Source of the DNA: an uncultured delta proteobacterium
Lineage (GTDB): Bacteria; Desulfobacterota; Syntrophorhabdia; Syntrophorhabdales; WCHB1-27
NCBI GenBank assembly: GCA_963810935.1
Contig: CAWEPK010000010.1
Span: forward strand, 96,001 to 160,000
Length of the DNA stretch: 64,000 nt
Direction of reading: 5' to 3'
Positions 1 to 64,000 of the stretch are shown here, piece after piece. Both the position numbers and the translations under genes were made by a program. Every line of letters starts with the position of its first letter. The first letter of the stretch is position 1. Below the pieces are notes generated by a model. It saw only the letters and a program-made list of their open reading frames with translations, made no database searches and was not told the origin of the DNA.

Positions 1-908
1 AACCTTTTCTGTTACCCCTGCCCTTACCATATTTCTGATCGCTGTTCTTCTAAGATCGTGGAAGAGTCTCCCTGGTATTCTCGCCCGATCACATGCATTC
101 TCCCAGGCTTCACGCATGTCTCTTATCCGCTTTCCCTTACGAAAGAATACATATTCGCAGAGAGGATACTGGGAATCTCTTATCGTCTGCTGTCTCAGCA
201 TCGTTTCGTATAGCTCCCCGCCCATGTAGACTATCCGTGCCTCGTCGTTCTTCGTCGTCCCTGCATCCAGGGTTACCTTCTTCTCGAAGATGTTCATCTG
301 GTCCCACTTGAGCGATAATATCTCCTCTTTCCGCATGCCAGTGAAATACCCCATTACAAGAACGGGCCGGAGATATTCTGGCAGTTGCTCCTTCAGCTTT
401 TCAAAATCCGCATACTCGAAATAGCCGGTTCTCACGTTGTTCTCTTTCAGCCTAGGAATATGGGGAACCTGTCCAACCTTGGCCGGGGTAGTTTGCGCCC
501 CAAGCGTAAACATCCTCTTTAATGCTGCCAACTCTCGGTTGATAGTACCGTTTGCCGCGCCCGCCTCTTGCCTTTCAACAATGTAGTTCTTTATGCGGAA
601 CGTGGTGATTTCGGCAACCCGGTTGCCTTTGAATTTCTTTTCAAGGTGAGCCTTCAGTTCCTCTGCCCTCTGAAGGGATTTTCGACCGTTCATCTTATAA
701 TCGGTTATGAAATCAGCCGCGATCTCGTCGAACTTGATGCGCTCGATTTGCAGCCCCTTGAATCGCCCCTCGACTATTTCCCCTTCCCTTTCTTCAATAC
801 TGCCTTGGCATCGGTTTCTTTCCGCGAATGACTGCTTTCCCTGTAGGGCTTGCCGTGCCGGTAATACTTAATCCAGTATGTTTTACCTCTGAGATAAATC
901 ATTCCCAT
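1..908 (-). CDS. int: Tyrosine recombinase/phage integrase (3' end runs off the window)
   Basis: Manual translation from ATG at 908: [25 protein letters not shown]...[13 protein letters not shown]...[13 protein letters not shown]...[17 protein letters not shown] (catalytic R and HxxR motifs); absent from the ORF track because it has no stop in the window. Confidence 0.95.
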
Positions 909-1155
909 GGCCCTTTACCTCCTTTCTCGTTTTCGTTTCCTTCACTCCCTTCTCGGCATTCATTGCCTCAATACCCGCAAGGGCAAGACCCAGGAAAGAT
1001 GGAATCTCTCTTGTCCCGGTCTCCCAGCGAGCTACCGTCACTCTGGACACTCTCAAAGCAGCCGCAAGTTTCATTTGACTATACTTGTTCACCTCCCTCC
1101 ATAGTTTTAGGTCTTCCGGCGTCATGAATAGTAGCCAACGGCGAAGTGTTTCCAT
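883..1155 (-). CDS. XRE-family helix-turn-helix regulator (alternative start 1125)
   Basis: LKLWRE...SQMKLAAALRVSRVTVARWETGTREIP is a Cro/C1-type HTH; overlaps the integrase start. Confidence 0.85.
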   Translation of the reverse strand: METLRRWLLFMTPEDLKLWREVNKYSQMKLAAALRVSRVTVARWETGTREIPSFLGLALAGIEAMNAEKGVKETKTRKEVKGHGNDLSQR

Positions 1156-1215
1156 ATCCTATCTCCTTCCTCAATATTGTAACCAGTGGCTACACTGTTG
1201 TCAACAAGAATTCTT

Positions 1216-1455
1216 TCAGAAGGTAAAGCTGGTTTTGTTCCGCTCAATATAGTCATCCATGTCTTTTACGTCGAGAAGCACACGGCGGCCGTCTCTGACT
1301 GTGATGATCTTCCCATCCCATATGATCTGCCACAAGGCGTTTACTGTCCGCCCTAAGTAATAGGCGGCTTCATGGACAGTATAGAGCCTCTTGACCGGTC
1401 CTTTCGGATTCTTCCGATCTACTTTGTACTTGTTTAGCCGCTCGGTCTTAGTCAT
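1216..1455 (-). CDS. xis: Excisionase-like HTH DNA-binding protein
   Basis: LYTVHEAAYYLGRTVNALWQIIWDGKI...RDGRRVLLDVKDMDDYIE matches the HTH_17/Xis pattern; upstream of the integrase. Confidence 0.85.
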   Translation of the reverse strand: MTKTERLNKYKVDRKNPKGPVKRLYTVHEAAYYLGRTVNALWQIIWDGKIITVRDGRRVLLDVKDMDDYIERNKTSFTF

Positions 1456-1650
1456 TTGCCCCTTACTGCTGTCGCCCCGCGCCGGATTCCTTATGCGATG
1501 CGGCCTTGAATAGCCTTGTCTTTCATTGCTTTCTGCCTGTCTGTGCCCGCCCCTGTGCCACTGCCAAAGCCCGGTTACCGCTTACTTTATCCCTTTTGTA
1601 TGGCAGGATTATCAGCAATATCAGGCATCATCACCCCTATTTAACCCTTA

Positions 1651-1750
1651 TGTACGGGGTGTTTATTGTATACCCCCGTATTGTACGTACTTTAGTACAT
1701 CAAGTACGGCTAGTAATTGTATACAATATATTGTACTTATTTATATACAT
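1651..1750. repeat. AT-rich cluster of TTGTA(T)AC/GTAC repeats and palindromes upstream of xis
   Basis: TACGGGG...CCCCGTA inverted repeat, ATTGTATACAAT palindrome, many GTAC copies within ~100 bp. Confidence 0.5.
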
Positions 1751-2325
1751 TAGACTAAAACTTCATTCCCGCTTTCGCCCTTGTTGTGGCCTATCTTTGG
1801 AGAACCACAAAAAAAGGGATACCGAATTAGACGCAGACTTCTTCATATAACGCTCCTATACACGGGATTTTGTATCAAATCGCGGTTCTTAAATCTGTTC
1901 GCTCTTACGGTTCGGCAAGAGCGATGGAGACTGTCGCGAAGACGATTTCCGAGGACGAAATACAAAAAAGGGTTTAAGAACTAATAAGCTCCTAAACCCT
2001 TTCATGGTTCTTATTTCTCGTCGCTTTTCGGGCCGGGAAGAACTGTCTCTGTCTTTTTCCCTTACCCAGTGACTTAACTAAAATAATCCGGCTTATGGCG
2101 ACTTGTCAAGATTGGGGGTCTGTTTTTCTCAACTACCCTGCGTTATCAGTCGATTACAAGAACGAAACCGATCATTGGCCTTTGGTCTCCTGAATTGTAA
2201 AAACCAAAACCCGTAATTACGGACGTTGGAAGAGAAAGCCGGAGTGCGTATCTATAACGAAGCGCGTAATAGGCAGATGTCGCGAGTTGAAGATTGCCAC
2301 AAATAAGCTCAAATATGGAATCAGG

Positions 2326-2622
2326 TTAGGTAAAGTCTTTTGGGTACGGTTTCCATTTATGCTCACAGGCTTGGCACACCATTTCAATCTTCTTTCTTCC
2401 GAGCATTACGACCAGCAGTCCCACAGGTCCCAACAAGAGCTCACCGACGGCAGCCTTGCCGAGGCCAAACCCCTTTTGGCCCGTCGCAATGTTCATGGAA
2501 CTACACTTTGGACATCGAATGTGGAGACCAGGAGCTTCCTCTCCACAGTGAGGACACGCGGGAGCACTTTTAGACACTTCTCTGCCGCATGTTTTGCATT
2601 TCACTAGTTCTGGCATTCGCAT
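2326..2622 (-). CDS. Zinc-ribbon protein with glycine-rich hydrophobic segment
   Basis: CKTC, CPHC, CPKC, CQAC pairs and GFGLGKAAVGELLLGPVGLL; GGAGG RBS before ATG 2622. Confidence 0.75.
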   Translation of the reverse strand: MRMPELVKCKTCGREVSKSAPACPHCGEEAPGLHIRCPKCSSMNIATGQKGFGLGKAAVGELLLGPVGLLVVMLGRKKIEMVCQACEHKWKPYPKDFT

Positions 2623-3522
2623 TTCCTCCCTAATACGCGGACGAGGCGACGTAATTGCGAAAGACAAAGAGGACAGCTACATTTTCGATCGGTGCTCGCC
2701 TTCTTCGCCCCACCAACCCATGCGTAATCATAGCCACCAGTAGCTTTGTATTGCAAAAGAAACTTTCATGGGCGCATTTTCGGGAAGAAATTTTTGGATG
2801 ACTTGGCACTTGTATGATAGGTGATGTTCCGACTTCTACTCCCGAATAAAGGCAAGCGCGGTATTACCTAAAGATGTTATGAAACGGTATTAAATGAGAA
2901 GATAAACCCCGCTTTCACCCAGAATAATTGTCAAATAGCGGGGTTCCGCTTTATTACACGGCCACTATTGTTCTCTCAGCAAAACACTGGCTTCCTTGAA
3001 TTGCCTTGCAATCGTTGGGTTTTGCTTATGCTGAAATCAATTATATATGCCTAAACCACCTCTCTCTTGCTCCAAAAAGACTCGATAAAATATTTGTGCA
3101 GATGCTTCGCGGTTTTCAGTATTTACTAGTAATGGGAGGAAGGGAGTTTTTTAAGCTATGCCGCCCTGTCGCATCGACTCCGGTTTTTCGATAAAGATAT
3201 TAAGGTAATAAATGCCTTTGAGCGTCCAGTTGGCAGGCATCGATTCAAACAGCTCATGGGCTTCACATAAATATATAGGATAGGCCATGCTGTAAGGCAT
3301 AGCCGCAAAGAGCCACGAACAAATCAGATAATCTCTCTCTTGTTCAAGTGCAAAGCATTGGCAGGTTAACCCGAATCGCTAACGCAGGGCCGGCTCGTCG
3401 GGTGAAGCACAATAGCGCCTGAGTCCCTCAGGTGTCTGGGCGGAGCTATACCCAAAATTAGCAGGCAACTTTTCGACCTCATTGAAACAGGAACACAGCG
3501 AAAATAAATAGGAGTAAAAACA

Positions 3523-4032
3523 ATGAACCAAACACTTAAGAGGACATGGACAGAATTGATGTCAAGGAATTCATTCGAGTGGTTTGCATCCCTCACATTT
3601 AGAGATCAGGTCTCTTCTTCTTATGCACGTAAGACTTATATCGATTGGATACGAAATCTCTGCGTTCAAGAGCACATGCAAGTCGCCTCAATGACTGTAT
3701 ATAATCCGTCTCCTCACCCACATTTGCACTCGGTCATTTTAGGAACTAACAAGGGCGGACGCGCACTGAATGATGTTTCTTGCCCCGAGTGGGAGAGAAA
3801 ATGGAATAGGAATCCGAAAGCAGCAAGAATCGAACTCATACGCGAGCTGAACGATGTCGCTGCTTATCTGGCATTCAAGAATCTTGATGTAAATTCCATT
3901 GATCCAGAAAATTGGTTTTCCTACAATCAGAAGCTTCTCATCAAAAAGCAAAATCCGAGAATAGACCTTCGGTATAATGACACGTACGGAGGGTCTGAAC
4001 GGGCATCCTCGGCCGTTGACAGTACATTATGA
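3523..4032 (+). CDS. HUH-endonuclease rolling-circle replication initiator-like protein
   Basis: Motif I WFASLTF, motif II PHLH (HUH), motif III-like AAYLAFK in the correct order; AGGAG RBS. Confidence 0.7.
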   Translation: MNQTLKRTWTELMSRNSFEWFASLTFRDQVSSSYARKTYIDWIRNLCVQEHMQVASMTVYNPSPHPHLHSVILGTNKGGRALNDVSCPEWERKWNRNPKAARIELIRELNDVAAYLAFKNLDVNSIDPENWFSYNQKLLIKKQNPRIDLRYNDTYGGSERASSAVDSTL

Positions 4033-4316
4033 CCGGGCTCGATGTTTAACGCCATTCCACCATTACCTTAACGGAAGTCAATCGGATTGTTTACGGTCAG
4101 GGCAGAGGGGGTCAATTATATCTGGTTGGTTGAGGACTTCACCTACAATCAGCGTCTTGTCGAGGACATCAGAGACCGAAGATTACCGATGAAAAGCGGG
4201 AACCAGAAACGCATGTCCGACGACCTACCGTTGGTATACCTGTCGAGGGAGTATGAGGTGCCTATGCACATGTGAACTACCGGGAGTGTTCAGGGGAAGA
4301 CTTCTTGTTGAATTTC

Positions 4317-5489
4317 TCAGCCTGCGTTCCACTTGCCATTCTCGTCAAACCAGCTTGACCGCTCATAACCACATGCGTTCCAAACTATATCAAACATGGG
4401 CTTCAAAAGTCGTTGCATATCCTCCTCGTATGTCTCGATTAGGGACTCAGGCAGTGATAGGATGTCCCTATCAATTGGATAACCAGAATCGAATTGATAT
4501 ATAGACCCTGGCTGAATTTGCCAACCCTTGACGCCGATAAACGTCAGAGAAACAAGGAATGGTGGCCTGATACTCAGGTCCTTTAATGCTCTAACATAAC
4601 TATCCACCGCCTGTGGCAATTCTTTCTCATAGCCAAGGCTTGGAAGAATCCGGCCTTCTCGATCCGCTCTCAGCCAAAACCCTTCAACCGCTTCGATGAT
4701 TCCGTTTCGATGCAGTTGCATATAGGATGTAGTGTTTCCTCCCGTTAGGAAATAAATTAGCAAGCCTTCCAAATTGATTCTGGGGTTAATAGCGCCAACC
4801 ATTCTGGAATTGACCGGCCACAAATTCTGTTTTTGACCCATACTTGATTTAATGTCGATAACAGTCTCCAAGTCAAAAGCCTCTAATGGTATTAGATGCA
4901 GTACGATCTTTCCACCGTGAATGAACGGTACTGGGGTATCATCCGAGACCAATTTCGCAATTCTTTCAGTCTTGAAGTCCCTAATCCGTTTAGATTGGGT
5001 TTCAGACAGATTAAACGCTGCTCTCAACTGCACTGTATCCAAAGGATATTTACCGGCGGAATTTCTGGCATAAAATTTGTCATGCCCCTTGAAGACAACC
5101 CTGTGGGGACCGATCCAACTTCTCTTAATTCGCAGGACAAGGGCTATCTTGCTTTGGCTCACCTTCACCGGATGAATTGTCACTTGAATCCGAGGTTCAA
5201 TTCCATCCTGAATAAGGCTATCGTACCTTCTTTTCTCTTCGTCGATGTTCTGGGCAGTCACGCCCACAATCTCAACGGGTATGCCGTCTTTTTCCTTAAC
5301 TCCATAGATCAGGTCTCCACCGGATGTGTTGGCAAAAGACGATACGTCTGACAGAAACTCCTTTCGGTCGGAGTCAGTTTTCCCCGGCAATTCAAGCTTA
5401 TACTCTATAGATTTGCCTTCCATTACGCTGTTGTCAACGAGGTGCTGCAAGTCGGTTTGGTTAATTTCCTCCAAAGGTTTGTTCAACAT
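4317..5489 (-). CDS. Schlafen/AlbA_2-domain protein (~390 aa)
   Basis: EGKSIEYK and DVSSFANTSGGDLIYGV are AlbA_2 signature motifs; likely start MLNKPL at 5489. Confidence 0.9.
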   Translation of the reverse strand: MLNKPLEEINQTDLQHLVDNSVMEGKSIEYKLELPGKTDSDRKEFLSDVSSFANTSGGDLIYGVKEKDGIPVEIVGVTAQNIDEEKRRYDSLIQDGIEPRIQVTIHPVKVSQSKIALVLRIKRSWIGPHRVVFKGHDKFYARNSAGKYPLDTVQLRAAFNLSETQSKRIRDFKTERIAKLVSDDTPVPFIHGGKIVLHLIPLEAFDLETVIDIKSSMGQKQNLWPVNSRMVGAINPRINLEGLLIYFLTGGNTTSYMQLHRNGIIEAVEGFWLRADREGRILPSLGYEKELPQAVDSYVRALKDLSIRPPFLVSLTFIGVKGWQIQPGSIYQFDSGYPIDRDILSLPESLIETYEEDMQRLLKPMFDIVWNACGYERSSWFDENGKWNAG

Positions 5490-5669
5490 ATTACCCCCAT
5501 TGAATGCGCGGCTTATCTTGATCTGGCACTTTTTGCTATTCTCATATTTTGTCGATACCCCGTCAAAGAAGACCCCAGCCGTAGCACTATCGCAGGTCAG
5601 AAAGACAGTACGAAGCACCGCTCTTGTCAAAACCTCCCTTTCAGGAAGTTCGTCTCTATCGGCACCATC

Positions 5670-7028
5670 TCATGCCGATTGCCCTCCCCTCCGAGCGGAA
5701 GGTGAAACCCCGTAGTACTCGCGGAGCAACTTCTGTTGATATTTTCTTATCTTCTCGGTTTCTCCAGCTTCAGAATACTCTATGAGACGCTGAACATTTT
5801 GGTTTTTTAAAGGAAGGCTATTCAGTTCGTGCTTCGTGACCAATTCGTGCCAAATGCTTAAAGGCTTACTTTGAGCCAGCTTATCAAGTATTCTTACATC
5901 GCCCGGTAAGCACTGATTCAAATAGTACTGCCATTGTTCGCGGCTGAAACGGTCAAGAATTGCGGAAGCAATTGGTGTAGCGTTGTAGCTCTGCCCGTAA
6001 AAGTTTCCAAGTCTTACAGCCAGAATCGCCGAGGCGCACATCGAAAATGCGGCTGTAGGAATCCTGGAGCCGAGTTTTGAGAGCACTCTCATAGGAGCTG
6101 CCTCATTGAAGAAGTTGTTCATTCCCTCGTGGGCCTTTATAACGTCCTGTGCAGCTCTTATGTATGAATCCGATCGAAGAGTCTCTGGGACGTAATCGAA
6201 TCCACCCACCTTCAGTAAAGCCACTTTCAACCCGGCCATTGCAGTGCTTTGGCCAGCGGCGTGAACCTCCGCGTAAGCGTGACCGGTCTGCCACCGCTCT
6301 GTATCTCTCAACGTCGGCCAAAGTAACGGAATGATGACGTTAAAATTAGCAAGGGCATTCTCTAACTGTGCGCCCGCCTTCTTTCTTATGGTCGATAATA
6401 GCACACTGATTGTAAGTTTCTTAAAAAAATATGGCGAAGACAGCAAAGAGGATACGCGCTGATCTTCCGCCGACAACGTTTCCGATTCGACGGCATTACG
6501 AAATTCAACAAACTTCGTAGCAACTTCTACACGCGGCTGCCCCAGAATATTCCTTACGCACGCCTTTATTATCTGGCTCGCTTCATTCTGCTCCATCTCA
6601 ATTTCTTCGCTCTCGATCATTTCCGGATCAAGCTTTGAGAAGTGAACAACTGTTTCATGAGCGTGTTTGAGGCGCATCGCCTCTGTTCGAGAAACAATAC
6701 CTAACTCTTCGGCAAGCTGGATCGCTTCCTTATCGGTTACTACGTCAGCCACATTGTCATATTCGGTCAAGTCTGGTTTATTGATCATCTCGCCCAAAAG
6801 ACGCATGCCTAGACTTTCCAATTCTCTTTTGAGGCTTGCCATGGCTTTGGACCAAACAAAACTGGACACCATCTCGTAACTTCCCGCCTGAAACGCCTGG
6901 GAGATTTGTCGCTTATCACGTTGGGTCAACTGGCCTGCATATCCCAAGACATCAGGAAGGGCGTTGACGTTGGAAGGTAAAACTGCGACGCCGTCTGGTT
7001 GCCATAGGGCCATAGAGTTATCTGTCAA
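5670..7028 (-). CDS. Hypothetical 452-aa helical protein with HEPN-like N-terminal region
   Basis: Long ORF; TTG start overlaps the upstream TGA (TTGA); AFQAGSYEMVSSFVW...AEELGIVSRTEAMRLKHAHETVVHF resembles HEPN helices with a degenerate RxxxxH. Confidence 0.7.
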   Translation of the reverse strand: MTDNSMALWQPDGVAVLPSNVNALPDVLGYAGQLTQRDKRQISQAFQAGSYEMVSSFVWSKAMASLKRELESLGMRLLGEMINKPDLTEYDNVADVVTDKEAIQLAEELGIVSRTEAMRLKHAHETVVHFSKLDPEMIESEEIEMEQNEASQIIKACVRNILGQPRVEVATKFVEFRNAVESETLSAEDQRVSSLLSSPYFFKKLTISVLLSTIRKKAGAQLENALANFNVIIPLLWPTLRDTERWQTGHAYAEVHAAGQSTAMAGLKVALLKVGGFDYVPETLRSDSYIRAAQDVIKAHEGMNNFFNEAAPMRVLSKLGSRIPTAAFSMCASAILAVRLGNFYGQSYNATPIASAILDRFSREQWQYYLNQCLPGDVRILDKLAQSKPLSIWHELVTKHELNSLPLKNQNVQRLIEYSEAGETEKIRKYQQKLLREYYGVSPSARRGGQSA

Positions 7029-8044
7029 GATACCCTCCTAAAATCCGTCCATCCGTCTTGAGACCTAATGAATACGGCGCTGACCCCTTTTCCGAGCCTT
7101 GCCGTCAACGTATCGAATGCTCGCCTTCGTCCTCCTCCCGCTGCCCGCCCCGCCTTGTTCGAGTATTTTATGAAACATCCATAAGCCAACAGTCGGGCAT
7201 CTCGGGTGAAAACAACTATACCGTCCGAACCAATCATTCCGGTCAACAACGCGGATGCGGACAAAAGAGAATAAGGCATAATTCTAGTCTTCTGCGCTTG
7301 CCGAACTTTTGCGAGGAAATCAATCGGAGCTTCAAGAATCACGCCGTCAGTAAGCAATTTAGGAACTGTATGGGCCGGACAAACTGCTATAAGAGTGCCA
7401 TGACATTCAGCCAAAGCCCGGCTAAGGCACCTACTTAAATAGGTCATCACCGGCTCTCTTTCGCCCACGGGGCACCTTTCACAGATGATCTGAACCAGGT
7501 TTTGGGCAAATTCGGTTGGCGGCAATTCACTTTCTTTCTTGTGGGATAGAAAAACGTTGTACGTTTCGCCTATATGATTCCTTATTTCCACACAGTCTTC
7601 CGCGATTTGATAGGCCCGCACGAGCTTTATACTCCCGTCGCCTGACGATAACAGTGTTTCGGCAATCGGCACCGAAAGAGGGCTTCCGCTATCGCGAAAG
7701 ACGCCAAATCTAATGTTTTCCCCCTTGCCTTCGACAAAAATGCACCATCCGTCGATAGCAAGTGTCGCGCATCTCTTGAGAACCTTTCCGATGAAGTCTT
7801 CGCTTAACGTTGTATTACCGATATAGACAATCTCATGTTCGGGAATAAGGTGGAGAACCTGCTCAACGTCAGTACACAGATAGATCTCTGGAGTTAACCT
7901 AGCCCCCTCTTCCTTATATCGGGCAAGGGTCACGATTAGCTCAGCCAGGGTGTTCGGCCGAACCAGCGGCTGCATACCTGATGCTTCGCAGAAGTCATTC
8001 ACGCTGCCCGCTAGATGCGTTCTAAACGTGATGTTTCGCGGCAT
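7025..8044 (-). CDS. Divergent DisA_N/DAC (diadenylate-cyclase-like) domain protein with N-terminal extension
   Basis: C-terminal HGTLIAV...SDGIVVF...LLAYGCFI...GGGRRRAF...AVFIRSQDG parallels DAC motifs (GALIV, DGA, GTRHRAA, VSEE/SQDG); GGAGG RBS before ATG 8044. Confidence 0.75.
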   Translation of the reverse strand: MPRNITFRTHLAGSVNDFCEASGMQPLVRPNTLAELIVTLARYKEEGARLTPEIYLCTDVEQVLHLIPEHEIVYIGNTTLSEDFIGKVLKRCATLAIDGWCIFVEGKGENIRFGVFRDSGSPLSVPIAETLLSSGDGSIKLVRAYQIAEDCVEIRNHIGETYNVFLSHKKESELPPTEFAQNLVQIICERCPVGEREPVMTYLSRCLSRALAECHGTLIAVCPAHTVPKLLTDGVILEAPIDFLAKVRQAQKTRIMPYSLLSASALLTGMIGSDGIVVFTRDARLLAYGCFIKYSNKAGRAAGGGRRRAFDTLTARLGKGVSAVFIRSQDGWTDFRRVS

Positions 8045-8244
8045 TAGACCTCCAATTGCCTTGCAGGAACAGAATGGCGGGCAAGGGGACGGCTTCACTT
8101 TTTTGCTCGCCCCCTGTGCCTTCCCGTCCATTTATTGATTACCACTCACATTCGGTTTATGCAAGAGAAACTTGAACATTATCTATTTCGGGAAGGAGGT
8201 CTTGTACGATCGCGCACTTCAGGTAGACTCATGAATTCCATGGA

Positions 8245-8281
8245 AGAAAAGGGGGTAGCACCACCGAGGACGCTACCTCCA
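8245..8281 (-). terminator. Probable intrinsic terminator
   Basis: Minus strand GGAGGTAGC-loop-GCTACCCCC followed by TTTTCTT. Confidence 0.45.
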
Positions 8282-8472
8282 ATGTGTGTGAAGTAACTAT
8301 GAGTTTAACCGTCCATTATCGTGATGTCCACCCCCGCCAACCTTATTACAGTTCTCAGTTTTCGTCGAAACGGCCCATCAAGGTGAATCGTCATGCGGCA
8401 ACGAACAACCCTTGTAAATAGACTGGCAGTCATAAGGCCTGGGGTTCGGTCCCCTTAAGTTAAAGGTGTCCA

Positions 8473-8491
8473 TGTGCCCATTTTTGTGCCC
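8473..8491. repeat. TGTGCCC direct repeat, candidate integrase arm-type site
   Basis: TGTGCCC-ATTTT-TGTGCCC about 130 bp inside the att core. Confidence 0.45.
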
Positions 8492-8622
8492 GCCACTGGG
8501 AGTCAAGAGCTGATTTTGGATGACTCCAGGTGACACACCGTAAAATAGTAAGGCGCTATAGTCGCTGGAATTATTAGGAAAGAGAGGAGATTACGGTAAG
8601 TCCGCTATTTGGCCGCCGTGTT

Positions 8623-8679
8623 CTCAAAATCCGGTGGGGCTTACACCCCGTACGGGTTCGATTCCCGTCTTCGGCACTA
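8623..8679 (+). other. att site: 3' half of tRNA-Leu(CAA) (not a complete tRNA)
   Basis: CTCAAAATCCGG anticodon loop and stem 3' side, variable arm GGGG-CTTACA-CCCC, T arm ACGGG-TTCGATT-CCCGT, acceptor 3' strand CTTCGGCA; no matching 5' GCCGAAG or D arm upstream. Confidence 0.85.
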
Positions 8680-8708
8680 GTTTCTGAGCCATCAGCGTTT
8701 CTCCGCTT

Positions 8709-8880
8709 TCACCGAACGTAACACTTTTGTAACACTCGGTGTTTTCCAGATAATTCATCGAGCGCCCGCATGGCAGGTGTGGTGCTCTCCAGGGCGTGGT
8801 GCGCATAACGCAGCGTCATCTGCGGCCCCTTGTGGCCGAGGATCTTCCGGACCCGATAGAGATCGACCCCGTACTTCTGA
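8709..8880 (-). pseudogene. C-terminal remnant of a second tyrosine integrase
   Basis: GVDLYRVRKILGHKGPQMTLRYAH has the LGH...T..Y catalytic end; GTAACAC-TTTT-GTAACAC repeat at 8718-8735. Confidence 0.8.
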
Positions 8881-8950
8881 GGAGAAACGGCTCGTCGTCG
8901 ATGACGAGGATGCGCCACTTCTCTTTGGCAATCGGCTGTGGTTTCTGCAT
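8878..8950 (-). pseudogene. N-terminal fragment of a response-regulator receiver domain
   Basis: ATG 8950 gives MQKPQPIAKEKWRILVIDDEPFLL (ILVIDDEP receiver beta1 motif) and then runs out of frame into the integrase remnant. Confidence 0.6.
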
Positions 8951-9273
8951 TGCCTTCACATCCTCGTATTTACTTTATACCTTGCGGTCTCGTCTGTCTG
9001 TAACCTGCTTGCCAATTTGACAAAGATGGAACCGGCAGCATGTAGCCGGTTTAACGGAAGCCAAGATGCGACTGCCGTACGATCTATCGAAAAGAGGGCG
9101 GCTTTCACCGCGCAAGAGGAACGGGCCATGTACTTATTTCGCAGAATCGTACAGGCATGGATCGATAGTTCTTTCTTCGTTGAGCTCATCGGCCGCCACC
9201 GCTGTAGACCGGCGCGAAGGGCGTGCACATAATACAAGTATAAGGCCTATTCTGTGCTTCAGGGAGGTAAACC

Positions 9274-10560
9274 ATCACCCGGCTGGCTGTCGCCAACCAG
9301 TTCTTCACTATCTTAACCGTCAATAGCGGCTCCTCCAGCGTGAAATTCTCCCTCTTCAGGATGAGCGGCTCCGAAGAACAGAGGAGGGTCCGGGGCGCCG
9401 TCGAACGAGTCGGTCTGAGGTCCGGCATCTTCAGGGCGGAAAACGCCCGGGGTGAAACGCTCGTAGAGAGGCATGAGGACGTGCAGGACCATGACAAGGC
9501 CTTTGACGTCCTTTTCGCATGGCTGTGCGGCTCGTCAGCCGCTCCGGATGCGGTGGGCCACAGGATCGTCCACGGCGGCGACGCTTTTGTGGAACCTCAT
9601 ACGGTAACGGAAGAACTGGTCAGGATGCTGCTGCGTCTTACGCCCCTTGCACCCGACCACCTGCCCCATGAGATAAGGGCTATAAGAGCCGTTAAGCGTT
9701 CCTACCCGGCCCTCCCTCAGGTCGCCTGCTTCGACACGGCCTTTCATCGACACATGCCCCGGCTGGCGCGCATGTATCCTCTGCCCCGGTTTCTTGAAAG
9801 GGAGGGGGTGCGGCGCTATGGCTTTCACGGACTATCCTGCGAGTACATAATGGCGGAGCTTGAAAAGGAAGCGGGCAAGGAAGCGGCGGGACGCCGTATC
9901 ATCATCGCCCATCTCGGAAACGGGGCGAGCATGACGGCGGTCAGGAACGGCAAGTCGATGGATACTACCATGGGGTTCACTCCCGCCGGGGGTCTCATGA
10001 TGGGTACCCGTCCGGGCGACCTCGATCCGGGAGTCATGCTCTATCTTCTGGAAGAAAAGGGGCTGCGGCCTTCGACGGTCAGCGACATGGTGAACCAGCA
10101 TGCGGGTCTCCTGGCCGTCTCTGCAAGGACGTCCGACATGGAGGAACTTCTTTCCGCCGAGACGACCGACCCTCACGCGGCGGAGGCGGTCATGCTCTTC
10201 TGCTACCAGGCCAGTAAGTTCGTCGGTGCCCTGGCAGCCGTGCTCGGCGGCCTCGATACCCTGGTTTTTACCGGCGGCATAGGTGAGAATGCACCGGCCG
10301 TCAGGGCGGCGATTTGCTCCGGCCTCGAATTTCTGGGTATAGAGATCGATCCGGCCGCAAATAGAGCGAATATGCCTATCATTTCTGCCGGGGGCAGCCG
10401 GGTGTCCGTCCGCGTGATGAAAACGGACGAAGAGCTGATGACGGCGCGCCATACGTTCAATCTTTTACAAAGAGAACGGGGGAGGTGCAAGTCCGTCGTG
10501 ACCCTTCCGTACCTTTCGGAAAGCACCGGAGGGACCGGGCCAAAGACAAGGAGCAGATGA
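9274..10560 (+). CDS. ackA: Acetate kinase
   Basis: ILTVNSGSSSVKF, VGHRIVHGG, FDTAFH, RRYGFHGLS, HLGNGAS, DTTMGFTP, FTGGIGEN, TDEE; the frame extends upstream of GTG 9340 to an ATC at 9274 behind GGAGG. Confidence 0.93.
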   Translation: MTRLAVANQFFTILTVNSGSSSVKFSLFRMSGSEEQRRVRGAVERVGLRSGIFRAENARGETLVERHEDVQDHDKAFDVLFAWLCGSSAAPDAVGHRIVHGGDAFVEPHTVTEELVRMLLRLTPLAPDHLPHEIRAIRAVKRSYPALPQVACFDTAFHRHMPRLARMYPLPRFLEREGVRRYGFHGLSCEYIMAELEKEAGKEAAGRRIIIAHLGNGASMTAVRNGKSMDTTMGFTPAGGLMMGTRPGDLDPGVMLYLLEEKGLRPSTVSDMVNQHAGLLAVSARTSDMEELLSAETTDPHAAEAVMLFCYQASKFVGALAAVLGGLDTLVFTGGIGENAPAVRAAICSGLEFLGIEIDPAANRANMPIISAGGSRVSVRVMKTDEELMTARHTFNLLQRERGRCKSVVTLPYLSESTGGTGPKTRSR

Positions 10561-13082
10561 ACCGCGACAATGAAAACAACCAGACATCGTCGGCAAAGGA
10601 CATAAACCAGCCCCTGGAAACCCTTTTGCGCAGCCTGAACGCTTCCACGGACGGCCTTACCGGCGACGAAGCGGAGAAGCGTCTCGGGCAGTACGGCCTG
10701 AATGTCATTGGAGAAACAAAGGTAAATCCCCTCCTCAAGTTCCTTTCCTACTTCTGGGGCCCTATCCCGTGGATGATCGAAGCGGCGGCAATTCTTTCCG
10801 CGATAGTCCGACACGTAGCCGATCTGATAATCATTCTTGTGCTCCTTATCTTCAACGCGGTGGTCGGCTTCTGGCAGGAGTACAAGGCAGCCAACGCCGT
10901 GGAGGCGCTAAAGAAACAGCTTGCGTTGAAAGCCCGCGTCCGGCGTGACGGCGAATGGATGGAGGTCGATGCCGCCCGCCTCGTACCCGGCGACGTCGTG
11001 CGGGTGAGGGCTGGAGACATCATCCCTGCGGATCTCAAGCTTTCCGAAGGGGATTATTTGAGCGTAGATCAATCGGCCTTAACGGGCGAGTCCCTCCCCG
11101 TTGATAAGAGACAGGGGGACGTCGCCTATTCGGGATCCATAGCAAAGCAGGGGGAGATGGCCGCCCTCGTCGTTAACACGGGTGATGCCACCTACTTTGG
11201 GAAGACCGCCCGTATGGTGGCGACTGCAAAACCTATCTCCCATTTCCAGAAGGCGGTCCTCCAGATAGGCGACTACCTCATCTATCTCAGCCTGGGGCTC
11301 GTGGCGGTGCTTATCCTCGCCATGCTTTCACGCGGCACGCCGTTGCTCACGCTGGTGCAGTTCGCCCTCATCCTGGTCGTCGCGGCTATCCCGGTGGCCA
11401 TGCCTGCGGTACTCTCCGTTACGATGGCCATAGGCGCCATGGCCCTTGCGAGGCTGAAAGCGATAGTGACCCGCCTGGAGTCGATCGAGGAGATGGCGGG
11501 AGTCGATATCCTCTGCGCAGACAAAACGGGTACCCTCACGCAGAATAAGCTCACCCTCGGAAAGGCGGCAATCTTTGCCGGTGCTTCCATTCAGGCGGTG
11601 GTCCTCGCCGCCGCCCTGGCCTCCAAGGAAGAAGACCGGGACGCCATCGACATGGCTGTGATCGAGGGGCTGGAAGACCCCTCGGCCCTGAACGAGTACA
11701 AGCAGGAGGCCTTTGTCCCTTTCGACCCTGCCCGCAAGCGGACGGAAGCCGTGATTATAGATAAGGAAAAGAAGCGTTTCAAGGTTGCCAAGGGGGCGCC
11801 CCAGGTAATCCTCGATCTTTGCAATCCCTCTCCCGTCCTCGCGCAAAAAGTCAACGGGAAGGTGGAGGAGTTGGCTGGGCACGGGTACCGGACCCTCGGC
11901 GTGGCCCGGCAGGACAACGAGGGCTGGCAATTTCTCGGACTCCTCCCGCTCTTCGACCCTCCCAGGGAAGATGCGGCCGAGACCATCAAAAGAGCCCAGG
12001 ACTACGGCATCGAGGTCAAGATGGTGACGGGAGACAACCTCGCCATCGCGAAGCAGATCGCTTCAGTCCTCAAGCTAGGGACGAACATCAGGCCGGCGGA
12101 GGAGTTCTTTGCCGGATTGACGGGAAAGGAAGAGCGCATACCGGAAGAGACTGCGAAAGAAGTGGAAGAGGCGGACGGCTTTGCCCAGGTCTTCCCCGAG
12201 CATAAGTTCACCATCGTCAAGGCATTGCAGCAGCGGGGGCACATAGCCGGCATGACGGGGGACGGGGTGAACGACGCGCCGGCCCTCGGCCAGGCAAACG
12301 CGGGGATAGCGGTGAGCGGAGCGACCGACGCCGCCCGCGCCGCGGCGGCCCTCGTGCTCACGGCGCCCGGCATCTCCGTCATTGTCAGGGCCGTGGAAGA
12401 GGCGCGGAAGATATTCGAGAGGATGACGAGCTACGCCATCTACCGCATCACCGAGACTATCAGGATCATGTTCTTCGTCGTCCTGACGATGGTTGTCTTT
12501 AATTTCTATCCCATCACCACCGTCATGATAATCCTCCTTGCGCTGCTGAACGACCTGCCCATCATGACGATCGCCTACGACAATACCCTGCTCGAGCAAA
12601 AGCCCGTGCGCTGGGCGATGCGCCGGGTCCTCACCGTTGCGACAACCCTTGGCCTGATAGGGGTCGCCGAGACCTTCGGGCTCCTTTTAATCGCGAGACT
12701 GCTCCTCGACCTCACCGTTCCGCAGATCCAATCGTTGATCTATCTGAAGCTCGCCGTCGCGGGCCACCTCACCCTGTTTGTCGCCAGGACGAAGCGTCCT
12801 TTCTTCACAAGGCCTTATCCCGCCCCCGTCCTTCTGATCGCGGTTGTCGCGACGCAGACCATCGCTGCTCTCATTGTGGGTTTCGGCTTCCTCGTCGTCG
12901 CTATCCCGTGGAAATACGTCGGCTTGGTCTGGGCCTACTGCCTTGCATGGATATTCATCGAGGACCGGGTGAAGCTCCACGTCTACCGCCACCTTCTTCT
13001 CGAACACAAAGGACACAAGACCTTTTTGGACTTAGTGAAGAAAAACCTGCATCCCTATACCGGGGGTCAGGGTCGGGGATGA
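10557..13082 (+). CDS. Plasma-membrane proton-efflux P-type ATPase (P3A)
   Basis: FWGPIPWMIE, LTGES, IPVAMP, DKTGTLT, KGAP, MVTGD, GDGVNDAPA, LLNDLPIMTIAYD; ATGA overlap with the ackA stop. Confidence 0.95.
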   Translation: MNRDNENNQTSSAKDINQPLETLLRSLNASTDGLTGDEAEKRLGQYGLNVIGETKVNPLLKFLSYFWGPIPWMIEAAAILSAIVRHVADLIIILVLLIFNAVVGFWQEYKAANAVEALKKQLALKARVRRDGEWMEVDAARLVPGDVVRVRAGDIIPADLKLSEGDYLSVDQSALTGESLPVDKRQGDVAYSGSIAKQGEMAALVVNTGDATYFGKTARMVATAKPISHFQKAVLQIGDYLIYLSLGLVAVLILAMLSRGTPLLTLVQFALILVVAAIPVAMPAVLSVTMAIGAMALARLKAIVTRLESIEEMAGVDILCADKTGTLTQNKLTLGKAAIFAGASIQAVVLAAALASKEEDRDAIDMAVIEGLEDPSALNEYKQEAFVPFDPARKRTEAVIIDKEKKRFKVAKGAPQVILDLCNPSPVLAQKVNGKVEELAGHGYRTLGVARQDNEGWQFLGLLPLFDPPREDAAETIKRAQDYGIEVKMVTGDNLAIAKQIASVLKLGTNIRPAEEFFAGLTGKEERIPEETAKEVEEADGFAQVFPEHKFTIVKALQQRGHIAGMTGDGVNDAPALGQANAGIAVSGATDAARAAAALVLTAPGISVIVRAVEEARKIFERMTSYAIYRITETIRIMFFVVLTMVVFNFYPITTVMIILLALLNDLPIMTIAYDNTLLEQKPVRWAMRRVLTVATTLGLIGVAETFGLLLIARLLLDLTVPQIQSLIYLKLAVAGHLTLFVARTKRPFFTRPYPAPVLLIAVVATQTIAALIVGFGFLVVAIPWKYVGLVWAYCLAWIFIEDRVKLHVYRHLLLEHKGHKTFLDLVKKNLHPYTGGQGRG

Positions 13083-13149
13083 GGCGCCCCGGAATGAAGT
13101 ACCCGTTCCATCCGGTACGGGGATGCGGTGACCGTAAGGAGGCATAGCG

Positions 13150-15502
13150 ATGACGGCGCTTTCCCGTGAAGAGCTGAAAAAGATAGACGCTTATTGGCGG
13201 GCATCTCTTTATCTCTGCGTAGGCATGCTTTATCTCGACGATAACCCGCTCCTCAGAGAGCCCCTGAAGATCGAGCACGTGAAGAAAAGGCTCCTGGGGC
13301 ACTGGGGGACGGACCCTGGCCAGTCCTTCGTCTGGGTGCACCTCAACCGCCTTATCAAAAAGTATGACCTGAACATGATCTATATCTCGGGCCCCGGTCA
13401 CGGCGCCCCTGCCACGCTGGCCAACGCCTACCTCGAAGGGACTTACTCGGAGGTCTACCCGGACAAAGCCCAGGACGAGGGAGGGATGAAGAAGTTCTTC
13501 AGGCAGTTCTCCTTTCCGGGCGGGATAGGAAGCCATTGCACCCCGGAGACGCCCGGCTCGATGCACGAAGGGGGCGAGCTCGGCTACAGCCTTTCCCACG
13601 CTTACGGCGCAGCCTTCGACAACCCCGGTCTGATAGTTGCCGTGGTCATCGGCGATGGCGAAGCGGAAACCGGCCCCCTCGCTACGTCCTGGCACTCGAA
13701 CAAGTTCCTCAACCCGGCCCGCGACGGGGCGGTCCTACCCATACTCCACCTCAACGGCTACAAGATAGCGAACCCCACTATCTTCGGCCGCATGGGAAGG
13801 GACGAGCTGGAAAGCCTCTTCTGCGGATACGGATACAGTCCGTTTTTCGTCGAAGGCTCGGACCCCATGGCGATGCACGAGCTTATGGCGGAAACCCTGG
13901 AAACCGTGCTCTCGGAGATAAGGGGGGATGGGGCATACTATGCCAGGCGACCAATGATTGTCCTGCGCACCCCGAAAGGGTGGACAGGCCCCAAAGAAGT
14001 GGACGGCCACAAAATAGAAGGCTTCTGGCGTGCCCACCAGGTGCCCTTCGACGTGCACGGCAACCCCTCCCATTTAAGGGTACTTGAAGAGTGGATGCGC
14101 AGCTACAGGCCGGAAGAGCTCTTCGACGCGCAAGGGCGCCTGAGGCAGGATTTACGCGAGCTGGCGCCGTCGGGGACGCGCCGCATGAGCGCTAACCCCG
14201 TCGCGAACGGAGGCTCTATCCGCAAGGCGCCCAAACTCCCCAATTTCAGGAACTATGCGGTCGGGATAGCGGCGCCCGGCGCCTCTACTGCGGAAAACAC
14301 CCGTGTGCTGGCCACGTTCCTGAGGGACGTGATGCGTGATAACCCAGGTATATTCCGTGTATTCGGACCGGACGAAACGGCGTCCAACCGGCTGAGCGCG
14401 ATCTATGAGGCGAGTCCGAAGACCTGGATGCTTCCTGTCCTGCCTGAGGATGCGGACGGCGGGTTCCTCGCGCCGGACGGCCGGGTCATGGAGATGCTGA
14501 GCGAGCACACTCTGGAGGGCTGGCTGGAGGGCTACGTCCTTACCGGCCGCAACGGTGTCTTCGCGTCCTACGAAGCATTCATCCATGTCATCGATTCCAT
14601 GTTCAATCAGCACGCCAAGTGGCTTGAAAAGTGCCTCGATGTACCCTGGCGCGCGCCCCTTCCCTCCCTCAACATACTCCTCAGCCTCTACGGTATGGCG
14701 GCAGGATCACAACGGCTTCAGCCACCAGGACCCCGGCTTTCTGGACCTTGTAGTGAATAAGAGCGCGAGGGTCACGAGGATATACCTGCCCCCCGATGCG
14801 AACTGCCTGCTGTCCATCGCGGACCACTGCCTCCGTAGCACGAATTACGTGAACGTCATCGTCGCGGACAAGCAGATGCACCTTCAGTACCTGACGATGG
14901 ACGAGGCAATAGAACATTGCGCCAAGGGTATCGGCATATGGGATTGGGCGAGCAGCGACGAGGGCCACGAGCCCGACGTGGTGATGGCGTGCGCCGGGGA
15001 CGTGACCACGATGGAGGCCCTTGCCGCAACGGCCATCCTGCGTGAGCACCTCCCCGACCTCAAGGTGCGCTTCATAAACGTCGTGGACCTCTTCAAGCTG
15101 GAGCCCCATACAGAGCACGAGCACGGTCTCACCGACCGGGATTTCGACAGTCTCTTCACAACTGATAAGCCGGTCATCTTCAATTTTCACGGATATCCGT
15201 GGCTGGTCCACAGGCTCGCCTACCGCCGGACCAACCACCGGAACATACATGTGCGGGGCTACAAGGAGCACGGCAACGTCAACACGCCGCTGGAGCTCGC
15301 CATGCGCAACCAGATCGACCGCTTCAACCTGGCCATCGATGTCATCGACAGAGTGCCCCGCCTGGCGGTCACGGCCGCCCACCTCAAGGAACGGCTCAGG
15401 AACCGGATTATCGATAATATGAATTACGCTTATGAGAACGGCACGGACAGGCCGGAGGAGTCGGATTGGAAATGGCCTTTCGCCGAAAAGGCAAAGGAAT
15501 GA
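13150..15502 (+). CDS. xfp: Phosphoketolase (XFP), with one +1 frameshift near 14685
   Basis: [48 protein letters not shown], then [15 protein letters not shown] in the next frame; span 2353 nt = 3n+1. Confidence 0.93.
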
Positions 15503-15563
15503 TTGTTTGGCTCATCGCGGCGGCGCTGTCCGGGGCTCAGGAGGCATGAATAGTGTCGGGCAT

Positions 15564-16028
15564 TTATTTCCTGTGGCGGTTACGGATTTGCTTTGTCAGT
15601 GCTTCAAGATCGCGGTCGAGCCCCTTTACATCCTTCTCCAGCGTCTCCACTTCTGCCTCGATCCCGCTCGGACGGCGTTTCTTCGCCTTTCCGGCCCGGA
15701 GCGCGGTCTTGCACTCAGGGATCTTCCAGTCGAGATCGTATCTCTCGAATATGATGCTCCACCTGCGCGGGAAAGCCCGCTTTACGGCCGCGGCGCAGTC
15801 TTCCTGGCTGCCCGCCTCCCTTATAGCCTGCGCCAACTTGTAAAGGTCCGTATCCTCGACCGACGTTGTCTTTCCGGTCCTCTTTTTCGCGGCGGCAAGG
15901 GAATACGTCAGCGCGGAGGCAACCTTTCCTCTTTCTTGCACGTCTTCAGGGCCTGCCCTCGTTGCGGTCATAATGAAGTCGATCTCTTTTGTATATTCCC
16001 GCATGACGTGTGTCACATCATAACCCAT
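15564..16028 (-). CDS. Hypothetical protein with C-terminal coiled coil
   Basis: 154-aa ORF with protein-like composition; heptad pattern IEAEVETLEKDVKGLDRDLEAL. Confidence 0.6.
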   Translation of the reverse strand: MGYDVTHVMREYTKEIDFIMTATRAGPEDVQERGKVASALTYSLAAAKKRTGKTTSVEDTDLYKLAQAIREAGSQEDCAAAVKRAFPRRWSIIFERYDLDWKIPECKTALRAGKAKKRRPSGIEAEVETLEKDVKGLDRDLEALTKQIRNRHRK

Positions 16029-16217
16029 GGAGAGTTCCTCTGCGCACCGGCTCCCGGTGCTCCTTTGAACACCGGGAAAGGAGCGTCCGATAATCTTAAA
16101 TATTGTATTCCGCTATGCGCCTGTCAACGCGACCGGGCGGCCCAGGGGCGTTTGAGGGAGACTTAGGGATCTGCGAGAGGAGGGGACCGGCCGGCGGCCA
16201 GGAGCGGTTTTGGCGTC

Positions 16218-16733
16218 TTACGAGATTTTATCCCAATCTATGGTCGTATCGTCCGAGGGCAGCGGGATGATAAAAACCGGTTTTCGGGTTCGCTCAAGCA
16301 CCGAGCCGGCCACCTTTCCGAGGAAGGTGTGCCTTAAAACTCCCTTTCCATGAGTACCGAGGACGATCACGTCGCACCCTTCATCATCCGCCGCCTTCAA
16401 TATCTCCTCTACTGGATGACCGATGGGAACGAGGATATTAGATACTAACTGAACACAGGCGTTGCCGTAACTATTTTCCACTTTTTCACAGAACCCGCTC
16501 ACCCTCTTTTTGATTTCCTCTACATATTCCTCCTGTTTCTCCTTTTCGACTTCCGCCATCTTGTCCAGCGTATCCGATTCTACCACGGTAATGTGGCGAG
16601 TGGGGTCAACGGAATGGAGAATAACGATTTGGGCGTTATGCGCCTTCGCCATATCGACTGCATAGAAAAAAGCATAAGCCGAGTTTTTACTCAGATCAGT
16701 CGCGTATAGGATTTTCGTGATGCCTGGAATCAT
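16218..16733 (-). CDS. Universal stress protein
   Basis: KILYATDLSKNS...GHPVEEIL...DVIVLGTHG...FLGKVAGSVL. Confidence 0.93.
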   Translation of the reverse strand: MIPGITKILYATDLSKNSAYAFFYAVDMAKAHNAQIVILHSVDPTRHITVVESDTLDKMAEVEKEKQEEYVEEIKKRVSGFCEKVENSYGNACVQLVSNILVPIGHPVEEILKAADDEGCDVIVLGTHGKGVLRHTFLGKVAGSVLERTRKPVFIIPLPSDDTTIDWDKIS

Positions 16734-17228
16734 GTCTCACCCCCCCACTTTAAAGACCCATCGAAGGTTTTGGTCGCAGCGGTGCGGATATTCGCTTCAA
16801 CCCTCCATTTTATCTGCCGCATTAGGTGCAATGTCAAGAAAAAAGGATCTGCGCGTTGGGATAGAGTTGCCGTTAAGGCAGTTTGGCGGAAATGTAATCT
16901 TCAGTAATAGGCCCTTGCTACAGGCCGACAGCCTGCTTCCTGGAAGCCCGACTTACGATCTAATCGGGACGCTCGGTTACTGCGAGTGGTACTCGTGATG
17001 CGGACCAAGCGGGGGGGCGTGCGAAGTATTCTTGTAACAGCCGGCTTCCGGGATATATAATCTTTCAGCGCAAACAGCCTGCTTTATCTCGCAAGGATAC
17101 GCAGATTATTAGAAATGACGCCGCAGGAAAGCAATTAACGGAAAGAACCAGGTAATGAATAGACTTTCATAGAGATTTGCAAGGCAGGCGAAAAGCTGAA
17201 GGATAAATAACCCCCATAGGAGGCAGGA

Positions 17229-18255
17229 ATGGGTTTCAGGGTGGCAAACATCTGGCCGTTGCCAGGCGAAGATTACAATGAAGAGAAGCTCGCCCCTTAC
17301 AATGTTTCGCTGGTAAGAGGCCTCTGGATGACTGAGGAGGAAATACTGGCCAATGCCTCCGATGCGGATGCGATAATAGGTTGTGTCTCGGTTCACCCCT
17401 TCACGCGAAGGCTCTTGGAGAAACTTAAAAACTGCCGGATTATCGCTGGCGTGGGCATAGGCTACGACGCCACGGACGTTGAAGCGGCCACTCGATTGGG
17501 GATAGCGGTGACCAATGTCCCGGATTACTGCCTCGACGAGGTGTCAGGCCTCGCTCTCACTTTTATGCTCTCTCTCGGCCACAAGATACGCACAATCGAC
17601 CTGGCCGTTAGAAAGAAACATGTCCTCTTTACCGTGGACCGCCAGGCCCTTGTGGATACGGCCTATCCCATTTTCCGGATGAGGGACCAGACCCTCGGCA
17701 TCATAGGTCTCGGCAAGGTGGGGACGACTCTCGCACTCAAGGTGCGGGGTCTCGGAATGAAAGTAATTGCATACGATCCCTACGTGCTCGGACCCGTCAT
17801 GGAAAGCCGGGGTGTCATTCCGGTGGATCTCGACACCCTCCTCGCCGAATCTGACTTCATCAGCCTCCACACGCCGCTCAACGCAGAAACCAGGGGTCTT
17901 ATGACATACGATTGCTACAGGAAGATGAAGAAGACCTGCTACTTCATTAATACTTCGAGGGGGGGCTGCGTCGATCAACCCGGTCTGATAAGGGCCCTCC
18001 AGGAAGGTCTCATAGCGGGGGCGGGGATCGACGTGACAATCGATGAGCCCATCTCGGAAGAAAATCCTCTCCTCGGAATGCCCAATGTTATCCTTACCGG
18101 TCACAGCGCCTGGTACTCGGTCACCGCACAGAAAGAGGCTCTATGCGAAGCCGGTCACCCAGGTAATCCAGGCCCTGAAAGGCGAATGGCCGCTCTACGC
18201 GGTTAACCCGGAGATTAAGCCCGCTTGGCTGTCTAAGTGGGGTGTCAAACGATAG
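17229..18255 (+). CDS. D-2-hydroxyacid dehydrogenase (CtBP-like), +1 frameshift near 18138
   Basis: VTNVPDYC, GIIGLGKVG, SLHTPLN, INTSRG, AGIDV, LTGHSAW; C-terminus LYAKPVTQVIQALKGEWP is in the next frame. Confidence 0.9.
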
Positions 18256-18334
18256 CCCTCGATAATCACCGGCCAGGCTACCTAGCTGTGGGAAAAACCG
18301 GATAGGATCCGGAACGTTCCGGTTGTCTGAAAGT

Positions 18335-19591
18335 CTATATACCCGCCCTGTCGGCCCATTCATCGATCCTGTCGAAGGCGCGATTGATCTCCGTTTCAGT
18401 CGCGCCAAAGGAAAGGCGGATGTGCCCCTCCCCCGTCGGACCGAACCCGCTTCCCGGAATAGTTATGACCTTCGCCTCGTAAAGCAGGCGGAGAGCAAGA
18501 TCAATCGATTTTACGCCTTGCGGCACGATGCGTGGAAAGACATAATAGGCGCCTCCCGGTGTTTCGTAGGAAAAGAGGTCCGATAAACGGTCAAGGCGGG
18601 CGCAGGCCGCCTTTCTCCTCGCATCCAGGGCGGCGACCAGGGCGGCTATAAACTTGTCCCCCTCGCCGTCCCTGCCGTTTGTGGCCTTAAGCGCGGCGAG
18701 GGCGGCGTACTGTGAAATGGTGGGAGCACATATGGCAAAGGCATCGTGCACTTTCAGCACCTGGTCGATGATGCGCGGCGGCGCGTAGAGGTAGCCGACC
18801 CGCCAACCGGTCATGCAGTACATCTTGGAAAAGCTGAAAGCCGCGATCAGCCGGTCCTTCAAATCGGGCATGGCAGCAAAACTGGCATGAGAACGGGGGC
18901 TGTAAACGAGGAAATCATAGGCCTCGTCGGCTATGACGAACAGGTCCTTCTCAATGGCCAGGTCTGCGATTGCTCTTATATCTTCAGACGAAAAGACGGC
19001 CCCGGTCGGGTTCATGGGATTGCAGATAAGGACCGCCTTCGTTCTCGGCGTAACGGCCTGTCTGAACCGTTCCACGTCGAGTTTCCATCCTTCTTTTTCT
19101 ATCATCGGGACAAAGACGGGTACCCCCTCTGCGAAGAGTATCTGTTCGATGTGAGAGGCATAGTTCGGAGAGGGAACAAGCACTTCTTCGCCAGGGTCTA
19201 TCACGGTGCAAATAGCCCCGGCAAGAGCCTCCATAGAGCCGCAGCTTATGAAGACCTCTCTTTCGGCGTCCACCGCGACACCCCGTGTCCTGTGCAAATG
19301 CTTCCCGATCTCCTCTTTAAGCTCCGGCATGCCCGGCTGGAGGGAGTATTTACCGATCCTGTCATCTTCTCTGAGGGCCCGGATGACAGCCTCCGTCACG
19401 AAGGGAGGTGTGGCGAACGAGGGAATGCCCTGGCCCAGCGAGAGGGCGTCTGGTACTTTATGCGCGAGAACGGGCATCTGCTTGATGGCGGAAACAGTTA
19501 TCCGCGCGACCCGTGAGGATATACGGCGCAGGTCTTCCTGTCTGCCCGCGCTTTTGTATACAGATCTATCTTCCATGGACCCGCCTGGCAT
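18335..19591 (-). CDS. PLP-dependent aminotransferase class I/II (alternative start 19576)
   Basis: SLGQGIP, NPMNPTG, DEAYD, SFSKMYCMTGWRVG, IRLSF. Confidence 0.93.
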   Translation of the reverse strand: MPGGSMEDRSVYKSAGRQEDLRRISSRVARITVSAIKQMPVLAHKVPDALSLGQGIPSFATPPFVTEAVIRALREDDRIGKYSLQPGMPELKEEIGKHLHRTRGVAVDAEREVFISCGSMEALAGAICTVIDPGEEVLVPSPNYASHIEQILFAEGVPVFVPMIEKEGWKLDVERFRQAVTPRTKAVLICNPMNPTGAVFSSEDIRAIADLAIEKDLFVIADEAYDFLVYSPRSHASFAAMPDLKDRLIAAFSFSKMYCMTGWRVGYLYAPPRIIDQVLKVHDAFAICAPTISQYAALAALKATNGRDGEGDKFIAALVAALDARRKAACARLDRLSDLFSYETPGGAYYVFPRIVPQGVKSIDLALRLLYEAKVITIPGSGFGPTGEGHIRLSFGATETEINRAFDRIDEWADRAGI

Positions 19592-19593
19592 GC

Positions 19594-20736
19594 TTATTCT
19601 GTGGGCCGCTGTATTCGACCCTTCTCCTCAAAGAAGTCGATCGATTGCTTTCCATATCCCATCCACTCGTCCATCCCCACCATAAGCCGCGTAAGGATGT
19701 TCCTCTCGGCCATCATCCGGACGCCGCGATGAAACCATGTTTTCGGCTTATTCCAAGGGCAAACGCGGATGCAGACAGAACAGTGAGAGCCGTTCTTGAC
19801 CCACCAGTCGAGGCATTTCATGGCGTGAACGGGCCATTTCAGCATACCCCGGCTGTTCGATTCGTCCCATGGTTTCTCGGTACGTTCGCCCGACTTGATC
19901 GCGCCGCTCGGGCAATGCTGAGAACATCTCTCGCACTTTTCACAGAAGGCCTGGACGCCGATGTCTATCGGCCTGTCGATTTCGAGTGGGAGGTTGGTAA
20001 AGACCTTACCTATCCGGCACCGCGGTCCGAACTCGCGGGTCATCAGAAGGCCCATGCGCCCCATCTCTCCGAGCCCAGCGTCTACCGCGAAGGCCACGTC
20101 TATGCCCAGCTCGTTCACGGACGGGATTGCCCGGTAGCCGATCTCCGTAATATACGTGGCAAGGGAACAGGCGGTAAAACCTGTCGTGGCGTAGACAAGG
20201 TCGGTATCGGCCTCAATGGCGGGCGAGCGTTTTACCATCTCGTAGCCCATACCCCTGACCAGCACTATCACGTACTGAAAATCTTCCGGGATATCGATCG
20301 GATCGCCCGCTTGGGCAGCCCCTGTGTAGTGGGCATTTTGGTCCCCCCAGCGGCTGTATATCCACGACCGGTTCAACCTGGCGATGCCGACAAGATCGGC
20401 GCCCAGCCACCGCGCGACCCGCTTTATGATTGCGGTCAGCTCCGCCGGCGACGAGCCTTGCGGTTTAAATTCGCGGTTGAACTGTACGCCCGTCTCTCTC
20501 CCATATTGGTTCCGGCGCATGACGTAATCTACCGTCCGTCCGGCCACCCAGAGACCATGGTCGAACACCGTCTTCCCCCGGATACCTTTCCTGATATTCT
20601 CGACGCTCTTCTCGTGCATCCTGTCGTATTTTGCGCCTTCGATCCTGCCGCGGCTGAATGCGGTGAGCCGGTCGTCGAATCTTTCGATTGACCCGGTGAC
20701 ATGTCTGGCGTAAGTCGGCTCGTCAACTCTCTTCAT
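19594..20736 (-). CDS. rdhA: Reductive dehalogenase (cobalamin, 2 Fe-S), no TAT signal
   Basis: IKRVARWLGADLVGIA..WIYS, GYRAIP, AGLGEMGRMGLLMTREFGPRCRI, D.PID.GV..FC, CxxCxxCxxxCP and Cx10CxxCxxxCPW. Confidence 0.85.
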   Translation of the reverse strand: MKRVDEPTYARHVTGSIERFDDRLTAFSRGRIEGAKYDRMHEKSVENIRKGIRGKTVFDHGLWVAGRTVDYVMRRNQYGRETGVQFNREFKPQGSSPAELTAIIKRVARWLGADLVGIARLNRSWIYSRWGDQNAHYTGAAQAGDPIDIPEDFQYVIVLVRGMGYEMVKRSPAIEADTDLVYATTGFTACSLATYITEIGYRAIPSVNELGIDVAFAVDAGLGEMGRMGLLMTREFGPRCRIGKVFTNLPLEIDRPIDIGVQAFCEKCERCSQHCPSGAIKSGERTEKPWDESNSRGMLKWPVHAMKCLDWWVKNGSHCSVCIRVCPWNKPKTWFHRGVRMMAERNILTRLMVGMDEWMGYGKQSIDFFEEKGRIQRPTE

Positions 20737-20753
20737 ATCCTCTGAACTCCCTT

Positions 20754-21458
20754 CTAGATGCCCAAATAGGCCCTTTTAAGATGCTCGTCCTTGAGAAGCT
20801 CGGGACCCGGACCCGACAATACGATCCTGCCGTTCTCGATCACATACGCACGGTGCGCCATGTTGAGGGCGCTGAATACGTTCTGCTCCGCAAGGAGCAC
20901 GGCCACCCCTTCATCGTTAATCTTCCGGAGGATCTGGAAGCTTCTTTCTACGAGCATCGGAGCAAGCCCGAGGGAGGGCTCGTCCACCGTAAGGAGTGCC
21001 GGTCCTGCCATAAGGCCCCTGCCTATGGCAAGCATCTGCTGTTCCCCACCGCTTAAGGATCCGGCGAGCTGGTTGCGGTGATCGTAAAGCTCCGGAAAGA
21101 GGTCGTAGATGTCGTTTATGGACTTTCTGAGGTCGATCTTCGACCTGCGGACATAGGCCCCGACCTCGAGGTTTTCTTCCACGGTGAGAAGCGGGAAGAT
21201 TCGCCGCCCCTCGGGGATGTGGACGATCCCGCTCGCGACGACATCGTAGGGCGGCTTCCCTATGAGTTGCTTCCCGCGAAACTCTATCGACCCCGAAGTC
21301 TTTTTCAAAAGCCCGGAAATCGCCCGCAGCAGGGTACTCTTCCCAGCGGCGTTTGCCCCGACGACAGATACGAACTCGCCCTCCTCCATATGCAGGTCTA
21401 TGTCGAAGAGCACGTGCACGTCACCGTAAAAGACGTTCAATCCCCTAGCCTTGAGCAA
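20754..21458 (-). CDS. livF: Branched-chain amino acid-type ABC transporter ATPase
   Basis: GANAAGKST, PEGRRIF, LSGGEQQMLAIGR, DEPSLGLAP. Confidence 0.93.
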   Translation of the reverse strand: MLKARGLNVFYGDVHVLFDIDLHMEEGEFVSVVGANAAGKSTLLRAISGLLKKTSGSIEFRGKQLIGKPPYDVVASGIVHIPEGRRIFPLLTVEENLEVGAYVRRSKIDLRKSINDIYDLFPELYDHRNQLAGSLSGGEQQMLAIGRGLMAGPALLTVDEPSLGLAPMLVERSFQILRKINDEGVAVLLAEQNVFSALNMAHRAYVIENGRIVLSGPGPELLKDEHLKRAYLGI

Positions 21459-22185
21459 TCAGGTACTCCTCTCCGAGGTAAGCCTTGATGACCTCTTTGT
21501 TCGCCGCAACCTCCGCAGGCTCTCCCTCGGCGATCATGACTCCGTTATTGAGCACTATCACCCTGTGGGATAGCCTCATAATGACCGCCATTATGTGTTC
21601 TATCACGAGGAGAGCTATGCCTGATTCCACAAGGTGTTTCACTATCCGGATCATCTCCTGGAGCTCCACCGGGTTGAGTCCGGCCATTACCTCATCCAAA
21701 AGGAAAAGCTTTGGCGAAGTCGCCAGACCACGGGCGATCTCCAGCCGCTTGCGGTCTGCGATCGTCAGATTCCTCCCGAGGAGATTCCTGCGCTCGTAAA
21801 GGCCGACGAAATCAAGCACCTCGTCGGCCCTCCTCTCTGCCCTTTTGAGGGTTTTTTCTCTGGCAAGGGCCCCGATCATTACGTTCTTGAGGACTGAGAT
21901 GTTGCTGAAGGGCTTGGTGACCTGAAAGGTACGGCAGAGGCCGAGACTGCAGACCGCCTCCGGGGTAAGTCTTGTAATATCGGCATCGTTAAACCGCATA
22001 AAGCCTGTCTGTGTCCTGTAGAACCCGGAAACAACGTTAAAAAGCGTCGTCTTTCCTGCCCCGTTGGGCCCGATAAGACCCACCACTTCGCCCGGGCGCA
22101 CCTTAAAGCTGACGTTTCTGAGGACTGCATTGCCCCCGAACCACTTACTGATATCGCTTACTTCGAGCATCCTGTCTTTTCCCAC
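21445..22185 (-). CDS. livG: Branched-chain amino acid-type ABC transporter ATPase
   Basis: GPNGAGKTTLFN, RTFQ, LLDEVMAGLN, IEHIM, AYLG. Confidence 0.93.
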   Translation of the reverse strand: MGKDRMLEVSDISKWFGGNAVLRNVSFKVRPGEVVGLIGPNGAGKTTLFNVVSGFYRTQTGFMRFNDADITRLTPEAVCSLGLCRTFQVTKPFSNISVLKNVMIGALAREKTLKRAERRADEVLDFVGLYERRNLLGRNLTIADRKRLEIARGLATSPKLFLLDEVMAGLNPVELQEMIRIVKHLVESGIALLVIEHIMAVIMRLSHRVIVLNNGVMIAEGEPAEVAANKEVIKAYLGEEYLIAQG

Positions 22186-23171
22186 GTCTTCTTTAGCAAC
22201 GTTATTCTCTCCCTGAGTTTGGCAAAAATTCCCTGAGGCATGAAAAGGAGAACGAGCACCAATATAACCCCGTAGACGATCATGTGCAGGCCCGGCAGAG
22301 CAGTACCCATTTTGGCCCGGAGCAACATGGTCATAGGTACGAAAATGGCGGCGCCGATAGCCGGCCCCAAGGCCGTGCCTATGCCTCCGACGATGGCAAA
22401 AAGGGCCACCTGAACTGCAATCTGTATGCGTATAACACTCGTGGGGTCTATGAAAACCGCATACTGGGCATAGAACGAACCCATAAGCGCGGCAAGAAAG
22501 GCACTAAGAACCATGGCGGCCAGCCTCACCCTGCCCGTCTTCACGCCGAGGGAGCGGGCCGCGTCCTCGTTTTCGCGAAAGGCCATCAGGAAATAGCCGA
22601 GCCTGGAATGCTCTATCGCGTAAGAGACACCTATCACCAGTAAAAAGAAAAAAAGGCCGATGTAAACATAGGGAAGCTTGCCCGCAAAAGAGAACAGGCG
22701 AAAGCTTGACTGTATGGGGAGGGCAAGGCCTTCAGATCCGCCGGTTAGGGAGCGCAGGTTTACGGCAACGATGTAAGCGACTTCGCCGAAGGCCAGAGTC
22801 GCCAGCGCGAAATAATGGCTCCTTAGACGGAAGCACACAAGACCCAGGACAAGCCCGATGGCCGACGCAAAGAACCCGCCGACAATCATTCCTATCCATG
22901 GGGTTAAACCGAAATGGAGGAGCAAAAGGGTCGACGTGTAAGCTCCGATCCCGAAGAAAGCATTGTGTCCCAAAGACATCATGCCCGCATAGCCGGCCAG
23001 GATATTCCAGGCCCCGGCGAAGGCGCCCCACAGGAAAATCAGGATCAGGCCGTCGAGATAGAAGTCGTTCTTGATCACGAGAGGAAGGAGGCACAAGGCG
23101 GCTATGGCCGTGCCCGCTGCGGCGATCTTCGGCAGCCTGCGCCCTCTGATTCGGTTAATCAATGCTTTCAA
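22158..23171 (-). CDS. livM: Branched-chain amino acid-type ABC transporter permease
   Basis: WNILAGYAGMMSLGHNAFFGIGAY, YFALATLAF, RENEDAA, GGIGT. Confidence 0.92.
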   Translation of the reverse strand: MKALINRIRGRRLPKIAAAGTAIAALCLLPLVIKNDFYLDGLILIFLWGAFAGAWNILAGYAGMMSLGHNAFFGIGAYTSTLLLLHFGLTPWIGMIVGGFFASAIGLVLGLVCFRLRSHYFALATLAFGEVAYIVAVNLRSLTGGSEGLALPIQSSFRLFSFAGKLPYVYIGLFFFLLVIGVSYAIEHSRLGYFLMAFRENEDAARSLGVKTGRVRLAAMVLSAFLAALMGSFYAQYAVFIDPTSVIRIQIAVQVALFAIVGGIGTALGPAIGAAIFVPMTMLLRAKMGTALPGLHMIVYGVILVLVLLFMPQGIFAKLRERITLLKKTWEKTGCSK

Positions 23172-24081
23172 TACGCTCCAATTCCTCCTCTTCTTTGAGG
23201 CCGAAAAGACCCGAAGGCCGTATGACCAACACCGCGATGAAGACGAGAAAATAGATTGCCTGCTTGTTTTCCTGTCCTATCCAGTAGCTGGAGAAAACTT
23301 CAACTACGCCGATGATAAATCCTGAGATCATCGCCCCTACCACGCTTCCCATACCCCCCAGCACTACGACGACGAACATGATCAGGACCAAGTCGAACCC
23401 CACGAAGGGGTGGACTGTGTAGACCGGGAGGACAAGGCCTCCCGCCAGGCCTACGAGCACAATGCCGATGGCGAAGGTGAGCCGGTATATCCTGTCTATG
23501 TTGATGCCCATGAGAAGGGCTGCCGAACGGTCCTGGGAGGTGGCCCTTATAATCTTGCCCGTATACGAGAGCTTCAGGAACAGATAAAAGGCAAAGGTGA
23601 GTAAGATAGCCAGGGCGAAAGCTATGAGGCGCGCGGGATTGATCATGATCTCGCCTATGCCGAGGGCCTGCAACGGACCTATCACGAAGGCGTCGGTCGC
23701 GTAGCTCAGGGAAATACTCCTAAAATCGGCCGACCAGAGCAGAAGCGCCGTATTCTGAATGATAGTGGAGAGACCGACGGTTATGAAGATCTGGGCTAGA
23801 ACTGAAGACCCGATGGTTGGTCGTATAAAGAGATAGTAAGTGACGATCCCGAGCAGGAAGACCACGGGTACGCAGATGAGGGTTCCGAGGTAAGGGTCGA
23901 TGTGGAAGTAATGGAAAAGCCAGTAGGTTAGGTACATTGCGATCATGAAGAACTCGCCGTGAGCGAAATTGACAATCTTCATGACGCCGAACACCAGGGT
24001 CAGGCCGATGCTTGCCAGGGCATATATGCCGCCCAGGAGGACCCCCGAGATCAATAATTGAATAAAAAACGTTAAATCCAA
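23155..24081 (-). CDS. livH: Branched-chain amino acid-type ABC transporter permease
   Basis: GGIYAL..GLTLVFGVMKIVNFAHGEF, VVLGGMGS, RPSGLFG. Confidence 0.93.
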   Translation of the reverse strand: MDLTFFIQLLISGVLLGGIYALASIGLTLVFGVMKIVNFAHGEFFMIAMYLTYWLFHYFHIDPYLGTLICVPVVFLLGIVTYYLFIRPTIGSSVLAQIFITVGLSTIIQNTALLLWSADFRSISLSYATDAFVIGPLQALGIGEIMINPARLIAFALAILLTFAFYLFLKLSYTGKIIRATSQDRSAALLMGINIDRIYRLTFAIGIVLVGLAGGLVLPVYTVHPFVGFDLVLIMFVVVVLGGMGSVVGAMISGFIIGVVEVFSSYWIGQENKQAIYFLVFIAVLVIRPSGLFGLKEEEELERIESID

Positions 24082-24085
24082 GCTA

Positions 24086-25330
24086 TTATTTCACGTACTT
24101 CAGCGATGACGACGCGACCTCTGTCGGATAGATCAGCTTGAGGCTTCCGTCTTGCCATTGGTTGATCCCGGCCGACGCGTAAACGTTCTGCCCCGCATTG
24201 CTCTCTCCCGGTTTTGCGAACTTTATACCCCAGTTGAGCACGCCCTTGCCACGGGGCACGTCGAGCGCGAGCGCTGCCTGGCGCAATTTCTCGGGATCGA
24301 GGCTGCCGGCCTTCGTGAGTATGTGCTTGTAGAAGATCCACGCGCCGGCAAATCCGACGAAAGACGTAGGGTTCGGATACTCCCCGTTGTGGGCGGCCTT
24401 GTAGCGCCTCACGAATTCATAGGCGTCTTTCTTTTGCTGCGCCGTCAGGCCCTCAACCGAAATTTCGGAAGGAATTCCGCCTGCCATAACGCCGTTGGCG
24501 TCCTTTCCAAGGGCCTGGAGAAAATCGGGGTTGCCCTGACCGGCCGTAGTTCCGATGACTATGGGATGAAATTTCATCTCTCTGCATTGGCGGTGAAACA
24601 GGATGGAATCGTTGATGTACTGGGCGGCAAGGACGATATCAGGCTTCGCCTGTCTAAGCTTCATAACCATCCCCGACAGATCGACCGATTTCGCGCTGTA
24701 GACCTCCATTACAACGACATGCAGGCCGAGTGCTTTCGCCCTGTCCGTCAATCCCTTTCCTGTGGAGGTACCGAACCCGCCGTCCTCCTGTATAATGGCC
24801 AGACGGAGGTCTTTCGCTTTCCTTCCTATTTTGGGTGCTATGACCTCTGCCGCGTAATCGACCATCTGGTACGCCATCATGTCGCTGTCGAAGGTCGTAC
24901 GGAAGGTATATTTAAATCCCCGCCCGGTGATACCGCTCGATATGCCTTCGTTTTCCAGGTAGAACACCTTTGCCTTTTCTGCAACGACCGTTGCGGCCAT
25001 GGAAAGGCTGCTAGCCTGCGTCCCGATAATTGCGGTAATCTTTTCGTTCGTGATGAGTCTGTTCGCCTCGCTCGCCGCCGCCTGGGGATCAGGCGCGTCC
25101 GCGCTGACGAGAACGACCTTCCTGCCGAGAACCCCGCCCTCGTCATTGATCATTTCGGTAGCGATCTTCACCCCGTCGAAGTTCTTTATGCCGTTCTTGG
25201 CGAGAGAGCCCGTCAGAGGCAGTATCGTGCCGATGCGCCATGCGTTGGCCTGTCCGTGGGCGGGTCCGCAAGTCAGGAACAGGCCGGCCACAAAAAGGAC
25301 GACTGACGCAAAAACATAGCCTTTCTTCAT
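24086..25330 (-). CDS. LivK-family periplasmic substrate-binding protein
   Basis: Signal peptide MKKGYVFASVVLF...AHG, then RIGTILPLTG, INDEGGVLGR; start at 25330. Confidence 0.9.
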   Translation of the reverse strand: MKKGYVFASVVLFVAGLFLTCGPAHGQANAWRIGTILPLTGSLAKNGIKNFDGVKIATEMINDEGGVLGRKVVLVSADAPDPQAAASEANRLITNEKITAIIGTQASSLSMAATVVAEKAKVFYLENEGISSGITGRGFKYTFRTTFDSDMMAYQMVDYAAEVIAPKIGRKAKDLRLAIIQEDGGFGTSTGKGLTDRAKALGLHVVVMEVYSAKSVDLSGMVMKLRQAKPDIVLAAQYINDSILFHRQCREMKFHPIVIGTTAGQGNPDFLQALGKDANGVMAGGIPSEISVEGLTAQQKKDAYEFVRRYKAAHNGEYPNPTSFVGFAGAWIFYKHILTKAGSLDPEKLRQAALALDVPRGKGVLNWGIKFAKPGESNAGQNVYASAGINQWQDGSLKLIYPTEVASSSLKYVK

Positions 25331-25656
25331 CTGGGTTCTCCTTCTGTTAAGTTGCACGCCTGGCAAATAAGCGTGATCGAATGGCTAATGGTATATGAAT
25401 TTTCACCCATGAAATCAATAGCAAAGAGTGGAACGACGGCCTCGGTCAGACAGCACCTCAGGGGGGGAACCTGACGCCGAATGTCGACGCGAAATAAGGA
25501 ACGCAACGGGTGATGGATGGTTTGACCCAATCGACGGTTTGCATGTGGTGGCATAAGAAAACGGGTCGTTGTAATCAATCAACGCAAAACTGTTCCAGCA
25601 CACAGTCGATGAAATGGCTGGGCGATCGTGAGGCGATCCATTGTCGTTTTAAGGAA

Positions 25657-25950
25657 TTACCTCACTATTCCGATTTCGTATCCCAGTTTTGCCTCTTGCT
25701 CCCTCAGTTTTGCTATCGCCGTTCGGAAGCGTATGTACCTTCTTCCTGCTTCTGCTATTAAAAGAGCCCCCAGAACAATGAAACAAGCGCCCGCGCAAAA
25801 ATAGAAGAGGCCGACCAGAAACTTCATGATCGCTATGCCGACTGAGCAGAAGGCGAGACCCGTCTGCATGTAAGAGTGCATGGTCCTCTCCCTTGACAGA
25901 AGGGTCTGTTCCTCAGAGAGGAGGATTGCTATGTCGTTGTTCTTATCCAT
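25657..25950 (-). CDS. DUF202/YidH-like small membrane protein
   Basis: LSRERTMHSYMQTGLA motif followed by two TM segments. Confidence 0.8.
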   Translation of the reverse strand: MDKNNDIAILLSEEQTLLSRERTMHSYMQTGLAFCSVGIAIMKFLVGLFYFCAGACFIVLGALLIAEAGRRYIRFRTAIAKLREQEAKLGYEIGIVR

Positions 25951-26181
25951 ATGAACCTCCGTTCAAGGAAGTCTACGAGATAAGGGTCTTTCTAGTCAAC
26001 AAAGGCATATCAGAGTCTAAGAAAAGCATTTACAGTCGGACAGGGTGAAAACCGTCCGGAACGGCCGGAGCAACCGACAGCAGGCTTTGTTACGTACACC
26101 TTCCTGAAAGCGCCGCTGCATCCACGCTTCTGCACCCGTGTACCTTTAACGCGGCAATCGCGGCCCCCGCTTGCCTGAAGC

Positions 26182-28239
26182 TCACCCCGCTTTCCTGATA
26201 CTGCACAGCAGCCCCTTCCACTGGGGATACCCCATGATAGGCTCCCTGGCCTGGCAATCGGTCAGGAGGTTGCAGTTGGCATCTTTCGGCCAGCCGTGGG
26301 GGACGAGGACAACGCCTTCCATGATCCTCTCGTCAACGTGCGCCTTCATCTTTACCTGTCCCCGGTCGGTCTCGACTATGACGTCGTCGCCGTGGGTTAT
26401 GCCGTACTTCGAGGCGGTATCCGGCCCTATCTCCGCTTTGGGGAAGGGGGACCATTTCTGGAGGGACTTGATGTTGTGGAGCATAGTGCCGTTGAAGAAG
26501 AAGTCGCGCGTGCCCGTTGAAAGGACTAGGGGGTATTTCTCCCCAAGCTCGGCCCAGCGCACCCCTTGCGGGCTTTTGTCAGGCTCCCGGTAAGTGGGCA
26601 TGGGGTCCCAGCCTGCCTGCTCGAATGCCTCGCTGTATATCTCTATCTTCCTGGTGGGCGTAGCGAAGGAGCGCGGGTCGAGTGCATAATCCTTCGGCTG
26701 GTAATGGATGCCTTCGGGTGCGTCGAGGAGGGTCTGGAAGTCTATGCCTGAAGATTCAAGCTCCAGGGCAACCACCTCTTCGTCCGATTTCCAGGGGAAC
26801 TTGTCGCCGAAGCCGCAGCGGTTCGCAAGCTCGGTATATACCTCCCGGATCGACTTGCACTCGTGGTACTGCGGAAGGAGGGGTTTCCTGAGCATGAGGT
26901 ACGGCAGGCAGTGGCAGACGTTGTAGTTGTAGGCAAGCCCCCAGAACTCGAACTGGTTCGACGCAGGCAGGACATAGTGGGCGAACTCGGCGGTCTCCGT
27001 CATGAACTGCTCGTAGACGACAACGAGGTCGAGCTTACTGAACGCATCGCGGAGCGCATTCGAATCGGGCATCGTGACAAGGGGGTTGCCCCCGGCTACG
27101 ATAAAGGCGCGTATCTTGTCGGGCACGCTCTCCGGCACCATGTTCATGACTGCATAAGGGCTCGTCCTTCCCCAGAGTGTATAGAAGAGGGGATACTCCT
27201 CGGCTCCCAGCGGCTTGCCGGGGAAAGGCAGGCTTACGTCGGTAAGGCGCAATCTCGGGCTGATGACCCACCCGCCGGGCACGTTGATGTTGCCTGTGAG
27301 TACCTGGAGGATGGCCATCGCCCGGTCCGTCTGGCTCCCGTTTGCGCACTGGTCCTGCGTGCAGGTGCCGTGGAAGATGGATGCCCCTTTGGTGGTGGCG
27401 AAGCGGCGGGCAAGGATGCGGATGTCGGAGGCCTTCACGGAGGTGATCTTTTCCGCCCACTCCGGCGTGTACTGCTGCACGTGGGGGACCAGCTTATCGA
27501 AGCCGTAGGTCCATTTCTCGACGAACTCCTTGTCGTAGAGGTTCTCGTTTATCATGACGTTCATCAGGGCAAGGGCGAGCGCCCCGTCCGTCCCCGGCCT
27601 TATGGCGAGGTACATCTCCGCGCGGTCGGCTATGGCGAGCCTCCTCGGGTCGATGACGATCACCCTCGCCCCCTTCTTGATATTCTCTTCCATAGCCAGG
27701 GCAAGGGGGAAGTCGGACGCGGAGGGGTTATGGCCCCAGAGTAGATAGAGGTTGGAGTCCATCTCTTCGACCGGGTATTTCCCGAAGGTGATCTGACGCG
27801 CCCTGATGCGCATACGGTAGCAGATGCTCTCGACCGAGAAGAAGTTGGGCGACCCGAGGGCTGCCTTGAACCTGTGGGTGAGTGAGATCATCTCCAGGTT
27901 CTCAACGCCGATGGAGCCGCAGAAGAACGCGACAACGGAGGGGCCGTACTTTTCTTTCAGCGCGTTCAGCTTTTCTGCGATCTCCGAGAACGCCTGCTCC
28001 CAGGAGATGCGTATCCAGTCGCTGCCCTCTTTCTTGAGCGGGTATTTGAGCCTGTCGGGGTGGTAGAGGTGCTCGATTGCGGCCTGTCCCTTCGCACAGA
28101 GCCTCCCCTTGTTGAGGGGGTGCGATTCCTGGCCGCGCACTGCTATGGCCTTCCCGTCCTTGACAGTGACTTCCATGCCGCAGCTATGGTAGCAGAGCGC
28201 GCATCCTGTGAAGCCCGTTATCGTGTCGCTATCGGTCAT
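26182..28239 (-). CDS. Molybdopterin (bis-MGD) oxidoreductase, cytoplasmic
   Basis: CxxCxxxC...LCAKG Fe-S motif, HPDRLKYPL, LWGHNP, IRPGTDGAL, MTETAEFAHYVLP, C-terminal molydop-binding domain; no TAT. Confidence 0.9.
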   Translation of the reverse strand: MTDSDTITGFTGCALCYHSCGMEVTVKDGKAIAVRGQESHPLNKGRLCAKGQAAIEHLYHPDRLKYPLKKEGSDWIRISWEQAFSEIAEKLNALKEKYGPSVVAFFCGSIGVENLEMISLTHRFKAALGSPNFFSVESICYRMRIRARQITFGKYPVEEMDSNLYLLWGHNPSASDFPLALAMEENIKKGARVIVIDPRRLAIADRAEMYLAIRPGTDGALALALMNVMINENLYDKEFVEKWTYGFDKLVPHVQQYTPEWAEKITSVKASDIRILARRFATTKGASIFHGTCTQDQCANGSQTDRAMAILQVLTGNINVPGGWVISPRLRLTDVSLPFPGKPLGAEEYPLFYTLWGRTSPYAVMNMVPESVPDKIRAFIVAGGNPLVTMPDSNALRDAFSKLDLVVVYEQFMTETAEFAHYVLPASNQFEFWGLAYNYNVCHCLPYLMLRKPLLPQYHECKSIREVYTELANRCGFGDKFPWKSDEEVVALELESSGIDFQTLLDAPEGIHYQPKDYALDPRSFATPTRKIEIYSEAFEQAGWDPMPTYREPDKSPQGVRWAELGEKYPLVLSTGTRDFFFNGTMLHNIKSLQKWSPFPKAEIGPDTASKYGITHGDDVIVETDRGQVKMKAHVDERIMEGVVLVPHGWPKDANCNLLTDCQAREPIMGYPQWKGLLCSIRKAG

Positions 28240-28271
28240 GATGAAGCCTCCTGAACCGGGTTTGCGCGCTG

Positions 28272-29123
28272 CTACTTATAGTCGTAGAACCCTTTGCCGA
28301 CCTTCCGCCCGAGCCAGCCGGCCGTCACCATCTTTCTCAGGAGGACAGGCGGGGCGTACTTGGCCTCTTTCGTCTCCTCGAAGAGGCTTTCCGCTATGGA
28401 AAGCTCCGTGTCGAGGCCTATAAAGTCTATGACTTCGAGGGGCCCCATCGGATGGTTTACGGCAAGCTTCATCGATATGTCGATTTCGTCTCTTGTCGCG
28501 ATGCCTGCCTCCAGCATCCTTATGGCGCCCAGCAGAAATGGCGTAAAGAGCCGGGTAACGATAAATCCGCCCACATCAGGGGCCACGACCATGGTCTTTC
28601 CTATGGTGGCCGCCCATTTCCGGACCGCTTCTATGGTCTCTTGGCCCGTCATGATCGTTTTCACTACTTCGAGAAGCTGCATGACGGGGGCGGGGTTGTG
28701 GAAATGCATGCCGATTACCTTGTCCGCCCTTTTCGTTGCGACGGCCATGTCGGTTATGGAGAGGCCGGAGGTGTTGGAGCCGAATATCGTCTCCGGCTTG
28801 CAGACGGCGTCCAGCGCAACAAAGGTCTTCTTTTTCAGCTCCAGGTCTTCCGGAATCGCTTCCTCGATGAGGTCGCAGTCTTTCAGGTCCTCTATCCGGG
28901 TGCTAGTCCTGATTTTTGCCATCATCCCGTTTTTGTCCGCCTCGGACAGTTTGCCCTTCTCAACGCGTCCCATAAGACGCTTGTCGATGCCCTTCAGGCC
29001 TTTCGCGAGCATCGCCCCGCTGGAATCGACGGCCACGACATCATAACCCGCCTGGGCAAAGACCTGGCCGATTCCCGCGCCCATCTGACCGAACCCGATG
29101 ATCCCCAGCTTTTTGATGTCCAT
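28272..29123 (-). CDS. hbd: 3-hydroxybutyryl-CoA (3-hydroxyacyl-CoA) dehydrogenase
   Basis: GFGQMGAGI, EAIPEDLELK, SNTSGL, GMHFHNP, HPMGP, GRKVGKGFYDY. Confidence 0.9.
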   Translation of the reverse strand: MDIKKLGIIGFGQMGAGIGQVFAQAGYDVVAVDSSGAMLAKGLKGIDKRLMGRVEKGKLSEADKNGMMAKIRTSTRIEDLKDCDLIEEAIPEDLELKKKTFVALDAVCKPETIFGSNTSGLSITDMAVATKRADKVIGMHFHNPAPVMQLLEVVKTIMTGQETIEAVRKWAATIGKTMVVAPDVGGFIVTRLFTPFLLGAIRMLEAGIATRDEIDISMKLAVNHPMGPLEVIDFIGLDTELSIAESLFEETKEAKYAPPVLLRKMVTAGWLGRKVGKGFYDYK

Positions 29124-29185
29124 AAGTCCTCCTTGTGGTAGGGCTAGACCAAAACCGGCCGGCGAAATATTCTCTTTTGACCAGT

Positions 29186-29588
29186 CTAGTCCAGCACCGC
29201 AAGAAACTCTATTTCAATCAGCCAGTCCGGACGCAAGAGGCTGTGAACGACTACACCCGTTGCCGCCGGATAATTCCCCTCTTTGAAATATTGCCGCCTT
29301 ATCTCGCCCGTTTTGGCGTACTCGGCAACCGCCTGAGGGCGTGATGTAATCCGTGGTTTTGATCACGTCATCCATACTCGCGCCCATCTTTTCCAACAGG
29401 TTTTTCACGCTCTCGTAGATATAGCGCATCTGCGCTTCAAGGTCTCCTTTGTGAAGGGTACGGTGATTTTCGTCGGTCGCCACGGTTCCCGATATTGCGA
29501 TGACCCTGCCTTTTTTTACTCCGTCGCTCCATGTGAAGCTCTTGCGCTTGTACATTTCATCAAAAACATTGTAACACGCCTTAGCCAT
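29186..29588 (-). CDS. RidA/YjgF family protein, +1 frameshift near 29338
   Basis: ISGTVA...GDLEAQM...GASMDDVIKTT, then RRQYF...PAATGVVVHSLLRPDWLIEIEFLA in the next frame; span 403 nt. Confidence 0.85.
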
Positions 29589-29637
29589 CGCCGTTCCTCC
29601 TGATATTCGGGTTTATGCCTTCATCGTCAAATGGGGG

Positions 29638-32229
29638 CTACCCCCTATTTTTGTCCTTCCTTGGAAAGAGACCGCACTGAAAGCATCGGTCGGCTTCCGC
29701 CTGCGCCGCCAGCTCCGTAAAACCGAGCTCGACTTCGGCAAAACAGCCTGTTCTGCTTTCTGCCGGCAGGCTAAGCATATTCTGGCGCTCACGCTTCCTG
29801 AACCTCTCTGTCTCTACGTCTTCAATCGGTATGGCAGCCGGTGAGGGATCATCGTAATCGAGCGGTTCGCCTCGCAAAAACCTGTCTACTCCGATTGCGG
29901 CCTTCTGCCCTGCCGCCACTGCCTCTATTACCGTCGCCGGCCCCGTTACGACGTCGCCGCACGCGAATATTCCGGCGACATTGGTGACCTTCGAACACTT
30001 ATGGGTGACGAGGCAGCCATTCGCGTCCGTCACAAACTTCCCTCCGCCGAGTGAAGAGACGTCGGGCGCCTCTCCGATGGCGATTATCAACGCATCGGCA
30101 GGGATTTCAAACTCCGAGCCTTGTACCGGCACCGGCCTTCTCCTCCCGCTTCCATCCTCTTCGCCAAGCTCCGTTCTGACGCACCGAAGCCCGGTCAATT
30201 TTTCGCCGTTTCCGATTGCCTTAACCGGCGCAGCAAGATAGACGATCTCTATCCCTTCCGCTTGAGCCGCCTCTATCTCTTCAGGATATGCCGGCATTTC
30301 GTCTCTCGATCTCCGATATAAAATCTTGATTTCCTTTGCCCCCAGCCGCCAGGCAGACCTTGCGGCATCGATAGCAGCGTTTCCGCCTCCCACGACAACC
30401 ACCCTCTCCCCTACGCGCGGGGAAGCACCTAAATTGACATCCTTCAGGAACGGGACGGCATGGAGAACGCCCACCAGGTCTTCGCCATCGATTCCGAGAC
30501 CGACGCTCTTGTTCGTGCCCGTTGCAAGGACTATTGCCTTGTAGCCTTCATCCCAAAGACTGTCCAGATCGGAACTGTTGCTGCCGATAGGCTTGTTCAA
30601 CCGTATCTCGACCCCGTATTTCCTGATATTGTCGATCTCAGCCCTGACGATGCCCTTTGGAAGGCGGTATTCGGGAATACCCATCATCAGCATGCCGCCG
30701 GGCACGGCAGATGCCTCAAATACGGTAACTCCGTAGCCCAGCCTGGCAAGGTAAAAACCTGCCGATAGGCCCGCCGGCCCGGACCCCACAACCGCCACCC
30801 TTTCTTCCCGCGTTCGGGGAAAGGCTGCAATCTCGCTCCTCGGTCTTCTCAAGTCAACCCTGTCGGCCACAAAACGCTTCAAGCCGTTTATGGCGACCGC
30901 CTTATCAAAAGCAGCCCGGTTGCATGAACCTTCGCATGGCCGGGGACAGACCCGGCCTACAGATGCAGGCAAGGGGACCTTGTCCTCGATCACGGCCAGG
31001 GCCTTCTCGTACTGCCCCTGGGCGGCGTAATCGATGTAGCTCCTGATGTCGATTCCCGCCGGACATGCGGCTCTGCACGGCGGTGTCAGAAGCCACGGCT
31101 CGGGCGCGTTCAACGCCCCTTTCGGCCATTCTATGCATACTACTGTCTCGTACCTCTCATCCGATTCGCTGCAGTAGCCGCATGCCGCACATTTAACGAT
31201 CTCGTCGTCCCGTCCTTCTCTTGCTTTTACGGGCCAGTCGGGATCGGCGAAGAGCGTCCTCGCCATGCCAACAATATCCGCTCTTCCCTGCCCGACGATT
31301 TCTTCCGCAAGGTCCGGCATCCTGATTTTGCCCGCGCAGACGACAGGTACGTCGTATCCTTCTTCTCTTATGGCCTCTCGCACGCCTTGCGCCAGGTAAA
31401 CCTGCACGCCGTCCCTGTTCCACCAGCGAGGGCTCATTCTGTAGCCGCTGTAACCCGTGCCTGCAAAGGGCGGGAAATTAGGCGGAGGAGGATCGGCGTC
31501 CTCGACCCTCTCACCCGCCGAGATGCTCATATAGTCTATGCCGAGCGCGGCCATGCGTCTGGCGATGCGCGCGCTCTGCAGCAGGGTATTCCCCTCTTTG
31601 GTAAACTCTTCGCCGAGCATCCTCATGCCGACCGTATAGTCCGGTCCGACGGCTTTTTTCGTTGCCATCACCACTTCGGTGGGCAGTTTGACTCGTCCCT
31701 CGAAGTCCCCCCCGTATTCATCCTGCCTCTTGTTAACTAGGGAGAGAAAAGACGCCAGGGTCGTAAAATGGGCCATGTGGAGCTCGACAAAGTCAAAGCC
31801 GGCCGACCTGGCTCGCACGGCCGCCTCGGCGAACTGTGCCGGTATGATCCCTATCTCTTCAGGCTTCAGGTCCTCCACCTTCTGCCGCCAGCCGCTTCTC
31901 GCTACTTTCAGAAAATGGATGAGCTGAAGGCCGATCTTCGTATCCCCGTTTACCTTCCTGATCTCCCTGACGAACGCCCGGATCTCTTCAATGAACTCGT
32001 CGTCGCTGATGCGGATATTGAAGGAGCTTCTGGATGGGAGGACTACCGCCGCTTCCACAACTATCGAGCCGACGCCGCCTGCCGCCAGCCTCCTGTACCT
32101 GTCTATGATGTTCTGCGTTATGTGGCCGTCCTCGGTCGCAAGCCTGGTGACCGCTGCCGTAGACATGATACGGTTGGGAAAGACGCAGGCCCCGACCTTA
32201 ACCGGCGAAAAGAGTTTCGCGTATTTCAT
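29638..32229 (-). CDS. Fusion of an Old Yellow Enzyme-type FMN barrel and a GltD/NfnB-like Fe-S/FAD NAD(P)H oxidoreductase
   Basis: N-terminal LFSP..G...PNRI, AGFDFVELH.AH, NKRQDEYGG; C-terminal PCRAACP, GRVCPRPCEGSC, GSGPAGL, GIPEYRLP, GGGNAAID, EADRCFQC. Confidence 0.9.
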   Translation of the reverse strand: MKYAKLFSPVKVGACVFPNRIMSTAAVTRLATEDGHITQNIIDRYRRLAAGGVGSIVVEAAVVLPSRSSFNIRISDDEFIEEIRAFVREIRKVNGDTKIGLQLIHFLKVARSGWRQKVEDLKPEEIGIIPAQFAEAAVRARSAGFDFVELHMAHFTTLASFLSLVNKRQDEYGGDFEGRVKLPTEVVMATKKAVGPDYTVGMRMLGEEFTKEGNTLLQSARIARRMAALGIDYMSISAGERVEDADPPPPNFPPFAGTGYSGYRMSPRWWNRDGVQVYLAQGVREAIREEGYDVPVVCAGKIRMPDLAEEIVGQGRADIVGMARTLFADPDWPVKAREGRDDEIVKCAACGYCSESDERYETVVCIEWPKGALNAPEPWLLTPPCRAACPAGIDIRSYIDYAAQGQYEKALAVIEDKVPLPASVGRVCPRPCEGSCNRAAFDKAVAINGLKRFVADRVDLRRPRSEIAAFPRTREERVAVVGSGPAGLSAGFYLARLGYGVTVFEASAVPGGMLMMGIPEYRLPKGIVRAEIDNIRKYGVEIRLNKPIGSNSSDLDSLWDEGYKAIVLATGTNKSVGLGIDGEDLVGVLHAVPFLKDVNLGASPRVGERVVVVGGGNAAIDAARSAWRLGAKEIKILYRRSRDEMPAYPEEIEAAQAEGIEIVYLAAPVKAIGNGEKLTGLRCVRTELGEEDGSGRRRPVPVQGSEFEIPADALIIAIGEAPDVSSLGGGKFVTDANGCLVTHKCSKVTNVAGIFACGDVVTGPATVIEAVAAGQKAAIGVDRFLRGEPLDYDDPSPAAIPIEDVETERFRKRERQNMLSLPAESRTGCFAEVELGFTELAAQAEADRCFQCGLFPRKDKNRG

Positions 32230-32244
32230 GGTCGCATCTCCTGT

Positions 32245-34554
32245 CTACTTTATCTTCTCTTCAAGGAGCCGAAGCATCCTGTCCGGCGTGATGGGAACTT
32301 CGTACGCCCACACACCCGTCGCATCGTGTATTGCATTCGATATCGCGCCGTGAAGGCCGCACCCGAACCCGAGGGATCCTTCCTTTGCGCCGTAAGGACC
32401 GTCCGGATCGGGGATGCCGAGAAAATGCACGTCTATTTCGGGAGTTTCGTTTGCCGTCGGCACCTTATAGGTCCTGAACGTGCTTGTCAGCTTCCTCCCC
32501 GTTTTCCGGTCCCATACGTTCCTCTCGCTCAGGCCCTGCCCCAGCATGAAGTTAATGTGGCCGTACATGTTGCCCTTGACGAGCAGCGGGTTCAGCACCG
32601 TGCCGCAGTCATTGACCGCCACTATCTTCTCTATCTTTATCCGGCCGGTGCCCGGATCGATTTCCAGTTCCACGCTGGTGGTGCCGAAGGAGTAGGCCGT
32701 TACTTTCTGGCCGTAGGTCTTCTCGTTATAGGGCTCTTTGATGTCTATGCCGAAGTCGGAGTAGTCGATCCTCGCCCGGTAATCGCCGAACCCGAAGATC
32801 GGTTTCCCTCTCTTGAAGGCCGTCCGGCACACTTCGCCGATCTTCACCCCTCTTCCTTTTCCAATCCTTCGCTTCACGAAGAATTCCTTGCCTCTCATCT
32901 CGACCTCATCGGCGGAGACATCGAGGATATCACCGGCTATCTCGAGGAGGCGCCTTTTGGCGTCCTGGGCAGCCCTCTTTACGGCGTTTGCCGAAACGAC
33001 GGTGGCGGACATGGAATAGTTCCCCGGGTCCTGATAACAGAGCTCGGTATCGCCGTAGCATAGCTTGATGTCTTTCATGTCTATGCCGATCTCCTCGGAG
33101 GCAATCTGGGTGAACATCGTCTGATTGCCCTGGCCGAGGTCACAGTTTCCGGTAAAAACCGTACAGCTTCCGTCGTCGTTGAATTTTATGAAGGAGGTCG
33201 AGCCGCTGCGGAAGCCCATGTAGAACATGGACTGCATATTCCCGGAGCCTATGCCGATCCCGCGCATCGGCCCCATCTTGCCCCTCTTCTCCTTCCAGCC
33301 CGATTTTTCCGCGGCCATGACGATGCTTTCGCTCAAGCCCGTGCTGGTCACAACCGATTTTGATGGAACGACCTCGTTGGGGAGCACCGCGTTCTTCAGC
33401 CTCAATTCGATGGGATCGATGCCTAAGACCTCGCTCATCTGGTCGAAGCAGACATCCATCGACATCGGGCCGACGTGGGCGCGGGTCCGCATCATGGAGC
33501 TGATAGTCTTGTTCGTATAGATCAGATCCGCATGGTACCTGTAATTAGGCGCGCGCCACAATACCTCATCGATAAGGAGAGGCACCCACAGCTCGACAAT
33601 GGCGCTGCTTGCATAAGCCCCGCATTCAAGCACCATGCGGATGTCCCTGCCCGTTATCGTCCCATCCTTCTTGAAGCCCACTTTGATCGTCCAGACCTTT
33701 GAGGCTTTGTCCCTCATGCAGTCTTCGACCTCTTCACGGGTCATCTTGACCTGGACGGGCCTGCCTGCCTTGCGCGAAAGGAGGCATGCTATAAAAGCCC
33801 CGGGAGGCGTATCCGATCTCCCTCCGTGGGCGCCGCCCATCGGCAGCGAGTGGAGGCGCACATCGCTCGGCGATACCTTGAGCGTGTTGCTGAGGCCCTG
33901 ACGGGTCTGGAAAGGGCATTGCGTTTGCAGCCAGAGGTTAAATTTCCCGGAAGGCTCGTAGCTGGCGATGGCAGTGAAAGGCTCCGGCAGGCCATGGCTG
34001 GCTACGTCACATGTAAACGTCTTCTCCCAGACATAGTCGCTGCCCTTCAATGCCTCTTCCACGTTCCCCTCGTCCACCAGGTAACGGGCAGCGAGGTTCC
34101 CCTGCCTGTGCTCATGGACAAGAGGCGCCCCTTCCTTTACCGCGTCTTCCGCCGTCAAAACGTAGGGAAGCGGCTCGTACTCCACCTTGATGAGATCGGC
34201 CGCTTCTTCCGCAGTGTCTTCGTCCACTGCGGCCACGGCGGCAACTTCTTCCCCCATGTATCTGACCTTCTCGTAAGGAAGGAGGATGTGGTCCCTCGTA
34301 TGAGGTATGATACCGAATACGCCGCCCCTCGGCGTATCATTAATTCCTGTCACCACCGCTTTCACACCAGGCAGCTTTTCAGCGGCGCTCGTATCAATAC
34401 TTAAGATCTTAGCATGCGGGTGTGGGCTGCGCACTACCTTTGCGTACAGCATCCCGGACAGCACCATGTCCGTCGCATACTTTGCCCTGCCGAGGGCCTT
34501 ATCTGCCGAGTCGATCCTCGGCAAGTTCTTTCCGATCAGGCTTTCCCTGCTCAT
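32245..34554 (-). CDS. Xanthine dehydrogenase-family Mo-binding large subunit (HcrA-like, atypical)
   Basis: RSPHPHAKI, KVRYMGEEVAAVAA, DLGQG, DCGTVLNP, YKVPT, GPYGAKE. Confidence 0.92.
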   Translation of the reverse strand: MSRESLIGKNLPRIDSADKALGRAKYATDMVLSGMLYAKVVRSPHPHAKILSIDTSAAEKLPGVKAVVTGINDTPRGGVFGIIPHTRDHILLPYEKVRYMGEEVAAVAAVDEDTAEEAADLIKVEYEPLPYVLTAEDAVKEGAPLVHEHRQGNLAARYLVDEGNVEEALKGSDYVWEKTFTCDVASHGLPEPFTAIASYEPSGKFNLWLQTQCPFQTRQGLSNTLKVSPSDVRLHSLPMGGAHGGRSDTPPGAFIACLLSRKAGRPVQVKMTREEVEDCMRDKASKVWTIKVGFKKDGTITGRDIRMVLECGAYASSAIVELWVPLLIDEVLWRAPNYRYHADLIYTNKTISSMMRTRAHVGPMSMDVCFDQMSEVLGIDPIELRLKNAVLPNEVVPSKSVVTSTGLSESIVMAAEKSGWKEKRGKMGPMRGIGIGSGNMQSMFYMGFRSGSTSFIKFNDDGSCTVFTGNCDLGQGNQTMFTQIASEEIGIDMKDIKLCYGDTELCYQDPGNYSMSATVVSANAVKRAAQDAKRRLLEIAGDILDVSADEVEMRGKEFFVKRRIGKGRGVKIGEVCRTAFKRGKPIFGFGDYRARIDYSDFGIDIKEPYNEKTYGQKVTAYSFGTTSVELEIDPGTGRIKIEKIVAVNDCGTVLNPLLVKGNMYGHINFMLGQGLSERNVWDRKTGRKLTSTFRTYKVPTANETPEIDVHFLGIPDPDGPYGAKEGSLGFGCGLHGAISNAIHDATGVWAYEVPITPDRMLRLLEEKIK

Positions 34555-35030
34555 TTGTCACCCTCCATCTCTTTCGCTGCGGCCTGAATGGCCTCGATAA
34601 TCTGGACGTAACCCGTGCAGCGGCAAACATGATTAGAGATCGCTTCCTTAACCTGATCGACGTTGGGGCGGGGATTCCTATCGAGGAGCGCCTTGGCCGA
34701 CATAATGAACCCTGGGCTGCAGTAGCCGCATTGTATGGCTCCGTACTCGACGAAGGCTTTCTGAATCGGATGCAACTGATACCCTTCTTTCGCCAGACCT
34801 TCGATCGTAACAATATCATTGCCGTTCGCTTCAACGGCCAGCATCATGCAGGAGAGCACCGCCTTGCCGTCCATGGATACCGTGCATCCCCCGCAGTCGC
34901 CTTTATTGCACATTTCCTTCGTGCCGGTCAATCCAAGCTGCTCCCTGAGGACCTCGAGGAGCGTCCTACGGCTGTCAACCTGTAATCTATACATATCGCC
35001 GTTCACTTTAAGCTCTATGTCGTGTTTCAT
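34551..35030 (-). CDS. (2Fe-2S)-binding small subunit
   Basis: GTKEMCNKGDCGGCTV, QCGYCSPG, CRCTGY; start MKHDIELKVNG at 35030. Confidence 0.93.
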   Translation of the reverse strand: MKHDIELKVNGDMYRLQVDSRRTLLEVLREQLGLTGTKEMCNKGDCGGCTVSMDGKAVLSCMMLAVEANGNDIVTIEGLAKEGYQLHPIQKAFVEYGAIQCGYCSPGFIMSAKALLDRNPRPNVDQVKEAISNHVCRCTGYVQIIEAIQAAAKEMEGDK

Positions 35031-35043
35031 TTCGCTACCCTCC

Positions 35044-35904
35044 TTAAACCCCTGCGGCTTCTTTGATAGCCCTCTCGACCATTGTCTTGAGCACCTTCGT
35101 CTTGTATTCCGCCGTAAACATGACGTCGGCTCCGGTATGGCCTTCCTTTGCCGCCTCATCAGCCGCCTTTTCGACGAGGGCCGCCGTGACCGGATGGCCT
35201 TTCATAAGTTCCTCCGCGCTCTTCGCTCTCATGGTCGGCAGGGTCACGCCGCCAAGGCCGATGGTGATATCCTTGCACGTTTTTCCATCCATCGTAATGG
35301 CGACTGAAGCGGACACGGTTGCATAGTCGAAGCGTTCTCTCATGGCAAACTTTTTGTAGCCCGTCCTGGTGCCCTGCGCCGACGGCGGTACGCGGAAGCT
35401 AATCAAAAGGTCATCACCCTTCATCTCTTTGTGGAGGTCCTCTACCTGAACGGCTCTCTCGCCTGCTTCCGTCACCAGCACGGCTTCCGCCTTCACCGCA
35501 ATGAGGGCCGGGATCGTTTCGGAGGTCGAGAAGCGCACGGCCACGTTGCCTCCAATCGTCCCCATGTTCCGGATCTGGGGTGTGCCAAGCATGCCGCATA
35601 CGGTGGTAAGTAACGGGCAACGGGCGTTTACGTCAGGCGAATCGGCTATGGTCTGGAGTAAGGCCATACTGCCTATCTCCAGACCTTTACGCTTGTCGAA
35701 GCCGACGGTATCCAAACCAGCGACGCCTTTCAGACCGATGACAAAGGGACGCACTGCAATCCGGTCCTTCATCTGCTGCAGGGCGATGGTGCCGCCCGCG
35801 AAGAGCCTGGCGCTGCCCGTGTGCTGCCTAAGCAGGGACAGAACTTCGCTGACGCTTTTCGGCGCCAGGTAGTCGAACTTCGGTAGTCTCCTGTAATAAG
35901 TCAT
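35044..35904 (-). CDS. FAD-binding medium subunit (CoxM/XdhB type)
   Basis: FAGGT, QIRNMGTIGGN; no Cys-rich 4Fe-4S insert. Confidence 0.92.
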   Translation of the reverse strand: MTYYRRLPKFDYLAPKSVSEVLSLLRQHTGSARLFAGGTIALQQMKDRIAVRPFVIGLKGVAGLDTVGFDKRKGLEIGSMALLQTIADSPDVNARCPLLTTVCGMLGTPQIRNMGTIGGNVAVRFSTSETIPALIAVKAEAVLVTEAGERAVQVEDLHKEMKGDDLLISFRVPPSAQGTRTGYKKFAMRERFDYATVSASVAITMDGKTCKDITIGLGGVTLPTMRAKSAEELMKGHPVTAALVEKAADEAAKEGHTGADVMFTAEYKTKVLKTMVERAIKEAAGV

Positions 35905-35936
35905 CGCTCACTCCTTTCGGTATCTTTCTGTTGCTC

Positions 35937-37589
35937 TTACCCCTGATCCTTCCAGCCCATCAGCTTTCTTATGTCCTCCCGAAGCACCTTCTTGTCCGGC
36001 TTGCCTATGTTAGTGAGAGGAATGGTATCGACAAATTCGATCCTCTCCGGCAACTGGAGCATGGAAGCGCCGCGGGCCTTAAGAAATGCGATGGTCTCGT
36101 CGAAGGTGGCGCTTGCGCCGGCCTTGCGCTGGACATACGCGCATATACGTTCCCCCAGCACCTTATCCGGCATACCTATAACCGCGGCCGAGTCGATGTC
36201 CGGGTGCCCGCTAAGGAGGTTCTCGATCTCCACTGCGCTTATCTTCTCGCCGCCCCGGTTTATGATGTCTTTGATCCTTCCGGTTATATACACATAGCCC
36301 CGTTCGTCCTTCCTGGCGAGATCGCCCGTGCGAAAGAATCCGTCTTTCGTGAACACATTCTCGTTGTCTTCCGACCGGAAGTAGCCGGTAAAGATTCCCG
36401 GCCCTTTCGACACCAGCTCGCCTTCCCGGCCCTGGGGCAGCTCATAGCCGTTGCCGTCGACGATTTTCAACGTGTCGTAGGGACAGATGGGCTTGCCGAC
36501 GCTGTAGCAGATCGTCTCGATGTCGTCCTCGGTCCTCGTGGCCGCGCACGTACCTTCCACCGAGCCGAGCCCGTTGTGATATTTACATCCGATTTTCGTC
36601 CAGACCGCCTTCACCAGATCAGGGGTGCTCGGCGCGCCGCCGACCGATATTTTTTTCAGAGAGCTGAGGTCATAACGGCTAAGGTCATCGAGGTTCACGA
36701 TTCGCGTAATAATAGCCGGCACGGAAGGAACGGCGGTTACCTGCTCTCTCGCGATGGTCTCACAGATGTCTTCCGGCTGGGTCGAATCGAGCAGCACAAG
36801 TTTCGCGCGGTTGAAAAATGCGCCGCCGATACCCCAGTGCATCGCCATGCCGTGGCCTACCGGCGTAATGACCAGGAGGGTGTCGTTCGACGTAATTTCC
36901 CACGCTCTCGCGTGGTATTCGATGTTGCACAAATAGTCATTGTGAGTCCTGGGGCTCGCCTTCGGCATTCCTGTGGTGCCGCCTGTGGGCATTATCTGGC
37001 ATACATCCATGGGATCGGGTCTTCTGTCCCTGATTGCCCGGATGGCCGCCTCATTCAGCTCGGTCTCTTCGATCAATTCTTCCATGCTTTCCGACTTGCC
37101 GGCCCATTCGCCCCTAACCGTTACAACATGCTTCAATTGAGGGTTGTGGGCCAGGACACTGTCCACGATGGGCTCGTAGTCAATCTTTCCGTACCGCGTT
37201 GGAAGTATCCATCCCTTTGCCGCGGTCAATCCGGCAAAATGGTTGATCTCTATCTGATTGTGACGCGGTATGAGCAGGACGGCGACGGCGCCGATTTTCT
37301 GAAGAGCGAAAAAGGAGAAGATATACTCATGCCAATTAGGCAGTTGTATCATGACCCGATCGCCCTTCTCGATGCCGCGCCCAATTAAACCGGCTGCCAG
37401 CCGGTCCACCTTGTCTCTGAGCTCCGCGTACGTGTAGCGGGCAATATCGTCCACGAGGCCCACCTTGCCGGGGTAGAGGTCGGTCGCCTTGTCGAACAAG
37501 TCGCCCCACGTAATGCCGAGCCACCACCTGAGCCTGTTGTACCTTTCCGCATCCCCAGGATCGTAGGGAGTAAACCCTTCCAGTTTCAT
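35937..37589 (-). CDS. Aryl-acid adenylating enzyme / CoA ligase (DhbE-like)
   Basis: TGGTTGMPKASPRTHNDY, GSVEG, FRTGD, GRIKDIINRGGEKI, LPERIE...IGKPDKK. Confidence 0.88.
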   Translation of the reverse strand: MKLEGFTPYDPGDAERYNRLRWWLGITWGDLFDKATDLYPGKVGLVDDIARYTYAELRDKVDRLAAGLIGRGIEKGDRVMIQLPNWHEYIFSFFALQKIGAVAVLLIPRHNQIEINHFAGLTAAKGWILPTRYGKIDYEPIVDSVLAHNPQLKHVVTVRGEWAGKSESMEELIEETELNEAAIRAIRDRRPDPMDVCQIMPTGGTTGMPKASPRTHNDYLCNIEYHARAWEITSNDTLLVITPVGHGMAMHWGIGGAFFNRAKLVLLDSTQPEDICETIAREQVTAVPSVPAIITRIVNLDDLSRYDLSSLKKISVGGAPSTPDLVKAVWTKIGCKYHNGLGSVEGTCAATRTEDDIETICYSVGKPICPYDTLKIVDGNGYELPQGREGELVSKGPGIFTGYFRSEDNENVFTKDGFFRTGDLARKDERGYVYITGRIKDIINRGGEKISAVEIENLLSGHPDIDSAAVIGMPDKVLGERICAYVQRKAGASATFDETIAFLKARGASMLQLPERIEFVDTIPLTNIGKPDKKVLREDIRKLMGWKDQG

Positions 37590-37634
37590 ATCTCGACCTC
37601 GTTATAATGTCATAATGTAATATCGGTATGTTGT

Positions 37635-37664
37635 ATTGTAAAAATATTGTTAGGCAGATGTCAA
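37635..37664 (-). promoter_or_regulatory. Sigma70-type promoter for the ligase operon
   Basis: Minus strand TTGACA-18 nt-TACAAT, followed by ACATTATGACATTATA repeats ahead of the RBS. Confidence 0.55.
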
Positions 37665-37796
37665 GATATTTCTTGCTTGGTTATGGCGGGTAATAGCGTG
37701 CTGTAGAAGGGAATAACGGCTGCATCGGGTCTGCCCCGTTGCCTGAAATGTATCCGGGCGGCAGATCGGGTTATCCTGGAACGCGAACACAATTAT

Positions 37797-38594
37797 CTAT
37801 CTTGCTGAAGCGTCCCTCAGGCCTAGTTCGTTTGAAATGAGCTTTGCCGTTTCCTCGAGTTTTCCGACTACCTGTCCCGCGCCTTCTTCCGGGACGCGGA
37901 ATTCCTGCAACGAGGCGCCTAAAGCCGCAACGACATTCCCTGCCGCTCCAAAGAGGGGAACGCCGATCTGCATTACACCGTCAAAGAACTCGCCTCGCTC
38001 TAAGGAGTAGCCCCGTTGTCTCGTTTCTTTCAGCTCTGCCTCGACCTCCCTCGATCGCGTCCTTGTTCTTTCCGTATGCTTTCTTATCGGGTATTGCTGG
38101 AGCAGTCTCTTCTTGTCCGCAGCATCCAGGAAGGCGAGCAGGGTAATACCCAGAAACGTTTCCGTAGGCGGCATCTTAACGCCCAGATACGAAGGAATTT
38201 TGAGGATGCTGTCTCCTTCCCTCTTGTCGATGTAGGAAAACTGGTCGTCGATGATAACGCCCACGAGTATTGTGGCCTTCAAGGCCCGGGCAACTGCGTC
38301 GAGGTAAGGCGAGGCGGACTTTCGAACCGACGTGGAGCTGTGCACGACCCCTCCGAGGTCCAGGAACCTCAGGCCTAGCCTGTACAGACGCTCTTCGCGG
38401 TCATACCTGATGTAGCCGTTCTTCTCCATGGTCCGCAGAATCCGGAAGACCGTGGACTTATCGAGGGAGGTCCTCTTAGTCAGCTCATCGAGCGTAAAGG
38501 CGTTCTCGTGCCGCGAATAGTTGTCCAGTATCTTTATGGCCTTTTCCAGGACCTTTACCACGTATTTTTCATGTTGGACGCCGGTCTTAATCAT
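37797..38594 (-). CDS. IclR-family transcriptional regulator
   Basis: VLEKAIKILD...LDKSTVFRILRTM...YRLGLR; RGYSLE.GE....V..IGVP. Confidence 0.93.
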   Translation of the reverse strand: MIKTGVQHEKYVVKVLEKAIKILDNYSRHENAFTLDELTKRTSLDKSTVFRILRTMEKNGYIRYDREERLYRLGLRFLDLGGVVHSSTSVRKSASPYLDAVARALKATILVGVIIDDQFSYIDKREGDSILKIPSYLGVKMPPTETFLGITLLAFLDAADKKRLLQQYPIRKHTERTRTRSREVEAELKETRQRGYSLERGEFFDGVMQIGVPLFGAAGNVVAALGASLQEFRVPEEGAGQVVGKLEETAKLISNELGLRDASAR

Positions 38595-38743
38595 CTACCT
38601 CTTCCAATCGAGCTTCAACAAAAACATTACACGTTATATACGTGGAAATCAAGCGCTTCAGACGACTTGCTTACATAATTATACAAACGCCGGCTCGGAA
38701 ACAAAAGTAGAAACTTTTTTGCTTCTCTAGGATCGGCAGGAAA

Positions 38744-38791
38744 GGGGCCGGCTGAAGGGTTCCCTTAGGAGATGTACCTTCAGCCGGCCCC
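38744..38791 (-). terminator. Hairpin terminator after dctP
   Basis: 15-bp perfect stem GGGGCCGGCTGAAGG / CCTTCAGCCGGCCCC. Confidence 0.65.
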
Positions 38792-38807
38792 ACTATTCTT
38801 AGGCGCA

Positions 38808-39875
38808 CTACTCAGACTTGTAGGGAGTGGGAACTTTCAAATCCTTTTCCTTGGCTGCCCAATAAGCCAGGCGTTCCCTGATGAACTGAAAGTGCCCATC
38901 GACCTCTGACGCCTTCAATCCTTTGCCGATCATGTCCTTCTTATAGTCCAGGAAAACGGGATCGACCGCCTTCTTCCATTTTTGTCCTTCTTGCTGGCTC
39001 AAGTATATGACCTCTCCGCCGCTCTTTTTGAAGTATTCGATGGATTCGCGGTCTATATTGTTCCAGACCCTGCCCTGTTTCTCGGCCCATTCGGCGGCTA
39101 CGTCCGTAAATACCTTTTGGATATCCGGGGGGAGGCTGTTCCACTTTGCCTTATTCATGACGACATAGAAAGTGAAAACACTTCCGACCTGCAGAGGCGC
39201 AGTCGCGTATTTCACTATGTCGCCCAACTTGTAGCCCATGATCTGCTCGAATGGACCGTACGAGCCTTGAACGACCCCCTTGTTGAGAGATTCATATATG
39301 TCTGCCATTTCGACCGGCATAGCCGTACCGCCAAGGGCGTTCACGATGTCTGCGACCCGGCTTACTGCCCTGAGCTTGACGCCTCTCATGTCTTCCAGTC
39401 TCTTCACCGCTGTCTTGGAGGTATAAGCCACGTTGGGTCCGCAAGCGTGAAAGTAGAGGACATGGACGGCGTCGAAATCCTTCGGCTTGAAATTATTGTA
39501 AAAATCGTTGGCAACATGACTGGCGACCCATCCGCTCGGAAAACCGAAGGGCAGGTCCATGGCTTCCATAGCCGGGAAGCGGCCCCTTGTGGCCGCGAGG
39601 TTTGCAAGTCCTATGTCGGCAACGCCGGTGCTCACCGCCTGGAACATCTTCGGATGGGTCGCCAGAGTTCCTCCCGGGAAGTAAGCGATCTCGACACGGC
39701 CGTTGGTCCGCTTCTTCATCTCCTCGCAGAATTGCGCGGCAGTCTCGGCATTCCTGTGAGATGGATGGTAATAGTTCGCGAATTTCATCTTGATCGGACC
39801 TGCGGCAAACAAGTGAGAGCTCAGGCCCAGCAGCAGAGCAAAAGCCAAGAGCATACATAACGCTTTTCCTTTCAT
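38808..39875 (-). CDS. dctP: TRAP transporter substrate-binding protein
   Basis: Signal peptide MKGKALCMLLAFALLLG at 39875; RTNGRVEIAYFPGGTL, GRFP, DMRGVKLR, FYVVMNKAKWNSLPPD. Confidence 0.92.
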   Translation of the reverse strand: MKGKALCMLLAFALLLGLSSHLFAAGPIKMKFANYYHPSHRNAETAAQFCEEMKKRTNGRVEIAYFPGGTLATHPKMFQAVSTGVADIGLANLAATRGRFPAMEAMDLPFGFPSGWVASHVANDFYNNFKPKDFDAVHVLYFHACGPNVAYTSKTAVKRLEDMRGVKLRAVSRVADIVNALGGTAMPVEMADIYESLNKGVVQGSYGPFEQIMGYKLGDIVKYATAPLQVGSVFTFYVVMNKAKWNSLPPDIQKVFTDVAAEWAEKQGRVWNNIDRESIEYFKKSGGEVIYLSQQEGQKWKKAVDPVFLDYKKDMIGKGLKASEVDGHFQFIRERLAYWAAKEKDLKVPTPYKSE

Positions 39876-39946
39876 TCTAACGGCCCTCCTTTTTGATTGT
39901 TTTCCTTCGAGCAAGGCATCCTTTGCAGCGGGGTCCTGCCTTTCCA

Positions 39947-41245
39947 TCATTTGAACATTGACGGCAGCCAGAGCGCTATCTGCGGGAAGAGTACCAGAAG
40001 TATGCCGGCAAACACCATAGCACCAAGAAACGGATATACCCCTTTGTATATGGTTGCCAGAGGCACCTTCGTAATATTCTTCACTACAAAAACCACAATT
40101 GCCATAGGAGGAAGCACGACACCGATCATGACCGTGAGGCCAATCATTATGCCGAGCCACAAGGGATCGAACCCCAGCTTCATCAGCGTTGGGTAGAAGA
40201 TAGGCGTGGCCAGGATCATGAAGGCAAGGTCCTCGATAAAGGAGCCTCCGATCTGATAAATAATGAAGATCAGGAAGAACACCAGGTAACGGTTCATATT
40301 CAAAGTGGAGACCCATTCCGCGGTAATTTGCGGGATGTTCGTTATGGCGATAAAATGGCCGAGAATAAACGAGCCTGCGAGGAGCATAAAGATCATGCAT
40401 GCAGTTTGAAGGGATTCATATAGGGACTTTACATAGGTCTTAAAGTTCATGCCCTTTCTCATGATGGCCAGAAGAAGCACGAATAGCGTTCCTACGCTTC
40501 CCGCCTCGGTAGGAGTGAAAAAGCCTTTCATTATGCCGCCCACAACAAGCAGGAAGATCGCGACGACCCAAAGGGTCTCCGGCAGGGTGGACAGGCGCGC
40601 GCGCCAGGCAGATCTTTCCGCTCGTGCGGCAATTGAAGGATTGATCCTGGCCCAAATGAAAATGATCGCTATGTAAAGAGCAGCCAGCATAAGACCGGGG
40701 AGCAGACCGGCGAGGAAGAGTTTGCCTATCGGCTGTTCCGTGATCACCCCATACAGGATCAGGGTCACACTCGGGGGCATTATGACGCCAAGCGTCCCGA
40801 CCGTCGCCACGACACCCGTCGATAACCGCTTGTCGTACCCGTATTTATCCATCTCGGGAATCGCGACGCTTGAAAATGTCGCCGCCGTAGCCGTGGATGA
40901 GCCGCAGATAGCCTTGAAGCCGGTCGCAGCCGCCACAGTGGCCATGGCGAGGCCTCCCGGGATATGTCCGACAAAGCTGTGCGCCGACTTATACAGCCTG
41001 GCGGCAATGCCTGAATTGAAGGCCACCTGTCCCATCAGTATGAATAGAGGGAATACCGTATACCCGTAAGACGACACTACGTCGTAGAAATCGCGACCGA
41101 TAAGAATCAAGGCAGATTTGAAAGATACGAGATAAGCGAAGCCGGCGAAGCCTACTATAGCCATGGCGAAGCCTATTTCTATGCCGGTCACGAACAGCAG
41201 CAGCACAGCTGCGATTCCCATGAGCCCTACTGTTACCTCACTCAT
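39947..41245 (-). CDS. dctM: TRAP transporter large permease
   Basis: PLFILMG, GGLAMAT, GSSTATAA, GTLGVIMPPS, FTPTEAG; TAATG coupling to dctQ. Confidence 0.93.
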   Translation of the reverse strand: MSEVTVGLMGIAAVLLLFVTGIEIGFAMAIVGFAGFAYLVSFKSALILIGRDFYDVVSSYGYTVFPLFILMGQVAFNSGIAARLYKSAHSFVGHIPGGLAMATVAAATGFKAICGSSTATAATFSSVAIPEMDKYGYDKRLSTGVVATVGTLGVIMPPSVTLILYGVITEQPIGKLFLAGLLPGLMLAALYIAIIFIWARINPSIAARAERSAWRARLSTLPETLWVVAIFLLVVGGIMKGFFTPTEAGSVGTLFVLLLAIMRKGMNFKTYVKSLYESLQTACMIFMLLAGSFILGHFIAITNIPQITAEWVSTLNMNRYLVFFLIFIIYQIGGSFIEDLAFMILATPIFYPTLMKLGFDPLWLGIMIGLTVMIGVVLPPMAIVVFVVKNITKVPLATIYKGVYPFLGAMVFAGILLVLFPQIALWLPSMFK

Positions 41246-41709
41246 TATCTGCCTCCGATTCTCCTCAGAATATCGAAAAAGACCACGACGGCCTGCAGGA
41301 AGCATGTGGCTCCGATTGCATAAGTGATAGGGTACACCGGCCATTTGAGGGTCAGGAATAGCTCGCCCGATGTCCGGAATTCATCGGCCAGCACGAAAAG
41401 GGCCACCCCGAGGATGATAAAAAAGACGATTACCATGATCCTTGTAATGATCGCCAATACGCGCTGCGCTCGCTCTCGTAGACGATCAACGACGAAATCC
41501 ATGTAGACGTGTGCGCTATCCAACATCGAGAGAGGAAGAGCAAAGACGATAACGATTGCGCCGGACATGCTCACAAGCTCGTAAACCCCCGTAAGAGGTT
41601 TCCAAAAAATCCTCATAATTACATCGAGAACAGTCACACAGAACAGGAAGGTGAGCACCGCGGCCGAAACGGCTCTCAGCCAACGGCTCACAGCTACAAT
41701 TATCCTCAT
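41245..41709 (-). CDS. dctQ: TRAP transporter small permease
   Basis: DVIMRIFWKPLTGVYEL, HVYMD, four TM segments; GGAGG RBS before ATG 41709. Confidence 0.9.
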   Translation of the reverse strand: MRIIVAVSRWLRAVSAAVLTFLFCVTVLDVIMRIFWKPLTGVYELVSMSGAIVIVFALPLSMLDSAHVYMDFVVDRLRERAQRVLAIITRIMVIVFFIILGVALFVLADEFRTSGELFLTLKWPVYPITYAIGATCFLQAVVVFFDILRRIGGR

Positions 41710-41721
41710 GGCGCCTCCTGT

Positions 41722-41777
41722 TATCACATTATAAAATTGTGATATCATTATACGACATTATATTGCGAACATGTCAA
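41722..41777 (-). promoter_or_regulatory. Promoter/operator region of the TRAP operon
   Basis: TATCACA-N9-TGTGATA inverted repeat (41722-41744); TTGACA at 41777-41772 and TATAAT boxes. Confidence 0.5.
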
Positions 41778-42090
41778 GGGAAATTATTGCACGAAAATGG
41801 AGCGAGGAAATCAACAATCCTTTTGCCGGCAATATAGATTCCTTTATATACGTTTGGAGAAGTTCGACAGAATTTTCTCTGCCGGGCAGCATTATGCATC
41901 AGAACATGCCGGGAGAAAGGCGGTCAAGATTTTTATGCCATGGGCATGTCCGCCCGACTCAAGGTCCCATTCTGCTACTTTCACCTCCACCCATGACTCT
42001 TTCATAGCGGTCTTCTCGAACAAGCGGATTGCCGGTCGAAGTTAGAGGAACTTATCTTTCCAGGATCTGCGTTTTTCCTGCAAGTTTGTC

Positions 42091-42128
42091 TTGACATGGT
42101 GTTAGATGTCGTATAACATACTCTAACA
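42091..42128 (+). promoter_or_regulatory. Sigma70-type promoter overlapped by an inverted repeat
   Basis: TTGACA-17 nt-TAACAT; TGTTAGA-N15-TCTAACA at 42100-42128. Confidence 0.6.
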
Positions 42129-42129
42129 C

Positions 42130-42222
42130 TCTATAAAGCCAAACCGCCGGTGACGGTGGGACGGAAAGCCAACGGGTCTCGGACATACACCTCGCAAATC
42201 ATTCAGACAGCCGGGCTGCCAT
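42130..42222 (+). ncRNA. Cyclic di-GMP-I (GEMM-I) riboswitch
   Basis: GCCAAACC-GCCG-GTGA-CGGT-GG-GACGGAAAGCC-AACGGGTCTC...AGACAGCCGGGCTGCC matches the GEMM-I core; lies in the 5' UTR of a surface protein gene. Confidence 0.88.
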
Positions 42223-42353
42223 GAGCGTCACTCTCAAAAACGAAAGAACGGGGTGAAAAGCATCACTGGCAAACAATGTCATGCAATAACGTGGTTCTTT
42301 ACGGGTTGGCAGGAACACAGCTCATGAACAAGAGATGCCAAGAATAACGAGGG

Positions 42354-43076
42354 GTGAAGAAAATGAGAAAAATACTATTTCTTGCGGTGTGCGTGTTATT
42401 GTTGATGTCCGGAGTGGCACAGGCGGACTATACAGCGACTTTGGCAGTTGGCGGCAACTACAACTCGGGCATTGCTTTGGATTTAAACGGGGTTCCATGG
42501 CCGGCAGAGTCGACCGGGGGTTCTATATCGCCTTCATATTTGAATGGGACCTTGCTCTCCTATACTTACTGCGTAGGTCTCACAACAAACATTAATGTCC
42601 CTGGCACTTATACCACGAATGTAAATACAACAGGGCAGGTTTACGGTAACGGCCTTGGCGCAGCGACGACCCTGAACGCAGTCCCCAATGCCGGGCAGAT
42701 AGCATGGTTGCTGAGCCAATATGGCGCCGGAGCCACCACATGGAATCAACAGGTAGCCCTCCAGGTGGCCATATGGAACGTAATAACAGGCGGTCCAAGT
42801 GGTACGCCCACGGGTGCGTACGGCCTCTCTGGAATCATCAGTCTTGACCCTAGTTCCAGTGCATATACTACCTATACCGGTTATCTCAGTGCCCTGGGCA
42901 GCAACACCGGGGACGTCTCCAGCTTCTACTGGCTGAGCCCGGGGGACGGTACCGGCGCCAATTGGTCTCAGGGGCTGGTTGCTCAGGCCGCTCCTGTCCC
43001 CGTCCCTCCGTCTGTGTTTCTTCTGGCCCCCGGTCTCCTGGGTCTTGTCGGCATGAGGAGACGCTTCAAGCTGTAG
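42354..43076 (+). CDS. PEP-CTERM/VPLPA-CTERM sorted surface protein with thioester-domain-like motifs
   Basis: Signal peptide ...GVAQA; YTYCV, QVALQVAIW, SQGLV; C-terminal VPVPPSVFLLAPGLLGLVGMRRR. Confidence 0.88.
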   Translation: MKKMRKILFLAVCVLLLMSGVAQADYTATLAVGGNYNSGIALDLNGVPWPAESTGGSISPSYLNGTLLSYTYCVGLTTNINVPGTYTTNVNTTGQVYGNGLGAATTLNAVPNAGQIAWLLSQYGAGATTWNQQVALQVAIWNVITGGPSGTPTGAYGLSGIISLDPSSSAYTTYTGYLSALGSNTGDVSSFYWLSPGDGTGANWSQGLVAQAAPVPVPPSVFLLAPGLLGLVGMRRRFKL

Positions 43077-43087
43077 GCTGAAATAGC

Positions 43088-43117
43088 GGCAGGGTCAGCA
43101 AACGACCCTGCCTTTTT
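43088..43117 (+). terminator. Intrinsic terminator
   Basis: GGCAGGGTC-loop-GACCCTGCC-TTTTT. Confidence 0.85.
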
Positions 43118-43365
43118 CGTCTCTCCTGCCTTCAGCATTATCATTTCAACTATGGCATTAAAAAGTGAAAACTGGAAACGACGATTCCGGAAAGGACTTG
43201 CGGTGGAGGATGCTGTAGCCTCGTAATATCTTCGCCCGTAGCAGCGTCCTCCATAATAATCCCAGGGGACATATGTCCGAAGGTGGTTCCTGTCATAGCC
43301 GTGGTTTTCTTGCTCCACGATCTTTTTTGATTGACAATCAGGCCGCCCGGTAGATATACAATTGC

Positions 43366-43743
43366 GTGAAAGAATTGCCTGCGGGCACGATTTGGAGCGG
43401 TTTTCGACGGGCGTCGGCAGGGACAGTTGTATTCGCCGCCGTCCTCATCGGCGCGCACCTTGCGCCGGCAGGGCCGCCGGCCGGAAAATCCGCATGGTTG
43501 GCGGACAAACACATAGCCCATGGCGTCAGTTGCGCGGGCTGTCACGGAACAGCCGAACCCGGTGATGTGGCCCTCGAGACCTGCCTGTCGTGCCACGGCT
43601 CGTACCGTGAGCTGGCGCGGAAGACGGCAGGCCGACCGCTGAACCCGCACGACTCCCATTATACCGACCTGGAATGCACCACCTGCCACCACGGCCACAG
43701 GAAGGTGGACGATCTCTGCGCCGGTTGTCACGGTGGGCATTAA
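43366..43743 (+). CDS. Small tetraheme cytochrome c (flavocytochrome c heme subunit)
   Basis: Four CxxCH motifs (CAGCH, CLSCH, CTTCH, CAGCH), NPHDSH, hydrophobic leader. Confidence 0.9.
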   Translation: MKELPAGTIWSGFRRASAGTVVFAAVLIGAHLAPAGPPAGKSAWLADKHIAHGVSCAGCHGTAEPGDVALETCLSCHGSYRELARKTAGRPLNPHDSHYTDLECTTCHHGHRKVDDLCAGCHGGH

Positions 43744-43791
43744 CCCTATGGCCCGGATGTTCCATTTTCGTTACGGAAAGGAGATAGACCG

Positions 43792-45267
43792 ATGGCAAAG
43801 AAGATAAGCCGCAGGGGTTTCATTAAGTACGGCGTTGCGCTGGGAGCGGCGTTCGGCGTCCCGCGCCTCCCTATCGCAAGCGCGGCCGAATTTATCGGAG
43901 GCCCGCCGCCCGCACGGATCTTCGACGTAGTTATCGCGGGGACGGGCGTGGCGGGCATGTCGGCAGCCGTCTCAGCAGCACAGGACGGCATGAAGGTCGC
44001 TTTGCTGGACAAGCAGCAGCGGGGGCTTGCCGGCGGCAGCTCCGCCGTGGCCCTGGGCGGGTTCTCCTTGCCGGAAGCCGATACGGAGGAGGCCAGGCAG
44101 CTTTTCATCAACGACTATGTCAAAAAGAGCGGAGGGCGGGCCGACCGGGCTCTGACTCAGCTCCTCGCAGAGAACATAATGCGCGACATCGACTGGCTCA
44201 CCGGCATGGGAGTCAACTTGATGGCGCCCGAACCCTTCCCTCCCTACCGGGCAGCCGTGCGGATGGCGGCCCCTGGAAGCTTCCGAGGCATGCCCAACCT
44301 GCTTGCCGCTATGCACGCAGCGGCCGGGAAAGCCGGGGTAACTGAAGCCTATCGGGCTAAGGCAAGGACGCTCCTTGTCGATTCCGGGACGGGCAAGGTG
44401 GTCGGCTTGCGCGTTTCCACGCCTTCGGGCCTGGTGGATTACCGGGCCAAAGCGGTTGTATTGGCGACAGGGGGCTATTGCGGCAATTCGAAGATGCTCG
44501 AACAATGGGTCGGCCCCAACGCCGACGAGAGTGTCGTCCGGGGGGCAAAGTGGAATACCGGCGACGGCATCGTTATGGCCGGAGAAGTCGGTGCGGGCCT
44601 CGTCCAGATGGGCGGGCTCGACTCCATCCACGTGGCCGGCGTCTCGCCGAAGAACCCCGCATCCGGCCAGCCGAGCGCGGTCCTGTCTCACGCAATCGGC
44701 ATCAATAAGCTGGGCCGGCGGTTTATCGACGAATCACTCGGTTACGTAGCATTCGGCAAGGCGATCATCGATCAGCCCGGCGGTGAGGCAGCGCTCGTCT
44801 TCGACCAGGCTATGGCGGAGGCGCCTCCGGGCAAATCCGTGATTGACCAGTACACGCATTTCAAACTCGACATTATCAAGACAAATACCCTGGAGGAACT
44901 GGCAGGCCGCATCGGCTGTCCACCGCGCGCCCTTGTCGAGACCGTCTCGAAATTTAACGCTGCGGTCCAGGGGAATAAGGCGCCCACGGCTGCCCCGCCC
45001 AAGAACGCGTTGGCCTTCAAGGTCGAGCGGCCGCCGTTCTACGCTCTTTACCCGCTCAAACCGGGTCTCACTCAGACTTTCGGCGGCCTGCGGATCAACA
45101 CGCGCTGTCAGGTGCTGGAGACGGACGGCACGCCTATCCGGGGGCTGTATGCGGCCGGAGAAGTGGCGGGCGGCTTTTTCTCGATCGACTATATCGGCGG
45201 CGGCTCCCTGTGCCGCTGCCTGGTTACCGGGCGGGCCGCAGGCAGGAACGCAGCGAAGGAGTCCTGA
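43792..45267 (+). CDS. TAT-exported FAD oxidoreductase (flavocytochrome c flavin subunit / TcuA-like)
   Basis: SRRGFIK twin-arginine signal, GTGVAG, VVLATGG, NTGDG, GRRFIDE, TFGGL, GLYAAGE. Confidence 0.88.
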   Translation: MAKKISRRGFIKYGVALGAAFGVPRLPIASAAEFIGGPPPARIFDVVIAGTGVAGMSAAVSAAQDGMKVALLDKQQRGLAGGSSAVALGGFSLPEADTEEARQLFINDYVKKSGGRADRALTQLLAENIMRDIDWLTGMGVNLMAPEPFPPYRAAVRMAAPGSFRGMPNLLAAMHAAAGKAGVTEAYRAKARTLLVDSGTGKVVGLRVSTPSGLVDYRAKAVVLATGGYCGNSKMLEQWVGPNADESVVRGAKWNTGDGIVMAGEVGAGLVQMGGLDSIHVAGVSPKNPASGQPSAVLSHAIGINKLGRRFIDESLGYVAFGKAIIDQPGGEAALVFDQAMAEAPPGKSVIDQYTHFKLDIIKTNTLEELAGRIGCPPRALVETVSKFNAAVQGNKAPTAAPPKNALAFKVERPPFYALYPLKPGLTQTFGGLRINTRCQVLETDGTPIRGLYAAGEVAGGFFSIDYIGGGSLCRCLVTGRAAGRNAAKES

Positions 45268-45295
45268 GAAATAAAGGCGGCGGACGGCTTGCTCG

Positions 45296-46249
45296 ATGCC
45301 GGGGCTTAAAGGGGAGCCAAGGGTGGAAACGCAAAGCAGCCGGAGACGTATCGGGAATTGGTATGCCGTTGGCGCCTACACCATATGGGGCCTGTTTCCC
45401 ATTTATTGGAAACTGCTTCGCCACGTGCCCACACAGCAGCTCCTCTGCCATCGCATCCTCTGGTCCTGCACCCTGCTTGTCGCCGTAGTCCTGGCGTCAA
45501 ACCAGTGGACCGCTTTCCGCAAAACAGCCTTCACTCGGAAAGCTCTCATCGCTTACACCGCCGCAGCCGCGACGATAACCGTCAACTGGTTCACTTACGT
45601 CTGGGCGGTAAACTCGGGCTTCATAGTCGAGGCAAGCCTGGGGTATTTCATTAACCCTCTTTTCAGCGTTTTCATAGGTGTCGTTTTCCTGCGCGAGCGC
45701 CTGCGCAGGTGGCAATGGATCGCCGTCGGGCTTGCGGGGATAGGCATCCTTTGCCTTACTTACATGCATGGGACACCCCCCTGGGTAGCCCTTATCCTCG
45801 CCTTGACCTGGGCCGTTTACGGCCTCATTAAGAAGATCGCCCCCTTGGGCTCGCTCCACGGGCTTACCCTGGAGACGGGCCTGTTGGTGCCTGTCATGCT
45901 CGGATACCTGATTTACGTGGAGACGGCCGGAACCGGCGCGTTCTTCCGGGGAGGTACGGCCACCGAGGTCCTTCTCATGTGCGCGGGGGTAGTCACGGTT
46001 GTCCCGCTCTTTCTTTTCGCGCTTGCCATGCGGCGCATACCGCTTGTCGTGGCCGGTTTCCTGCAATATTTATCGCCGACCCTCCAGCTTTTCTGCGGGG
46101 TGGTGCTTTTCGGGGAGACCTTCACCCGCGCCCGGCTCGTGGGGTTCAGCATGGTCTGGATCGCCCTGATAATCTTCGTGACCGATAGTTTCCTCGCGTA
46201 CCGGCGCGCCCAGGCCGCCTCACCGCAAGTGCGGGTCAGCCCGACATAG
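45296..46249 (+). CDS. rarD: EamA-family transporter RarD
   Basis: AYTIWGLFPIYWK, HRILWS, NWFTYVWAVN, EASLGYFINPL, QYLSPTLQ. Confidence 0.93.
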   Translation: MPGLKGEPRVETQSSRRRIGNWYAVGAYTIWGLFPIYWKLLRHVPTQQLLCHRILWSCTLLVAVVLASNQWTAFRKTAFTRKALIAYTAAAATITVNWFTYVWAVNSGFIVEASLGYFINPLFSVFIGVVFLRERLRRWQWIAVGLAGIGILCLTYMHGTPPWVALILALTWAVYGLIKKIAPLGSLHGLTLETGLLVPVMLGYLIYVETAGTGAFFRGGTATEVLLMCAGVVTVVPLFLFALAMRRIPLVVAGFLQYLSPTLQLFCGVVLFGETFTRARLVGFSMVWIALIIFVTDSFLAYRRAQAASPQVRVSPT

Positions 46250-46381
46250 GCGGGCCGGCCGGTGTTGGACTAGGGGCGGCGCCTTTCGCGCGGCTTCTCC
46301 TTGCGCTTTTCGCTTCACCTTCGTCCCGTTCCGTGCGATAGTTAAGGAAAGAGTATGGCGAAATTCAATCAAGGAGGTCCC

Positions 46382-47329
46382 ATGACAAGGAATGGGCTTA
46401 GCTGCTTCTTCGCCGTGTGCCTTATCCTGGGCATCGCGGGCATTGCAGCCTCGCAGACCGTTAATGGAGTCGATCACTGGGTAAACAACGGCAAGATCAC
46501 CCTGTACGTCTGGGAAAAGTACGTGGGCAGCCCGGCGGGCAAGCCGGTGATGGTCCTGGCCCACGGCTCGGCAACCGCCGGGAGGGAGAGCTTCGACCTC
46601 CAGGTGCCGGGGAAACCGACGTACAGCCTTATGGACGTGCTAGCCCGGAACGGTTTCGACGTCTTTTGCCTCGACGTCAGGGGGTTCGGCGCCTCAACGC
46701 GGCCTGAAGGCCACATGACGACAATGGAGGCTAGCCAGGACCTGAGCGCAGTCATCGATTATATCCTCAAGGCACGCGACGTCAAAAAGGTGAACCTCCT
46801 TGCATGGTCATGGGGGACGCAATACGGCGGTATGTATGTCATGGCCCAGCCGGCCAAGGTGGCCCGGTACGTCTCATACGCGCAGATGCACCTCGACAGC
46901 CCCGATATCTCCAAAAGGCGGCCGCGCATCGACGTCTTCCGGAAGAACGCGTACATATCGATCCCGGAAGAGGGGTGGAAGACGCGCTTCTACTCCATGA
47001 CTCCGGCCGAAGTCAACGATACCGCTGTAATCGACGAATACGCGAGAAACGCCGTGCGGGTCGAGCCGAAATCTCCCACGGGACCGCAGCTCGATATGGT
47101 GACGATCATGCCGATGATCAACCCCAGGCTCATGCCCGTACCCGTGATGATCATCCACGGCCAGTATGACGACGTCGCGGACCTGCCGGGCTTACTGCCT
47201 TTCTTCGCCGGGCTTCCGAACCCGGACAAGGAATACGTAGTGGTGCCGGATGCAGGCCACATGATGCACCTCCAGAAAGGTCATCGCGTTTTTCAGCACC
47301 ACGTGATCGCCTTTTTTTCTGCGCCGTGA
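46382..47329 (+). CDS. Secreted alpha/beta-fold hydrolase
   Basis: Signal peptide; LAHG, DVRGFG.S, AWSWG nucleophile elbow, HGQYD, AGH. Confidence 0.88.
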   Translation: MTRNGLSCFFAVCLILGIAGIAASQTVNGVDHWVNNGKITLYVWEKYVGSPAGKPVMVLAHGSATAGRESFDLQVPGKPTYSLMDVLARNGFDVFCLDVRGFGASTRPEGHMTTMEASQDLSAVIDYILKARDVKKVNLLAWSWGTQYGGMYVMAQPAKVARYVSYAQMHLDSPDISKRRPRIDVFRKNAYISIPEEGWKTRFYSMTPAEVNDTAVIDEYARNAVRVEPKSPTGPQLDMVTIMPMINPRLMPVPVMIIHGQYDDVADLPGLLPFFAGLPNPDKEYVVVPDAGHMMHLQKGHRVFQHHVIAFFSAP

Positions 47330-47370
47330 CGGAGAATAGCTGAAAGGCCCGGGTATCCGGCTACCTGCCG

Positions 47371-48177
47371 TTACGGGTAGGGTTGGCCCGTAGGGCGGAC
47401 CACGATCTCGCCGACATTGACGTGGGCAGGCAGCGTGAGGAGCCAATGGATCGAGTCGGCAATATCCTGCGGTGTTAGCAGCTTGCCGAACTGCGTGACC
47501 GATTTATAGAAGTTCTCCTCGTCATAGCCGGCCACCTCCTGAAACCCGGTGACGACAATGCCCGGCATAATCAGGGAAACACGCACCCCATGGGCGCAGA
47601 CTTCGCGGCGCAGCCCTTCGGCCAGGGCGCCGACGGCGAACTTGCTTGCCCCGTAGACTGCGGCAAAGGGCGAAATGTTCTTTCCTGCCACCGAGCCGAT
47701 GACAACGATGTCGCCCTTTTTATGCTCGACCATTTGCTTCGCGGCGCGCCGCATCAGGCGGGCGGCCCCGAGCACGTTGGTCTTGTAAAGGCCCTCCCAC
47801 GCGGACTCGTCGCTGCCCGTTATACCGCCTGCCAGCCCCCGGCCCGCATTGACTATGACGATATCGTAGGCGCGGCCGCCTTCCTCCCAGGCCAGGGTCC
47901 GCTCCAACAGGAGATCGGTATCCTTCTCTATGCCTGCGTCTCCGGCGACGGCGAGCACTTTGCCTCCCTCGGCGGCAATTTCCACTGCTACCATATCGAG
48001 ACGCTCTTTGTTTCGCGCCTGGATGACCACAGCAGCGCCCGCCCTTGCCAGCGTTATCGCCGCAGCACGTCCTATCCCGGAGCTTGCGCCGGTTACGATT
48101 GCCGTCCTGCTTGTCAGAAGTTCTCTCTTTTCCACCGAACCCTCCACGGTTTTTGAGCATCCATCCGGGCGAGCCAT
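47371..48177 (-). CDS. SDR-family oxidoreductase
   Basis: TGASSGIG, VNAG, GSVAG, YGASK. Confidence 0.92.
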   Translation of the reverse strand: MARPDGCSKTVEGSVEKRELLTSRTAIVTGASSGIGRAAAITLARAGAAVVIQARNKERLDMVAVEIAAEGGKVLAVAGDAGIEKDTDLLLERTLAWEEGGRAYDIVIVNAGRGLAGGITGSDESAWEGLYKTNVLGAARLMRRAAKQMVEHKKGDIVVIGSVAGKNISPFAAVYGASKFAVGALAEGLRREVCAHGVRVSLIMPGIVVTGFQEVAGYDEENFYKSVTQFGKLLTPQDIADSIHWLLTLPAHVNVGEIVVRPTGQPYP

Positions 48178-48257
48178 GCCGCGCGTCTGTATGTGCCCGC
48201 CATTGATTAATTAACATCGCCCGAGGTTTATGGCAAGAGATAGCCGCGTTCTTTTGG

Positions 48258-49694
48258 CTACCGAGCGGTAGAGAGCGGCTCGGCTACGTGTTCGAGGGGG
48301 GCGCGCTCCGCCGCCACCCCGTACACGGCCTCTATGACAGCAGCGGCGATCATCAGGACCGACGCCGCGATATACCCGTAGGTGACGTTGAGGCGCGACC
48401 CGGTTTCTATCAGATGGCCGAATAAGGCCGGGGCCGCCACCCCGCCTGCCGCCGTGCCGACCGAATAAAAAAGGGCGATCGCGAGCGCCCTGATCTCCAG
48501 GGGGAAGATCTCACTCACCGTCAGGTAGGCTGAGCTGGCCGCACAGGAAGCGAAGAAGAAAATAAGCGTCCAGAGAACGGTCTGGCCGACAGCGGAAACC
48601 ATCTCGTTCAGGAAAAGCCGACTCGCGATTAACAGCAGGACTGCTGAAAGGCCGTAGGTGGCCGAAATTAGCTGCCGCCTGCCTATTGTATCGAAAAGGT
48701 GACCCAGCAGAAGGGGCCCCAGGAAATTGCTGATCGCGAAAGGCAGAAGGTAAAGGCCCGTGTGCGATTCGGGCGCGTGGTAAAACGTGATGAGGACGAG
48801 CGGGTAGGTATAAAAGATGGCGTTGTACAGGAAGGCTTGCGAAACCATCAGGGCAAAACCGAGGACCGAGCGCCGCCGGTACTGCACGAACATGGCCTTT
48901 GCAACGGTCTTCAGGTCCACTTTCCTGCCTCGATGGATCATGATCTCCGGTCCCGGCGGATCGAGCGGCTTGCCCGTCTCCCTCTCGATCTCCTTCTCGA
49001 TGGACCCGACAACTCCTTCCGCTTCTTTCTCCCTGCCGTGCGTCATCAGCCAGCGCGGACTCTCCGGGATGCTCGTACGATAAAAGAGAATGATAAGCCC
49101 GAGGACAGCGCCGATCCCGAAGCCGAGCCGCCAGCCGATGTCGATAGGAAAAATGCGCGTATCGAGAAGCAGGAGGGACCCGGACGCACCCACGGCCGCC
49201 CCCAGCCAGAAGCTGCCATTGACGATCAGATCGACCCGCCCCCGCACCCTGGCCGGAATCAGCTCGTCAACGGCGGAGTTGACGGCCGAATATTCGCCCC
49301 CGATACCCGCTCCGGTGATGAAGCGGAAAATGATGAAGCTCCACAAGTCCCAGGAGAAGGCGGTCAGGAGCGTACCACTCAGATAGACCGCCAGAGTAAC
49401 GAAGAAGAGCTTTTTGCGGCCCATGAGGTCCGTCATATGCCCGAAAAAAAGCGCCCCTGCAACTGCGCCGATCAGATAGAACGAGCCTATCCGGCCAAGC
49501 TCTCCGGCGGTGAAATTGAGAGTCGCCTTGTCGTGGAGCACTCCGCTTATTGAGCCTATAAGGGTAACTTCAAGTCCGTCGATAAGCCAGGTGATGCCGA
49601 GGGCGATTACGACCTTCCAGTGGAATGGACTCCAGGGCAGCCTGTCGAGCCGCGCGGGCACGCAGGTACGGAAGGGCACGGCCGGGGCAGGCAT
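48258..49694 (-). CDS. MFS transporter
   Basis: RLDRLPWS, DLMGRKK, GIGGEY, ELIPARVRG, PESPRWL, SEIFPLEIR. Confidence 0.93.
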   Translation of the reverse strand: MPAPAVPFRTCVPARLDRLPWSPFHWKVVIALGITWLIDGLEVTLIGSISGVLHDKATLNFTAGELGRIGSFYLIGAVAGALFFGHMTDLMGRKKLFFVTLAVYLSGTLLTAFSWDLWSFIIFRFITGAGIGGEYSAVNSAVDELIPARVRGRVDLIVNGSFWLGAAVGASGSLLLLDTRIFPIDIGWRLGFGIGAVLGLIILFYRTSIPESPRWLMTHGREKEAEGVVGSIEKEIERETGKPLDPPGPEIMIHRGRKVDLKTVAKAMFVQYRRRSVLGFALMVSQAFLYNAIFYTYPLVLITFYHAPESHTGLYLLPFAISNFLGPLLLGHLFDTIGRRQLISATYGLSAVLLLIASRLFLNEMVSAVGQTVLWTLIFFFASCAASSAYLTVSEIFPLEIRALAIALFYSVGTAAGGVAAPALFGHLIETGSRLNVTYGYIAASVLMIAAAVIEAVYGVAAERAPLEHVAEPLSTAR

Positions 49695-49726
49695 AAGAAC
49701 TTATAAGCACTCTACTGCCTGAAATG

Positions 49727-49756
49727 AATGACCCCGCTGCAAGCAGCGGGGTCATT
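49727..49756 (-). terminator. Perfect hairpin, probable terminator
   Basis: AATGACCCCGCTGC-AA-GCAGCGGGGTCATT just downstream of the lipoprotein stop. Confidence 0.65.
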
Positions 49757-49776
49757 GTGCTATCCCAATAACTCCG

Positions 49777-50367
49777 TCACGGATTACCCGATCCGCCTAC
49801 AGTAGCGGTCGGGGTGCCGTACCTTTGGGCAAACCAGCCGGTCCCCGACCGCTGGAATTGTTCCAGGTCGCTTTCGTAGGTCCTAATCTGTCCGTCCAGG
49901 ATATTCTGGAGCGCGACCAGGTCGATACGGTTATCGCGCACCATTATCCGTACGTCCCTCAAGTCTTCCTTGCCGTATTCCTTCCCGTAGGCTTCCATGT
50001 AGTCGTTCAGTGCGTTGAGGCCCTCCTTCCGCTTGCCTTCTCTCAGAAGGATAAGGCTTCTGTATCCCAGGATGCGGATGTGGGCATCGTTATACTTGTC
50101 TCTTTTTGTCGCCTGATTCATAAACCCGGATGCGCTTTCTAGATCGTTCATCTTGTAGCTGGCCGTTGCCGCGAAGGCATAGGGGGCCGCAGCAGCAGGC
50201 TCCGCCTTTGCAGCCTTGAGAAACTCGTCGCGTGCCTTACCGTACTCGCCGCTACCCATAAGCCGCTTTCCGTCCCACATATCCGACCCGTAGGTAGAGA
50301 ACATGATCGAGCAACCGAGGAGTGCGCCCGCAACCGCGATGAAACCCAGCAAGGAGACCGTCTTCAT
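49777..50367 (-). CDS. TPR-like lipoprotein (paralog 1)
   Basis: Lipobox LLGC, TPR-like helices, C-terminal GTGWFAQRYGTP. Confidence 0.8.
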   Translation of the reverse strand: MKTVSLLGFIAVAGALLGCSIMFSTYGSDMWDGKRLMGSGEYGKARDEFLKAAKAEPAAAAPYAFAATASYKMNDLESASGFMNQATKRDKYNDAHIRILGYRSLILLREGKRKEGLNALNDYMEAYGKEYGKEDLRDVRIMVRDNRIDLVALQNILDGQIRTYESDLEQFQRSGTGWFAQRYGTPTATVGGSGNP

Positions 50368-50469
50368 CCGAATCCTCCCTTTTGATTTCTATACCAGTAT
50401 ATCGACATCACGGCTGTATATCAACGATACACGCCGGCCGGCACTCCTTGTATTACGGGTCACAGGCCA

Positions 50470-51057
50470 TTAGCTCTCGGTTCCGAATACCGCCGGCGGC
50501 CCGTACTTTTCCGCGAAATACCCCGTCCCCTCGGACTCGTACTGGGCCACATCGCTCTCGTACTGCCCGACGTGGCCTTCCAGTAGCCGCTCCAGGCGGG
50601 GCAGCTCCGGCGGGCCCATGCTCGCCATCCGCTGCGCCCTGGCGTAACCCGGCATCGGGTAGTAGTTCTTGTATTTCCGGTAGTAATCGCTGAGCGCCTG
50701 CATGCCCTCCTGCTGCCTGCCCTGCCGCAGAAGGACGAGCGTCCGGTACGCGAGCAGCCGCATATACGACGTCGAGTTGCCGCCAACTTTCAGCCCTTCG
50801 TTCACGTACCGCTCGGCGTTCTGTAGATCGTTGGCCCTATATGCCGCCGTTGCCGCCATAGCATAGTTCTTCGCACTCGGGTCCGCTTGCGCGGCCATTG
50901 CATAAGCCTGCTCCGCTTTTCCATAATCGCCCTGTTCCATAGCAGTACGGGCATCCGCAAGGTCGTTTTTCACCCCGACGCTCGACGAAGTGGAGCACCC
51001 AAGGAAAACGGCCGAAACTACCGCAAGCATTATTAGCGCACCTACCGCTTTTCCCAT
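50470..51057 (-). CDS. TPR-like lipoprotein (paralog 2)
   Basis: Lipobox FLGC, TPR-like helices, C-terminal GTGYFAEKYGPP. Confidence 0.8.
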   Translation of the reverse strand: MGKAVGALIMLAVVSAVFLGCSTSSSVGVKNDLADARTAMEQGDYGKAEQAYAMAAQADPSAKNYAMAATAAYRANDLQNAERYVNEGLKVGGNSTSYMRLLAYRTLVLLRQGRQQEGMQALSDYYRKYKNYYPMPGYARAQRMASMGPPELPRLERLLEGHVGQYESDVAQYESEGTGYFAEKYGPPAVFGTES

Positions 51058-51222
51058 CTTTTGTTCCCTCCTTCTACCGACCGTGGTGTTATTGCGGGAC
51101 CAAATATGCGTACGGTTTTAGTTTCTTAAGTAACGTTAGGCTTTTCCGGCGGGGTGTCAACGGAAGGCAATGCGGCGAAGCACGTCAGGCACGGGAAAAT
51201 GGACTGCGGTATGCGAATCCCC

Positions 51223-52368
51223 TCATTTGCCCTTGAACATTTTCCTGAGGCCCTCTCCTATGCCCTTCACGCCCGATCCGACCTCTTTCGCGGCCTTTCC
51301 ACCTATGTCGGTCGCCGCCTCGGGTATCGCTTTGAGGGGAAGACCCAGCTTTCCAGCCAGGCCGATCGAAATGCGGCGCATCACATTATCTTTGATATCG
51401 AACTTCGGGTTGTTCAGGTCGCCCTGAATGACAAAATCCATCGAGATTTCGTTATTGCTGTTCTTCAGAGAAGCGGCCACCATGGACAGGGGCACACCCA
51501 TTAACCGGTCGCGCGTCCCCGACCCGCTTTGGAATTGGAGCTGTTTCAGGACGGCCTTGCCGGGAGCATACAGCTTCTCGGAAGCGACCTTTACGGTCAG
51601 GTCGAGATCGAGGAACCCGTTCGTAATATTCACGGGGCTTTCCTTCTCGAAATAGGGCTTGAGGTCAATGATGTCGAGGTTGCGCACGCTTGCCTTGAGG
51701 TCCGCATCCTTTGTCTTGAGCTTAATCTTCCCGCTGCTCTTGAGGGTCCCGGTCCCCCGGTTCCCCGGAATGTCGGCACTCAACACGTACGGCGAAAAGG
51801 TATCGCCAAACGGAAACATCACATCTTCGACAACGAATCCGAAGTTGCGCAGTCTTACCAGTACGGGCCTTGCCGGTGTTTTCCCGTCGAGGTAATCGAC
51901 CGACCCGTTAACAACCTCGACCTTCTTGATGGTGACGGGCTCCGCCGCAGCCTGCCCCTGCGTCTTCTTCGATGGCGTCTGTTCCGCGGATAACTCGGGC
52001 GGCAGGACCGGGCTGACTATGTTTCCTTTTTTGTCGATCTCGACAAAGACGTATGGGTCCGTTAGGGTGACCCTGGAAATAATGTACTGCTTCTTGAGCA
52101 GCCCCATGAAATCGGCTTTTACCGAGAGGTTGCCGACCTTTATCACCTCTTTACCGGCACGGTTCTTAAGCGCGGCCCCTACCACCTCGACGCTGCCCCA
52201 TTTCAGGTCGATCCTCTCTATGGAGAAGCTTTTCCCCAGCCTGTTTTCGAGTTGGCTCTTGACGATCCGGTTCGCATATTTGACGAGAACCGCGATGGAC
52301 CCTCCCATAATGAAGATGAGGGCGGCAACGACGATAAGAAATATCTTTGACTTTTTACTGATCGGCAA
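51223..52368 (-). CDS. DUF748/AsmA-like protein
   Basis: N-terminal TM anchor, beta-rich body, ISMDFVIQGDLNNPKF near the C-terminus. Confidence 0.8.
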   Translation of the reverse strand: MPISKKSKIFLIVVAALIFIMGGSIAVLVKYANRIVKSQLENRLGKSFSIERIDLKWGSVEVVGAALKNRAGKEVIKVGNLSVKADFMGLLKKQYIISRVTLTDPYVFVEIDKKGNIVSPVLPPELSAEQTPSKKTQGQAAAEPVTIKKVEVVNGSVDYLDGKTPARPVLVRLRNFGFVVEDVMFPFGDTFSPYVLSADIPGNRGTGTLKSSGKIKLKTKDADLKASVRNLDIIDLKPYFEKESPVNITNGFLDLDLTVKVASEKLYAPGKAVLKQLQFQSGSGTRDRLMGVPLSMVAASLKNSNNEISMDFVIQGDLNNPKFDIKDNVMRRISIGLAGKLGLPLKAIPEAATDIGGKAAKEVGSGVKGIGEGLRKMFKGK

Positions 52369-52556
52369 GCGGCCCCTCCCTCCAAAGGCGCCCCTCCCTA
52401 AGAACCCCGGCGCCTTTTTTACAATTTAATCGGAATCCTGTCTTTATGTCAAACTAAGACACCGGTGGGATTTGCCGGCTTTTATGTTGACACGGTCCGC
52501 GCTTTGGCAATATAAAAATGGTCAGATAGCCGCAAAACAGGCTACAATAGGGCAAT

Positions 52557-53799
52557 ATGATCTCCCGTAGGGCTTTCCTTGCTGCAATGGCGAAGATGAC
52601 ATGCCTGCTTGCAGGCGCGGGCCTGGCGGACTCCTGTCTCTCCACGCTTGGGGGCTCCCGCCGCGCTCGCGGCGGGCGGGCGTGGGCTGCAGGCCAGGCC
52701 GATGAGGTGCTCCGGAACGCGCCGCTCGCCCGCTTCTGGACCTCGGTACCTTCCGCAGGCGGCAATTGCCTTGCGTGCCACGAGCCTTCGGAAAATCTGA
52801 CCGGCGCCAATTACGTCCACCCTGCAAATCTGGTAAAGTGCCTCCTTTGCGCGCAGAAATGCGTCATTCCGCCAGGGAAAAGCGGCAAGTGCAGGGCCAG
52901 GAAAAATATCGACGGAAACCTCAGAAGCCTCGTCTACGGCCGGCCCATCGCCATCCATACGGACCCCATCGAGAAGAAGCCGTTTTACCATTTCCTGCCC
53001 GGCTCGGCCGCATACTCGCTTGCTACGTCGGGCTGCCCCCTGCGCTGCAAATTCTGCCAGAACTGGCAGATCTCGCAGGCATCCCCGGAAGACTACCAGA
53101 CGCCTTTCGTCCGCCCTGCCTCGATAGTCGATGAGGCGTCCTCCCGGCGCGCGCCGGTAATCGCCTTCACCTACAACGAGCCGACGGTTTTTGCCGAATA
53201 CATGATCGACATCGCACACGAGGCGAGAGCGCGCCGCATCCGGTCCGTCCTGGTCTCCTGCGGCTTCATGAGCGAGGCGCCGCTCGGCGAGATGTGCTCG
53301 GTCCTCGACGCCATAAAGATCGATTTGAAGGGCTTCAGCGACCGGTTCTACAGGGACGTATGCAGCGCGGAGCTTCGCCCGGTCCTCAAGAGCATCAAAC
53401 GGGTCGCCAGGAGCCGGGCGCACCTCGAGATAGTCAACCTGGTCGTACCTACCCTCAACGACTCGGAAAAAATGCTCACGGGCCTGGCCGATTGGGTGGT
53501 AAGCGAAGTGGGTCCGGACGTGCCGGTCCATTTCAGCAGGTTCCATCCCGACTACCAGATGCCCCACCTTCCACCGACCCCTGTTGCAACGCTGGAGCTG
53601 GCCCGCCAGATGGCGCTCGTTAAAGGGATCCATTACCCGTACGTCGGCAACGTGCCCGGCCATCCGGGCAACAACACGTATTGCCCGTCCTGCGGCAAGA
53701 CAGTCGTCAAGCGCGATTCGTTCTTCGTCACGGGAGCTGCACGTCAAGGATGATAAATGCGCCTTTTGCAATCGAAAGATTGCAGGCGTCTGGAGGTAG
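52557..53799 (+). CDS. amrS: AmmeMemoRadiSam system radical SAM enzyme with twin-arginine leader; +1 frameshift near 53733
   Basis: ISRRAFL leader; DPIEKKPFYHFLPG, GCPLRCKFCQNWQISQ, AFTYNEP, IDLKGF, HFSRFHP, YVGNVPG, TYCPSC; terminal CAFC in the next frame. Confidence 0.9.
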
Positions 53800-53803
53800 C
53801 GTC

Positions 53804-55327
53804 TTGAAAAGGTCCCTGCTTCTCGCCGTGATCGCGGCCGCCCTGCTATCGCCGTCTCTTGCGAGGCCGGCAAGCGATGCCGTCCGGCCGCCTGCCGTAG
53901 CCGGACAGTTCTATCCCGATTCCCCCTCGGCCCTGAAAGCGGCAGTCCGGAAGTACCTTCACGACGCCCTACCGCGCACAGCCGGGAAGCCTATAGCCAT
54001 AGTAGTCCCCCACGCCGGATTCATCTTTTCAGGCCAGATCGCGGCCGATGCATTCAAGCAGGCGGAGGGGGAGAAATTCGACCTGGTCGTAATACTCGGC
54101 ACGAACCACACAACGCCGGGCTTCGAGAAGATATCGGTTTACAACGGCTTCGCTTTCCGTACTCCCCTCGGACTTGCGGAAGTCGACCGGGCGGCGGCCG
54201 ACGCGCTCATCAAGGCCGATGCCGATTGCACGCCTGACGATGCGGTCCACGCGGGTGAGCACTCCATAGAAGTCGAGCTGCCCTTTATTCAGGTCCTCTT
54301 CCCCGGCGCGCGTATTTTGCCCGTAGTCGTCGGCCCTTCCGATCCGGCCCGCATCGCCCGTTTTGGAAAGGCCCTCGCCGGCGTGCTTAAGGGCCGTCGC
54401 GCGCTCATCGTCGCAAGCTCCGACCTTTCACATTATCCTGAGGCTTCCGCCGCCGAAGGACTCGATATGGAGGTGCTCGGCGCAATGGCCGACCTCGACG
54501 CCGATGCATTGCGGTCTGCTCTCGCAACCCATATGCGTAAGTCCGTGCCGAACTTCGTGACAGGCGCGTGCGGCGAGGCCCCGGTCCTCGCAGCTATCGA
54601 TGCGGCGAAAAAGCTTGGCGCGAAGGGAGGGAATGTCGTGAGCTACGCCCACTCCGGCCAGACTGCCGTGGGCGATCAGTCGCGCGTGGTAGGTTACGGC
54701 GCCGTTGTAATGACTGCGGAGAAAGGCCCTGCACGGCCGCACAAGAAACACGGTGAGCCGCCTTATTCGGACACTTTCAGCACGTCCGAGAGAAAAGCGC
54801 TCCTCGCTTTTGCGAAGGAAAGCATCAGCCGGGCCGTGCAAACCCAGACGGCCCCCCTCGCAAGGGGGTTCGGCGAGAACCTCGAGCAGAAACGGGCGGT
54901 CTTCGTCACCTTAAAAGAACGCGGCGAGCTGCGCGGCTGCATCGGGCAGACCGAGCCGCAGATGCCCCTCTCGCAGGCGGTGGGGGCAATGGCTATCCAG
55001 GCGGCCTTCATGGACCCCCGCTTCCGCCCCGTCGTCCAGGCCGAGCTTGCAGATATAGAGATAGAGATCTCCGTCCTCACCCGGTTGAAGCCCGTCGCAA
55101 AAGCGGCCGACATCGTACTCGGGAGGGACGGCGTCGTCCTGTCGAAGGGCGGCAAGTCTGCGCTATTCTTACCCCAGGTAGCAACCGAAGAACACTGGGA
55201 CCTGAACACTACGCTCGACAACCTCTGCCTCAAGGCCGGCCTGACCGCCAACTGCTGGCGCGACGGCGCCAGGTTCTCGACCTTCCAGGCCATCGTCTTC
55301 GGGGAACAGGCCCACGAGTCTAAATGA
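53804..55327 (+). CDS. amrB: Fused AmmeMemoRadiSam protein B (Memo) + protein A (AMMECR1) with signal peptide
   Basis: TTG start after GGAGG; MKRSLLLAVIAAALLSPSLA; RPPAVAGQFYP, PHAG..FSG, EHSIEVELPF, SSDLSHY, CG, VVGY; then VFVTL, LRGCIG, DPRF, EISVL, FLPQV. Confidence 0.92.
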   Translation: MKRSLLLAVIAAALLSPSLARPASDAVRPPAVAGQFYPDSPSALKAAVRKYLHDALPRTAGKPIAIVVPHAGFIFSGQIAADAFKQAEGEKFDLVVILGTNHTTPGFEKISVYNGFAFRTPLGLAEVDRAAADALIKADADCTPDDAVHAGEHSIEVELPFIQVLFPGARILPVVVGPSDPARIARFGKALAGVLKGRRALIVASSDLSHYPEASAAEGLDMEVLGAMADLDADALRSALATHMRKSVPNFVTGACGEAPVLAAIDAAKKLGAKGGNVVSYAHSGQTAVGDQSRVVGYGAVVMTAEKGPARPHKKHGEPPYSDTFSTSERKALLAFAKESISRAVQTQTAPLARGFGENLEQKRAVFVTLKERGELRGCIGQTEPQMPLSQAVGAMAIQAAFMDPRFRPVVQAELADIEIEISVLTRLKPVAKAADIVLGRDGVVLSKGGKSALFLPQVATEEHWDLNTTLDNLCLKAGLTANCWRDGARFSTFQAIVFGEQAHESK

Positions 55328-57456
55328 CCTTCTGCCTTTTCCTGGTCGGCTTCGTATCGATGGTCGCGCAGGTAGCAATTTTGCGCGAGCTGAATGTCGC
55401 CTTCTACGGAATCGAGCTGATCTATGCGCTGGCGATAGGGGCATGGCTCCTGGCGACTGGTACGGGCGCGCTCATTTTCCGCGGCCGCCCGGCCACCTTC
55501 ACGGGTATTGCGCTTCTCTTTTTGCTTCTCGCGTTTGTCCTGCCCCTCGACATAATTTTTTTGCGCGGGAGCCGTCTCGCATTTTCCGGCGTCCCGGGCG
55601 CTTATCTCTCTTTCTTCAGCCAGCTCGCCGTCATGGCCCTCGCCCTCACCCCCGTGGGTCTTCCGTTGGGGCTTCTCTTTCAAAAGGCGGCCAGGCTTTA
55701 CGCGCAGGTCGGCAGGGGCATGGCGCTCGCCTATGCAGTGGAGAGCGCGGGCGGAGTTGCCGGCGGCCTGGCATCTACGCTCTTTGTCAGATGGGGCGTG
55801 CAGAATTTTTGCCTCGCCGCCGTCTGCGGACTCGTCTGCCTCCTGCCTGCCGCCTATCCACGCCTCGGCCTGCAAAGGCGCATTCCGGCCCTCGTCCTTG
55901 CCCCGCTCCTCGTCATTGCGCTTTTTCTGTCGTCCGCAATCGAGACCGGGACTACCGCCTGGAACCACAAGGGCCTGCTCGCAACGGGGGACACGCCTTA
56001 CGGCCGCGTCACGGTCACGGGTTCATCAGGCCAGGTCGCCGTATTCGAGAACGACGCCCTCGCGTTCGAGACGCAGGACAGGGAGATCGAGGCGTTCGCA
56101 CACCTCCCGGCCTTACAGCATACGCCTCCCCTCACGGACGTGCTCATCCTCGGAGGCATCGACGGCACGGTGAAAGAATTGCTGAAGCACAGGCCCGATC
56201 GGATCGATTGCGTGGAGCTTAACGAGAGAGAGGTGGAGATGGCGCTCTCGCAAATGCCGGCAGAGACGAGGGCGTGGGCCGCTGACCCGCGGGTGCACAT
56301 GATCTTCGCGGACCCTCGGCGTTTCATGCTGGGCGCAAATGTCTACGACATCATCGCGGTCGGCATGCCGGAGCCCGTTTCGGGCCAGGCAAACCGGTTC
56401 TACACAAAAGAATTCTTCTCCGCCTGCGCCCGCGTCATGAAACCCGGCGCCGTGCTGGCGTTGAGGCTGAAAAGCAGCGAAAACCTCCTGACGCCTGCGC
56501 TCAGGGGCAGGTTGGAGAGCATATATGCGTCACTGGGCGCCGTCTTCCCTTATGTTCTCTTCCTGCCCGGCGATACGAATATCGTCACCGGCTCTTTTGC
56601 CCCGCTGCCGGAAGACCCGGAGGTCCTTGTCGAGCGGTTGCGCAGCCTCGCCCTTCCGACGCTTTTCGTTTCACCGCCTTATATTCGTTACCTCTACGCA
56701 AACGACCGCTTTTTCGAGATCAGGGACATGCTGAAGACGGCGAGGGCGCCGATGAACACGGACCTCAGGCCGGTCTGCTACAAGTACACCCTTCTGATCT
56801 GGCTGTCGAAGTTCTTTCCCTCCCTGGCCGCGAAAGAGATGGGGCAGCGGGAGGGCTTATCAGGCCGCTCGTCAGGCATCCTGCTCCTCTGCACCGCCCT
56901 TTTCCTTATCATCGCACGCAAAAAAGCAGGTGTCCGGAGGGTTATGCTGGCCGCAGCCTCAGGTTTTGCAGGCATGGCCCTGGAATCGGTCGTTATCCTG
57001 GCCTACCAGGTCAAATATGGCGTGCTTTACCAGGATATCGGCGTCCTTCTCATGAGCTTCATGGCCGGGCTTGCGGCAGGCGCCTGGGCCGTAGATACAG
57101 GGGCCGGGGGGCGCATACGCTCGGTCAGGCTGCGGGCAGGCGGACTCATTGCGGCATTCTGCGCGCTTTGCGGCCTGGTCTATTGGCGGCTCCATTCGGG
57201 CCATGCGATGGGCCTCGCGGAGGCAAGCGCGGTCCTTGTTGCAGCGGGCTTCGTCGTTGCGGGGATCTTCGTCTGCGCGGGTCGATACGGCCTGCCCGAC
57301 CAGGCCGCGGTCGTTGCGCCGCTTTACGCGGCAGACCTCTTCGGCGGCTGCGTTGCGGCCCTTGCAGTGGGTCTTTTCGTGCTCCCTTCCGCGGGTCTCC
57401 TCACGGCTACCGTCTGGGCGGGCGCATCGACTATGCTTGCGCTCCTGCTGCTATAA
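55324..57456 (+). CDS. Membrane protein with central spermidine-synthase-like domain
   Basis: TM blocks at both ends (YAVESAGG, LYAADLFG); TPYGRV, VLILGG, DCVEL, DPRRF, NRFYTKEFF, NTDLRP. Confidence 0.85.
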   Translation: MTFCLFLVGFVSMVAQVAILRELNVAFYGIELIYALAIGAWLLATGTGALIFRGRPATFTGIALLFLLLAFVLPLDIIFLRGSRLAFSGVPGAYLSFFSQLAVMALALTPVGLPLGLLFQKAARLYAQVGRGMALAYAVESAGGVAGGLASTLFVRWGVQNFCLAAVCGLVCLLPAAYPRLGLQRRIPALVLAPLLVIALFLSSAIETGTTAWNHKGLLATGDTPYGRVTVTGSSGQVAVFENDALAFETQDREIEAFAHLPALQHTPPLTDVLILGGIDGTVKELLKHRPDRIDCVELNEREVEMALSQMPAETRAWAADPRVHMIFADPRRFMLGANVYDIIAVGMPEPVSGQANRFYTKEFFSACARVMKPGAVLALRLKSSENLLTPALRGRLESIYASLGAVFPYVLFLPGDTNIVTGSFAPLPEDPEVLVERLRSLALPTLFVSPPYIRYLYANDRFFEIRDMLKTARAPMNTDLRPVCYKYTLLIWLSKFFPSLAAKEMGQREGLSGRSSGILLLCTALFLIIARKKAGVRRVMLAAASGFAGMALESVVILAYQVKYGVLYQDIGVLLMSFMAGLAAGAWAVDTGAGGRIRSVRLRAGGLIAAFCALCGLVYWRLHSGHAMGLAEASAVLVAAGFVVAGIFVCAGRYGLPDQAAVVAPLYAADLFGGCVAALAVGLFVLPSAGLLTATVWAGASTMLALLLL

Positions 57457-57521
57457 CCGCGCCGCTCTCGCGGCGTCCCGGCGCCCGTAGCTGCCACGGC
57501 AAGGTCGAAGACCTTGGCATT

Positions 57522-58106
57522 CTACTTTATCCTGACACCGTCGAGATAGACGAGAGTCCTGCTGATGCCGTGGAAGAAGCTGCGGTGCGCCCTCCTGCCC
57601 ATGGCGTAAACGGGCTGGAACCGGATGACGTGGCCCTCGTCTTCGACTAGTGAGATATCAACCTCGGTATGGTAATTATCGTAAGGCATGGTGAAGGCAA
57701 TGTGGTGAGGCCCCGCAGACAGGCGGATCGTCTTTTTGAGCACGTACCTGATCCCCTCGCCGCCCTCAGGCAGCCTCCCCGCCGTTCCATAGACTGGTGT
57801 GCTCTCTCTTGCGCCTTCCACCTCCCAGACTATCTTCTGCCCGTCCACGCTCAGCTCGAAGGGAAAGCCGCCGGGGGGCACCCGCCTTGACTCCAGGAGG
57901 TAATGTTCCCGTGTCGGGGTCTTCACGGAAGCCGTTACCGTGAGGTCTACCATGCCTTCGGGCGGGCCTTCCGCGTCTCCGGCCTCGGCAAAGATACCGA
58001 CCTGGGGCGCCCGTGCCGCCTGGCTCGCCCTTCCCCCGCAGGCGCTCAGGCAGGCGGCCGGCAGCGTAAGAAGAACGAGCGCACATATGAAGGAACGCAC
58101 ACTCAT
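57522..58106 (-). CDS. Hypothetical lipoprotein
   Basis: Signal peptide with LSAC lipobox; coupled to the upstream gene by ATGA overlap. Confidence 0.7.
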   Translation of the reverse strand: MSVRSFICALVLLTLPAACLSACGGRASQAARAPQVGIFAEAGDAEGPPEGMVDLTVTASVKTPTREHYLLESRRVPPGGFPFELSVDGQKIVWEVEGARESTPVYGTAGRLPEGGEGIRYVLKKTIRLSAGPHHIAFTMPYDNYHTEVDISLVEDEGHVIRFQPVYAMGRRAHRSFFHGISRTLVYLDGVRIK

Positions 58107-58888
58107 TTCGCCGCCTTCTTCTCCGTGCCGGTCTCCTCAGGGCCCCACGTCATCAGATAGGAGGCATAAAAGAAGAAACTCGCAGGCCCGCGTATGTCCG
58201 TGCCGGCCGAGCAGATGAAATGGTGCACTTCGCTGAAATTGACGATCGCTCCGATATTATATCCCGTATCGCCCTGCCCGCCCGCGATGGACGACGTCTG
58301 GTGAAACAACTCTGCGCCAATCGTCAGCCATTTCGTTATGTCGCGCTGTACGACCCAGCCGGCAAACCAGTAGTTCCTGTTGTCCACGCCGGGGTTTATC
58401 CAGTATCCTCCGCCGCCAAAGCTGGTCCACGGCCCCAGGCTTTTTTGAAGCCAGACAGGAAAGAACAGTTGCGGCTGGCCGGTGCCGAGGCCCCTTGCCC
58501 TGCTGCCTGTCGGCGCCTCCAGCAGCGGGAATGTACCGACCATGGGGACGTATTCGCTCTCCTGAATAAAGCGGTACTTGACGCCCAGCTCGACGTCGCC
58601 GGGGCCGAAAAGCGTGGGGCCCCCTTTCGGTCTGTCGTAAGCATCGGGAACTATGAGGTGAAGCTGGACGTTCGGCAGCAGCCCGTAGTCCCCCTCAAAG
58701 TGCGGGCTCGTGCCGGAGACACCGCTCTTGTCGCGCTGATACTGGGTCGCCGTATAGAATTCCCAGTGCCTGTATGCGTCCGTTTCCGGGTCGTCAGTGC
58801 GAAAAGGCGGACCGCCTGAGGCGGGTATAGACCAGAGCGCCACGGAAAGGAGCGTTAACCCGAGCGATATCCACGGCCCACGGTTCAT
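58103..58888 (-). CDS. Probable outer-membrane beta-barrel 'transporter' family protein
   Basis: Signal peptide; GPPFRTDDP, GDVELGVKYRF, APTG, alternating aromatic beta strands. Confidence 0.75.
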   Translation of the reverse strand: MNRGPWISLGLTLLSVALWSIPASGGPPFRTDDPETDAYRHWEFYTATQYQRDKSGVSGTSPHFEGDYGLLPNVQLHLIVPDAYDRPKGGPTLFGPGDVELGVKYRFIQESEYVPMVGTFPLLEAPTGSRARGLGTGQPQLFFPVWLQKSLGPWTSFGGGGYWINPGVDNRNYWFAGWVVQRDITKWLTIGAELFHQTSSIAGGQGDTGYNIGAIVNFSEVHHFICSAGTDIRGPASFFFYASYLMTWGPEETGTEKKAAK

Positions 58889-59108
58889 CGTCCGCCCCCT
58901 CCCCTATATCACGAATGTAATGCCGAGGTCATCAGGCCGCTACTCGCCACGCCGCCAGAGCTGTTTGCCTTGCTTCGGCTTACTTTTGAGGGGCGCCCTT
59001 GAAGCCTCGGGCCTGAGATTGTATTATGCTATAGCTAAGAGGTACTGTGCACCAAAGACCGCAAAGGTATTTCGGGTTCTTCATTTTTCGAGGACTGCTA
59101 AAACGAAT

Positions 59109-62100
59109 ATGACAAAGGCTTCAAAGGCCGCGATAGGCGTCGCCGTCGTCCTGGCCGTTCTTATTGTTTTTCTTCTCTTTTTGCCCGGCTTCATGAACTT
59201 CGAGCCGGTCAAGTCGCGGCTCCTTTCCGCCATATCGCAAAGTACGGGCGCCACTGTAAAGGCTGCAAAGATAGAGGCCGCATTCCTTCCGCGCCCGTCG
59301 ATCACCCTCGCCCGGGGGGCAGTTGCCGGAAAAGTCTCCGGCACATTTGACGCGCTCTCTATCTATCCCCAGGTCCTGCCGCTATTTCTCGGAAAGCTGC
59401 GCCTCGCCCGGATCGACATCGAGGGCCCCGTTTTCCGCATGGATATGTCGCTTTTGACGGCTGCCCCGTCCTTGCCGAAATTATCAGTGAAGGCAATCGA
59501 GGACAAGGTGGCCCCGGCCGTTAGGCTCCTTACGTCGAACGTGCCGGGGCTGGCTGTCTCGGTCGCAAAAGGGAGGGTCACGCTCGTAGACGGCAGCCGG
59601 CAGGACTTCCGGCTCGACTCCATAGAATGCCTGATGAAGGTCGAAACGCACCGCGTCGAAACCGCGCTCGCCTGCTCGTCGGACGCCTGGCAGCACGCTT
59701 CCGTGAAGATGTGGATAAAACCGGAAGGGTTCAAGGGAGAGGTGAACCTGGACATGACGGGCTTTACGGCCGGCCTCGCGGCCAGGCGGTTCTTCCCGGC
59801 TGCCCGGCTGCAGGTCGAAGACGCCCTCGGAGACATAGCCGTGAAACTGCGGGTGGACGGCAGCTGCAGCCTGTATGCCGGACTCGATGGAAGCATCGAC
59901 CGCGTATCGCTGCGCAAAAGTAGCACAAGCCTCTCCTTGCAGAAGGTCCGCCTGAAAGGCTCCCTTCGCCTGGAAGGCGAGAAAACCATAGTTTCCGTCG
60001 AGCGCCTCGAAAGCGCCTATCCAACATGCAAGCTTTCCGGGGAGGCGACCATCGACCCCGCTTCACGGGCTGCGACCGCCCGCATCGATGGAGCACAAGC
60101 CGATGCAGCGGGCGCCCGCAGCACCGTTCTCTTTTTCGCCGGAGACGATCGGGACGTGCGCAACGTCTTCGACGTCGTTAGGGCCGGCAGTGTATCGGGG
60201 GCCACACTGAGCGCCAGGGGGACGTCGCTCCGCGACATGGTGAAAGCGGAGCATATTTCGGCTGCGGGCAGCGTGACGGGCGGTTCTATAGTCCTTCCCG
60301 ACAGCCTTCTTCCTGTCGATCGGATAGCCGGGGAGATGCGCATCACAGGCGGTTTCCTGGAAGGGACCGGCCTTTCCGGCCGTATGGGCGGAAATACCGC
60401 GACGAAGTCGAAAATACGGCTGGACTTGAGGGAAAGCACGCCCGGAACACCATTCCGGCTCGACTTGAACGTGAGGGCAGACGTGGCGCAAATTCCCTTT
60501 TATCTCGGGCGCCTCGTGCCGGACGCGGATTTCGTGCACGAGATCGCGATGGTGCACGCACCTTCCGGAAAGGCGGAGGGGCGAGTGGTTTACGATTCGC
60601 TCCAACAGCCTCTCCAGGTGGCTGTGGACGTCGAGTCTTTCGCCCTCCACGCAGTCTACGGCCGGTTCCCATACCCGTTGGATTTCGATGCGGGAAGCTT
60701 CCACTACGACACAAACGGAGAGCAGATCAGGGTGCAGGGTCTTTCGGGCAAAGCGGGCAAATCATCCTTCTCCGGCCTGTCCGCGGAGTTAGTCGCGGGG
60801 ACTGAGCCCTATCTCACGATCGATTCCGGGGCAGCAATTGCATCGCTTCAGGAGATCGACCCGTGGCTCCGCTCAATGGCGCCGTTGAAGGGCCCCCTCG
60901 ACAAGATCGGACCGGTGAACGGGACAATTACGATTGACGCCATCAACATGAAAGGACCCGTCTCTCAGCCGCACAGATGGCAGTTTCATGCCGCGGGGAA
61001 GGTGGAGAACGTCGCAGCCGACGCTGTATGGCTTCCGGGAGAAGCCGTGGCGAGGACGGGCGCATTCGACGTCTCGCAGGACCGGCTCTCCTTCTCGGGT
61101 CTGCACGCCGCTTGCCTCGACGCTTCAATCGCAGGGTCAGGCAAACTTACTTATACGCTGGAGGCGGTACAGCAGGTCGAGGTGGAGCTGGCTGGAGAAA
61201 TGGGAGACCGGACCGCGGAATGGGTATCGCAATTTGTTGATCTGCCTTCGAGGCTCTGGCTGCGGACACCGCTTTCGATATCGAAGGCGCACATCGCGTG
61301 GCAAAAAGACGAGACCTCCTTTTCGGGTAATTTTGCCGTTCACGACGGACCGCGGGTCGCCCTCGGCCTCGTTCATCGTCCAGGTGAATTTACGATCAAG
61401 CCCCTGGTAATCACCGATGCGCACTCGAACGCCTCCGTCTCTCTTTATGCTAAGGAGAAGGCGTTTGACTGCACCTTCAGCGGGAACCTTGCGGAAAGGA
61501 CCATCGACGACCTTTTTGCCGAAAAAGGGCTCGTCACAGGTCGGATAAAGGGAGACATAGAGGCGCATATCATCCCAGGCAAACCCTCGGCCTCGACGGC
61601 TAAGGGGAAAATCGAAGGCACGGGCATAAGCTTCCCCGGTTTCTCGAAGAGGCCATTTAAGGTGGCGGCGTTGGAGATCAGCGCGCAGGGGGAGAGCGCT
61701 ACCCTGAAGATAGACTTCACGGCCTTCGACCAGGCGATGAGCGCAAGCGGCAGGGTTGCCGCAGCGAAAGACGCCTTTACCCTCGACATGGACCTGTCTA
61801 CCGGCGGCCTGGACCTGGAGCGGATAGCGGAACAAGCGCACGGCCGGGACACCGGCGACATGCTGCGCGACCTGCCGATAGAAGGGACGGTGCGGGTCAG
61901 GCCGGAGTATGTAAGCTACGGCACATACCTGTGGAAACCGGTGCAGGCGGACGTCACTTTCATGCATGGCCCCATGCGCGTGATCGTAAACCAGGCGGAG
62001 ATTTGCGGTATCAACACCCCAGGCCGCATAGAGTATAACGACGGGCAATGGACGCTCGATTTCCTCCTTGCCTCTCAGGTCCAGCCCGTGCAGTCTACGT

Positions 62101-62741
62101 TCGCCTGCCTGATCGACGTCAAAGAGCTCACCGGCGTCTTTGCAGTCAGCGGAGAGGTAACGGCAAAAGGGAAAAACAGCGAGGAATTGATGCAGTCCCT
62201 CCGGGGGACCGCCAATTTCGTCGCCAAAGACGGCCGCATTTACCGATTCGGCACACTCGCCAAGGTCCTGGAGATCGCGGGGCTGAGCGCAATCTACGCC
62301 CTCCCCGAGCTTACCAAAAACGGGTTTGCTTACAGCTCAGTCAAAGCGACGCTGGCACTGGACAAGGACACGATCAAAATCGTAGAGGCCGAGCTCGACG
62401 CGGCTTCAGTGGACCTCCTTCTCAAAGGCGAGATAGACCCGGCCAAAAAGAAAACGGACCTCCTGGTGCTCGTAGTACCCTTCACGACGGCAAGCCGGAT
62501 AATCAAGGCCATCCCTGGCGTCCGCTATGTCCTGGCGGGGAGAGTCCTGGCAATTCCCGTCCATGTCTCCGGTGAGATAGGGCACCCCAACGTGACCCCT
62601 TTGCCTCCTTCGGCCGTAGGCTCGGAGCTGCTGGGCATGGGCGAGCGCTTCTTAAAGCTGCCGCTGAAGATCATCGAAAAAGTGCTACCGCGCGGAAGGG
62701 GATCGTCTCCGTCGGCCGAGCCTTCGACGGCTCCCCCGTAG
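59109..62741 (+). CDS. Large AsmA-like (YhdP/DUF3971-type) protein
   Basis: N-terminal TM anchor at MTKASKAAIG..., long beta-rich body, AsmA-like C-terminus (L.G...F....G.I; IPVHVSGEIGHPNV). Confidence 0.8.
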   Translation: MTKASKAAIGVAVVLAVLIVFLLFLPGFMNFEPVKSRLLSAISQSTGATVKAAKIEAAFLPRPSITLARGAVAGKVSGTFDALSIYPQVLPLFLGKLRLARIDIEGPVFRMDMSLLTAAPSLPKLSVKAIEDKVAPAVRLLTSNVPGLAVSVAKGRVTLVDGSRQDFRLDSIECLMKVETHRVETALACSSDAWQHASVKMWIKPEGFKGEVNLDMTGFTAGLAARRFFPAARLQVEDALGDIAVKLRVDGSCSLYAGLDGSIDRVSLRKSSTSLSLQKVRLKGSLRLEGEKTIVSVERLESAYPTCKLSGEATIDPASRAATARIDGAQADAAGARSTVLFFAGDDRDVRNVFDVVRAGSVSGATLSARGTSLRDMVKAEHISAAGSVTGGSIVLPDSLLPVDRIAGEMRITGGFLEGTGLSGRMGGNTATKSKIRLDLRESTPGTPFRLDLNVRADVAQIPFYLGRLVPDADFVHEIAMVHAPSGKAEGRVVYDSLQQPLQVAVDVESFALHAVYGRFPYPLDFDAGSFHYDTNGEQIRVQGLSGKAGKSSFSGLSAELVAGTEPYLTIDSGAAIASLQEIDPWLRSMAPLKGPLDKIGPVNGTITIDAINMKGPVSQPHRWQFHAAGKVENVAADAVWLPGEAVARTGAFDVSQDRLSFSGLHAACLDASIAGSGKLTYTLEAVQQVEVELAGEMGDRTAEWVSQFVDLPSRLWLRTPLSISKAHIAWQKDETSFSGNFAVHDGPRVALGLVHRPGEFTIKPLVITDAHSNASVSLYAKEKAFDCTFSGNLAERTIDDLFAEKGLVTGRIKGDIEAHIIPGKPSASTAKGKIEGTGISFPGFSKRPFKVAALEISAQGESATLKIDFTAFDQAMSASGRVAAAKDAFTLDMDLSTGGLDLERIAEQAHGRDTGDMLRDLPIEGTVRVRPEYVSYGTYLWKPVQADVTFMHGPMRVIVNQAEICGINTPGRIEYNDGQWTLDFLLASQVQPVQSTFACLIDVKELTGVFAVSGEVTAKGKNSEELMQSLRGTANFVAKDGRIYRFGTLAKVLEIAGLSAIYALPELTKNGFAYSSVKATLALDKDTIKIVEAELDAASVDLLLKGEIDPAKKKTDLLVLVVPFTTASRIIKAIPGVRYVLAGRVLAIPVHVSGEIGHPNVTPLPPSAVGSELLGMGERFLKLPLKIIEKVLPRGRGSSPSAEPSTAPP

Positions 62742-62817
62742 GACGGACACGGCCGGTTGTGCATGGGCGAAGTTTCCTATTGAAGAAGTCCCGCTTAATT
62801 GTTAAGGTTAGCGCGAG

Positions 62818-63156
62818 ATGAAAGAAGACGATAACGAGTCGAGACCGGCAGATGAAGACGTTCCGGAGACCTTTCTTTCCGCTATTTCGGAGCGGCTGAA
62901 GAACGCCAGGAAAATCTTATCCGAGGCCTTTTACGGGTTCGCCGTCCACGAGTTCGAGGTACAGCTAAGGAAAGACAAGGGGGACCTCTATAATCTCTTC
63001 ATGCTTATCGTTTTCGGCGATCTCATCGGCCTGCCGCTGCTGCCCCCGTATTATGCCATGAGGCTTATCCCGCACATCCTCCCTTACTATGAGGTATGGA
63101 GAAGAAACCTGCTCCGCGAAAAAGATCTCATGGACATGTTCTCCGGGGACCTTTAA
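62818..63156 (+). CDS. Small hypothetical protein, resembling a family often found beside CstA/ArsA
   Basis: LFMLIVFGDLIGLP..PPYYAMRLIP...W motif recognised from memory; function unknown. Confidence 0.65.
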   Translation: MKEDDNESRPADEDVPETFLSAISERLKNARKILSEAFYGFAVHEFEVQLRKDKGDLYNLFMLIVFGDLIGLPLLPPYYAMRLIPHILPYYEVWRRNLLREKDLMDMFSGDL

Positions 63157-63245
63157 ACCCGACTCCGCGGCCTGCCCGGCGCTTTGCGATGAAAAACGGC
63201 CCGACGTAAGGAGGGAAGGGTCGCCTGGAGGTGGCGTTGAACCCG

Positions 63246-63281
63246 ATTACTGCCGGAGCGAGCGCCGAGCGCGGCAGTAAT
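63246..63281. repeat. Inverted repeat adjacent to the IS110 end
   Basis: ATTACTGCCG-N16-CGGCAGTAAT. Confidence 0.6.
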
Positions 63282-63305
63282 AAAGCAAGCGTATGCGCCG
63301 CGCCG

Positions 63306-64000
<695 letters not shown>

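Follow-up and report, generated by a model that had tools for sequence, protein, structure and literature searches.

A role of DAC enzymes in phage defence was first demonstrated in 2026, for two classes only, both found by the Pfam DAC signature. One is PanDA/Panoptoo (two bioRxiv preprints, August 2026), which combines PanS, a minimal DAC of ~150 aa made of the DAC domain only, with the membrane effector PanE, a 2TM-beta protein (S2TM-beta, Cap15-like). The other is formed by the DS-2C/CdaG proteins of the CBASS variant DS-2/Liu-DS2 (DefensePredictor, Science 2026; Liu preprint), which have ~550–575 aa arranged as DACNG + DACNH + DAC and are encoded together with a CD-NTase and a phospholipase in an operon of three genes. 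The locus analysed here consists of two genes, named A and B, in a 64,000-nucleotide stretch of a contig from an uncultured delta proteobacterium (CAWEPK010000010.1); the whole stretch is called the window. As far as the available portions of the preprints describe PanDA/Panoptoo, A-B resembles it in being a two-gene defence-island module with a DAC-fold nucleotide enzyme, found mostly in Pseudomonadota and at times beside CBASS, and the motifs are non-canonical in both enzymes (DGF and GGR in PanS, DGI and GG.R in A). The two differ in that A has 339 aa and includes a folded 175-aa N-terminal domain predicted to dock its partner, in that B is soluble and all-helical whereas PanE is a membrane protein, and in that the Pfam DAC signature finds PanS but misses A (12 bits; cut-off 27). 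Furthermore, PanS is reported in the same portions never to occur in a genome with a housekeeping (non-immune) DAC, while the host of A has two canonical DACs, CdaA and a second one. With DS-2C/CdaG, again judged from partially available sources, A shares its association with defence and the presence of extra N-terminal sequence of unknown function before the DAC domain. It is considerably shorter, the DACNG and DACNH HMMs had no match at E ≤ 1 in 46 A-family members, and a fixed partner, B, stands in place of the three-gene operon; neither a CD-NTase nor a phospholipase was found on the island. A-B is neither PanDA/Panoptoo nor DS-2C/CdaG but a putative new form of DAC-based defence.

The DACNV-DAC proteins (PF21751 plus DAC), which we take to be the “CdaV” class of Galperin 2023, are also similar in build: their size is comparable (382 aa in the example at locus L115), an N-terminal domain precedes the DAC, and their GGTRH and ASQDG motifs resemble the GG.RRR and SQDG of A. 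Among 201 genomes sampled from the phylum to which the genome of locus L025 belongs, the DACNV HMM matched 5; it matched none of the five genomes with an A homologue and none of the 46 A-family members. Alignment of A with a DACNV protein by hhalign gave E 0.3, and a search for a B-like gene at seven DACNV loci (~1.5 kb on either side) had no match. Relative to the canonical enzymes DisA, CdaA and CdaM/DacM (3c1y, 7y0d, 6hvm, 7dg0), to which its identity is 16–22%, A lacks TM helices, an HhH domain and a CdaR/GlmM context. It has Arg or Lys at the position of the RHR histidine and Ile at that of the DGA alanine, and its gene belongs to the accessory, mobile part of the genome and not to the core.

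Organization of the A-B locus

The features of the locus are listed in Table 1. Both minus-strand ORFs and their TTGA overlap are as given in the preliminary description, and their homologues, 49 for A and at least 461 for B, establish that they are real genes and not chance ORFs. A rival ORF of 368 aa for A starts at 8131 and has no Shine-Dalgarno sequence; the A homologues start at MPxNITFR, in favour of the 339-aa reading. The overlap implies, at the level of sequence, translational coupling of B to A. Among 16 related loci with both ORFs, the genes overlap by 1–8 nt or are spaced by at most 13 nt in all but one, the single exception being an artefact of the longest-ORF rule. The hairpin upstream of A is weak evidence for a terminator because the promoter/terminator consensus scan gave no enrichment over shuffled sequences.

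Table 1. Features of the A-B locus and of the island carrying it (window coordinates unless residues are stated).
Feature	Position	Strand	Description
Tyrosine integrase	1–693 (part in window)	−	291 aa whole; Phage_integrase, E 1.1e-18; adjoins tRNA-Leu
Small HTH gene, HTH_3	883–1155	−	Pfam E 5.6e-06
Small HTH gene, HTH_17, excisionase-like	1216–1455	−	Pfam E 1.7e-07
Schlafen/AlbA_2 cargo gene	4317–5630	−	SLFN_AlbA_2, E 5.2e-17; likely start M47 near 5492
Gene B	5670–7028	−	ORF, 452 aa, TTG start; AGGAGG at 7034–7039, 5 nt upstream
B HEPN-like helical bundle	residues ~30–168		no conserved Rx4-6H
B ARM/VHS-like helical repeats	residues ~168–440		invariant KV.GFDYVPE.LRS 273–286 and AHEG.NNFYNE 299–309
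A/B junction TTGA	7025–7028	−	TGA stop of A over TTG start of B; + strand TCAA
Gene A	7025–8044	−	ORF, 339 aa, ATG start
A N-domain	residues 1–175		alpha/beta, no recognised family
A DAC domain (predicted)	residues ~178–339		HG.LIAV 215, SDGI 273, GG.RRR 303, SQDG 328
Shine-Dalgarno GGAGG of A	8049–8053	−	5 nt 5′ of ATG, read from sequence
Terminator-like hairpin	8254–8277	−	upstream of A, between attR and operon; consensus scan, weak
attR	8623–8681	+	59-nt copy of 3′ half of tRNA-Leu(CAA); right-hand island end

A mobile island, and defence genes around related pairs

A-B occupies the far end of a low-GC island of 8.9 kb (45–49% compared to 58.3% for the genome) that is integrated in tRNA-Leu. 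ARAGORN identified an intact tRNA-Leu(CAA) at 95694–95782 of the contig, ~220 bp before the window start, and no tRNA within the window. The attR direct repeat is identical at 57 of 59 positions to a segment inside the tRNA (1726–1784 of L029), the spacing between the two copies being 8,897 bp. The cargo position originally assigned to A-B, just inside the att site of a tRNA-integrated island, is right as to the att copy, the tRNA itself lying outside the window. The complete integrase gene (L029:1818–2693(−)) extends ~180 bp past the window start. The public sequencing runs listed with the island stretch include no RNA run; it was present in four DNA runs from soil, all of one study, and in one of these a single contig leads from tRNA-Leu straight into the right flank and lacks 8,897 bp. 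The pair was found in none of three genomes of the same genus, with one weak match only among 60 relatives, and in 3 of 399 sampled genomes from the class of the genome that carries locus L003. Related pairs are carried by plasmids, one of them beside a type II restriction-modification (RM) system and another, in Agrobacterium, beside a CD-NTase and patatin operon. The AlbA_2 gene that follows B in the window was considered as a third component and rejected, since tblastn found it in none of the 26 related loci. Three loci (the window, L005 and L007) have an AlbA_2-domain gene behind B, those of L005 and L007 belonging to another subfamily than that of the window.

The surroundings of the gene pair are rich in defence genes. 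PADLOC matched 20 of 76 flanking ORFs, distributed over 12 of 20 metagenome loci, whereas of the window's core ORFs it matched 2 of 45 (Fisher p = 0.003), a control that is small, drawn from one genome and based on crude ORF calls. The types found in the flanks include type I RM, short pAgo/TIR-APAZ, pAgo-SIR2, Gabija, CBASS E1-E2/JAB and phospholipase. At the genome loci specific defence matches were obtained for 13 of 93 ORFs (8 of 26 loci), and in L005 and L030 the pair is located within a type I RM operon. CBASS parts lie beside family members in L059 (phospholipase), in L065 (E1-E2 and JAB) and on the Agrobacterium plasmid (nucleotidyltransferase and patatin). The pair itself has no name in the databases: no PADLOC, Pfam or NCBIfam model names A or B, and the PADLOC-DB v2.0.0 HMMs gave 0 families for either protein at E ≤ 1. 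Nor is a name for it found in the accessible literature on DAC defence, on DACNV, DACNH, DACNG and CdaV and on HEPN proteins. Galperin 2023 is said to distinguish 22 DAC families.

Gene A encodes a DAC-fold protein

The four motifs by which a DAC domain had been proposed at the carboxyl terminus of A were located (HGTLIAV 215, SDGIVV 273, GGGRRRA 303, SQDG 328). The predicted structure of this region has the alpha/beta fold of the DAC/DisA_N superfamily (PF02457) and its top Foldseek matches are all DisA, CdaA or DacM. The Pfam DAC model (PF02457) scores A at only 12.1–12.4 bits and matches 5 of 46 A-family members at E ≤ 1 (best 4.4e-4); a sequence search of PDB chains with the A profile gave a chance match only (E 0.77). 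In the family alignment DG, GG.R.R and S.DG are invariant in 46/46 members, including D274-G275 and R306/R308 of A, the motifs reading DGI and R(R/K)R. Alignment by hhalign with the CdaA of the host itself (E 0.0036) sets them against HDGA and GTRHRAA. Sequence and model together suggest that A is a nucleotidyltransferase of DAC fold whose active site would be intact. The change of RHR to RRR, from which a possibly different product or activity had been deduced, is true. PanS, described in the accessible preprint text as an experimentally active defence DAC, also carries non-canonical motifs (DGF and GGR), so that the RRR change alone is no argument for a loss of activity in A.

The absence of TM helices from A is borne out by hydropathy (the maximum 19-residue Kyte-Doolittle mean is 1.59, with no TM-like segment), and that of an HhH domain by the end of the protein directly after the DAC domain. 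The N-terminal sequence was previously said to be unrecognised over ~190 aa; it spans ~175 aa and matches nothing. An hhalign comparison with the DAC domain of A gave no sign of an internal duplication (E 0.25). By language model the cluster nearest to the N-domain was a DACNV one, and a DACNH cluster was also indicated; both are weak leads at a score of 0.76, and HMM search and hhalign gave them no confirmation.

Gene B encodes a helical module also fused to caspase, kinase and metallophosphoesterase heads

The AF2 model of B (pLDDT 86.4) is all-helical without beta structure, and the protein has no TM-like segment (maximum 19-residue Kyte-Doolittle mean 1.48). Both quoted motifs are present, AHEGMNNFFNE at 299 and RLKHAH at 119–124. 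The proposed likeness of B to HEPN proteins may hold for the fold of its N-domain, a putative HEPN-type bundle that resembles HEPN by VIA-align (HEPN-MNT pairs 7ae2, 8xdj and 5yep are among the fold matches), and fails for RxxxxH as a site: R119 is invariant, H at +5 (H124) is variable and the invariant histidine is H129, giving Rx9H. Since H124 is not conserved across the B family, an HEPN RNase site is not indicated by the sequence. Foldseek of B returned ARM-repeat noise only. No Pfam, PADLOC or NCBIfam model matches B, which does match PHROG phrog_27609, of unknown function (E 4.5e-21); an Atlas search with B returned its own clusters, in one of which the Pfam 38.1 family “AF_1680” is found on 10% of the members. 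The B proteins form 603 clusters at 50% identity and are spread over Pseudomonadota, Acidobacteriota, Actinomycetota, Myxococcota and others. A tblastn search of 50,697 phage records with B had no match, and IMG/VR contains 4 distant homologues only, three of them with A upstream.

The B module is also found at full length as the C-terminal part of larger proteins. Among the 120 listed relatives of P0218 it follows a Peptidase_C14 caspase in 85 and a Metallophos domain in 3, and a further fusion joins it to a Ser/Thr kinase whose profile is almost that of PADLOC PD-T4-6 (E 5e-86). None of these three kinds of head makes nucleotides. PD-T4-6, a single-gene Ser/Thr-kinase defence, and caspase effectors thus resemble the A-B locus in that their heads are joined to the same B module; they differ from it because head and B form one chain, whereas here the head is a separate protein, A, and a putative nucleotide cyclase. 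The PADLOC models of PD-T4-6 cover the kinase part only. On this evidence the kinase and caspase fusions would place B among defence proteins.

Pairing and predicted complex of A and B

The co-occurrence of A and B is near-obligate. Of 26 genome loci, 25 have B immediately behind A, the exception being L018, without B; of 80 metagenome loci, 74 have A immediately ahead of B, and five of the six loci missing A have less than 300 bp of upstream DNA. There is no third conserved gene near the pair, no other family being common to more than three loci. Modelling of the complex, which had been suggested at the outset, yielded an ipSAE of 0.72 (0.72, 0.73 and 0.69 in individual runs), with 0.00 for the best of three controls, a contact agreement of at least 96% and a partner pLDDT of 81. 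Of 157 solved complexes 116 attain the same mark, as do 2 of 215 mismatched pairs, a calibration that holds only roughly here because the alignments were custom-made. The model supports binding of A to B. The interface is formed by segments 62–70, 119–139 and 193–202 of A and 217–219 and 252–287 of B; it leaves out the HEPN-like domain of B and the active site of A, and the N-domain of A is the predicted docking surface for B. The GFDYVPE.LRS segment of B, a predicted contact of A, shows the same degree of conservation in the fusions with caspase and kinase, where A is absent. A-binding alone can therefore not explain its conservation.

Proposed mechanism and alternative explanations

The preliminary description took the N-terminus of A for a sensor and B for the effector or receptor. 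This assignment is questionable because B is fused elsewhere to heads that do not make nucleotides and because the N-domain of A is predicted to dock B: it is more likely that the roles are the reverse, with B as a common sensor or regulator and A as one of several interchangeable output enzymes, acting in trans. The fusion argument is reversible, as B could be a toxic effector and the heads its activators. Our preferred reading, held tentatively, is that A-B is a horizontally mobile two-gene conflict module of anti-phage type in which B regulates or senses and A is the output. B would be a soluble and constant chassis, with its HEPN-like N-domain and ARM-like repeats, that binds A through the N-terminal domain of the latter and keeps it inactive in the resting state. 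A phage-derived trigger would free the DAC domains of A to pair face to face, and the paired domains would turn ATP, or ATP and another NTP, into a cyclic dinucleotide. The outcome might be that ATP is drained, that a growth-stopping signal floods the cell, or both. Given the two canonical DACs of the host and the exclusivity reported for PanS, an immune A making c-di-AMP would need a tight off state. A bolder form of the reading, rather doubtful at present, makes B a general infection-sensor chassis that evolution has connected to four enzymes of killing or arrest with unrelated chemistries, namely a caspase, a PD-T4-6-type kinase, a metallophosphoesterase and, in trans, a DAC-fold enzyme. 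The latter would make no messenger for a receptor but would itself be the effector, arresting the cell as it turns the ATP pool into cyclic dinucleotide.

Other explanations distribute the roles differently. According to CBASS/Pycsar logic, on which the preliminary description was modelled, the N-domain of A would sense infection and A would make a diffusible cyclic dinucleotide, B being an effector activated by the nucleotide through its HEPN-like domain; we regard this as unlikely. A guard of the Panoptes/PanDA type, in which A would constantly make a decoy dinucleotide that holds a toxic B off until phage sponges or nucleases take cyclic nucleotides away and so release it, is improbable. 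Such a guard is the sole mechanism so far shown for a stand-alone defence DAC in the accessible PanS/PanE reports and some family loci lie beside CBASS parts (L059, L065, the Agrobacterium plasmid), but these are only three of the loci examined compared to ~50% reported for PanDA in the available preprint text. Moreover, B is not a 2TM-beta protein, having neither TM segment nor beta structure, A has an additional 175-aa domain relative to the minimal PanS, and the exchange of heads on B makes it less likely to be a receptor dedicated to a nucleotide.

Nucleotidyltransferases classically occur with HEPN-fold partners, and MNT nucleotidylates HEPN toxins. A-B might by analogy be a toxin-antitoxin (addiction) or covalent-modification pair that mainly serves to stabilise its mobile element, A being toxic by its use of ATP or nucleotidylating the HEPN-like domain of B. 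The overlap of the two genes, their residence on islands and plasmids, the HEPN-MNT pairs among the fold matches of B and the predicted direct complex agree with this; yet B is much bigger than typical antitoxins, the predicted interface involves neither its HEPN-like domain nor the A active site, and the single-chain caspase and kinase fusions misfit a two-part logic, so that we consider it very unlikely. Least probable is a housekeeping c-di-AMP synthase with its regulator (as CdaA with CdaR or GlmM) that came to the island by chance. The DAC fold, the intact motifs and the one locus in 26 without B (L018) would be compatible with such a function; against it, the host already has its canonical CdaA and a second DAC, the pair was not found in the three congeners and is rare among the 60 relatives and the 399 genomes sampled, the island has a low GC content and att repeats at its ends, and the neighbours are defence genes.

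Significance

The A family escapes the Pfam DAC signature yet is widespread, and its partner B falls outside the known families. Should the pair protect against phage, DAC-based immunity would gain a third architecture. If the DAC is itself the effector, the DAC fold would be put to a use that has so far not been described, in a third, Pfam-invisible class of immune DAC. Protection against phage by the pair would also bring to light a helical module reused with outputs of the caspase, kinase, phosphoesterase or cyclase kind; the module would then offer a handle on what is sensed and might allow annotation of hundreds of proteins now called “hypothetical” or “caspase family”.

Conservation of the A–B gene pair

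Genes A and B form a real, conserved and mobile two-gene module. RefSeq labels both products hypothetical. The two minus-strand ORFs of the preliminary description are present with the same coordinates and lengths, as is the TTGA in which the stop codon of A overlaps the start of B. A longer frame of A (368 aa), opening at 8131, is not preceded by a ribosome-binding site, and A homologues share a start at MPxNITFR. The motifs quoted earlier were located at A residues 215 (HGTLIAV), 273 (SDGIVV), 303 (GGGRRRA) and 328 (SQDG) and at B residue 299 (AHEGMNNFFNE). No TM-like segment was found in B nor, as had been claimed, in A.

The pairing is conserved whichever gene is searched from. B lies directly downstream of A on the same strand in 25 of 26 genome loci; L018 lacks B, and B is incomplete in L007 (two ORFs) and L020. 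A lies directly upstream of B in 74 of 80 metagenome loci, and five of the six misses have less than 300 bp of upstream DNA, leaving L091 as the only real one. The genes overlap by 1–8 nt or are spaced by at most 13 nt, and no other gene family recurs in more than three loci. The complex prediction for A and B reached 0.72, against 0.00 in controls, with contact agreement of at least 96% and a partner pLDDT of 81. Among solved complexes 116 of 157 attain this mark, as do 2 of 215 mismatched pairs. The predicted interface sets the N-domain and first DAC helix of A against B residues 217–287, a model that supports direct binding of the two proteins.

The split B of L007 is probably a pseudogene. 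On the Vibrio plasmid, an HTH_3 regulator precedes A; the 204-aa gene following B has no Pfam match and was not seen as a conserved neighbour in other loci.

Coordinates of the features described (DAC, diadenylate cyclase; MAG, metagenome-assembled genome)
Feature	Sequence	Position	Strand	Remarks
Gene A	window	8044 to 7025	−	339 aa; ATG start, GGAGG 5 nt upstream
Gene B	window	7028 to 5670	−	452 aa; TTG start, AGGAGG 5 nt upstream
TTGA overlap	window	7025–7028	−
Direct repeat copy (attR)	window	8623–8681		59 nt, 57/59 identical to tRNA-Leu 3′ half
Recombinase remnant	window	8709–8918	−	just outside attR; ~55-aa tyrosine recombinase C-terminus (...LGHKGPQMTLRYAH...)
c-di-GMP-I riboswitch aptamer	window	42128–42223	+	Rfam RF01051, 56.3 bits, E 2.4e-08; upstream of ORF at 42354–43076
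Type I restriction-modification operon with A–B	L005	3615–12194		pair after hsdR and hsdS, then hsdM N-terminal fragment and AlbA_2/HATPase_c_4 gene
Type I restriction-modification operon with A–B	L030	45–6759		pair after hsdR and hsdS
Split gene B	L007, Rhodoferax-like MAG	9016–9819		ORFs of 147 and 113 aa; A intact
Hypothetical gene	L122, Vibrio sp. dhg plasmid NZ_CP028945	3225–3839		204 aa; begins at B stop
Host canonical DAC gene	G000:C8	439222–439572
Host canonical DAC gene	G000:C4	3812–4159

Protein A, a divergent DAC-fold enzyme

The DAC fold of A is genuine but invisible to Pfam, whose DAC match stays below threshold (12 bits, cut-off 27); PADLOC and NCBIfam gave no match. Nine residues are invariant in all 46 A-family sequences (D274, G275, G303, G304, R306, R308, S328, D330 and G331) and in a profile alignment with the host's own CdaA they fall on HDGA and GTRHRAA. 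A departs from the canonical enzymes by DGI in place of DGA and R(R/K)R in place of RHR. Since PanS enzymes, reported to be experimentally active, show similar departures (DGF and GGR), we infer that A is probably an active nucleotidyl cyclase.

Residues 1–175 form a well-predicted alpha/beta domain with invariant residues of its own, including Y43, E45, E46, K90, W100 and G114. This region matches no structure or family, in agreement with its earlier description as unrecognised. It bears no sign of being a duplicated DAC domain, and weak language-model leads to DACNV or DACNH (0.76) were unconfirmed by HMM search and hhalign.

The host encodes two canonical DACs. The first, of CdaA type and 254 aa long, is hydrophobic in its N-terminal part and has the textbook motifs GALIVL, HDGAVVI, GTRHRAA and VSEETG; the second is a soluble 226-aa protein with GSRHLAA. 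The island enzyme thus coexists with housekeeping c-di-AMP signalling.

Protein B and its fusions to other enzymatic heads

B is a novel partner. Searches of Pfam, PADLOC and NCBIfam gave no match, one PHROG family of unknown function being the sole hit. Its model is all-helical (pLDDT 86.4); residues ~168–440 resemble ARM, VHS or ENTH repeats, and it is here that the strongest motifs lie, KV.GFDYVPE.LRS and AHEG.NNFYNE. The RxxxxH read as HEPN-like (RLKHAH in the window copy) did not survive family alignment: R119, E125 and H129 are invariant, H124 varies, and no Rx4-6H is conserved across the family.

Profile searching across 1.84 billion representatives returned 603 B-family clusters, several of them ~700–790 aa long with a complete C-terminal B module. 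Three kinds of N-terminal head were seen: a Peptidase_C14 caspase (by our own count 85 of the 120 listed relatives of the fusion protein P0218, mostly named from Clostridia), a calcineurin-like metallophosphoesterase (3 of those 120) and a Ser/Thr kinase matching PADLOC PD-T4-6 (E 5e-86). Such fusions resemble defence proteins made as a single chain, and they seem not to have been named. The ~700-aa "caspase family proteins" (P0218, P0223, P0251 and relatives), with the B module C-terminal, are a large family with mainly Clostridia names; the metallophosphoesterase and PD-T4-6-like kinase versions are rarer.

Distribution and genomic context

The distribution of the pair is sporadic. It was not found in three same-genus genomes, gave one weak match among 60 relatives, and occurred in three of 399 genomes sampled from the class to which the L003 genome belongs; it nevertheless occurs in many phyla and on plasmids. 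Enrichment in defence islands, raised in the preliminary description as a check, was observed. Twenty of the 80 metagenome loci (at least 9 kb, both genes present, L032 dropped as a duplicate of L031) were scanned for two ORFs on each side with PADLOC models at E ≤1e-15. Matches were found for 20 of 76 flanking ORFs, in 12 loci, against 2 of 45 in a control set of core ORFs from the window (Fisher p = 0.003). They comprise type I RM, TIR-APAZ with short pAgo, pAgo-SIR2, SIR2, Gabija, CBASS E1-E2/JAB and phospholipase, a DpdE/ZorD-like helicase, and PDC-S04, PDC-S20 and PDC-S31. The genome set of 26 loci yielded specific defence matches at E ≤1e-10 for 13 of 93 ORFs, spread over 8 loci; four further matches were to generic enzymes. 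The A–B module very probably functions in conflict or defence. The pair lies inside a type I RM operon in two unrelated loci, L005 and L030.

ARAGORN found no tRNA within the window; an intact tRNA-Leu(CAA) lies ~220 bp before its start on the contig, and the two repeat copies are spaced by 8,897 bp. The interval holds a tyrosine integrase gene (Pfam, E 1e-18), a pair of HTH genes, one zinc-ribbon gene and several ORFs without family match, then an AlbA_2/Schlafen gene followed by B and A. The GC content of the island is 45–49%, compared with 58.3% for the genome. The pair thus does lie, as proposed, in the cargo position immediately within the att site of an island integrated in a tRNA gene, with the tRNA itself outside the window. 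One contig, from one of four soil DNA runs of a single study, joins positions 1725 and 10623 of the host contig piece L029, omitting exactly 8,897 bp, a weak hint that an island-free site exists; upstream of the tRNA this soil contig differs in sequence from the host genome. In the recombinase remnant outside attR, the match to Pfam Phage_integrase covers only the last 27 profile positions (E 0.002, below cut-off). This hints at an earlier integration, since decayed, at the tRNA-Leu hot spot that the present island occupies.

Roles of A and B and relation to known systems

In other defence families, a constant module joined to interchangeable enzymatic heads usually marks a sensor or regulator whose effectors can be exchanged. 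The head swapping on the B module thus suggests that B is the chassis and A a head supplied in trans, opposite to the roles first proposed (A sensor, B effector). Our preferred, still tentative, reading is that B would sense and restrain while A would be the output. The fusions could also be read in reverse, with B as the effector and the enzymatic heads as its activators. Of the main rival readings, a diffusible signal made by A that acts on B as effector is unlikely, a Panoptes-like guard is quite improbable, and a TA or modification pair slightly more so.

Two classes of defence DACs are described in the literature consulted. PanS is a ~150-aa DAC-only enzyme whose partner is the 2TM-beta effector PanE; DS-2C/CdaG is a ~550–575-aa protein with DACNG, DACNH and DAC, within a CBASS variant. 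As far as these descriptions extend, A–B lacks the defining features of PanS and likewise those of DS-2C/CdaG; it shares with both the catalytic fold and a defence-island lifestyle. A–B would be a further form of DAC-based immunity.
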